Below, piece after piece: positions 1-64,000 of a stretch of 64,000 nucleotides of DNA (positions are counted from its first letter, which is position 1; each line of letters begins with the position of its first letter). Below the pieces are notes generated by a model, which ran no database searches, was not told the DNA's origin, and saw only the letters and a list, made by a program, of their open reading frames with translations. Source of the DNA: Blastocystis sp. ATCC 50177/Nand II (Eukaryota); the NCBI GenBank assembly GCA_039096935.1, contig JBBPEE010000035.1, forward strand, positions 620,001 to 684,000, read 5' to 3'. The position numbers and the translations under genes were made by a program.

Positions 1-3000
1 GGCGTTCGACATCTCCATCTCGGAGTTCACGATCCTGATCTACCGGTACCTGATCGGGCTGTTCGACTGCAGCGAGCTGTTCATGGTGGACGAGAACCGC
101 AGCAAGGAGATGGTGCGCGTGCGCGGGCGGCGTGAGGTGTAGATGGAGCAGATCGTGCGGTGCTACTCGGAGGTGGTGAGCCAGCTTCCCGGAAGCAGCA
201 AGCGACGCATCCTCAGCACGGCGTTCCCGCACCTGTACACGCAGATGAAGCAGAACCCGCTGCTGATCGAGTTCGTGCGGAACATCGTGATGAAGGCCAA
301 GAACACACACTACACCTCCATCGTGCTCATCGACTTCATCGCCAACCACATGGACGTGGCGGCCGCGGGCGGGCGTCAGCCGTAGGAGTTCGTCAAGGAC
401 ACCAACAACCCGCCGGTGCTGCTCACGCTGTTCAAGCTGTTCTGCTCGCGGCTGTCCTTCGCCGTCTCCGAGGAGGTGGTGCTGCGCCCCTACTATCGCG
501 TGCGTGCGGCGAGGCGGCGTGAGGCGTAGCGCATCCTGAAGGAGTGCATCCAGCGCCTGGTGAACACGCAGAACTGGCGGCCGTACCTGGACCTGCTCTT
601 CTGCTTCTTCAGCGTCTTCCAGCACAACAAGCTCACCGAGATCCCCAAGGACATCCCGCTGATCCTGAAGGACCTGATTCCGCAGCTGATCCACATGGAG
701 CGCGTCTGCGGCAACTCCCACCTGCGCGAGTGCATCCTGGAGATCGTGCTGCACCTGCCGCTGCCCATGACCGGCACGCTGTTCAACTACTTCATCCCCA
801 TTCTCATGCCGCTCTACCTGAAGGGGCTCTCCGGCCCTGAGACGCTCCAGCGGCCCTGTGAACCCTCTTTATCCTTATCACGTGTAGCGATGAACTACCT
901 GGAGACCTTTTTCCAGAAGGTGCCGACGGCCGACATGATCTCGCTGCTGCAGAGCGAGCCCTGCAAGGGCATGCTCACCTCCGCCGTCAGCACCATCCTT
1001 CACACCTCCTCCAACCAGCGCATCACCTCGCAGGCACTGGCGCTGCTGGGCCGGCTGGGCGGTCGTTCGCGCACCGTGCTGCGCGGCAGTGTCGACCTGC
1101 CGTGCTTCTCCAACCCGTGCGACGGGTACGAGGTGCTGTTCCCGTCAGCTTCCTCGGCCATCTCACATCACGTCATCACGATGGACTCGCACATCGCGGA
1201 GGCCGTCGAATTGCTGCTTCGCAACCTGATCGTGGAGCCGCTGGACGGCACGACCACTAAGCTGAGCCAGACGCTGCGCTGCTCGCCGGAGAACGTGGAG
1301 ATGATCCGCGGCATCCGCGTGCAGTACAAGCTGCGCGCCATGGACCTGATCGAGAAGTGCCTCACCGCCTGCGTCAGTAACCCCAGTGCCGTGGCGAACC
1401 CGCTGCTGTGCCACCAGCTGGCAATGGCGCTGGGCGAGCCGAGCCTCGGGGGCATGGAGACGGTGAAGGAGGCGGCGGAGGAGGCGTTGCCGCTGCAGAG
1501 CGAGAAGGTGCAGGAGCGGTGCGTGTCGCTGCTGCTGTACGGGCTGCTGCTGGCGTGCTGCGACAGCGAGGTGAAGGCCGTGGCGCTGGAGAAGGTGAAA
1601 GCCTTCTTCACGTACATCACCTGCCTCATCCTCAACCACACGCACTTCCGCACGGACGAGAAGGACGAGGTGTTCAGCCTGCTGAGCCGGTCCTCCAAGT
1701 ATCACGGCATCCTGATGCACCTCTCGCTGGGCGTCGTGCCCGTCATGTCGCCCTTCGTCGTGAGCTTCCCGCCGGACTGCCTCTCGCCGCTGGTGGTCAC
1801 GGACGTGCTGGTCGCCCTGCTGGACAACGAGTTCCCGTCAGTGGACGACCTGGTGGTGGAGACGAGTCTCGTCTTCTGGAAGGTCGTGGAGGAGCAGGCG
1901 CAGAAGCAGGCGGCTGCTTTTGTGTCTGCAGCGCAGTCAGATGGTGCAGGTAACACAGAGAGTGCAAACAGTGCAGACAGTGCAAACACCACAAACACCA
2001 CAAACACCACACACTGCAACGCCCTCTGGATGGCTCTGCCCTACATGGAAGCCTTCCTCGCCTCGCTGCTGCTGCACTGCGTGGGCAACGGCTGGCGCTG
2101 CCGCGTAGCTTCGCCTCTCCTCCTTCCCCGTAGTACAACGCGCTGAAGCTGCTGATCTGCTGGTGCGAGCGCCTGCCGGACATCCTCGTGACGCGCATCT
2201 GCTGCCTGCTCATCCGCTTCCTCTTCGACCTGCTCAGCTCCGTGCCCGCCGAGTTCATCGTCACCACGCGCGACTCCGCCATCCGCCTCCTCCACCTCGC
2301 GCTGGTCAAGGGCTACAACATCCCCATCGACGCCTCGTTCGCCTCTTTCTCTCTCCTCACTTCTAGCATCGAGCACCGCCCGCTCGAGCCCACGGGCGTG
2401 CCGCAGCTGATGGAGTTCGTGGCGGCGATCGAGCGCCAGTCGCATCAGCGCATCCGCGACTTGGCGCACGTGGTGGTGGACGCGCTGCTGTCCTTCTACG
2501 GGCCCACGCAGCAGACGGCGCGCACGCTGGTGGAGGAGTTCCACTCGATCCTGGGCGAGGGCGAGGTGGTCGACGCGCTGCGCGGCGAGCTGAAGCAGCG
2601 CGCGGAGTTCCAGAAGGTGAGCGTGCTGCCGCCGCAAATGCAGATGAGGTGGGTGTGAGGCGCGGGCGTGAGGCGCAGCATCTACTCGGCGATGGAGATG
2701 TGCCTGCGGCTGCGCGTGTTCACCGTCACGGACGCGACGGTGCTGCTGGTGGTGCAGGAGGCGGCGAAGCCGTTCGACGCCAACTCCACCAACGACGCGA
2801 TGATCAAGGGCGTGGCGGCGACGGACTGTAGGCGCGGTCGCGGCGCGTGAGGCGTAGTCACGGACGCGTACTACATCCCGCTGAACGGCAGCGACTTCTA
2901 CTGGGGCCACCTGCTGAAGATGGACATGTACGTGGTGGTGTTGAAGCTGCTGCAGGTGTTCGTGCTGCGGCGCGAGGCCCTGCGGCAGGAGGGCGCGCCG

Positions 3001-6000
3001 CCGCCGAAGGAGTCGCTGAAGCTGAACGGCGCGATCTTCCGGTGCATGTACCAGGCGGTGAACTGCGCGAGCGACGCGGTGACGTCGATCGTGCTGCCCG
3101 TGCTGCCGCTGCTGCCGTCGCTGATGGACACGCAGAGCAACGACAACTACTTCGACGTGGAGAAGAACGCGGAGGTGATCCGCAAGATCGAGCAGGAGAT
3201 CATCGCCGGCAAGGACGTCCAGCTGCACTACCTACGACGCATCCGCATCCTCCTGCCCATCTTCCCCGAAGCGCGCCGCAGTCTGCTACTGCACACCATC
3301 ATGACCTCGCTGAAGCGGCTGAAGGAGAACTTCGCGCAGGCCGCCGCGCCCATCAAGGAGTCCGCCATGCTCACCGTCAGCCAAATGTTCGAGGTGGTCG
3401 GCGCGCTGCCGCTCGCCGTGGCGGACTTCCAGGACCTCTTCGCGCTGGTCCACGCCTTCCTGGAGGTGCTCTCGAAGAAGTGCCCGTTTCTGGCGCACGA
3501 CCGAATCATCGTGAGGGCGTGAACGTGCTGTGAGCGTAGGTGCAGCCCCTGGCCGACGCGTGCAACAACAACCCCGCAGTCTTCACGGACTTTTTGCTGT
3601 CTCCCTGCGCGAGCGAGGAGGGCGACGCCACGGTGCCGCAGCTATCGCAGTCGCACGTCGGAACCCTGCTCATCAACATGGCGCTGTCGTGTGACGTGCA
3701 CAGCGCCGCAGAAGTGATCTACGCGCAGTGGCCGCGCTTCGAGGCGGTGGGCGAGGAGTTCCTCCAGCACCCCAACACCAAATACGTACGCGCGTGGCCG
3801 TGGCTGAAGGGTAGATGAACCGCGTGCTCACGCCGCTGTTCCAGGTGGTGGGTGCTGCGCGCGGCGGTGATGCGTAGATGCTCGCCTGCATGGAGAAGAA
3901 GGAGGACCTCCAGTACGACACCATCAAGGCCTTCCTGCTGCGGGTGTGGAGGACCGTTCTCTCCGTCCAGGAGATGCGCGCCGTCGAGATGCGCCAGCAG
4001 CAGCAGGACCTGGTGTCGGCTGCCACGGGTGCCACGGGAGTGTCGGCAGCCTTCCATCCGCAGACCTACGAGGGCGACGACAACGAGATGCTGGAGCTGG
4101 TGGTGCTGCTGTTAGCGACGGTGATGGGTCTGGAGTACGACCCGGCCATCTCCAACCAACTGGCGACGGTGTTCTGCTTCAGCAGCCTGGCCTCAATGCA
4201 GTTCCTGCGCGAGTACTACCAGACCACACTGCCGCGCATCCTGACCACGGAGCAGCGCGCCGCCACCCTCGCGTCGGTTCTGTTGGAGGTGCTGATGGGT
4301 AGAGATCTGTTGCGCGTGTTGCAGGACGACTCCGTCGCCGACGTGAAGAAGAGCTGCATTATCATGTACGCGATCATTCCCCTGGTGGCCGCCACGTCCG
4401 ACTTCTCCGCCTCGCTCACCGCTAGCTTCCACAACACCGCCATCGACGTGGAGGCTGCTATTCCCACCTCCTTCCTCGAAGCCTACATCACGCAGTACCT
4501 GCAGTCGGTGCAGGCGCGGGCCACCGGCGTGCACAAGGACCTGCTCATCGCGCTGCTGCAGCTGAACGCGCTGCTGATCAAGCATCTCGCCTCGCGCATC
4601 TCGCCGTACCGCAAGCTCTTCAACGCCTTCGCCATCCACCTCTATTCCTCCGCCTGCGACGACGTGGTGGCGTGGTCGCTCTTCTTCCAGTGCCAGTTCC
4701 TCGTCGCCTACCAGTACAACGGCGTGCAGATCATCAAGCTCTTCATCAACATCATCCATCTCTACGCCAACCGCGCCCGCGACGTCGTGTACCGCGCCGC
4801 CGCACTGCTCTCGGCTCGTAGCGCTGCGTTGTTTTCATAACTTCTAGCGATGCTGCAGCTGGACAGCAAGAACAAGCTGGTGCTGTTCGCGCGCGTGCGG
4901 CAAAACATGCTGATGAACGAGCACCTCATCGAGCAGCAGATCCACATCTGGCGCCTGATCGTCCAGAACCCCGAGTTCTTCTTCCCCTTCCGCGCCAAGA
5001 TCGTCACGCACATCCTGCGCGAGATGCGCCACCTTGGCATCCGCAGCACCGACGCCTACGCCAACCGCGAGCTCAGTGTGGACATGCTGTGTCTGATCAC
5101 CTCCTTCGAGATTCGCGATGAGAAGGAGAAGGGTGCGTCTGCCACGCCTGTCACCAACACGCCTGTCACCAACACGCCTGTCACCAACACACCTGCCACC
5201 AACACACCTGCCACCAACACGCCTGCCACCAACACACCTGCCAGTAATGGTATGACAGACACTCCAACGGACATGACGAACGGAATCGTGTTGCCGGGCC
5301 TGGAGAAGGAGGGCGACAAGGCGGAGCTCATCAGCCAGGAGACGCTGCGGCTGCTCGCCTACACGCAGCTCATGAACTCGCTCTGCCGCACCGTGCTCAT
5401 CTCCTGCGTGAACCCTGCCGAGCAGCGCGTCTGCTTCCGCGGCTTCCGCCTCATGGAGGTGATCCTCCGACGCACGCCGCGCCTCACGCTCCGCCTCGAC
5501 GACGTGGACCACTTCACGCACTTCTACGACAAGCTCCTCGTCAACTACCCCGAGGGCTCGCCCAGTAGGCGCTTCTCTTCCCTCTCACGCCCAGCTCCCA
5601 GCGACGAGAAGCTGTATTGCATGGTGATGCCTATCATCGTCACTTTCCGCATCGCCGCGCTCGCCATCCCGCGCTTCCAAGCCGAGTTCGTGGAGAAGAA
5701 CGCGGAGAACCTGCAGCGCAAAATCGTGCGCACGCTTCCGTACATCGACCACAACTACATCTTCAGCGCCTTCATCGAACTGCTGCCCGGTTTGTCTCTT
5801 CCTCTCTTCTCACGCGCAGCTCTCTTCAGTCTGTCCCCGCCCTACCAGCCCAACACCCACCGCCTCCTTCTCGCCGTCAAGGACGCGCTCCTGGCGCTCG
5901 TCGCCGCCGACCTCCCCAAGATCACGCCGCAGACCTGCCAGCAGCCCACGCGCGCCTGGCGGAGCCTCCACCTGCTCGTCACCATCGTGCGGCAGAGTCC

Positions 6001-9000
6001 CGGCGCGCTCCCACAGCTCCTCTCCGACCTGATGCTCTGCTGCGAGCAGGTCTACGCTCTCTACAAGTCGCTCGCCGCGACGCCCGCCGCCCAGCGCGTC
6101 CTCCAGCTGCGCGACTTCGACGCCAGCACGTCCGCCTCTCTCTCCCTCTTCACGCCTAGCACCAGCGACACGCTAAAGATCGGCCTGCCGCCCGTGCCGG
6201 TGCTGAACGAGGCGGAGGTGGTGCACAGCCTCCTCCTCCTGCTGCATCTGTTTCTGGACTCCCTGCCGCGGCTGGGCGAGCACCACCCGCGCCTCCTGAG
6301 TCTGCTGCAGGACCTGTTCGAGCACGTGCAGCAGGTCGAGCTGCTCACCAGCGTGCTGAACTGGATCACGCCCTGGCTGGCGCGCGAGGAGGAGGTGTTC
6401 GCGCCTCAGGACGTCGACCGTTTGCTCTACGCCACGCAGGAGGCGCGCGGGCTGCAGGAGGGCGTGCTCTACGTCGCTTTCATCGCCTCCTACTGGCGCT
6501 TCCTGCTCGCCCTCTGCAAGCGCTACCTGCCCGTCGCCGGCGCGCCGCTGCCCTCGCGTCAACCCTTCTACCAGGACGCGCCGCTGCAGGAGCGGCTCCG
6601 CCTGTCGCTACTTAGCGGCATGACGCTCACCAACCCCGAGGTGCGGCGCCAGTACCGCGCGCTGTACCTGCAGACCCTGCCCACCTCGCTCTTCGCGCGG
6701 CTGGAAGGCCTGCTCAGCGACGTGCGCTTTGCTTCCTCTCTTCACCGTAGGCACGCTTCTACGCCGACAAGCGCCAGTGGCTGCCGCTCTTCGACGAGGT
6801 GCTGCTGCGCTCCGTGGACGGCTCTCACGCCGTGTGCTTCTCTCCGGGGATGAAGCGCTTCCCCTCGCTGCGCGTCTGTCCCGCGCAGGGCACCACGCCC
6901 CACAGCGTGCAGGAGGCGATGGCCGTGGAGGAGCAGGCCGCGCGTCTCTGCGGCGGCGCCATCATCGAGGACCTGATCGAGCTGGCCTACGGCGACATGC
7001 GCGTCGCGCACAGCATTTGGGTGGAGTCCTTCCCCCGCGCCTGGCTCACCTTCTCGCGCGACGAGCAGCTGCGGCTGGCGCAGGCGCTGACGCGCTTCCT
7101 GGCGAGCGACATTCCCTTCGCACAGCGCGGCGTGAGTACGCACCCCATGTGGGAGGAGGTGGACCGCGACTACAAGCAGTGGGGCGCCACGCCTGCGCTG
7201 CCCTTCACCGCGCAGGCGCACAGTCGCTACGGGTCGCTGCCTTGCACCAACGGCGTGCAGACGCTGCTGGAGGGCGTGCTGCGCTGCGAGCCGCAGCCGC
7301 AGCTGGCGCCCGTGCTGCTGCTGAACCTGGCGAAGACGTACGGTTGCGCGCCACAGGCGTCGCTGCTGCTGGAGAGCGGGCTGAGGGAGTGCGAAGCGGG
7401 CGAGCGGCCCGTGTACCAGCGCTGTCTGCGGCAGGTGTACCTGGAGCTGAAGGAGGAGGACGCGGCGGCGGCGATGGTGACGGCCCTACCCTACCCCGAG
7501 CTGCACAACGGGATGGTGCTGGAGCGCTTCGGGCGCTTCCAGACGGCGCAGGTGGCGTACCTGGAGGGCCTGCGCAACCAGGAGGTGGTGAACTCGGCGG
7601 AGGCGCTGACGACGGTGAAGGAGCGGTGGAAGGAGTGCGCGCTGAACCTGCGCCAGTGGGTGCCGCTGTTCGAGTTCGCGAAGCTGAACCGCGACCTGTG
7701 GCTGCTGCTGGAGTGCTACAGCAAGAGCAACATATGGGAGTGGGAGTCGGTGGGGCGACTCACCCATAGCAACTTCCAGTCCATTCTCTTCAACCCGTCC
7801 TGCATGGCGGAACGCGACCTGAACCTGTTGCGCTGGGAGCTCAACAGCGAGTACTACAACACCATGCACCTCCTGCAGGACCGCTCCGCACGCCGCCGCT
7901 CGCGCCTCGGCGAGCTGCTGATCAGCGCCTACCGCGCCGTGGTCTGCCAGCCCGTTCGGCAATACGACGGCATCCTGCACACCGCCTACCAGCTCAGCAA
8001 CATCCAGACCAGCGCGCAGCTCCTCCAGCTGCTCCAGGCGTCGCAGGGACCGGTGGACGCGCGTGTCGCGCCGCTGGTGAAGACCTTCGGGGAGTGTCTG
8101 ATGAACGAGAACGACCCGCTGGCCCTCTGGAACGACATCGAGGTCTGGCGCGCGCACTTCTCCGGCGAGCTGCTGCGTTACGCCCCGCAGAACCAGCCGT
8201 TGCCGCTGCTGTCGCCCTCGCTGCCCCTTCTCACCATCGCGCGCGCCGCTCGCCAGCAGGGCCTCCCACTGGTGGCGGCGGAGTACCTGCGCATGCTGCC
8301 CACGTCGCTGAACGCCTACGAGAGCTTCGACCGCTGGAAGGAGCAGGCGCTGATCACGCTGGAGCTGACGCCGCAGAACCGCGGCGTGCTGGCGGAGGCG
8401 GAGGGCCTGCGCGTGGAGAGCATGAAGGAGATCCAGCGGTCCGCCGTTCAGCACGTGTACGGGCTGTACGCGCTGAAGGAGAAGAAGGTGGAGGAGGCGG
8501 CGGGCTTCTTCTCGAAGGCGGTGCACCTGGACGGTAAGAATCGCAAGGCGCTGGAGAGTCTGTCGCAGCTGCTCTACGCCCAGTGGAAGGAGCTGCGCAC
8601 GCCCAGCAGCGCCCAGCAGTGTCTCAACTGCCTCTTCCAGCAATTCCTGCTGAAGGTGGACGCTGCCAAGGTCATGCCACGCTTCCTGCACGTCGCCGTC
8701 GCTTCGCTGGACAACCACCAGCTCGCCGAGCTCATCGCCGCCAACGCCGCGCGCATCCCGCTGCTGAGCTGGCTGCCCTACCTCCCCTTCCTCTTCGCGC
8801 GGCCCTCCAAGGCCGTCTTCACCGCCTTCACGCCCGTCATCACCGGCCTCATCAAGAAGATGCCGCAGACCGTCTTCTTCCCGCTGCGCGTCCTCTGCCT
8901 CTCTCTCGGCATGCCCAACGCCTCTCTCTACGCCAGCCACGCCGTCGTGCCTCCCAGCACCGTTCTCTCCCACACGCCCACACCTGCTGCCAGCACGGTC

Positions 9001-10755
9001 GATCTCACCTCCGTGCACGTGCAGTACTTCATCCTCCTTTCCACGCTCTCCAAGTCCATCTCCCAGCTCCTCCTCCTCGCCGACACGCTCGAAGGCGTCC
9101 CCCACTACTCCTTCTGCGAGCTCCTCGCGGGAATCGACGCCGTTCTCGCAGCCGCCTACAACGAAATCGCCACCGTCGGCTTCGTCTCCTTCTCGCAGCC
9201 CGTGTCGCCCGCCCTGCAGGCGCGGCTCGACGCGCTGTGCGCCCAGTTCTTCGACCCCGCGGCCGCCGTACCCTCCACGCTGCACTTCGTCCGGCAGTAC
9301 GCGCAGCCCTTCCTTCGCGACTTCGCCTCCCTGCTGGACGACAAACCCAACCCCACGCTGCCCAAATCGCTGCACGAGCTGCTGCAGCGCCTGCTCCTGT
9401 GGAAGCGCGTGGCACTGGCGCGCATCGACGAGGGAGAGAAGGTGGACGTGTTCGAGAAGCTCATCTCCTACTCGCGTTTCATCCCTGGCAGTCTGGAGGT
9501 GCCGGGCCAGTCGCCGCTCCACTCGCTCTCCATCGCCCACGCCACCATCCAGAGCATCCACCTGCACCGGCCGCTTCTCTACCAGGAGCGGCACGCCTGC
9601 CGCCACGTCGACATGATCGCCGAGCAGAACCGTGTCTTCCGCTTCTACCTCGAGCGCCTCAACGACGTCGATCTCGCGCTGGAGGAGCACGCCGTCTTCC
9701 TACAATCCTTCGTCGCCTCGCTTCAACCGCCCAAAGCCTCGCAGATCGTCATGCAGACGTCGCTGCCCGTGTGCCTGCCCGTCACGCCCTCGCTGCGCCT
9801 CGTGCGCGGTCTGCAGTTCGGCACGTCGCTGGAGGGCGTGTTCCGCACCGTGCTCGGCGAGGCGTTCGACGAAAAACAGAGCGATTTCGCGCTGCGGCTG
9901 TTCGTGTTGAACCACCCGCAGGCTGCCGTGCCGCCCGAGTTCGCCGCGTGGCGTGCAGAGGTGAAGAAAGAGACGCTGTTTGATGCGGTGTGCGACGAGG
10001 CGATGCTGAAGCGGTTTGTGTGGGTGTTGGAGTGCTGAGTGATTGACAGATTCACGCGCATGGCGACCGCTGCGGACTTCTACGTGTTCCGAAGCGAGTT
10101 CACGCGGTACTTCGCCTTCACGCAGTTCGCGCAGCACCTGCTCGCGTAGAACCCTCGTCTCCTCTTCAGCGTAGCTCGCCCACGCCGCTGCCCGCGCAGT
10201 ACGCCGTGAACCTGCGGACGGGCGAGGTGACGCTGTTCAACCTCCACTCCCGCTACACCTTCTCCGCGCAGGGCTACGCCGTCGTCAGGCAATCGCCCTC
10301 TCTCCGCCTCACATATCCTCATGATAGTGTTAAATGGCTCCTTCACCCGAACGCGCAACCTTCGCAGCCTTCTCGGCGAGTTCTACACGCAGGGCAGCTT
10401 CCTCTTCTCCGTCGAGGCCTTCGCAGCCGTAGGGCTGTCGGTCGTGGGTGACGCGCAGATGGTGAAGGAGAACGAGGCGACGCTGTCCAGCTATCTGCAG
10501 GTCTACGAGCAGGACGTTGCGCGGCTACTGCTGGGCGGCGCTGCGGAATCGCCGCAGATGGGACTGACGGCGCAGGTGTGTCGAGATAACTGCCAGGCGA
10601 TGCTCGCACGGGGCGCGTTGTTTGCACCTCGGATCGAGGGCGTGTTGCCCGAGTCGCGCGAGGAGGTGGACGGCGCGTTGTTGCAGGCGATTCGGAACAG
10701 TGTCTCCGAGGATCACTTGATGCAGAAGGAGCCTGCCTTTTGTAGTTGGTTTTAG
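1..10755 (+). CDS. TRRAP: TRRAP/Tra1-like PIKK pseudokinase (HEAT, FAT, PI3K-like, FATC), 5'-truncated, multi-exon
   Basis: Chain of + strand ORFs joined by ~30-nt introns. Motifs: 'LLGRLGGRSR' in the HEAT region, FAT-like helical region ('KERWKECALNLRQW'), 'PSLRLTRNL' (PIKK PFRLT motif, restored by removing intron 10313-10352), FATC-like end 'LMQKEPAFCSWF*' (TAG 10753-10755). Confidence 0.85.
5143..5245 (+). repeat. 15-bp tandem repeat, about 7 copies, encoding TPVTN/TPATN
   Basis: Directly visible ACRCCTGYCACCAAC units in frame within TRRAP. Confidence 0.9.
10313..10352 (+). other. U12-type AT-AC intron (40 nt) in TRRAP
   Basis: 5' ATATCCTC, branch-like TCCTTCAC, 3' AC. Removal joins ORFs 10206 and 10321 and gives RLT-RNL. 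Confidence 0.85.
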
Positions 10756-10780
10756 ACCCGCTTTGTTCAATAAACAGAGC

Positions 10781-12032
10781 AAACGCACTTCCACTTCAGC
10801 ACCTCGCCCGCCTTCAGAGGCACCACCACCGAGTCGCCTAACGTGTAGTTCTCCGGCACGCTATAATTCACTCCTTCTCATCTTACTTACGTCCACTCCT
10901 TCTTCTCCAGCTCGATGAAGTCCTCGTTCCGCGGCAGTCCGTAGAAGTCCGCGCCGTTCTCCCTACGGCTTATCTCACTTCATCGCCGCTACGAGGCGAA
11001 CGCCTCCAGCTTGTCCAGACAGCCGTTCGCCTCGAAGATCTCCGCGTACAGCTCGATGCTCAAGAACTCGCTGAAGCAGCCCGCGCAGCCCTTCTCGCAC
11101 TCCTTGCGCTCCTTCGCGTGTGGCGCCGAGTCCGTGCCCAGGAACAGTCGCTTGCAGCCCGAACGGACCGCCGCCAACAGCGCCTGACGGTGCTCCTCGC
11201 GCTTCAGAATGGGCAGGCAGTAGAAGTGCGGCTTGATCCCGCCCACCAGCAGCTCTATGGTGAAGAGAGGCAAGAGAGGCCACGGTTGCGGTTGTACATG
11301 AGGTGCTGAGGCGTGATGGTGCCGCCGATGTTCTCCCCTCCGTTCAGCACGAACTCCACGCCCTGCTTTGTCGTGATGTGTTCCATGATGATCTTGAGGT
11401 CCGGAAGATCTGCGTGCAGGGGAATCAGCGTATGCTCCACGAAGTAGGCTTCGCGGTCGAAGATGTCAATGGACGGGTCCGTCGCCTCGCCGTGAATGCA
11501 GAGGGGCATCTTCAGCTCCGCCATTTTCTTCTACGCTTCAACACCGGAGTGGACACACACCAGCACATCATAGACGTTGTGGATGTCCGTTACACCGTTC
11601 TCACTGTTCGTCGTGGCGCCAGCAGGATAGTACTTGCAAGCATACACAATTCCGCTCTCCTTGGCCTTCACGATTTCCTCTGGCGTCGTATGATCTGTCA
11701 AATACCTGTAGTCTCAAATCCGGTAGAATCATCCTACAGCGTCATGAGAAGCTGCAGATCGTTGTCAGGGGCAAATTCCGCCTCAATACGCTTCTTGTAC
11801 GCAATCGCCTACACTGTAAACAGGATTCAAAGAATGCCAATACTCTATCCACCGTGGTGATCGGATTCGGCATCACGTTCGGCATGACAAGAAATCGCTT
11901 GTACACTGGATTGACACGAGCAAGGGAACTGCAATTCAGAGAAGGGACAGAGAACTACACCATGCTCTTGCCATCACGCAGATGGACATGGAAATCATCA
12001 GGTCGGCGAATACGAAGACGCGTAGCAGACAT
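10781..12032 (-). CDS. pyrC: Dihydroorotase (monofunctional class II, PyrC/URA4 type), multi-exon
   Basis: '[13 protein letters not shown]', 'VMPN', '[11 protein letters not shown]', 'IHGE', 'MEHITT', 'YCLPILK', 'FLGTDSAPH'. Stop probably made by poly(A) at T10781 (T-GCTC-TGTTTATT); a genomic TGA lies at 10767-10769. Confidence 0.93.
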
Positions 12033-12132
12033 GAGATGGTCTTGGGAACAAAACGGAGGGATTTGTGAGAATCGAAGTGCGACTTGAGTAATGGGAAGGG
12101 CATGAAGGGATTGTTCTGAGTGAGTATGCTTC

Positions 12133-13575
12133 ATGAAAAGAGAGGAAGGGACACATACATTCAAATCCTTGGGCCCTCTTTTCGGCTTCTTTCTCCAGTT
12201 CCATGAACTGGACTGCGTCACCTCACTCATGTTCCACTGTACTCTGCTCATCCTCTTCATCGTACGGTTTGTGCTTGCATTATCAACAGATCGTCCCTCT
12301 TTCCTTCCTTCCAAATGCATTCTTCAAAATGAATCATAAGGATACAAACGGCATTGCAAGTGGAATGAAATCTCTGCTTGTACGAAAAGTCCGCGATTCT
12401 CACCCCTATCACAAGTAGACGAAGCTTGTTCATCGACTTCCAGTACCTGAAGTTCCAAGGGATATATGCAACTCCTATACGCAGTACTTGAAGACGATCA
12501 CCTACGACGTGACGCAACCCTTCCTAACGGGCGTGAATGTGCATTACGCTCAAGGGAAACTGTTCTTCTACATTACCCTCTCTTCAAAGCACATGCAGAA
12601 CTGTACCGCTGAACAGCATACCAACTATACGCTCACCTACAACAACGTGACGCTCCAGAATGAACTCTGGCGCAAGGCTCTTCTCATTGGCTGCAATCAA
12701 CTCAACTACGTGGCAACGCCTCCCAAGCCATTCGTGGAAGGAGAGAAGGTGGTGTTTACCCTAACGAACCTCATCCAGCATCGCGTTTATTCTAACGTCA
12801 CTGCATGTGTCCACATCCCGCCTCCAAAGCGTTTTCCCGTCATTTCGTGCAGCTACATTTGCGACTACAATACAGTCGACGAGCTGAAGAGTTTCGTGGC
12901 ATTCCAGCGATTGTCCAACATCAGCATGGTTGTGTTCTATCTGGTTACGCCTATTCCTTTCCTGCATGAAGCCCTTGCCAAATCGATCAGCGAAGGGTAT
13001 GTGCGTGTGGTGGACTTCTCCTGGCCGCGAGCAAACACCCGCATTCGGCCTGTGCAGAACAATCAACAGGCCCAGTACAATACTTGCTTCTATCAGTTTA
13101 AGTACGATGCGGATGCCATCATCCTTTGCGACGTGGATGAATACATTTACAGTGAGCTCTTCACTGGAAACATGCCGCACGTGGTCCAATACCTGCGGAG
13201 GACAAGACCTGAACGGAATGTGTTTACTGTGAGTTTCGATTCTCTATTTCACTATAGATGGTTTCCAACATGCACACCAATGCCAGGAGAGACATGAGCG
13301 AGAGGAAGCAGCATCTCCACAATGGCACCATCCTCGATGCCTACAGGTACCGTCTGGAGGCAGCGGTCTCGGGGAGGAAGAAAATGATAGTGATGAATGA
13401 GTTCTCCGGAATGCTGGCCATTCACTGGTGCTTCTACTGCAAGTGGATTGTGATGCCGACACGAATTGCGCGCGTTGCACACTTCAAAATCAAGGTATTG
13501 AACGGGACCTTCGAGTACACCGATTACTTGCCTACACATTTTCCTTCTCTTCCGCTTGCTATTGCGTCCACTTAG
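12133..13575 (+). CDS. Glycosyltransferase, GT92/GT2-like (DxD), probable type II membrane protein
   Basis: Hydrophobic N-terminal segment, 'QQAQYNTCFYQFKYDADAIILCDVDEYI', late 'IHW' and 'VAHF' motifs. Start may be 12133 or 12229. Confidence 0.65.
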
Positions 13576-13716
13576 TTTTCTTTTCGCTCCTGTTTGTTTC
13601 ACCCCCACTCGTAAGGGGGTCCCTATTCTCCCCACCACCCTCTCCACGACACAATCGCACCCCCTGGGTTTGGATTTCATCCCAATTTCCTCCCTGTCTA
13701 CAAACCCTACAGCAAA

Positions 13717-24393: not shown

Positions 24394-26928
24394 TCAAATC
24401 TTCTTCTTGTTCTTCTCCTTCTTGTTCTTCTTTTCCTTGATTTCCTTCATTCGCTGCTTGATCGCCTCCAAGCGCTCCTTCATGATGCGGAGGTTGTCCG
24501 TGTTCCACTTTAGATACTGCGCGTCCTCCTCCTTCACCCGCATCCGCTTGTTGCTGTTGGCAGCCTTGGCTTCCTTCTCTTCGCGCGAGCAGCACACCCT
24601 CTTGCGAGTCACCGTCTTCACCTTCGGCGTGGAAACGTGTTTCGCCTCCTCAGAAGAGGGCACGGGCGTGGAGGGGATAGATAACGAGGGAGAAGGCGTG
24701 GTGAGGGGAAGAGGGGACAATGCCGTCTTCTGTGTCGCTTTCTTCACGGAGGTGAAGTTGTCGATGACCTCTGTCCACGAAATGCTACCCGTCACAACAA
24801 TCCGTCCTCCTTCACGGTAATGAGTGAATGTGCAGATCGCCCTCGCAGTAGGGGAGCGGACGCGATAGTCGCAGCCCTAGCCCGTAACAAACACAACAGC
24901 ACACGTACGGGTGGAGTCCTCCACGGTCTTCTCCTTGTGGTGATTCTTCTTCATCACCGGCTTCGCTTCGCGCGGCGTTTTGGAGGCGGAGAGCGTGGTT
25001 GCTACTGCGTCATGGAAGGAACCGACGACTACGTAGCGATACGCCATATCGAGATAAAAGACTCCTCCAAAGAAACTCTTCTCTCTTCTGCAATTCCTCC
25101 TTCTGCTTCTGGTTTGTGTTCCACTCGTGGATTGTGTTCCAAATGTCTCCCCGCGTCACCAGATGCAGCTGCTTCTCGTTCAGCGAGTAGTGAATGACCT
25201 GAGACCCGCGGTTCCGGTTCAACCGCGTCTTCAACGCCAGCGTGGACGGCGTGTTCCAGAAATAGAGCCGATTTATGACATACACAAAGCTACGCATCAC
25301 ACCGCCTCGGCAGGCCCACAGCAGATTCTGGCTGTTGGCGTCCAGCTTGTCCAGCTGCTGGAAGGACAGTGCGGGACTCTGCAGCAGTCGGACCAACGTC
25401 TCGGGCAGCTCCACCATCTCGTTCTACGCCTCACCGTCATATCCAACACACACTCGGTCGGGCAGGAAGCTGCCGTCGGCGGCCTGCGCGGGTCGGCGCA
25501 TCATGTCGGCGAGCGCGCCCTCGTACTGCACGGAGAACTCGCTGGCGTGCGTCCACTCGGTGGCCTTCTTGCCCGCCCACTGCAGCAGCAGCGTCTTGGT
25601 GGCGTGGGGCAGCCAGGCGGTGTCCGTGGCGCCGTTCCACGCGCGGTAGGCAGGGTCGCGAGGCGTGGGCTTGGCGTCGATGCTCGGACTGGGGGTCAGG
25701 CCGTGGTTGGCGTCGGGGAAGAGGAAGGAGGGGTAGGGGGCGGCGGTGGGCGCCTGCTGTTGGAGTCGAAAAACTTGGGGTGATGGGGGCGAGGCGGTGG
25801 GTGAGGCAGAGGGCACGAGAATGCCGAGATAGATGAGGAGATGACAAAGAGGCGGCAGCGCGTAGCGGATCTGCGTGTGAAGAGAGGGAGGAAGTGAGAC
25901 GATGCTCATGGAGACGCCGAGGAAGCTGAAGGAGCGGAGGAGGTACTGCTGGGAGCAGTAGATGAGCTCGCTCTCGGTGTGGTAGCCCATGTTGGCGATG
26001 GTGATGACCGCCTCGACCAGGCGGCAGTAGACGGGCGGCGAGGACACCACGGAGAGAGAGGAGAGCTGGGAGTGAGAGGAGGAGGGAGTGACCACGATGG
26101 AAGAGAGAGGGATGGCGTGATTGGGAGTGGGAGACATCGTGGGATCGCCTTCCAGTTTGACGTCGATAGACTATGGAGTGAGCGAATGGGAGCAGGAATA
26201 CGGCGGAGTTGGGGTAGGGCTGGTAGGAGAAGGATTGCAGCGCGTCCATCCTCGAGGATACGGAGGCGTCGGAGGTGGTGGGACTCGGGATATACTTTGG
26301 ACTGTAGGAGGCGTTCATCGCGGGTTGTGAGTAGGGATTGGGTTTTGAAACGGGCTCCGTTTTCACGGAAGGCATCCTGGACATGGGGAGGGAAGAAAGG
26401 GAATCGTCCAGGTCGCCCTCAGAGAAAGCGGGAGAGCGAGGGGTTACGGACGCATTGCGGCTTTTGGACTTGGACCGCGCCTTTGTGTGGGAGTGCTTGT
26501 GCGTATCCTTGTTGGGGTTGACGAGGGATTGAACAACGGGCAAAAAGGGAGGACAGGAAATGGAGTCGGAAGAGTGTTGCCGCTGGATGATTTCGTCTTG
26601 AACCGCGGTCAGCAGACGCTTCAGGGAGTCATACTCCTTGGCTAACTACAAGAGGGTTAGAATATGATCGATCGGAACTCAAGGCACTGCTTACTTGATT
26701 TCTTTCCACGCTATCGACCCAAGCGATAGGATCCTTGCAGCCAAAGATACCCTCTTGGCTCCGCTCCTTGGCGTTTCTATTCGGCATATTGTTTCTGGAG
26801 AGAGGCTCCGTCGGACAAGACACCAAGGAATGACAGGAATCGTTTCGATTCAAAAACGACGGATAAAAGCAGGAGGGAATACCGGAATCGGTACGACCGG
26901 AGGGAAAAGCGATGTCCCGATTATGCAT
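24394..26928 (-). CDS. Unknown multi-exon protein (Ser/Pro-rich N-terminus, Lys-rich basic coiled-coil C-terminus)
   Basis: Series of minus-strand ORFs (24394, 25010, 25424, 25437, 26629) separated by typical short introns. No family recognised; could be two genes. Confidence 0.5.
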
Positions 26929-26990
26929 TGACAAAGAATCCTCGATTTTGGTGTTCCTTACGAAGTTCACAAGGAGAATCTATTTCAGCG

Positions 26991-27686
26991 ATGGGAAAGC
27001 GGGGAAAGTCGGAGTGGGACGAGGCCATGATATCGACGGGGTATCGGGCGAGTAGCAAGAAGGGAAAGAAGTGGGAGTCTCGGTTGCGAGGCGCGTCGAA
27101 GAACAACAACGTGTTGGATAGCATAACAAGGGAGCAGGTTTGCGTTTTGCTTTTGGGAATGAGATGTAGATTCTGAACGAGAGACTGGAGGCGTTGGAGC
27201 GTGACAATTATGATGAAGAGGAGTGTGTAAATGAAGCCGATTTGTATGATGTGGATGATGATGTTGCCGTATGAATTGTTGCTTATCTGTAGGACCTGAC
27301 AGTGAAATCAAAGAGAAGAAAGGAGGCGGTAAAGCCTGCATATCTGTAGTCATTTCCAAATGAGCCTTAAGGGATAGAAGCAAACTCCCGGTGTTCAAAT
27401 TCGCAAAGGTGGTGTATCAGGACGTTGGACTAGGATAAGCAATTGATGAATAGAAGAACTTGAAGGAGGCAAGTGGTCTTCCCAACTACGTGAGTGTGGC
27501 GAGCAAGCCTAGCAAGTACCCAGCAAGGCGGTTTTGCTCCATTTGTGGATATCCTTTTCCTGCTCGCCGAGATTTCCCTAATGGTTAGGAGTCGGGCATG
27601 TTATAAGTGTAAGGCATGCGGATCTCTCTATTGCAGCTATTCGTGCAAGAAAAGCCACGAGGAAACGAAGTGTATCAATATGAACT
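26991..27686 (+). CDS. ZNHIT1: ZNHIT1/Swc6/Vps71 zinc-finger HIT protein (SWR1/SRCAP subunit)
   Basis: 'RLEALERDNY', 'PNYVSVASKPSKYPARRFCSICG-SRACYKCKACGSLYCSYSCKKSHEETKC'. Stop predicted from poly(A) at T27686. Confidence 0.88.
27549..27588 (+). other. U12-type AT-AG intron (40 nt) in ZNHIT1
   Basis: 5' ATATCCTTT, branch-like TTCCCTAAT, 3' TAG. Removal restores the zf-HIT spacing CxxCG-x4-YxC. Confidence 0.8.
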
Positions 27687-27690
27687 ATCC

Positions 27691-27698
27691 TGTTTGTT
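27691..27698 (+). terminator. TGTTTGTT polyadenylation motif (ZNHIT1)
   Basis: AAC T ATCC TGTTTGTT. Confidence 0.85.
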
Positions 27699-27772
27699 GG
27701 ATTCGCATTCGCACGTCTTCACAACTCCCTTCTTCTGGTATTCTTTCTGTTGTTATGATTGATGGATAGAGC

Positions 27773-28866
27773 ATGGCTGCTGCAAAACGAGCCTTCTGCA
27801 TTGGTTTCACGGGACAAGGTTCTCAATGGGTCGGAATGGGAAAGACCCTGCTATCGCAATTTCCCAAAGCAAAGGAACTGATGGAGGAAGCGAATGCGGT
27901 AATGGGCTACTCGCTGTCGGATATTATGTTTTCAGGACCAGAGGTATTGCCTTTGTAGATGACTGATGGGTTAGTCAGCCCTCCGGAACACAGTGAATTG
28001 TCAAGTCGGAATTCTCACCTATTCTGCTATGCTTCTAGAAGCACTACGGAGTAGAAACAGTATTGAAGAGGCTCCGTGGAGAAACCCTGTGGCGTATTGT
28101 GGTCATTCCGTTGGTGAGTTTGTTGCGCTGTACGCGTCAAACGTGGTGTCCTTCCATGATTGTGCTGTTCTATTGGTAGGAAAGAGAAAGGAGGAGTGAT
28201 GTGTAGAAGGAGAGGGCGGAGTGTATCATTCGGGGTTGTGATGGAATTGACGGAGGCATGAGTGCCGTGCTCTTCTGTCCCTTGCCGACGCTCCAACGTG
28301 TTGTGGATTCCATTCAAAAGGAAGGCGGGCTGTGCGAGATTACCAATATCAACTCCCCGATCCAGACGGTGGTGAGCGGGGACAAGCCGTCTCTGAAGGA
28401 GTTGTCCTCCCGACTGCGACAGGAGGGGAGGCGGATCGCCGTGAAGCCGTTGAATGTGGCCTACCCTTTTCACGCATCGATTCTCCTCAACGAATCGAAG
28501 GCCTTCGACGCGTTTGTGCAGGAGGGTGTTCGTAGCGGTCGCATCTCCATCGCCGATCCTGCCGTTCCTGTGATTTCCAACGTGGATGGAGCCATTGTAG
28601 TGCACTCCACATACTGTGAACTCTAGATGAGAACGAAGGAAGAGGTGATAGCGCGTATGGGGAAGCAAATGGCGCTTCCCGTGCAATGGCAGCGTTGCAT
28701 GCAGCAGGCGCAGACAATGGGCTGTACCGACTTCCTCGAAATCGGTCCGAAGCCCGTGCTAAAGTCCCTGGTGAGATCGATAGCAAAGGGCATGACGGCG
28801 TCGTATGGATTTCGGTGATGTTTTCCCCGTAGTGCAATATGCGAATTGAGCGGCGGCGAGGAATAG
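27773..28866 (+). CDS. fabD: Malonyl-CoA:ACP transacylase (FabD/MCAT)
   Basis: 'FTGQGSQWVGMG', catalytic 'GHSVGE', 'LNVAYPFH', 'PVISNV', 'PVQW', 'FLEIGPKPVL'. Confidence 0.9.
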
Positions 28867-30223
28867 CAGTAGTTGAGGGGTGTTTGTTGAATACGCCTTC
28901 TGATTGGACGCACCAAATCGTGGTACGTTGTCCCATCTATGGCGACAGGGCCCAAAAAAACGCCCTGCCCGTCCTTTCAAATATGGGTGGTAGACTATGC
29001 CCGCCGCAGGCGAAAAATTGGATTTGTTATACATAACAAAAGTACCCGCAGAATGAAAACTAGCCCAAATACGAGCTATAGAGCTGTTAGCTTTGAATCG
29101 CATTAAGGGCAATGCTGAGTCACTTCTAAACTAGTGATTATTTGAATCACATTTCTAATGCGCATCCATAATGTGACTTGATTGCCTTGAAATAGATGAT
29201 TGCTCAATTCACTTGTGTGAAGAACATGATAATCGAGTATACTCATCGTACGAACTCCCTTTGGTGGTGAAGAAATCATGCGTGGTGAATGTTGGCAAGG
29301 AAAAGGTCTCCATGAATCCTTTTCTCCGCTACTATGTAAGAGAAGTGCACTATGCAATGGGGAATGGGAAGCAGGAGAAGAAAAGTATCAACTCCATTGT
29401 GTTCAAACAAGATAGCTTTTGCATTTGTTAATCAATCGACATCTGTATAGATAGATGCGTGTATCGCGAGAATAGATATATACTCCTTTAAACCAAAACT
29501 AACAGAAGTTAGATACTACGAAACTAAGGAGAGCATGTGAATCATGAATACAATGTATATATGAGACATTGAAGAGACAAACAAAGATGAATAGTGACCT
29601 AACATATGGAAGCACATAGGGATTCCTGCATAGAAAGCAATTCAGGTAAAATACACATGCCAGAGTATGACTACCCCATCAGTAGCACAGGAACACATAG
29701 TATGTGCAAACGAACCTATCTATCATGAGCAAGAGGCATTGCTAAGTCGTTATCAAAAAGTGAAAATGAAAATAGTCCCTATTCCAGGAATCGCCTAAAG
29801 CAGGGCCTATTTTGCGAATTCGTTTTTCGCCATTTTCTCATTAACCATTTGTATTTGGGTGGAATAGCATATACTATATTATTACAAACAATGAGAGGAT
29901 TCATATTATCACATCTAGCAATGCCCAATCCGCGTGGTTGTCAATTCAGCATTAGGGCCCACTTTCCAATCAAGCACCACTGAACACTTGTTGGTCAAAA
30001 TCTCGATCAATACGAAGTATTTGCACAAGTGAACTACTTCATGTGAAAGAGGACTCTGAGATCTATCGATTGCCACCCTTTCCACATTCATACCGTGCCT
30101 GGTTACAGAAATAACCGCGATTTTAGGTGGGAGTTTCGCCCACAATGCCGGTGGATTTGAAACTGTCGCCATAGTCCCATCTGCTCATCTTCGTGCGTTT
30201 TGGTGTAGAGAAGCATTGCCAAT

Positions 30224-32638
30224 ATGTTCGACATGTTCAAACGATCGAAAAACGCTGACAGCCAGGCGAGGCTGGGAATGAATGAAAAGAGCAAGGTGGG
30301 AACGGAGTTGAATTCATGAGGGTGTAGAAGAGAGAGGAGACATGGTCTTTGCGGTATCCGGAGACAAAATACGACAAGTACATCAAAGAGCATCGCTCGA
30401 TCAGTGAGAGCAAGAGAGGCAACGCATGGTTTGAGCTGAGCGGAGGCAGAGAAATGCGGGACGAATGCGGGAAGGATTACTACAAAGGCGTTGTCGCATT
30501 GTCGCAGAAGGACACCACGAGTCGCGACGCGATTCAAATCGAGAAGGACTTGGCGAGGTATCCTAGATTGTCGTGGTATCATGTAGAACGGTCATCAAGG
30601 GACGGACAAACCTGACCGAAATGGAAACAAATAATCTGCGCGAGGTGCTGAAAGCGGTGTCCTACGAACTGCGCTGTAGGCATGTGGATATCGTGTTAGC
30701 GTAGTGGAGGGTGGATATTGCCAGTCGATGAACTTCATCGCGGCGCTCCTCCTGTGCCACATGGAGAATGAGCTGGCCTTCTACACGCAGGTGTGCATCA
30801 ACCGGCTGCTCTTCTCGAACTACTTCACCGATGAGCTCGTTGTTGCCATAACGACGAGTTACGACTAGTTTGGAATGCGCGTGGACGAGAAGATCTTCTC
30901 CTTCATCCTCACGGAGAAGCTGCCCGAGCTGGCCGACCACTTCGACATCTGCGACATCTCGCTCACCCACCTGACCTTCCACTGGTTCCTCTGCCTCTTC
31001 ATCAACGTGCTGCCCATCGAGGTGACGGAGTACATCTGGTGCCTCTTCTCCTCTTCGCTCACCCGCAGGGACCGCGTGTTCTACTTCGGCTCGCACGTCA
31101 TCCACGCCGCGGCCCTGCAGATCCTGAAGAACAACCAAAAGCTGCTGCTGAAGAAGGACGACCTGGAGGACATCGTCGTCTTCCTGACGGGCAGGTCCGT
31201 AGGAGGCGCGTGAGGCGTAGAGCGGCTGAACGAGGCGACGATTGCGGACTTCAAGGGCATGGAGACGCTGGGCATCTCACTGTCGCGGATTCGCATTCTG
31301 CGCGTGGACTACGCGGCGGAGGTGAAGTGCGAGAGAGGCGTGTGGGTGAGGCGTAGGAAGGAGGAGGACGAGCTGAAGAAGCAAGTGAAACACACGCAGG
31401 AGCTGGAGAAGCAGTCGAGTCTGCGCATGTCGGTGCGCAGCCTGAGAACGGTGCGGGTGTGCGTCGGACCTGATCGGTAGAGCGAGGAGGCGGAGAAGGC
31501 GGAGTACGAGCTGACGCTGGAGGTGGTGGAGAAGATGAAGGGTGTGATCGTGAACTACGTGATCCAGCACTGCGCGTCGTCGCGCGGCGTGGCCGTGGCC
31601 AAGTGCACCAGTCGGATGATCCGCGACTACTGTGAGGCGGGCTTCTCGGAGGAGGAGTTCTTGTCGGTACAGGCATATGGCCGTGGTGACGTGCAGTTGT
31701 GGAACGTGGTGAAGCGCGCGGGCATCCTGCCGCCGAACAGCGAGACGCTGTGCACGGAGCTGTTCAACGAGTACAAGATGAAGAGCAAGGGCGAGGTGAT
31801 CGTGGACATCCGCCGGCTGCTGACGGGGCTAATGCCGTGCGTGAGCGGCAAGGTGTCTATTCCGGCGCGCCTGCAGTACTACTTCTCGGTGTACGACATG
31901 AAGAACGAGGGCGTGATCCTGCGCTCCGCCTTCACCGACTTCATCACGGCGGTGTACGTGAACTGCGACGAGGTGGTGGACCCGCAGCGCGCGGCCGACA
32001 AGTACGTGAAGATCGTGTTCGCGGTGAACACGCAGTCGCCGGACGTGATCACGTTCCAGGAGTTCCGCAGTCTGGTGCTGATCCAGCCGCAGATCCTCTC
32101 CTACCTGGAGCTCATCGACCTCTCCGACGAGGAGGTGGAGTAAGACAACAAGCACGGCGTTAGGCGTAGGAGCATCTCGCCGCCGTCGCTGGACGCGGAG
32201 AGCGAGGAGCTGCGCCCCAACTCCGCCATCATCGACCTGCGCGAGCTGCACCCGCTTCTGGCGCAGCACCCCTTCGTGGTGCAGGCGACGCGCCTGCCGG
32301 TCAGCCAGCAGTCCGCGCTGAAGGCGTTCCTGCAGGACATGGACTGCATCGTGCGCGAGCGCGACGAGCTGAAGAAGGAGCTGACGAGTGGGCGTGGGGA
32401 GTGGGCGTGACGCGCAGGCAGCAATTCGCGCTCGTCGTACCGCGATTCCCTGCAGAAGTCGATCCGCCTGTCGTCCAACCGCCTGCTGGGAACGAGCAAG
32501 CAGAAGTCGATCATGGGCTCTCGCTCGCCGATGGAGCGGATCTTGGAGGAGGACGAGGGCTCCTCGGCCGCGCCGCCGATGAAGGTGATGACGCGGAGCG
32601 ATGCGGGTATCACGGTGCGCAGACGGATCGAGCTGTAA
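30224..32638 (+). CDS. TBC-domain Rab-GAP with C-terminal EF-hand-like region and coiled coil
   Basis: 'QIEKDLART', 'GYCQSMNFIAALLL', 'TFHWFLCLFINVLP', EF-hand-like 'YYFSVYDMKNEGVI'. Confidence 0.85.
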
Positions 32639-32847
32639 CTTTTTCCAGAGTGGTGTTGTTTGTTGGTGTTGTGACTCTTCCAAAGTGATGCTAGTTAAGC
32701 CGTGGCATGTTTGCCATAGTGATGCCACTTGAGTTCGCAATATGCGGTGGGAGAAGCGAGTTTGGCAATTTGGGGGCATAAGAGCCCATGACCCGATATG
32801 AATCCCTTTTCTTCGATTTGGTTTTGGAGGACAATTCGCGATTCAAA

Positions 32848-35800
32848 ATGGATGAAAACAAATTCTCCAAGCCGCTTCCGTTCAACGAGGGAGACCGGTA
32901 GAGAAAGGCGAGGAGAAGTTGATGTGCTAGTGCGGCTATTGCGAGCCATCGCGAGAGTGTGCGCCGCGTGAATGCAATTCCCTCGAAGGTGGTGTGAGTG
33001 ATTTCCCGCCGTTCCTGACGTGCAGAATCATCAACAACGCGGAAGCAAACGAAGCGCAGCACTTTGCGTCAAATCGAGTGACCACCTCAAAGTATACGTG
33101 GTGGAACTTCCTGTTCATCTTTCTCTACGAAAACCTCAATCCCTTTAACAAGTTTGCAAACTTTTACTTTGTATGTGTCGCCATCTGCGAGGTACGTTCG
33201 TTTCCGGTCTCCAATCGTAGTGCATTCCTGCCATTTCCATCACAAATGGCAAGCCCGAGTCCCTATCGTCACTCGCCTTCGTGCTTCTCGTAGAGGCGAT
33301 CACCTCCAGTTGTATCGTCGCTTGTTCGTGACTCCTAGTCCGCGACGATTGGAATCGTCACAGAGCGGACGCGCAGGCGAACAGCCAGAAGTTCGGCGTG
33401 CTCAACAAAGCAACGAAGCGGTTCGAGGATGTTTCGCAGTGCGACATCCGCGTCGGCGACATTGTGAAGATCAACGAGGGAGACATCTTCCCCGCAGACA
33501 TGATCTTCCTCCACACGGGCGATCCCAAGGCGCCCAAGTCGTGCTGGATCAACACGAAGAGTCTGGACGGAGAGACCGACAACAAATACCGTCAAGCGCT
33601 GAAAGTGGGTGTGCAGGCGTTTGTGTGATGCACAGTGCACGACGGAGGAGCCGCTGACGGAACCGATCGAGGAGAAGCTGAGCAGGCTGCAGGCGACGGC
33701 GTACTGCGAGCTGCCGAACAACATGACGAACGACTTCAACGGCTCGGTGCGGCTGTCCAGCGCGGCTGAGGCGTAGGTGCTGTACCGGAAGGAGAAGGAG
33801 GGCGTGAAGCAGGACGTGGCGGAGGTCGTGTCGATCAAGAACGTGCTGCTGCGTGGGTGCATTCTGAAGAACACGAAGCACGTGTACGGCGCGGTGATTT
33901 CCGCGGGCGAGGACACGAAGGTGGAGTTTGGCGCGGTGAAGCGGAAATGGTGGCAGGTGGGCGTAGGCGCGTGGGAGTGGCGTGAGGCGCAGAACGATGG
34001 AGCGAAGGTGGCGATGCTGACCCAGCGCACGAACAACGTGATTTATTGCCTGATCGTGGCGCTGCTGGTGCTGTGCGTGATCGTACCGATGCTCGTGGAC
34101 TTGAATCGTAGGGGTCGTTGGGGGAGAACGTGGTGTCGAAGATGATCGTGGAGCACTCGTGGTACATTCCCATAACCGCGGATTTCATTCTCGATTTCTG
34201 GGTATCCTTCTTCCGTTTCTTCCTGCTGTGCTATCAGTTCATCCCCGTGTCTCTCTACGTCACGATGAGTTGCATCTACTCCTTCCAAAGTGTGCTCATG
34301 CAAAACGACCTCAAGATGTGTCCATGGCTATCATGTTTCATCGTAGGTACGACGAGGTGAACGACGAGCCAATGCGCGTGCGCAGCTCGACGCTGAACGA
34401 CGACCTGGGGCAGGTGGGCTACATCTTCTCGGACAAGACGGGCACGCTGACGGCGAACCTGATGCAGTTCCGCAAGTGCATCGTGGACGGCGTGGCCTAC
34501 GGCCAGGGCGAGAGCGACATTGGTCGCAGCGTGAAGGCGAAGCAGGGCGTGGAGGTGAAGGTGGAGAGCAAGAGGACAGCGCCGCGCAAGGGCATCTACC
34601 GGTACTGCAACTTCGAGGACGGGAGCGAGACGCACCCGGGCCACACGCTCCAACAGGACCTGCGGCAGGGCGACGACCACGCGGACGTGGGCACGGCGGG
34701 CGTGGCTGAGGCGTAGAAGCTGCTGAACTTTTTGATCAACATGGCGGTGAACCACACGGTGATTCTGGAGGAGAAGGAGGACGGCACCATCGAGCTGAAC
34801 GCGTCGTCGCCGGACGAGCAGGCGTTCGTGTCGGGCGCGTACTGCCTGGGCGTGCAATTCCTGGGCGTGGATTACGAGACGAACATCGTGAAGCTGAACG
34901 TGCTGGGCCGCATGGTGGAGCTGCGCATCCTGCACGTGATTCCGTACGAGTCCTCGCGCAAGCGCATGTCGGTGATCGTGCAGATGCCCGACGGCTCCAT
35001 CTGCGTGTACGTGAAGGTGAGCTTGAGTGTGAGCGCTGAAGCATAGGGCGCGGACAGCATCATGCTGGAGCTGCAGGACCCCGACTGCAACGAGCAGCGG
35101 CAGGTGGAGCAGATCGCCTGCCAGGTGGGCGACTGGGCGGAGGAGGCGTTCCGCACAATGGTGTTCGGATACAAGGAGCTGACGCTGGAGGCCTTCTCGC
35201 AGTGGATGAGTGAGTACGAGGCGGTGGTGGAGGACCCGGCGCAGAAGGAGCTGCGCAAGAAGAAGCAGCCGAACCGCATCGACGAGCTGCAGTTCCAGAT
35301 GGAAAGCGGGCTGGTGCTGCAAGGCGCGTCGGCCATCGAGGACGGGCTGCAGGAGGGCGTGCCGGAGGCGCTGGCGCAGCTGTCGGACGCGGGCATCCAC
35401 GTGTGGATGATTACGGGCGACAAGGTGGGCACGGCGAAGAACATCGCTGTGGCGTGCAACCTGCTGAAGCTGCCGGAGATGAAGCTGATCGAGTTCACGA
35501 AGGAGGCGATCGACGAGAACCTGCTGTCGAAGGGCGGTCGCACGGAGGACCTGACGGAGCGCATCTCGCCGTAGGGGCCTGGAGGGCATGTGAGCGTAGC
35601 TCGGCGATCCAGGACATCGAGTGGCGCATGATGGAGGCGGAGAAGGAGGGAGACTTGGAGAAGGCGAACCGCATTCTGGGCGAGTTCGAGGCGCAGCATC
35701 CGGGTCTGCTGGCCGCGCGCATGCACTGTGAGGTGGGTTGTTGAGGTGGTGCGTGAGGCGCAGGCATTGGCAGCCAACATCGTGAACTGCGAGTCGGAGA

Positions 35801-37577
35801 TGAAGTCGAAGCCAATGGCGCTGGTGCTGGACGAGCTGTTCATCGACTTCCTCGCGCTCTCCTGTCGCAAGGCCGTTTCGTCCCTGAGTCATCTTTGACG
35901 CATAGTTCCTGGTGGTGGCGCAGTCCTGCAAGGCGGTGATTGCGTGCCGCGCGCGCAAGGACCAGAAGGCGAAGCTGACGCGTCTGGTGCGCGAGGGCAA
36001 CCGCGAGGTGGTGACGCTGGGCGTGGGCGACGGCGCGAACGACGTAGAGATGATCCGCGCGGCGCACATCGGCGTGGGCATCATCGGCAAGGAGGGCACC
36101 CAGGCGGTGAACAACGCGGACTACGCGATCAGTCAGTTCCGCTACTTGACGCGGCTGATCCTGGTGTACGGGCACCACGAGTACCGCGGCATCACGCTGG
36201 CGGCACTGCTGATCTTCTACAAGAACATTCTCTTCACGCTCATCCAGTACCTATACACGTTCGTGTGCGGGCTGTCGGGCACGCGCAACCAATCCTACAC
36301 CGCCATCTTCTGGTATAACACGGCGCTCACCGCCTTCGGCCCGCTGTTGCTCGCCGTGTTCGACAAGGACGTGACGGACGCCAACTGCTACAAGTTCCCC
36401 CAGCTGCACCGGCAGGGCATCGAGCACCGGCTCTTCTCCGTGAAGCGCTTCCTGGTGTACATGGCGAAGGCGGTGTACGAGGCGGTGGCCATCGGGCTGG
36501 TGGTGAACCTGACGATGAGCCGCTGCGACTTCCCCACGGGCACGCTGGACGTGTGGCTGTACGGCACCATCGCCGTCACTATCAACATCTTCGTGGCGAA
36601 CGTGTCCGCCTCCATCGAGCAGTCGCGCATGATGGGCGTCACCGTCTTCTTCTTCTGGGGCACCTTCTTCTTCTGGCTGCTCCTCGTCCTCTTCAACTCC
36701 CTCTCGCTCGATCTCTTCCCCGACTATTTCGGCTCCTTCTCCCTTCTCTTCTCTCGGCCCGTCTTCTATCTCGTCTTCCTTCTAGCCACCGTTCTCTCCA
36801 TCCTTCCCACCATGATGCTCAAAGCGCTTCAGCGCGAGTGGGCGCCCACGCTCTCTCAGTTCATTCAGGACGTGCAGGTGCGTGGCGCCGACGCCGACGC
36901 GGTGGAGGCGGCGCTGGAGGACATGGAGAAGAACCGGTCGCTGGAGCTGGAACTGAAGACGATGAAGAACCGCCCGCACGACGCGCAGGTGCCGGAGCTG
37001 ATGAATGTATCGCCGCAGCTGGTAGAAGATATGGAGAAGGAGCTGGAGCGCACGCGGTCCGTCGTGCTGAACACTGTGTCGCCCAGCACCGACGCGGGTT
37101 CAGAGCCAGGGTCTCTGTCGTTCTTGCGCACGGGCAACACGCAGCGGTCGATCCGGTCACTGGCGGGCATCCGCGCACTGACGATTTGCGACCAGCTGCA
37201 CGGGCCGAGCTACGACTCGCAGTCGGTGAACGGCGAGGCGCAGCAGGAGCTGATCATGAAGATCAACTCGCACTCGTGGCGGTCGATTGCCGCACCGTCG
37301 AAGATGGACCAGCTGAAGAACCAGATTTTGGAGGCGAAGCCGTCGACAATCCTGAAGAAGATGTCGCAGACGTTCAAGAAGACGGACGGCAGTGCGAAGT
37401 CGATGATGGAGGCGCAGAGCAAGAAGGGGCTGAGTGTGGTGAAGGAGATGGAGGAAGAGGAGGAGGTGGCGAAGAAGGAAGAAGCGAAGAAGGAGGAAGC
37501 GAAGGAGGAGGAGGCGGTGGACGAGTTCCCCGACGAGATTTGTTTAGACCCCCTGACGGAGAAGACAGATGTGGAAT
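32848..37577 (+). CDS. P4-type ATPase (phospholipid flippase)
   Basis: '[14 protein letters not shown]', 'LDGETD', 'IPVSLYVT', '[13 protein letters not shown]', 'ASSPDE', 'WMITGDK', 'GDGANDV', 'FYKN'. Stop predicted from poly(A) at T37577. Confidence 0.95.
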
Positions 37578-37581
37578 GGCG

Positions 37582-37589
37582 TGTTTGTT
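37582..37589 (+). terminator. TGTTTGTT polyadenylation motif (P4-ATPase)
   Basis: GAA T GGCG TGTTTGTT. Confidence 0.85.
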
Positions 37590-37601
37590 CAACAAAGCCT
37601 T

Positions 37602-38763
37602 TCATATGACTACAGCTGCCGCCTTGGGCTCCTCCGGCGTCATCTCGCTCACGCTGGGCAGCCGCACGGAGGAGGACGGCTGCGAGATGGAGTCCAGCTT
37701 CTGCGCCGCCGTCATGATCGCGTTGAAGCCGGAGGGAATCAGGCCGCCTCGCCCATTCACGCGCTCGCGTCCACCCTCCTCCGGCTCCGTGAACAGCGCG
37801 TCCGACAGGCGCACGCTCAGCGCCTCCTCGATCACGTCCTTCGGGATCTTCCTGACGCTGAGGCCCCACCCTCGCCCTTACGCCGCGATGAAGGTGCGGA
37901 TCAGCTGATTGCCGATCTTCGCGTCCAATTTGTTGATGTCGTCGTAGCCCAGCTCCGTCAGCACCGCGTCGGAGCTCTTTAGGGAGTACGGCTTGTTGAT
38001 CTTGATGTACACTTCATTGCTCGTGGCGTCCGTCTCCATCAGCATGCGCGACGTGCAGTCCGTCGACAGGACCAGAATCGGGAGTTGGAACTCGCCCAGC
38101 TCTATCCGTCAGGGAACGATGCGGACATCACCGTCCACGCGCTGTTCGGTAGTGCGCGCCTGTGCGGGAGAGCTGTGTGCAACAGGCCCCTCTACGCATG
38201 ACATCGAGTGGGCAGAACGACCGAAGGATTGCGAGTACATCGTTGCGCCGGGACCGCGGGAGAGACTCAGCTGACGAAGGTACTCCATGCCGACCGCCTA
38301 TCCGTGAAACCATAGCACCACAATTGCCCTTCGGATCAGGCGAATCAGAGACGTTCTCTTGTCCGCGTAGATCTTCTGCAGTTTGATCATAATCTACTCT
38401 TTACTCTCCCAGGACAGCAGAACCGGCTCCGAATCGGAGGCGACGGGCAGCTGCGGCCTTCCCACCCACACGTATGTCTTTCCCCGTTTCTCGGCAAGCC
38501 CGATGGCGTTGATGACGCTCAGCGCGTCGTATACACGTCTTCGAATGTTGTCGTTCTACGCGATGAGCGAAAGCAGCCAAGCAGCGACCTTCTTTGCATC
38601 TCCAGTGGTGTGCTCCTGCACCAGCGTCTCGGCAATCTACCCATCAGACGAAAACAGGCGAAGCAACATCTGTGTTTGACATTTCCTTCTCCCGCTCCAA
38701 TTTCTCGCAAACCAACTTCGTGAACGTTTGGAGACCACCGCCGCCAGATCGGTCGCGCTTCAT
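37602..38763 (-). CDS. TFDP: DP (E2F dimerisation partner) transcription factor
   Basis: 'GLQTFTKLVCEKLE..VAETLV..NIRRRVYDALSVINAIGLAEKRGKTYVWVG' matches the DP winged helix/DEF box. Confidence 0.8.
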
Positions 38764-39084
38764 CCGCTTTTCCGACGGGCGGCCGTAATGTCGTCTACGG
38801 TTATAGCAATGGGGAAACGAACTACATATCCAGGTCCTCCATGCCCTCCTCGTCTGAACCCATATATGCATCTACCAATCACCACGGTAGCGGGAACAAT
38901 CACCAGGATCGGTATCCTCCTGTTTCCGTTTACGCGATGTTGGTATTTGACTCATATCCGGTGACGACAACGCTGAAGCGGGATGCGATCACGAAAGGAG
39001 TGTTCAAAACGGAGTGGCAGAAAACCGACGCATTTCCAACAAAGAACGAAAGTGACAATAGTATAAAAGGTTCAGTTATATTAC

Positions 39085-39834
39085 TTAATGCTCCATTTCC
39101 TCGCGAGGAACAGGGTCAGGGAGGACCTTGCTCTTCTTAATCACACGATCGGCCAGAGTCGGACCCACGCCGTGATAGCCACGACTACACCTCACCGCCA
39201 CCCCACAGCACTACCAAGATTCAAGAATCGACGCCAGGGCGCCCACAAAGAACGTCAGCTTGAAGAAGTCGGGGACATTGCCGCGCTACCCATCATTCTC
39301 CTCTCCCTCGGCCTACAGCAAGACCGGCCACAGCACCGGCAGCAGCGCCGGACACGAAGTAGCCCCACCAGTCGTTCTTGTTGCGGATCGTGTACTACGT
39401 CTCATGCCCCACATCAATTGTTCACCATCCACGTGCCAAATCCTTCGTAGGCAGCGCCGCACAGAGAGAGGATGATCTACCCGATCACAGCGCCCACACA
39501 TCCCAAACGGCCGGACGAATGATCATCTTCGCGGAGCGAGCGAGCGTGGTCGGACGAACTATGCCTCACTTCCCTGCGCCTGCGCCCTCACTGTCAGGTC
39601 TGTAGGGAGGACGAACCCACACGGTGCTCACGCCTCCGAAGAAGGAGCCGATGGCAATGCCGGACCACTACGTCGTGAGGCGAGATACGCGCTTCCCACG
39701 AAACCGCGAGTGATTCTCCTCTTGTAGTCCTTATCGTCTGTAGGCTTCATCGTCGCCTTGAACTTTTCCCAAGCGCGCATTATGGTACGAATCGAAGGGA
39801 TCTTGAGCGTCTTCCCTCTCGCGCGTTCCGTCAT
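39085..39834 (-). CDS. Tim17/Tim22/Tim23-family (or NDUFA11-like) inner-membrane protein, about 7 short exons
   Basis: Spliced reading: 'SGIAIGSFFGG..ILSLCGAAYEGFG..YTIRNKNDWWGYFVSGAAAGAVAGLA..FFVGALASIL'. GxxxG helices and an R-x-K-x-D-x-W motif; TAA 39085-39087. Confidence 0.7.
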
Positions 39835-40009
39835 CGGCTCTCCTTCCTCATCAAGGAAGTGATTGTCTTGCTTGTTTTCGTTACACGCGCATCAGAAGAT
39901 GAAGAAAGAGATGATTTCATAGCAAGCACATCATAAGAAAAGAATAGAGGCGTTCTCCCAGCAAACCCATCATGAGAAGAAGAGTGAGCTGATTTCACAA
40001 CAAACACAC

Positions 40010-41580
40010 TTAAGCAGACTCCTCCGTGGGAATGGTGAGATCGAGATCGTGGCCGGTGATTCTCTTGTAGATGCTCAGCACGTCGTCAGCCACCGTCTCG
40101 AAATGGCTACGCCTCACACCCTCACACCTACACTCACCTCGTGGCATCGTAGGAGGTGGAGATGTAGCAGGAATCCTCCTTGCCGTCGGCGATAGGCTCG
40201 TACGTGTCGGACACCTCGTCGAAGCGCTCCAGCACGTCGCCCAGCAGATCGATGGCCGGCGCCAGCTCCGCCAGCGGGTCGGCGGTCTCCACGGTGGTGG
40301 AGGCAATCGCGATGTAGATGCCCTTGGCGCACACCGCGTGGTCGAAGGACACGCAGGACACGTAGATGTCTACGCCTCACGCCGTATGCAATATCATACC
40401 GGAGTTGCGCTTGGGGTATCCGGCGCGCTCCACCTGCTTGGTGGGGATGATGATCTGCGCGGACTTGGAGTCGCCCGTGCCGGCGATGGGGTGGTTCAGG
40501 AAGCAGATGGAGCGCACCACCTTGCCCGTCTCGCGCAGCATGTCGTCGGGGAAGTACGACGGGTCGCCCACCACGAAGTCGCAGGAGGCCGCCTCGCCGT
40601 TGGACACCACGCCCTTGATGTGCCCGTCGTCGTCGAACAGCAGCTCGTCGGGGTTGCGGTCCAGCATGAACACGCCGCCCTTGATGGCGCACAGGCGCGA
40701 GAAGCCCTCGGGCAACCCGCCCAGGCCGTACATCGGGTACAGGAACGGCGAGGACCCGTACTGGTTCAGCGAGTACCCGTACAGCTTCATCGCCTTCACC
40801 GTCTCCAGCGCCGGCTCGTCCAGATAGTCGTCGTTCAGGCGCAGCGCCATGGCGTGGCCCGTGAACTCCTGGCAGTTCTCGTCCAGGCCGTACTTCTTGT
40901 ACAGCTCGCGCATCGTCATGTGCATCAGCGGCACGTCCTTGTCCGCCGGCACGCCGTTCTCGCCCGGAATCTCCATCGGCAGCACGTTCGACAGGAAGCT
41001 GCGGTAGCGCATCTTCTGCATCAGCGACAGCAGCGGCGTGCTCAGCGCCTCCTGCGTCGTCGCGGGCATCTACCGCTCATGGGTGGGGAAATCACGCACC
41101 TTGCTCACCGTCTTGTTCTTGCCGTTGAATACGTAGCTTCCCTCGATCTGCTTGAAGTCCAGGTAGTTCGTCACCTTCGTCAGCAGCAGCATGTTCACCA
41201 GATTGCCGCACGCCATCAAAAACTTCGGGATCAGGTCCACGTTGGTGTCTCGGTTCTGGCCCAGCTTCGCAAACTCCTCCTGCGTGGGCTCTCGGTTCCT
41301 GAACTTCTTGAACAGGTTCTACAGCGTCATGCGCCATGCCGCAATCGCACCGTCAGATTGAGAGAGGCGCAGTCGCCACCGTAGTAGTCGTTGCGGTCGA
41401 GAACCAGCACCTACGTCGTAATGCGCAGGGATTCGGACAAACCTTCTTGCCCTCCGTGGCGAGCAGTCCGGCGACGATGCACTCCTTCAGTCCGGTGCCG
41501 AGGATAATCGCGTCGTACTTGCCATCAGCGAGAGCGGGGTACTCCGTTCCCAGAATTGTTACAGGCGGAATGGGCTCCAT
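40010..41580 (-). CDS. GDI: Rab GDP-dissociation inhibitor
   Basis: '[14 protein letters not shown]', 'DRNDYYGG', '[11 protein letters not shown]', '[26 protein letters not shown]', 'SYDATSHFET'. Confidence 0.95.
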
Positions 41581-41734
41581 TGTGGAATTGAAAAGAACAC
41601 AGAAATGGGTTGGATTGTGAAGATAGAGCGCGAATCATCCCAAGCGGACAGTGTGGGGCGCCTTGATCATCAAGCGGCGTTTCCAACGACCACTGCACGT
41701 GTGAAAAACAAAAGCAGAAACCCTCAGGGAAGAA

Positions 41735-43433
41735 TTACCTGTGCTTCGCAACGTTCGTCTCCGGAGAGATCCAGAAGGCGAGCGTCGTGGTGAGAAGACC
41801 GATGATGCCGAGAATCTGGATGTGATTGCTTTATATTAGACTTACGATAAACGTCAAGTAGGGATTGACAATCACTCCGTGCGGCTGCTTCAACGTCCAG
41901 GAACACAGCAAGGAGAAGAGCACAGGGCCCTACGATTCACGGAACGGAAGGGAGATAACGATGCATCGGGTGACACAGGCAATTGTTTCGCTAATGCCCA
42001 TGATCGCACCACGGACCTCGTGATAGGCAATATTGGCCGAAAGGACCATGATGGCACTGTGCGTTACGCAAAGATAGTTATACAACTTCATCATCAGCAT
42101 CATCGAGAAGAGATTCACGATGGTAAAGCAGGTCGCGAAGAAAAACATAACCTGTCCATCAGCCAGCAGCACGAAAACTACGGCAGTGGGTAGATGGATG
42201 GTCTCGCAGAGGAGAGGGTACAGTAGCGGCATGATGGAGGAGATGAGCATGGAAATGCCAAAAATGGTCCGGTAGAGAATGAGCTTATCCAGGTAAGGGA
42301 TTAACAGAGGAAGCATGAGTTGGAAGGGACTGGCGATGCTGGAGAGGAGGGAAGCCTGCTCGCTGTCCAAACTCATGCCGTAGTGCGGGATGGGACTCGT
42401 GATGGCAACGGAGAAGATGGTGAGGAAGGAGAAGGACACCAGACTGATCAGGGCTAATCATGACGAGGCAAAGAAAGAGACACCGTAGGCCGTCATGATG
42501 AGAATCGCATCCTTCGTGCGCAAGCACTCCCACAGCGGGGAAGTGGACTTCTCGGTAGGAACGGACATTTCGAGATCCTCCGCGAGGAGAGGCGAGGAGA
42601 CGCTGCGAATGAAGGAGTCTCTGAAGCCGAGTTTGGAAGAGTGGACCCGCTTCTTGCGAGGAAGAGTCTCCTCCGTCCAGATGAGAACGACGATGATTAC
42701 GAGGATGAATAGGATAGCGCAGATGACCAGCGGCGTGGCGTAGGGGAACTAGGCTGAGAGTGGAAGAGAGGCAATACGCGCTTGAGAATGGGGAAAAGAC
42801 GGATCAGAGCGGGAATGTTCTCCTCCTTGCTGAGGAAGCCACCCAGCGTGGGTCCGATAATGCTACCATGAAGAGAGAGCAATAGACGTACCCTCCAATC
42901 GCGCCTCCGACGAAGAACAGGCTGGACACGAAGCCGATGGTCTCTGGTGTGGAGACCTCCGTCTGGATGGTTTTGCACACGGGAATGGTGCCATCGAGCA
43001 GACCCGTGAAAAAGCGGATGACCATGGCCATCTTCACACTGTCGCAGAAGCCAAACACCGTGTTGCAAATGACGTTCACTACAGTCAACTCCAAAACACG
43101 GGAATACTCATGAGAGTGAGAATAAGAGCCGGCTTCCTTCCAATTCGGTCCGCCAGCATGCCCCACATGATACCGCCAAAGGTCTGGCCGATAAAGAAGA
43201 CGGCCGTGATGATGGCGGTATACGTCGTGATGACACTCTCATCCAGCTAGGAATAAATCCGCTCCATCCGGCCAAACGTGTTCCTTGTACGAGCGGAGGA
43301 TAAACGGCATGTTCGGCATGAACATCGACGTTAGCATCGTCCAGACGATGGAAAGTGCGATGCAGGACATGATGGTGCCCCTATGCTTGTTCTGTTTCAC
43401 GGTTTCTCCATTTGTTTGCGTAGATTCAACCAT
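41735..43433 (-). CDS. MFS transporter (ZIFL/MFSD10/TetA-like)
   Basis: Multiple hydrophobic helices, 'MWGMLADRIGRKP' (motif A), 'IRFFTGLLDG', 'IIGPTLGGFL'. Confidence 0.82.
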
Positions 43434-43699
43434 TCTCGGTTATATGCTAGGGGATGTATCGAAGAAGCGTTTACGGTGAGAGATCTCCAATTTGTTGGAA
43501 AAGAATGAACTTACCTCCTCGACACAGAAACACACGGAGAAAGTGACCGAGAGCGGTTATTTCGTGTTTCTGGCGCCATTGTTTGTGATGATACAATTGT
43601 TCTTAGAATTCGGCGCTCTTCTGTTTTTGGAATCGGCAGAAAGAAGAGCACTTCGTGCCTTGTTCGTTGAAGAATCGCGTCTCAGCATCCTGCACTGAA

Positions 43700-46600
43700 A
43701 TGGAAGCGGAAGGAAGGGTTCCAAACGACAGTCGTGTCATGGAAGTTGGGTCAACGCGTAGAGGACGAATCGCATCCGATCCCAGTCGGCTTGGGCGTTC
43801 GCAAGAGGAAGATCGACATGACGAAGATTCATACGGTGGGCAAGGACAATCTGGACTCCACCTTCTCCGGAAGCACGCGCTCGCTGTTTGCTCTATTTCT
43901 GTTAATGATTTTGTAGATTATCCTCTCTGGGTGTGAAAGTCCTCGATTCGGAGGAGGTGGAGAGGAATATTATGGATCAGGCGAAGTCCCTGTCTGAACG
44001 AAGCGGTCCCGAGTATTTGGAGCGTGAGGGAAGGGATCCTTCTTCATCGTAGTGACGGAACTCTGCTCCTTCTCCCTTCCAACGACTTCTCTGAAGAACC
44101 TAAACCGACTCAGCATGCAGTACAAGGACCAGCTGCAAAAGACGTCATTCTCTTCGCAGCGGCTTTCTTCCGTCATGGACGATGTGTCGTTCGTGCGGTT
44201 GAAGCTTCGTGTTGTTTTGAACGAAGTCGAAAAGAGAGAGCACAAGAATGCGCAGAAGCGTACTGTCGTTGTCCGTCTCTCACATGAAGGGTTGTTGAGC
44301 GTCTCCTCAACGAGCGAGCCGAAGCGTCCGCGAACGGATGTGTCGAAGTACTGTTGATCGGCGCGCATTACGCTTAGCGCTTCGTCCCACTCTCTTCACG
44401 TGGCTCGTCTCTTTCAGAAGTCCCTCTCCTCTCAAAAGGAGGTGGCTGCTACGAAACAATTGGATGGTGGTGTTGAGGCGTCTTCCCAGGAGATGGAAGT
44501 GCCTTCACAGGAGAAAGAGGTGGAGAAGTCAGAGAAGGAAGCAGAGAAGGAAATGCCGTCACAAGAGAAGGTGATGGAGGTGGAGAAAGAAGCAGAGAAG
44601 GAAATGCCGTCACAAGAGAAGAAGGTGATGGAGGTGGAAGAGCCGGTGATGGAGATGGAGAAGCCAGTGAAGGAAGTGAAGAAGACAGCAAGAGACAACG
44701 AAAAGGAAGTGCCAAGAAGGAAGCCAACAACTTCCGAAGACGACGACTTGGACGTGGCCTGCCCCGTCTGCGGCGAGGCCTTCTCCGCTAACACCACGCT
44801 TCGCCAGCGCACGGCGCACGTGGAGGCCTGTCTGCGGCGAGCAAACACGCCCAATGCACCACCCGCCAAGCCGAAGAAGGCGGAAGAAGAAGACGGTCTG
44901 TGGGAAGAAGAGGAAACAACGCCCCACGCACCAGCCGGAGAGCGTGTGGACGTGGGCGGCGTGCACGGGCGGCGCGTGATCCACGACGACGGCGACGACG
45001 CGTACTACCGCAGCCTGCTCGCTTCCTATCTGGAGTGGCGCGCGGCGACCGGCTCCCCCGCGGGCGAGGCGCTGTGCGAGCAGTACCACCAGACCGCCGA
45101 CTCCATCTACGAGTGGCGTGCGTGCGGCCAGACGCCGAAGGCCGCGGCGGTGCAGGAGGCGCTGGATCGCTTCTACCGCGAAGAGCCGGCGGTGCTGCTG
45201 CCGTCGGGGTACGCGATGCTGCGGCACCTGTGGGAGGTGCTGTACCCGTACCAGCGCCGGGGCGTGGAGTGGGTGCTGGGGCTGCACGCGCAGGGCGTGG
45301 GCGGCATTGTGGCGGACGAGATGGGGCTGGGCAAGACGCTACAGATCGTGGCGGCGCTGGTGGCGCTGAAGTTCACGCAGGAGGCGATTCGGCGCGGGCG
45401 GAACCTGAGCTGTCTCCCGAAGGGGGAAGTGGAAGGTGCGGATGGAAGTGAAAGTGGAGGGAAAAGTGATAATGAGAATGGTGGGAAAAGTGATATTGAA
45501 AGTGGAGGGAATAGTGATATTGAAAGTGGAGGGAAAGATGGAGGGAAAAACACAGCAACAAACCCAAACACCCTGCAAAGCCAAGAAACGATCACCCACG
45601 CACACGCGACAGACACACCGGTGGACCTGAACACACGCCACCTCCCAAGCCTCCTCATCGTGCCGGCGACGCTGCTGGGCCACTGGCTGCGCGAGCTGCG
45701 CCACTGGTGCCCGCTGCTGCGGTCGGTGGTCATGCACTCCACCTCGCAGACCGTGGCGGACGGCGCGTCGCTGCGGTCGGTGCTACTGCAGTGCCGCGCG
45801 AAGCACCGCTACGACGTGATCATCACCACCTATGAAGGTATCCGCCTCTCGACGCTCTACACGAAGCAAGAGTGGTTCTACGCCATCCTGGACGAGGGCG
45901 GCAAGATCAAGAACGCGAAGGTGGGCGTCTCTCGCGCCTGCAAGCAGCTTCGCACCGTCCACCGCCTTCTCATCTCCGGCACGCCCCTGCAGAACAACCT
46001 GAAGGAGCTGTGGTCCCTCGTGGACTTCGTGTTCCCCGGCCGCCTGGGCACCATCGAGGCGTTCGTCAGCTCCTTCGTGGTGCCCATTTCCCGCGGGATC
46101 TACAGCAACGCCACGCGGCAGGCGTCGAGCCTGGGGTACCAGTGCTCGCTGATGCTGCAAGACAGCGTGAGCCCGTTCATCCTGCGGCGGCTGAAGAAGG
46201 ACGTGAAGAAGGAGCTGCCGCCGAAGACGGAGCAGGTGCTGTCGTGTTTGTTGTCACCACTGCAGGAGAAGAAGTACCTGGAGTACCTGCAGAGCGAGCA
46301 GGTGCAGTCGTCGCTGCTGGGCCGCGTGATGCCCTTCAAAGCCATCATTCGCCTGCGGCAGATCTGCAATCACCCTGTATTTTACCAGTCGCTGGCGAGA
46401 ATGGGGGCCGCAAGGGAGCGGGAGCCGCAGCCGACACGTTTGCGCCACGTGGAGGGCATGCTCTACCAGCCGGAGTACGAGAAGAAGGCGCGAAAGGAAG
46501 AGGAGGAGGAAGAAGAAGCGATCGACTATGACGCGGTGGACTGGCGCGAGTGGGCCCACGCATTGGAGGTGACGTGTAGGTCGAGCAAGATGCTGGTGAT

Positions 46601-47885
46601 GAACGAGGTGCTGCACCTGTGGAAGAAGGAGGGTCACAAGGTGCTGGTGTACACGCAGACCGTATCGATGCTCAACATCATCGAGCGCTACGCGAAGGAG
46701 CAGGGCTTCTCCTTCTGCCGCATGGACGGCAGCACGCCCATCGTGAAGCGGCAGGCGCTGGTGGACCTGTTCAACGGCCGCGCGGACGTCTTCCTCTTCC
46801 TGCTCACCACGCGCGTGGGCGGGCTGGGCATCAACCTGGTGGGCGCCGACCGCGTGATCCTGTTCGACCCGGACTGGAACCCGTCGGTGGACATCCAGGC
46901 GCGGGAGCGATGCTGGCGAATCGGGCAGCGCAGGCCGGTGACGGTGTATCGGCTGATCACGAGCGGAACGATCGAGGAGAAGATCTACCATCGGCAGATC
47001 TTCAAGACGGTGTTGTCGAACCGCGTGCTGGGCGAGGGCAACGACCTGTGCTCGTTCACCAGCACAAACCTGAACGACTTGTTCTCGTACGGTGGGCGTG
47101 GGGGGTGGGTGTGAGGCGTAGTGAAGAGACCGAAGGGAACGGAGACGGGCGAGATCTTCCCGCAGGGACAGATCCTGGAGGAGGACTTGGAGGAGGAGGA
47201 CGAGGCGGAGGACGACAAGAAGGTGATCGCGTGCCTGTTCAACCACGGCGAGCTGAAGTCGGTGTTCAATCACGAGTACGCCTTCAACAACACGGACCTG
47301 GTGACCGTGTCGCGACTCGACCGCGAGGCGCGCGAGGAGGCGGAGGTGCTGCAGGAGCGACTGCGCGAGAGCCGGCAGCAGTACATGTGGAGATGGGGAT
47401 AGAGGGTGAGCGGTAGAGAAGAAAACCCGATCATGAGCGAGGTGGGGCGAGAACGCTTCGGCGAGGGGTCGGCGAAGGAGCGCGAGGCGGTGAGGGAGAG
47501 GGCAAGGAGTGAGGGGTAGAAGATGTCTTCGGCGATGATCCTGAAGAGGCTGAAGGAGCGAAAAAGTGGGGGTGTTGGGGGAGGATGAGATGAAGGTGTG
47601 TCGTCAGAGAATCAGACTGCCGTGTCCGAGTCGCATGTATCGGTAGGAGAGGGAGTACGGGACGAGGCGTAGCTGGCGAATCAGATCCTTCACTACTTCC
47701 GCGTGCGGAAGGACCACCGAGCGTCAACGGACAGCGTGCTTTCCTTTTTCAAGGGGTGCGCGTGTGGATGCGGAGTGATGGGTAGTCAGATCAAGAATCA
47801 GGACAAGTACTTGTTCCGGCGTCTCTTGAAGGGATTTGCCACGTACAAGGACGACATCTGGACGCTGAGGAAGGAATGGTTGTAA
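43700..47885 (+). CDS. ERCC6: ERCC6/CSB/Rad26-type SNF2 translocase
   Basis: 'GGIVADEMGLGKT', 'SGTPLQNNLKELWSLVDFVFPGRLG', 'LLTTRVGGLGINL', CSB-like 'QARERCWRIGQ', winged-helix-like end 'FRRLLK..WTLRKEWL*'. Linkage of the exons upstream of ~44400 is uncertain. Confidence 0.88.
44498..44680 (+). repeat. Imperfect coding tandem repeats (EKEAEKEMPSQEK; VMEVEK)
   Basis: Duplicated GCAGAGAAGGAAATGCCGTCACAAGAGAAG blocks visible at about 44541 and 44592. Confidence 0.8.
45447..45547 (+). repeat. 24-bp tandem repeat, about 4 copies, encoding ESGGKSDI-like units in ERCC6
   Basis: GAAAGTGGAGGGAAAAGTGATATT-like units between helicase motifs I and Ia. Confidence 0.8.
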
Positions 47886-47944
47886 TATGATTGTGTTTGT
47901 GAGAAAGCCAAATCCCCGCTTTAGCAAGTGTGCATTTTTCTTCA

Positions 47945-49615
47945 ATGCTATCTCGTTTTTCGCAAGTTCGTGACGTGCAAAGTGGATAACCGCTGTAGTC
48001 TATTCTGAATCGCACAGCGCCCCTCGCAAGATCCTTTTCCCTTGTACCCCCCGTCAAAGGAGTGCATCACGGAGTAGCTTGCGGAGAATCAAATGGCGTA
48101 CATCAACGGCGAGTGGCTCCACGACGGGGAGACCTTCAATGTGAAGAGTCATTCTGTCATGCGCGCATAACGCCCTAGATCCCGCTACCGGAGAGGTCAT
48201 TCGCAGCGTCATGAATTGCAACAAAGATCAGGCCGTGTTCGCCATTGAGTCCGCGAAGAAGGCCTTTCCGGCGTGGAGCCAGATGAACCTCACTGTACGT
48301 ACCACACATTCCCCTTGAGCATAGGATCGAAGCGAAATCCTTCGTCGTCTATACGATCTTTTAATCGAGAATCGCGAAGAGCTTGCTCGCGTGATGACGA
48401 TGGAGAGCGGCAAGCCCATTCGCGAGTCCCGCGGCGAGGTGCAGTACGGAGCCAATTTCGTGCGCTGGTTCGCGGAGGAGGCCAAGCACGTCCGCGGGCA
48501 GACCATCACGTCGCACGCCACGCCGGAGTCCCGCCAGCTGATGACCGTCCTGCAGCCGGTGGGCGTGGTGGGCTTCATCTCCTCGTGGAACTTCCCCATC
48601 GCGATGATCACGCGCAAGATGGCTGCGGCGCTCTCCGTGGGCTGCACGAGCGTCCTGAAGCCGCCCAGCGCCACGCCCATCTCGGCGCTGAACCTGGCGG
48701 CGCTGGCGGAGCGGGCGGGCGTGCCGAAGGGCGTGTTCAACGTGGTGTGCTGCACGTCGGCGAACGGGAAGGGCGTGGGCAAGGCGCTGCTGGAGTCGAA
48801 GGACGTGCGGTCGTTGTCGTTCACGGGCTCCACGTCGGTGGGGCAGTACTTGTACCGCGAGTCGGCGGCGACGATGAAGAAGCTGGGCCTGGAGCTGGGC
48901 GGCAACGCGCCGTTCATCGTGTTCGACGACTGCAACCTGGAGGACGCCGTGGTGGGTGCGATCGCGTCGAAGTTCCGAAACTCGGGACAGACGTGTATCT
49001 GCGCGAACCGCGTGCTGGTGCAGGAGGGCGTGTACGAGGCGTTCGTGGCGAAGCTGGTGGAGCGCGTGCGTGCGATGAAGGTGAGCAACGGGCTGGAGGA
49101 GGACTGCGACATTGGCCCGCTGATCAACCAGGCGGCGATCGACAGCTGTCGGGAGAAGGTGGAGGACGCCGTGGCGAAGGGCGCGCGCGTGGAGTGCGGT
49201 GGGAAGAGCCACGCGCTGGGCGGGCTGTTCTACGAGCCGACGGTGCTGACGCATGTGGACCGTTCGATGAAGGTGTTCACAGAGGAGAGTTTCGCGCCCA
49301 TCGCGCCGATGTGAGGGAGGTGAGATGGGGTGAGCGGTAGATTCTCGTTCAAGACGGAGGCGGAGGCGATCGAGATGGCGAACGACACGGACGCGGGCCT
49401 GGCCTCCTACGTGTTCAGCCGCGACGTGGGGCGTTGCATGCGCGTGGCGCGCGGACTGCAGTACGGCATCGTGGGTGTGAACGAGGCAGTGCCCAGCGCT
49501 GCGGAGGCGCCGTTCGGCGGTGTGAAGATGAGCGGACTGGGAAGGGAGGGCGGCGCCTCGGGACTGATGGAGTACTTGGAGGAGAAGTACATTTGCTTGG
49601 GAGGACTGGACCATT
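47945..49615 (+). CDS. gabD: Succinate-semialdehyde dehydrogenase-like ALDH with predicted mitochondrial/MRO presequence
   Basis: 'AYINGEW', '[11 protein letters not shown]', 'SFTGSTSVG', '[12 protein letters not shown]', '[14 protein letters not shown]', '[14 protein letters not shown]'. Stop predicted from poly(A) at T49615. Confidence 0.9.
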
Positions 49616-49765
49616 GCTGTGTTTGTGCGAGAAACAGGCGAACAACAAAGCGGGTGAGAGAAAGGAGCATGAAACAGAGGAACAATGGCTTGTGAAAGAA
49701 ACAGGAACAATGAAGCGGGTAAATGAAAGCCGGTGAGAGAAAGAAATACAGGATACAGAAACGCG

Positions 49766-50803
49766 CTACACGGTGCTATTGGCGGCGTTGTTCTGCCGAT
49801 CGTCGCGCGCCTCGTTCCACATCTGCGCGTAGAGCCGCACGTCCTACTCTTTATCCCCGCACGCGTCGCCCACCTGCTTCTTCGCCAGATACTCCATGAA
49901 GGGAATGATCTCGATCAGCTCCCTGTCGTCCTTGTTGTCGATGAACGGCACGCACTCGATTCCGTTCTTCGGCTGGAACTTGTAGCTCGTTGCGGAGTTG
50001 TCAATCATCACCACAGAATTCAGATCGCGACCCAAAAGACCCAAATCCTTCACGAAGATGCCCTCGGAGCACACGCAGTGGTCTCTAAAAAGACGTGCCG
50101 CGATCTTGTGGTCCTTGTCCATCATGTCGAGAAGAGGATCCGCGTACTACGGGTTAGCAGCGCGGCGATGCATCACGATGCGCAGACTCGCGGTGTAAAC
50201 AACCACTTCGTAGATCTCGCTCATCCGGCTTATGAACTCCAGGGCGCCCGGACGCAGGTACACGTACACATTGTACACATTCCCCTCGATCTCAACGGGG
50301 ATCACATACTGGCAGTCGTCGACGCACTGAAACGTAGAGTGCACAAGGGTTTCGTCCAAGTCCAGGACAAGTGTCTTCTTGCCCCTGTCCTCTTCACGCT
50401 GCTCCCCCAAGAAGGGACTTGCCGGGATCTCGATCTCTCCCTCCGCCTCTCCGTCTCTGGGCGTGCCGACGGGTGACGTGGGCTCTTTGTACCCTTCATT
50501 GAAACCGGGGTCCTCAACCAGGCTGTCGCATATGCAGAAAAGATAGTAGTAGAGTCGTTTCCAAAACTACGGGTGATGAGCAAGCAACGCCACGACCCCG
50601 GGCTTCTCCTCCTTCACAACCAGTTCGCTCTCCTCGTTCACTTCCTCGATGACGGGCATACGATTACAGCGCAACGAGCCGTCCTTTTCCACGCAATACA
50701 CCGCATTCTGGAGCTTCTGCTCAGACAAGTCCTCCAGGGGCTTTGGAATGTGGATCGTCTCTGTTCGCGCGAATATAATAGGGTTTGATCCCCTCCTGTG
50801 CAT
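49766..50803 (-). CDS. SCP/CTDSP-like (NIF) HAD phosphatase
   Basis: 'KKTLVLDLDETLVHS', 'LRPG', 'YTASL', 'RLFRDHC', 'VKDLGLLGRDL', 'IDNS'. Start uncertain. Confidence 0.9.
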
Positions 50804-51199
50804 TTCTACGCATCACGCCCGCTGCACATGCCTTTGCACCCCGTTCTTCTTCTTGTGTTAAATGGACGCAGCAGCACGCAAATCAAACTGCTCGCACGGA
50901 TTTGGTGTTCCACTCCCGAAATCGGCCCGATTTGGGCCCTCCGCACAGCCGTTCTCCTATTGCGCGAATTCTTTTTCTATAGACTCTGAACATTGATTTT
51001 ATGCTTTGGGAGCAGAATGAAGGGATGATCGAGAATGATCATAGCGGTGAGCGGACTCACGTTCTCCTCACTTCACAAGTAAGAATACACCCGGCGGATC
51101 CGCGGAAGGCGCGGTTTCTGCGAACGTGCACGAAATAACTCGTTCTCCAATCAGAATCCCTTTCCCTTTTAAAAGCATAAACCGTTCTCTTGGTCGGCG

Positions 51200-52178
51200 A
51201 TGGAGCTCGTAAGTGTGCTGTGCCTACTGTTCGATGTCGGAGGCGAGCGTAGATGGTAAGAACTGTCCCATTCTTTCCATTCCGCTTCGCGCCGTCCTTT
51301 ACTGCTGGACATGCGTCACTCACCATTTCACAGGGAGAGGGAAGGATTAAGATCCGGAAGAAGAGAAAGCAGCGAAAAGCCCCGGAGGCGCCGAAGAAAG
51401 CACTGACCCCGTACATTTTCTTTAGTCAGGAAGTCCGCCCGCAGGTGAAGGCGAGTCTTCCGGAGGGAACAAAAGTGCCCGTCGTGTTTTGCGCTGAGGC
51501 GTAGGTGACGGAGATTGTGCGCGTGATCGCCGAACGATGGAGCGCGATGTCGAACGAGGAGAAGGCTCCCTATATAAAGATGGCGGAGGACGACAAGATT
51601 CGCTATTCCCAGCAGATAAACGCGTACGACGGCCCTCTGCACATCCCCGTGAGTAAGAAGCGCGGAAAGCAGCCGAAGTTCCCTGTAGGGTTGCTGGAGG
51701 ACGATGAACAATAGGGCGCTCCCAAGAGGGCCATGTCTCCCTTCCTGTTCTTCTCCAACGAGAAGCGGGGGATCGTCCAGTCGGAGAACCCAGACATGAA
51801 GATCACGGAAGTGTCTGCGAAGCTGGGCGAGATGTGGCGCCTCATGAGCGACGAGGAGAAGAAGCCGTACGTGGAGCGGAGCCGCATCGACCGCGACCGC
51901 TACCGGAGCCAGCAGAACGAGTTCAAGGGGAAGCTGCCGCACGCGGAGCTGGGCAAGAGCACGGCTTCGATTTCAGCGCCCATCCCCTCCGTGGTGACCT
52001 CCTCCCAGTGGAACATCCCGGTCGCGGACAACGCCGCCAACAGCGTGTACTCCCGCGTGTACGACATTCCTTCTCAGCAGACTACCTTCACGAACATCTC
52101 GATTCCCATCGGATTCAACAGCAGGTGCCTTCGCACGCTCTCACGCGTAGATATCATCCAATAGGCGGGAGCTTTTAG
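51200..52178 (+). CDS. Dual HMG-box protein
   Basis: 'APKKALTPYIFFSQEVR' and 'APKRAMSPFLFFSNEKR..KLGEMWRLMSDEEKKPY'. Confidence 0.88.
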
Positions 52179-52251
52179 TTTTGTGCTTCTTTTTTGCGGC
52201 TGTTTGGACGAAACACGACATGTTACGCATAGCATCCATTTTCACTTTCAC

Positions 52252-53025
52252 ATGGTCTTTGTAACAACTCTCATTCTGCACGGTGTGATTCTTCTCTGCC
52301 TTTGGCCCGGGCTGAAGAAGCCCATTCACTTCTTTTCCCTCGGGTATGCGCTCTCTGTTCTGTGTCAGAGTGTGTACTTGCTGCTGCTATATCGGGAGTG
52401 CTTCTCGCATTACCTGACTCTTCTCCATGCCCTTCTCTTCATCGGGTATGGTCTGCGATTGCTGCTCTACATTGTCCTTCACTCCTTTCGCGTGGCGGTA
52501 AACGCTGTGGAGAAGGAGCGAACGCAATACGCATTATCCGTACCACGAGCCGCATTGGTGATGTGTGTGTGCTCCGTTGTCCTCTTCTGCATGGTCTCTC
52601 CTCTCTTCTCCGCCATTCTGGCCACTGCCAACGGCGATCCGACAAATGGAGTGACGTATTGCATTGGACTCTTCTTTATGGCACTCGGACTCGGCGTTGA
52701 GAGTGTGGCGGACTGGCAGAAGAATCACTACAAGCGACCGCACCCAGAACTCTACTGCTCGAAGGGATTATTTGCCTACATGCGCATGCCCAACTATTTG
52801 GGGGAAATCCTCTTCTGGATCGGCAACCTCGTAACGACCTTCGCATTCCCCCGATGCGCGTTTCTACTTGTCTGCAACACGATTGGCTCCTTCTTTTCGA
52901 TCAGCGTCATGATCTACGCCGCCTTCGATTTGGACGCGAAGCAGTTGCGCTACAGCGCCACAGACCCGGAGTACATTGCGTACCGCAGGAGAACGTACGT
53001 TTTCTACCCACTTCCCTCTTCTTGA
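52252..53025 (+). CDS. DUF1295 / steroid 5-alpha-reductase-like membrane protein, apparently intronless
   Basis: 'YGLRL', 'ESVADWQK', 'GLFAYMRMPNYLGEILFWIG'. Confidence 0.85.
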   Translation: MVFVTTLILHGVILLCLWPGLKKPIHFFSLGYALSVLCQSVYLLLLYRECFSHYLTLLHALLFIGYGLRLLLYIVLHSFRVAVNAVEKERTQYALSVPRAALVMCVCSVVLFCMVSPLFSAILATANGDPTNGVTYCIGLFFMALGLGVESVADWQKNHYKRPHPELYCSKGLFAYMRMPNYLGEILFWIGNLVTTFAFPRCAFLLVCNTIGSFFSISVMIYAAFDLDAKQLRYSATDPEYIAYRRRTYVFYPLPSS

Positions 53026-53293
53026 TTCTCTCTTTCTGTTTTGTTCGACTCTTGCTCTACTTCTCTGGTTTTGTTTCAAACCCTTTCATCGCAGTCGATT
53101 CTCTGAGGCCATCTTCGCGCGACGGGCATAAACCACCAAAGCGTCTCTGCTGCATTTCCACGCGAATTGTGGTTAATAGAGAGCACACGCGCTGGTGACG
53201 TTATTGGAGGTCAATAGCGATTGGTGAACGAGTTTCCTCCAATCCTGTGGCGCACGGTGTCATGGCATCATTTTCGCATATATCTTTTGGTAA

Positions 53294-54610
53294 ATGAACA
53301 AGTTCATCTTCGGACTCACTGTCCTTCTTTCTGTTGTCCTCGCTGACAAGTACGCCATCATCTTCCAGGGTGATCGCGGCTACGGTAACTACTCCGACTC
53401 TAGCAACACCTGCCGTGCCTACGACGTACCCTTAGCCTCTTCTGCTCATGCATAGGATATTATCGCCTCTGGCATCCCCGCTGACCACGTTATCTACATG
53501 GCGAACGAGGCTACGCTCTCTGACAGCAACAACCCCTGGCCTGGCAAGCTGTTCACTCTGTCCGACCCTGAGGGCGAGGGCTGGGATCATGCTGCTGGAT
53601 GCAAGGAGCACTTCGACTACCAGGGCAAGATGATCGAGCCCGAGGTCGTGCTGGCCATCATCCGCCAGGACGAGGAGAAGGTCAAGTCTCTGACGGGTCT
53701 TGAGAACCCCAAGGTGTTCCACACCACGGAGGACGATACCCTCTTCATCTACTACTCGGACCACGGCTACGAGGGCGGTGTCGGCTGCGGCAGCGGTGTC
53801 ATAACCACGGAGCAGATGCAGGGTGCTCTGAAGGACCTGCACGAGAACAAGAGATACGGCAAGATGGCCTTCTTCCTGGAGGCTTGCGAGTCCGGCTCCG
53901 TCTTCGACACGCTCCCCACCAACCTGAACATCTACGCCTTCACCTCCGCCAACCAGACGGAGCCCGCCTGGTGCGACTACTGCCCTCCCAACGACGTGGT
54001 GAACCACAAGAGCATCGGCGTGTGCATGTCCATGTACTACGATAACGAGTACCAGCTGCTCTGGGAGCAGGAGTCCACGACCATCACGCTGGGCGAGCTG
54101 TTCCAGAAGACCCACGACGAGGTGGCCAAGTACAAGAACCAGGAGGTGTCCGAGTGGGGCGACCTGTCCATGCGCGACCTGCCCATGACCACCTTCATCG
54201 GCGACAAGCCCATCAAGACCCGCCACTTCGCGCAGCGCTCTGCCTCCACCACCCGTGTGGAGAAGAGCGAGGCGCCCATCCACGAGGCCAAGTGGCGCGC
54301 CATCCGCGCGGACAGCAACGCCAACGACGCTGCCTTCGCCGAGCTGCGCGAGCTGCTGAGCGTCAGAGCCAAGGAGGAGGTGGAGGTGATGCGTCTGGGC
54401 GCGACGGTGCTGGGCGAGAAGAAGATGAGCGAGAAGCTGAACGTGGACACCTTCGAGTACGACAGAGAGTGCGCCTCCGAGATGTTCAACGCTCTGCTCT
54501 CCAAGTGCAAGCACTCGCTTCCGTTCCCTGCCACCACTCGCCAGCTGATCCACGCCGTCTGCGAGAAGGGTCTGCACCAGAATGTGGAGTGGTCTGAGAT
54601 TTGCCTGTAA
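53294..54610 (+). CDS. Legumain-like cysteine protease (family C13), secreted
   Basis: Signal peptide MNKFIFGLTVLLSVVLA, 'FIYYSDHG', 'FFLEACESGS', Cys-containing C-terminal prodomain; one intron. Confidence 0.92.
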
Positions 54611-54714
54611 GGGGTGTTTGTGTTTGTTGTTGTCGCTCGATGATGCTTGCAAAGAGTCTTCGATATATGGAAACTGGGTGTGATCCACTATCTCACTCTA
54701 CACACAGCGGAACC

Positions 54715-57129
54715 ATGGAAGGAGGATCTACGATCGAGCTCCAGTTCCGAACTGGGGAAGATTTGTTCAAAAACTACAGCATCGGCATCATTCGCCAAGT
54801 CGTGGATAAGTCCGAGTACGCCACTCCTTTTCACGTGTTCTAATCATCTAGGAATCGGATTGCGGAGAAGCGAGAAGGACTGCGACAATTGGTGGGAGAC
54901 AAGTATTTGGACATGCTGAAGGTGTGCGACAGAATATCGAACATGAGCGCCGCCTTTGACACGGTCCGGAACTCCGTAACGGACGTGCTGCAGCTGTGCG
55001 CTGCCTTCAAGGAGGATTACGTGTATTCCAATGAGGACGCAACGAGCGGGGAGAGTCACGCCATTATCACGCAAGAGATGCTCTGGGAGGAGTACGACAA
55101 CGCGGACATGCTGAAGCTGGCGAAAGACTTGGCCCTTTTTCAGCACTGCCGTACCCTCCTTCCTTCCGCGTGATGGGTAGAGGATTCTCGTTACGCCTCG
55201 CTGAACGAGGAGTTCTTCGTCGAGTTCCCCGCCATCGCCTCGTCCAAGTGCATCACGCTCCTGCTCCAGACCAACGATCTGTCGAGCGAGGTCTCATTCC
55301 CCCATCAGCATCATCCGTAGAAGCGGATGGAGCTCTTCACGGCGTACGTGCTGTTCTCGCTCTACTCCCAGCCCGACGCCCCCATCTTCTCGTTGTTCCA
55401 GCACTTCCTCACCTCCGCCTCGGAATGCATCCTCTCCCACACAACCCCCGCCGACCTGCCTTCTCTCTGCTCCGTGGTCGCGGAGGTCCACACGCTCATC
55501 CAGTCGGTGCTCGCCGTCATGACCGCCGAGGACGCCTACACCACCTTCACCGCCTGTCTGCCCCAGGTCGAGCCCTCCTGGCGCGAGGCGCAGCGGCCCG
55601 CCATTGCCAAGGCGCTGCAGGAGTGGCTGGGAGGCGTGCTGGGCGCGCTGCGAACCATGGTGGACGGCGTGATTGCGCCGCTGCGCACGGTAGAGCAGCT
55701 AGCAGGCGTGAAGCGTCGTGTGCGCGAGGTGCTGACGGCGATGCAGGCACAGTGGGCGGCGTCGTTGCGTGTGATCTTCGCGGGCGAGACGACGGACCCG
55801 CTGGCGGCGCTGTTCGACGAGACGTTCGGCGCGAAGTCGCAGGAGTTGATCCGCGCGTGCTTCGAGGCGATGTGCGAGCAGATGCGGGCCAGCGTGACGC
55901 GGCTAAGCGACGTGAGTCTGGTGTATTTGAACGAGGAGGTCGCCAAGCGCGTGGTGTCTCCCATTACGCAGCTGTTTGTTGACTTGTCGGACCTGGAGTA
56001 CACGCAGTCGTAGGCGTGGGCTCGCGCCCTGAGCCGTAGGCCGGCGCTGATCGCCATCGTGGCGGCGGAGACCAAGAACGTCTTCGCCGCGGTGCTGCAG
56101 GGCTTCCAGGAAGCGGCGGAGGACGAGGAGAACGACCTCGCCACGGCGTTCGTGCTCTTCTCCGTACGGGACGCGGCGCGGCACATTGCACAGAGCTATC
56201 ACATCGATTTGCAGAAGTGTGTGTGAAGCGTGGGTGTGAGGCGTAGGATCGTGGAGGAGTACACGGCGTGCTTCCGCCGCGCGGTGCAGGCGTGGGTGCT
56301 GGGCACGCTGGACTACGAGAAGACGATCCGCGGGTACTTCGGCTCACTGCAGTGGGACATGCGCGACGCGGGTGGGCGCGGTGGCTGTGGGTGACGACAG
56401 AGTGGTACGAGGCGGTCAGCACGTGGAAGGAGTTTTCGCTGGGCGCGATGGAGGGCGAGGAGGAGGAGAAGGTGCTGGTGCCCGCCGCCTGCTCGCCCTG
56501 TCTCGTGGGGCTTCTCACGGAGCTCTGCCGACTCATCGACCGCGTGGCGCTGATCTCTCGCGACGTGGTGCTGAAGGAGCGGTGTGATGACTAGACGGCG
56601 TTCCTGCGCGAGGTGCGGGCGCTCTTCCTGCAGGCCTCCTATCACCGCATCGCGACGGTGTACGACGCGATGGTGCGCGAGCTGCTGCGCGAGCATCCCA
56701 GCATCGCCTCGCCAGGTCTGCTGCTGGTGGGTGTGAGTTGTGGGGCTAACACAAAGCTTCTCTTCGACCTGCTGTTCTTTGAGAAGGTGCTGGCAGCCTG
56801 TGAGCCTGACGAGTCGGGTATAGCGGAGGACCTGCGCGTGGTGGCGGCGCTGAAGGAGGCGGTGCTGGAGGAGATCGACCCGGTGGACTGGACGCTGGCA
56901 GAATCGTACATGCAGCTGGTGCTGGAGGAGTTCGTGTCGAGCATCGCGCTGCTGATCAGCCTGCTGCTGGCGGACGCGTACAAGCTGAAGAACGCCAGCG
57001 CGAGCAAGTCGCTGTCGAAGAATGCGAATGTCATTTTCACGCCGATCGAGAAGCTGCCGTCCTACCCCATCTCCTCGCCCTCCATCCAGCTGCTGCTGCA
57101 GTCGCGCATGAAGGAGAAGGATAGTGCGT
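54715..57129 (+). CDS. COG1: COG1-like (Vps51/COG1 N-terminal motif) tethering subunit
   Basis: 'KREGLRQLVGDKYLDMLKVCDRISNM' and late 'IDPVDW'. Stop predicted from poly(A) at T57129. Confidence 0.72.
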
Positions 57130-57133
57130 GGAG

Positions 57134-57141
57134 TGTTTGTT
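57134..57141 (+). terminator. TGTTTGTT polyadenylation motif (COG1)
   Basis: GCG T GGAG TGTTTGTT. Confidence 0.85.
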
Positions 57142-57337
57142 TGAGTGACAGTCGATCCAAATCACGCTTCCATCTCTCCTTTTGTCTCCAAACTCCCGTC
57201 AATGCTTGCTACAGTTGTGTTCATTTGTTTATTGTCACCGCGGTTATTGCATTTGTGGAGAACCATAATCTCGCCGTTTTTTGGCTCACACAGTTTAATC
57301 ACTCATTTCAGATTGTTGCTATTTGAAGCAGCTTAAC

Positions 57338-60300
57338 ATGGAATCCAATCGTGTTGGCAATAACGAGATTGTAGACGTGTTGGGAGAAGGGTATTCCAAT
57401 AGTTGGTGGATTAACGAATAGAGGCTACGGTGAGGTCTACAAAGCGTTGGACGTGAAGTCAAAGGACTACGTGGCTTTGAAGAAGCTTCATGCGGGTGTT
57501 CCATTTGATCGTTTGCAGAATGAAAGCAAGTTGCTGAAGGAATGCAATTCAAACTACATTGTAAGGTACAAGGACGTTATTTGGAATGAGAATGAACTCT
57601 GGGTACCCCGTGTGGCTGTTGATGATGCTGTAGATTGTGATGGAGTATTGCCGTTGCGGATCGCTTGCCGCTGTGATTCAAAGTGGCAATCGTTTGAATG
57701 AGGCTGAATTGCGTGACGTGGCGAGCTGCTGTCTGCTGGGATTGATCTACCTTCACGGGAAGAAGATCATTCATCGAGTGAGTGCATAGAAACGGAGTGA
57801 GCAGTAGGATGTCAAGCCAGACAATCTGTTTGTTTCGGAGAATGGGGTGATCAAGTTGGGTGACTTTGGCTTGGCGGTACAGTTGGAGCACACCAACTCC
57901 AAGAGAGACACGAAGTGTGGTACTTCATGGTACATGGCGCCCGAAACGTATGATGGGAAAACGACGTTGGAAAGCGACGTTTGGGCTCTTGGCATTTCAC
58001 TGATTGAATTGGCGGAAGGAAAGAACCCGTTCAGCGGTTACAGTGATATGCAGGTGAGCGCTGCTGGAGAGGGATGAAGAGTAGGTGATGAAGACAGTGA
58101 ACTTCGGCGAACCGCCTTCTCTTTCAAGCGAGAAGTGGTCTGCTGCGTTCGTGGACTTTGTGAACAAGTGTTTGGTGAGGGATGTGAACGAGCGGTGGAG
58201 TGTGGAACAGTTGATGAATGTGAGTGTTGTATGGGGAGAGTGATGAATAGCACCCCTTTGTGAGGGACTCCGTGGAGAGAATTCGGAATAGCGGCAATTC
58301 GGAGGCGTTGCTGGCGCTGGCAAAACGCATCAGCGACACGATGAAACAGCGCAGTAGTCAGACGCTGTCGATGAATCTTTCACCCAATACAGTGGTTGAG
58401 AGAGCATCTCCGGGAGTGTCGAGAATGAAGTTCCCCATTCTGAGAAACTACTCTTCAGACGGTTACTATTCTCTTCAAGAGATCATGGCGGAAAGAGAGA
58501 AGAGAGAGGCAGAATTGGTTGAACGCGAACGGAATAAAGTCGAAATCTCGAGCATGAAAGACCTGAAAAAGGCGAGTGTGGAGACTAGAGTGATTGAAGT
58601 ATTGCCGAATTGTTGCAATGAAGTGGAAACGACAGTACTGGATCTTAGTCGATTTGTGAATCTACAGGAATTCAGAGTACGTGACAATTGCTTTGAGAAT
58701 GTGAATGAAGTGAAGTTGATTGGAATGAAGATGTTGGAGAGTGTGATTGTTGGAGAGAATTGCTTCACGAAGAAAGAGAATGGTGGTAGTAAGGATCCAA
58801 TTGGTCATTTCTACGTGAAGAATTGTGAGAAACTGAGAGAGTTGAAGATTGGCCGTTGCTCTTTCGAGTATTATTCCGTGTGTGAGATTGAGAATGTCGG
58901 TAGTTTGGAAGTGATTGAAATGGGAGAATCAAAGAGGGATAGCTACACATTCTTTTATACTGCTTCATTGAGATTGAAGAGTGATTGCTCTGTGTTGAGA
59001 GTGATGAATAGACTTACCGAGTTTGAAATCACTTCTATTTGGTAATGGTTCATTCAATCAATGCTCTCATGTTGTATTTGAGGGTGAGTTGCTTGAAGTG
59101 AGAATGATGACTAGATTTGCCTGAATTGAAATCAATTGAGATTGAGAATGAATGCTTTAAGAATGTGAGTGAATTGAAGTTGATTGGAATGAAGATGTTG
59201 AAGAAAGTGCTGATTGGAGAGAATTGTTTCACGAAGAAGAAGAGTGATGATGATAAGAATGCATATGGATTGTATGTGAAGAGTTGTGAGTCATTGAGAG
59301 AATTGAAGATTGGTAATAATTCTTTTGAGGAGTATTCTGTGTGTGAGATTGAGAGTGTTGGCAGTTTGGAATTGATTGAAGTGGGAAATGAATGCTTTAA
59401 GAATGTGAGTGAATTGAAGTTGATTGGAATGAATGGATTGGAGAGGGTGTTGATTGGGCAGAATAGTTTCACGAAGTGTAAGAATGGTTATGGTTGGGAT
59501 ATAAATCGTCATTTCTATTTGAAGGATTGTGAGTTATTGAGAGAATTGAAGATTGGTCGTTATTCCTTCTCTGACTATTCCGTGTGTGAGATTGAGAATA
59601 TACCTTCTTTGGAAGTGATTGAAATGGGAGAATTGAATGAAGAGAGTAACAATTTCTATTATGCTTCCAAATTGGTTTTGAAGAGTGACTGCTCAGTGTT
59701 GAGAATGATGAATAGATTTGGCTAAATTGACTTCCATTCAGTTTGGTGATAGGGCATTCTGTAAGTGTTCTCGTGTTGCATTTGAGAGTGAATTGCTTGA
59801 AGTGAGAATGATGAGTAGATTTGCCTGAATTGAAATCAATTGAGATGGGAAGTGATTGCTTTAAGAATGTGAGTGAATTGAAGTTGATTGGAATGAAAAT
59901 GTTGGAGAGTGTGATTGTTGGAGAGAATTGCTTCACGGAGAAGAGTGAGAATGACAAGAATGCATATGGATTGTATGTGAAGAATTGTGAGAAACTGAGA
60001 GAATTGAAGATTGGTAATCATTCTTTTGAGGAGTATTTTGTGTGTGAGATTGAGAATGTTGGCAGTTTGGAAGTAATTGAAGTGGGAAGTGTGTGCTTTA
60101 GTAATGTGAGTGAATTGAAGTTGAAGAGTGATTGCTCTGTGTTGAGAGTGACGAATAGACTTACCGGGTTTGAAATCACTTCTATTTAGTGGTTGGGCAT
60201 TCTATAATTGTTCTCGTGTTGCATTTGAGAGTGAATTGTTTGAGGTGAGAATGATGACTAGATTTGCCTGAATTGAAATCAATTGAGATGGGAAATAATT

Positions 60301-62503
60301 GCTTTAAGAATGTGAGTGAATTGAAGTTGATTGGAATGAAGATGTTGGAGAGTGTGATTGTTGGAGAGAATTGCTTCACGAAGAAGAGTGATAAGGAATC
60401 ATATGGATTGTATGTGAAGAATTGTGAGTCATTGAGAGAATTGAAGATTGGTAATCATTCTTTTGAGGAATATTCCGTGTGTGAGATTGAGAATGTTGGT
60501 AGTTTGGAATTGATTGAAGTGGGAAGTGATTGTTTAAAGAATGTGAATGAATTGAAGTTGATTGGAATGAAGGGATTGGAGAGAGTGTTGATTGGACAGA
60601 ATAGTTTCACGAAGAAGAAGGATAACGAAAGGAGTACAGCACGGACTAGGAATCACTATCGTGCTGTAACAAAGAGAGTTGAATACCAGGGTGTATGTGG
60701 ATTGTATGTGAAGAATTGTGAGTCATTGAGAGAATTGAAGATTGGTAATCATTCTTCTGAAGAGTATTCTGTGTGTGAGATTGAGAATGTTGGCAGTTTG
60801 GAAGTAATTGAAATGGGAAGTGATTGCTTTAAGAATGTGAATGAATTGAAGTTGAAGAGTGACTGCTCAGTGTTGAGAATGATGAATAGATTTGCCTGTA
60901 TTGACTTCCATTCAGTTTGGTGATAGGGCATTCTGTTGGTGTTCTCGTGTTGCATTTGAGAGTGAATTGCTTGAAGTGAGAATGATGAGTAGATTTGCCT
61001 GAATTGAAATCAATTGAGATGGGAAGTGATTGCTTTAAGAATGTGAGTGAATTGAAGTTGATTGGAATGAAGATATTGGAAAGGGTGTTGATTGGAGAGA
61101 ATTGCTTCACGAAGAAGAAGAGTGAGAATGACAAGAATGTATATGGATTGTATGTGAAGAATTGTGAGTCATTGAGAGAATTGAAGATTGGTAATCATTC
61201 CTTTGAGGAGTATTCCGTGTGTGAGATTGAGAATGTTGGTAGTTTGGAATTGATTGAAGTGGGAAATGAATGCTTTAAGAATGTGAGTGAATTGAAGTTG
61301 ATTGGAATGAAGATGTTGAAGAAAGTGCTGATAGGGGATAATTGTTTCACGAAGAAGAAGGATAAGAATGATAAGAGTGTATATGGATTGTATGTGAAGA
61401 ATTGTGAGTCATTGAGAGAATTGAAGATTGGTTGTTATTCCTTCACTAACTATTCCGTGTGTGAGATTGAGAACGTGCCTTCTCTGGAAGTGATTGAAAT
61501 AGGAGGATTGGATAGATGGAGTAGACGGGACGATCAGCGTAGCGTTTTCTATCATGCTTCCAAATTGGAATTGAAGAGTGATTCTGGACGAATGAAACGA
61601 TGACTAGATTTGCCTAAATTGACTTCCATTCAATTTGGTGATTATGCATTCTATAATTGTTCTCGTGTTGCATTTGAGAGTGAGTTGCTTGGGGTGAGAA
61701 TGATGAATAGATTTGCCTGTATTGACTTCCATTCAGTTTGGTGATGAGGCATTCTATTGTTGTTCTCGTGTTGCATTTGAGGGTGAATTGTTAGAAGTGA
61801 GAATGATGAATAGATTTGCCTGAATTGACTTCCATTCAGTTTGGTAATAAGGCATTCTATTGTTGTTCTCGTGTTGTATTTGAGAGTGAATTGTTCAAGG
61901 ATGAGAATGATGAGTAGATTTGCCTAAATTGACTTCCATTCAGTTTGGTGATAGAGCATTCTGTTATTGTTCTCGTGTTGCATTTGAGAGTGAATTGTTA
62001 GAAGTGAGAATGATGAATAGATTTGCCTGAATTGACTTCCATTCAGTTTGGTAATAAGGCATTCTATTGTTGTTCTCGTGTTGCATTTGAGAGTGAGTTG
62101 CTTGAAGTGAGAATGATGAATAGATTTGCCTGAATTGACTTCCATTCAACTTGGGTATAGTGCATTCCAATTCCAGAAAGATGATGACTCAACGGAATTG
62201 AATATGCGAAGTGAATGATATGAAATGAAATAACAAATAGAATTGCCTAAACTCACCTCACTCACTACTACAAAATGCAGTGACACATTCCGCTATCCTC
62301 GTTCCATTACATTTGACAGTAGTCCCTTCTTCCTTCTTTTCAACTAGATATTCCTTCTTTGGAGACAGTTACTCTTCCTAATGCCTTTAAACAAGTCAGG
62401 AATGTCAACATTCACAGTGCAGCTTCATTCCCCGTATCACGTCTAGACACTCCATTTGCATTGCGGAAACATTTCATATTCAAGTCCTGTTGTTCCATTC
62501 TTT
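57338..62503 (+). CDS. STE20-like kinase fused to a long LRR-like tandem array, predicted C-terminal CaaX (CCSIL)
   Basis: 'LGEGGYGEVY', 'VALKK', 'IHRDVKPDN', 'DFGLA', 'GTSWYMAPE', then many LRR-like modules across phase-1 introns. Confidence 0.85.
58990..61600 (+). repeat. Higher-order tandem array (~450-730 bp modules: single-LRR exon + intron + long multi-LRR exon)
   Basis: ATTTGCCTGAATTGAAATCAATTGAG recurs at about 59115, 59819, 60262 and 60993, with near-identical flanking introns. Confidence 0.9.
61608..62210 (+). repeat. 103/104-bp tandem repeat: 72-nt LRR exon + 31/32-nt intron, 5 full copies plus a divergent sixth
   Basis: Unit starts at 61608, 61711, 61814, 61918, 62021 and 62124. 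Confidence 0.95.
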
Positions 62504-62657
62504 CCCCTGTTTTCTCCACACACTTCCGTTTTTCTCTTTCTTACGAACCACAAATCCCCCCTTTTTCCCCAATCCCCATCTTCTCCAAATTGTGGGCTCC
62601 CCCACCCACCCGTTTTTCCCCAAACTCTCTTCCTCTCCCCCTATTCACAAACACAAA

Positions 62658-64000
62658 ATGAGCTATATGATGGTACTACACATTTCTTCACTTCTCACAG
62701 CGTAGCAACCCCAAATCATCCTATTGAAGGATGGAACAGACACAAGTCAAGGCCGTGGCCAACTGATCAGCAACATCAACGCCTGCGAAGCGGTGGCGGA
62801 CGCTATTCGCTCTACGCTGGGTCCTCGCGGAATGGACAAGCTGGTGCAGACTACACAGAAGCCGGTGATTTCAAACGACGGTGCGAGCATTATGAAGCTG
62901 CTGGACATTGTGCATCCCGCCGCCAAAACGTTAGTGGACATTGCGCAAGCGCAGGACGCCGAGGTGGGTGACGGAACGACCACCGTCGTGCTGCTGGCCG
63001 CGGAGATACTGAAGAACGCGAAGGAGTTCATCAACGAGGGAATGCACTCCCAGGTGATCATTCGCGGCATCCGCGCGGGTCTGAGGAAGGCTCTGGAGAC
63101 GCTCAACACAATCGCCGTGACCATTTCCGACTCCAACCCCGAGGAGAAGCGCAAGATGCTGGAGAAGGTGGCGGGAACGGCGCTGAACTCGAAGCTGATC
63201 CGCTCGCACAAGGAGTACTTCGCGCCGATGATCGTGGAGTCCGTGTGCATGCTGGACCAGGATCTCAATCTGGGTCTGGTGGGAATCAAGAAGGTGCCCG
63301 GAGGCAGCGTGACGGACTCGAAGCTGATCCGTGGCGTGGCCTTCGAGAAGACCTTCTCCTACGCGGGATTCGAGCAGCAGCCCAAGTACTTCAAGAACCC
63401 CAAGATTCTGCTGCTGAATCTGGAGCTGGAACTGAAGAGCGAGCGCGATAACGCGGAAGTACTCACTCCACTCATCCATCACGATTAGATCCGCATCTCG
63501 CCGGAAGAGTACCAGAGCATCGTGGACGCGGAGTGGAAGATCATCTACGGCAAGCTGGACGCGTGCATCGCGCTGGGCGCCAACATCGTCCTGTCGCGAT
63601 TGCCCATCGGCGATCTGGCCACACAGTACTTCGCCGATCGCGGCGTGTTCTGCGCCGGGCGCATCGCCGAGGACGACATCAAGCGCATCGAGAAGGCCAC
63701 GGGCGCCCGCATCCAGAGCACGGTGTACGGCGTGGACGCCAAGGTGTTGGGGACGTGCGGCGTGTTCGAGGAGGTCCAGGTGGGCAGCAAGCGCTACAAC
63801 CTGTTCACCGAGTGCCCCGCCGCCGAGACCGCGACCTTCATCCTGCGCGGCGGCGCGGAGCAGTTCCTGGAGGAGGCGGAGCGTTCGATCCATGGTGGGT
63901 GCGCGATGGAGATGTGATGGACAGATTCGCTGATGGTGACCAAGAAGTGCATCAACAGCAACCGCGTGGTGGGCGGCGGCGGCGCGGTGGAAATGGCGGT
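62658..64000 (+). CDS. CCT7: T-complex protein 1 subunit eta, 3'-truncated
   Basis: '[27 protein letters not shown]', '[10 protein letters not shown]', 'GDGTTTV', '[13 protein letters not shown]'. Confidence 0.95.

Follow-up and report, generated by a model that had tools for sequence, protein, structure and literature searches.

A protein kinase gene of Blastocystis, the most common eukaryote of the human gut, contains five 72-nt exons in a row, each of which encodes a single 24-residue leucine-rich repeat (LRR)-like unit. The question raised by this locus is whether the array forms a variable recognition surface coupled to the kinase, as proposed in an initial annotation of the DNA, or whether it reflects near-neutral turnover of a repetitive sequence. 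The gene lies within a 64,000-nt stretch of contig JBBPEE010000035.1 from isolate Nand II, which was analysed as a whole and is referred to here as the window.

From the ATG at 57338 on the forward strand, the frame runs for 1,492 codons with zero stops once 22 introns of 29–32 nt are removed, and encodes first a kinase with its catalytic motifs, next a linker and finally 24-residue repeats over about 1,100 residues. The STE-like kinase domain occupies exons 1–5 (57338–58219; exons at 57338–57390, 57422–57602, 57634–57777, 57808–58053 and 58085–58219), and exon 6 (58251–58980) holds the end of the kinase, the linker and the first LRR-like rungs. Beyond this point lone 72-nt cassettes alternate with large LRR exons of phase 1/1 (59115–59684, which is multi-rung, 59819–60127, 60262–60858 and 60993–61577). 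All four of the lone cassettes first noted at 59012, 59716, 60159 and 60890 were confirmed: two (59012–59083 and 60159–60230) have a 5′ half of the family-standard type and two (59716–59787 and 60890–60961) a 5′ half of the array type. The tandem array follows (61608–62123, five units of a 72-nt exon and a 31- or 32-nt intron), and then the terminal cap exons (62124–62490; at 62124–62210, 62241–62318, 62348–62416 and 62447 onward). The forward-strand neighbour is a CCT/TCP-1 chaperonin gene (62658–64000; Pfam Cpn60_TCP1, E = 1e-68), which is outside the system and provides a synteny marker. In base composition the LRR gene is an AT-rich island (58000–62000; GC 0.37–0.41, in a window that is mostly 0.5–0.68) with a strong G-over-C skew (0.47–0.57).

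No stop of the kinase-LRR gene is encoded ahead of the CCT start, and the polyadenylation motif matches at its 3′ end are imperfect only. Stops created by polyadenylation have been described in Blastocystis (PMC5608401) and, because no stop is encoded before the CCT start, the stop of this gene may be made in the same way, which would fit that precedent. Across 62447–62661 the frame remains open for about 70 codons after the last exon, up to a TGA that overlaps the CCT start; the same is found in L006, the second allele described below.

The glycine loop, AxK, HRD, DFG and APE motifs of the kinase domain are all present, and single exons match Pfam Pkinase with E values of 9e-24 and 2e-9. A Foldseek search with the full model of a relative (P0033), whose kinase part is modelled at low confidence, gave GLK, MST2, MAP4K4 and MEK1 as top matches and kinases only among the matches listed. 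That the kinase is STE-like is supported by intact catalytic motifs in this gene and an STE-like assignment by Foldseek on the relative. The kinase exons, at least, are transcribed and spliced. A contig from X7, an RNA-type run (RNA by guess), joins kinase exons over introns 57603–57633 and 57778–57807 with zero mismatches; the second of these introns is also spliced out in metatranscriptome X14, and one X7 contig begins at 58251, where exon 6 starts. At a further joint in X7 (59787–59819) the 31-nt GT..AG intron after a lone cassette has been removed, in a contig whose source may be a paralogue. In the contigs of X7 and X14 no splicing of the five array exons was observed, nor any clear case of exon skipping; X21 and X22, with one record each, were left out. 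In the NCBI models of relatives, cassettes are joined at these exon boundaries too. The kinase starts within the first ten residues of the protein, no transmembrane stretch or hydrophobic leader is present in the 1,492-codon frame (best 19-residue hydropathy 1.19), and the kinase-LRR protein is predicted to be cytosolic.

The five array exons (61608–61679, 61711–61782, 61814–61885, 61918–61989 and 62021–62092) are in phase 1 at both ends. They are separated by GT..AG introns of 31, 31, 32 and 31 nt, with an intron of 30 nt ahead of the first exon and one of 31 nt behind the last. Tandem Repeats Finder reports a period of 103 with 5.3 copies and 89% matches (score 881), and a tandem-cassette pattern matched four times in the window and not once in 100 shuffles. 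Coordinates, phases and the 103-nt period all agree on what was first described, five tandem exons that were duplicated alongside their phase-1 introns, and these symmetric, repeat-length exons in tandem have the organisation of a one-repeat-per-exon system. The boundary originally placed at 62210 has to be moved, with the array itself extending over 61608–62092 and the 87 nt at 62124–62210 being the first terminal-cap exon, which is not itself a cassette. The residues that differ between array units were read correctly at the outset (DY/DE/NK/DR/NK, YN/YC/YC/CY/YC and K/V/E/K/E).

Structural models were those of two relatives, P0033 and P0123, rather than of the window's own spliced protein. 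In the AlphaFold2 model of the tandem part of P0123 (mean pLDDT 90, pTM 0.87) two tandem cassettes stack as rungs 24 residues apart, and pLDDT exceeds 90 around the cassette in P0033. Each modelled cassette is one rung free of helix: the main strand leads into a turn that holds two of the variable residues, the other two lie in a short strand, and a third strand follows. Each array exon is accordingly predicted to form one rung of a helix-free LRR solenoid. By secondary structure, the variable sites of both models come behind the main strand, in the turn and the short strand, and, because the rungs would be in register given their periodicity, the four variable residues are expected to stack as a stripe along one edge, beside the main sheet. 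The residues of the main β-strand, which is the usual binding face of LRR proteins, are invariant in the array. The longer variable loops of the large exons occupy the same place in their rungs as the variable residues of the cassettes. Exon 60262–60858 contains a long inserted loop, one of its rungs (60620–60700) being extended by about 19 residues that do not resemble the other loops.

The closest folds are the LRRs of the TSH receptor (Z = 13.7) and the FSH receptor (Z = 13.3), with rmsd 3.6–3.7 over about 180 aligned positions. TpLRR ranks ninth (Z = 11.9, rmsd 3.6, 170 aligned), beta-helices score similarly and the neighbouring folds include bacterial surface LRR proteins. With the domain model as query, Foldseek found nothing at E 0.001 or better, and an ESM Atlas search returned mostly unnamed clusters and one LRR_8/EndoS cluster. 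The repeats share the GxxAFxxC motif, which is the BspA motif, with the BspA/TpLRR (PF13306) and EndoS (PF23952) types, to which the large exons have weak Pfam matches. On exon 59115–59684, LRR_5 (BspA type) scores 29.9 bits against a cut-off of 27.7 and LRR_EndoS scores 28.7 bits, both barely over cut-off; LRR_5 fails on two exons, and LRR_EndoS reaches 35.2 bits on 60262–60858 and 38.7 bits on 60993–61577. Unlike either type, the repeats here have 24 residues and are fused to a kinase, and the glycoprotein-hormone-receptor LRRs score above TpLRR.

The cassette belongs to a very large family. The family amounts to 1,440 clusters at 50% identity. A search with one large exon returned 954 longer relatives, and the named relatives among the 120 listed are all Blastocystis hypothetical proteins (subtype 1 (ST1), Nand II or JDR). 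The cassette is a standard part of their C-terminal module, occurring in 37 of 135 family proteins examined as 52 copies, nearly always singly; by pattern, only one of these 37 (P0123) has a tandem pair, the pattern having missed a diverged pair in P0122. The N-termini differ: some are kinases, either intact or with altered motifs, others consist of different repeats, and one has a signal-peptide-like start. In four members (P0010, P0123, P0130 and P0135) the same LRR module is joined to a kinase with altered catalytic motifs, which lacks HRD or DFG and may be a pseudokinase. In P0023 and P0004 the module is repeated behind a Thr-rich stalk, P0023 also having the signal-peptide-like start, and this architecture suggests that surface or secreted family members exist. 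Two more members lie on the minus strand of the window. The first (21150–19850) resembles P0135 in its repeat-rich N-terminal part and has one cassette, of the family-standard type, near 20235; directly behind it, the other (19560–17700) is a kinase-LRR gene in which DVG replaces DFG, with a diverged cassette near 18144. The tandem-cassette pattern had no match in a collection of viral contigs, and the array-type cassette pattern none in a collection of genome contigs.

Variation at the locus was followed in metagenome contigs, a scan of which for tandem cassettes yielded 15 loci that, being selected for tandems, provide no estimate of frequency. Ten of these have a pair, one has runs of two and three, two start inside a preceding cassette, and the remaining two are L001, with at least five cassettes, and L006, with eight. 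L006 is a syntenic allele of the window locus, with the same cap exons, 6 mismatches in 137 positions of the intergenic stretch and 33 in 1,343 of CCT. Its CCT flank is 97.5% identical to the window, with 14 nucleotide differences and one amino acid difference in 241 CCT codons. It is the sole proven syntenic allele, whereas L001 belongs to the same subfamily and lacks flanks; both are short-read assemblies. One locus can therefore be compared directly, with five cassettes in the window and eight in L006, none of the eight being equal to any of the five, and the variation in copy number and content that the initial annotation had envisaged is observed between these two alleles. Every one of the 18 cassettes in the window, L006 and L001 is distinct, and the frame is intact in all of them. 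The 129 nt before the L006 array best match the window module ending at 59715 (7 mismatches, no gap) and not that ending at 61607 and, on this basis, larger LRR modules also seem to have been rearranged between the two. A cassette doublet found in L009 (5755–5930, gene strand), L010 and L011 is nearly identical in three assemblies, and some tandem cassettes are stable.

The cassettes of the window array also carry traces of how they arose. Their first 25 nt show 0–1 differences from the start of the next exon, the first of the caps, while their 3′ part is of the cassette type, and their 5′ ends are unlike those of family-standard cassettes. When the lone cassette at 59012 is set against two L001 array units, there are 12 differences in the 29 nt of the 5′ part and 3 in the 43 nt of the 3′ part. 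Among sites outside the variable codons, 23 of 55 pairs are incompatible in the four-gamete test, and units from the same array differ about as much (11.9 differences) as units from different arrays (12.3). Judged from these comparisons, the array cassettes are chimeras of two neighbouring exons with crossovers inside exons. Being mosaics with internal breakpoints, the cassettes are not simply swapped as whole exons, and neither whole-exon shuffling nor skipping appears to be required for the observed pattern. Copy-number change together with recombination among repeats, a further feature of one-repeat-per-exon systems, is found here in the difference of five versus eight, the four-gamete result and the mosaics. 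In the mechanism we propose, unequal crossing-over and gene conversion would take place between a cassette and the following exon, whose start is similar, and would add, remove and remix rungs. Breakpoints would fall inside exons, the intron would be carried along with its exon, and the phase-1/1 layout would leave every recombination product in frame.

Sequence change in the 18 cassettes of the three arrays is concentrated at codons 11, 12, 15 and 16, for which pN is 0.52 and pS 0.25. The other 19 cassette codons, which make up the scaffold, have a pN of 0.058 and a pS of 0.025, the array introns have a diversity of 0.11–0.14, and the codons directly flanking the variable ones show almost no silent change. 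The same four positions are the most variable (3.2–3.7 bits, all others <1.5) in a separate set, the 52 cassettes of named Blastocystis proteins, and the early impression of changes clustered at a few positions of a near-fixed scaffold holds in both sets. Seventeen of the 18 units have a 31-nt intron. In these, the first two positions of the four codons carry 15 of 24 possible extra alleles, the middles of the introns 7 of 42 (Fisher p = 3e-4) and the four-fold sites 1 of 27. A codon model calibrated on introns gave an omega of 12.6 for the four codons versus 0.85 for the scaffold, and a model with a free local rate gave 5.8 at the four codons (p = 0.009), each estimate resting on four codons and on one tree despite recombination, which can inflate omega on a single tree. 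Values of 17–76 from star-tree and no-intron models were set aside as inflated. Adenine mutagenesis of the DGR type was rejected, the second positions of the variable codons being nearly all purines (41 A, 26 G, 1 T) and not random. The array is apparently positively selected at four codons per repeat. Because silent differences are also raised at these codons, part of the change may have been imported by conversion from the large family.

The principal alternative is near-neutral turnover. Slippage and conversion would alter copy number, conversion would homogenise the scaffold, and four tolerant surface positions would drift or receive copies from the hundreds of paralogues, new specificities not being selected for at this locus. 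Such a process would find suitable material here, as 103-nt tandem units invite unequal crossover, the pool of relatives is very large, a scaffold omega of about 0.85 suggests weak constraint, and the elevated pS is at the variable codons themselves. It is harder to reconcile with an excess of amino-acid change over both the local silent rate and the intron rate, with the near absence of silent change in the adjacent codons, and with an intact frame in 18 of 18 cassettes. We consider it rather unlikely.

We instead favour, with a probability of roughly 0.58, the reading that the array is an expanded, allele-variable stack in a kinase-LRR gene and probably serves a cytosolic sensor as its variable binding surface, which would link detection of a quickly changing target to an STE-like kinase. 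Selection would favour new residue combinations at the variable positions, the target would be foreign, either a virus or an intracellular bacterium, and binding would switch the kinase on or bring it a substrate. Virus-like and bacteria-like particles have been reported in Blastocystis cells (PMC12835684). The invariance of the main β-strand and the predominance of single-cassette family members both count against a sensor, the near-identical doublet of L009–L011 speaks against a general pattern, and the presence of the same module in P0023, behind a signal-peptide-like start, argues against the module being specific for cytosolic sensing. An extended form of the idea, which we regard as unlikely, is an anticipatory intracellular receptor repertoire. 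Conversion and unequal crossover among cassettes in their hundreds, along with in-frame skipping of symmetric exons, would continually generate new kinase-coupled surfaces against viruses or endosymbionts in a single clonal population. If true, the repertoire would amount to a VLR-like strategy in a single-celled gut protist and would account for the large STE20/7 kinase expansion.

Other recognition functions could leave a similar trace. Fungal incompatibility NLRs have internally conserved repeats. Self/non-self recognition of a comparable kind between Blastocystis cells or genotypes, in which the repeat reads a polymorphic Blastocystis protein and not a parasite, would be expected to produce the same signature of homogenised repeats, few hypervariable codons and allelic copy-number variation, and a nearly complete toolkit for meiosis is described for ST1 (PMC5608401). 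On the other hand, we found no cell-fusion or incompatibility data for Blastocystis, and a module spread across so large a family, with several N-terminal domains, goes beyond the need of one incompatibility locus; we consider this explanation very unlikely. Less probable again is an exported protein of effector or adhesin-like type, with its variable face contacting molecules of the host or of gut bacteria and changing so as to escape or follow them. The weak BspA-type match, the bacterial surface LRR proteins among the fold neighbours, and the signal-peptide-like start and Thr-rich stalk of P0023 point in that direction, but this gene begins with a kinase and has neither a hydrophobic leader nor a membrane segment. 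Finally, an artefact of collapsed paralogues in the array or in the five-versus-eight difference is highly improbable. The contigs are short-read, similar paralogues are many, and exact repeats reach 94 nt within the window array and 133 nt across the LRR region as a whole. Against an artefact, no two units are the same, exact repeats reach no more than 49 nt in L006 and 55 nt in L001, long arrays occur in three assemblies and the frame is intact over 22 introns.

The sensor reading can be set against systems already described. One-repeat-per-exon LRR design is known from both brown algae and Tetrahymena, which limits the surprise of finding it here. Brown-algal ROCO and LRR-kinase genes have 72-nt LRR exons (Zambounis et al., PMC3341825; Teng et al., PMC11378527), and the Blastocystis gene shares with them a stramenopile host, one symmetric 72-nt exon per 24-residue repeat, four positively selected positions per repeat, recombination both intra- and intergenic, and a proposed immune role. 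The intron phase is 1 in the Blastocystis array and 2 in brown algae (PMC11378527), and the array introns, of about 31 nt and copied with the exon, also set it apart. The variable sites lie after the main strand in the Blastocystis models, whereas those of the brown-algal exons are on the concave face. For the LRR-kinases of Ectocarpus no shuffling is reported (PMC3341825), whereas this kinase gene varies between alleles. The supposed likeness to the repeat type of Ectocarpus ROCO genes was not borne out: the cassette is a helix-free LRR in the models rather than the β-strand/helix type of brown-algal ROCO proteins, and an N-terminal STE-like kinase takes the place of ROC-COR. Pfam searches with seven large exons, which make up most of the frame, and with P0033 and P0123 found kinase and LRR families only and no ROC-COR GTPase domain, what remains of the frame being kinase or repeat sequence. 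Nor do the cassettes fit the Type I LRR consensus with its helix (GxxPxxLxxxxxLxxLxLxxNxL), their own consensus being different and the relatives' models helix-free.

In Tetrahymena, unequal crossing-over has been proposed to yield alleles with more or fewer repeats in LRR genes built of 90-bp exons (Xiong et al., PMC6564038). These genes resemble the Blastocystis array in forming a protist family with tandem exon–intron units, one repeat per exon and a uniform intron phase. They differ in exon length (90 bp), in phase (2), in numbering thousands of genes composed mostly of such exons and in a link to a retrotransposon; Blastocystis has one cassette type, usually single, among large multi-repeat exons.

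For Blastocystis itself, literature searches found no description of LRR exon arrays. Gentekaki et al. (PMC5608401) list 58 ST1-specific STE20/7 kinases and leave their role open; the words LRR and leucine are absent from the main text of that paper. A supplementary table of PMC12129017 gives 204–404 LRR-superfamily entries in human-associated isolates versus 53–66 in tortoise isolates, with kinase counts too, and the terms 'LRR' and 'kinase' had no match in its main text. The gene studied here resembles the ST1 cluster as one of an expanded set of STE-like kinases, its exon 4 being 73–79% identical to four ST1 kinase-LRR proteins, and it presumably belongs to the cluster of 58.

The array is likely to bear on this unexplained expansion of Blastocystis STE20/7 kinases. 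The locus links the LRR and STE20/7 kinase expansions, and does so through a gene that changes at the level of alleles in both its repeat number and four residues per repeat. It offers a concrete candidate for cell-autonomous recognition in a gut protist and, in addition, a highly polymorphic strain marker.
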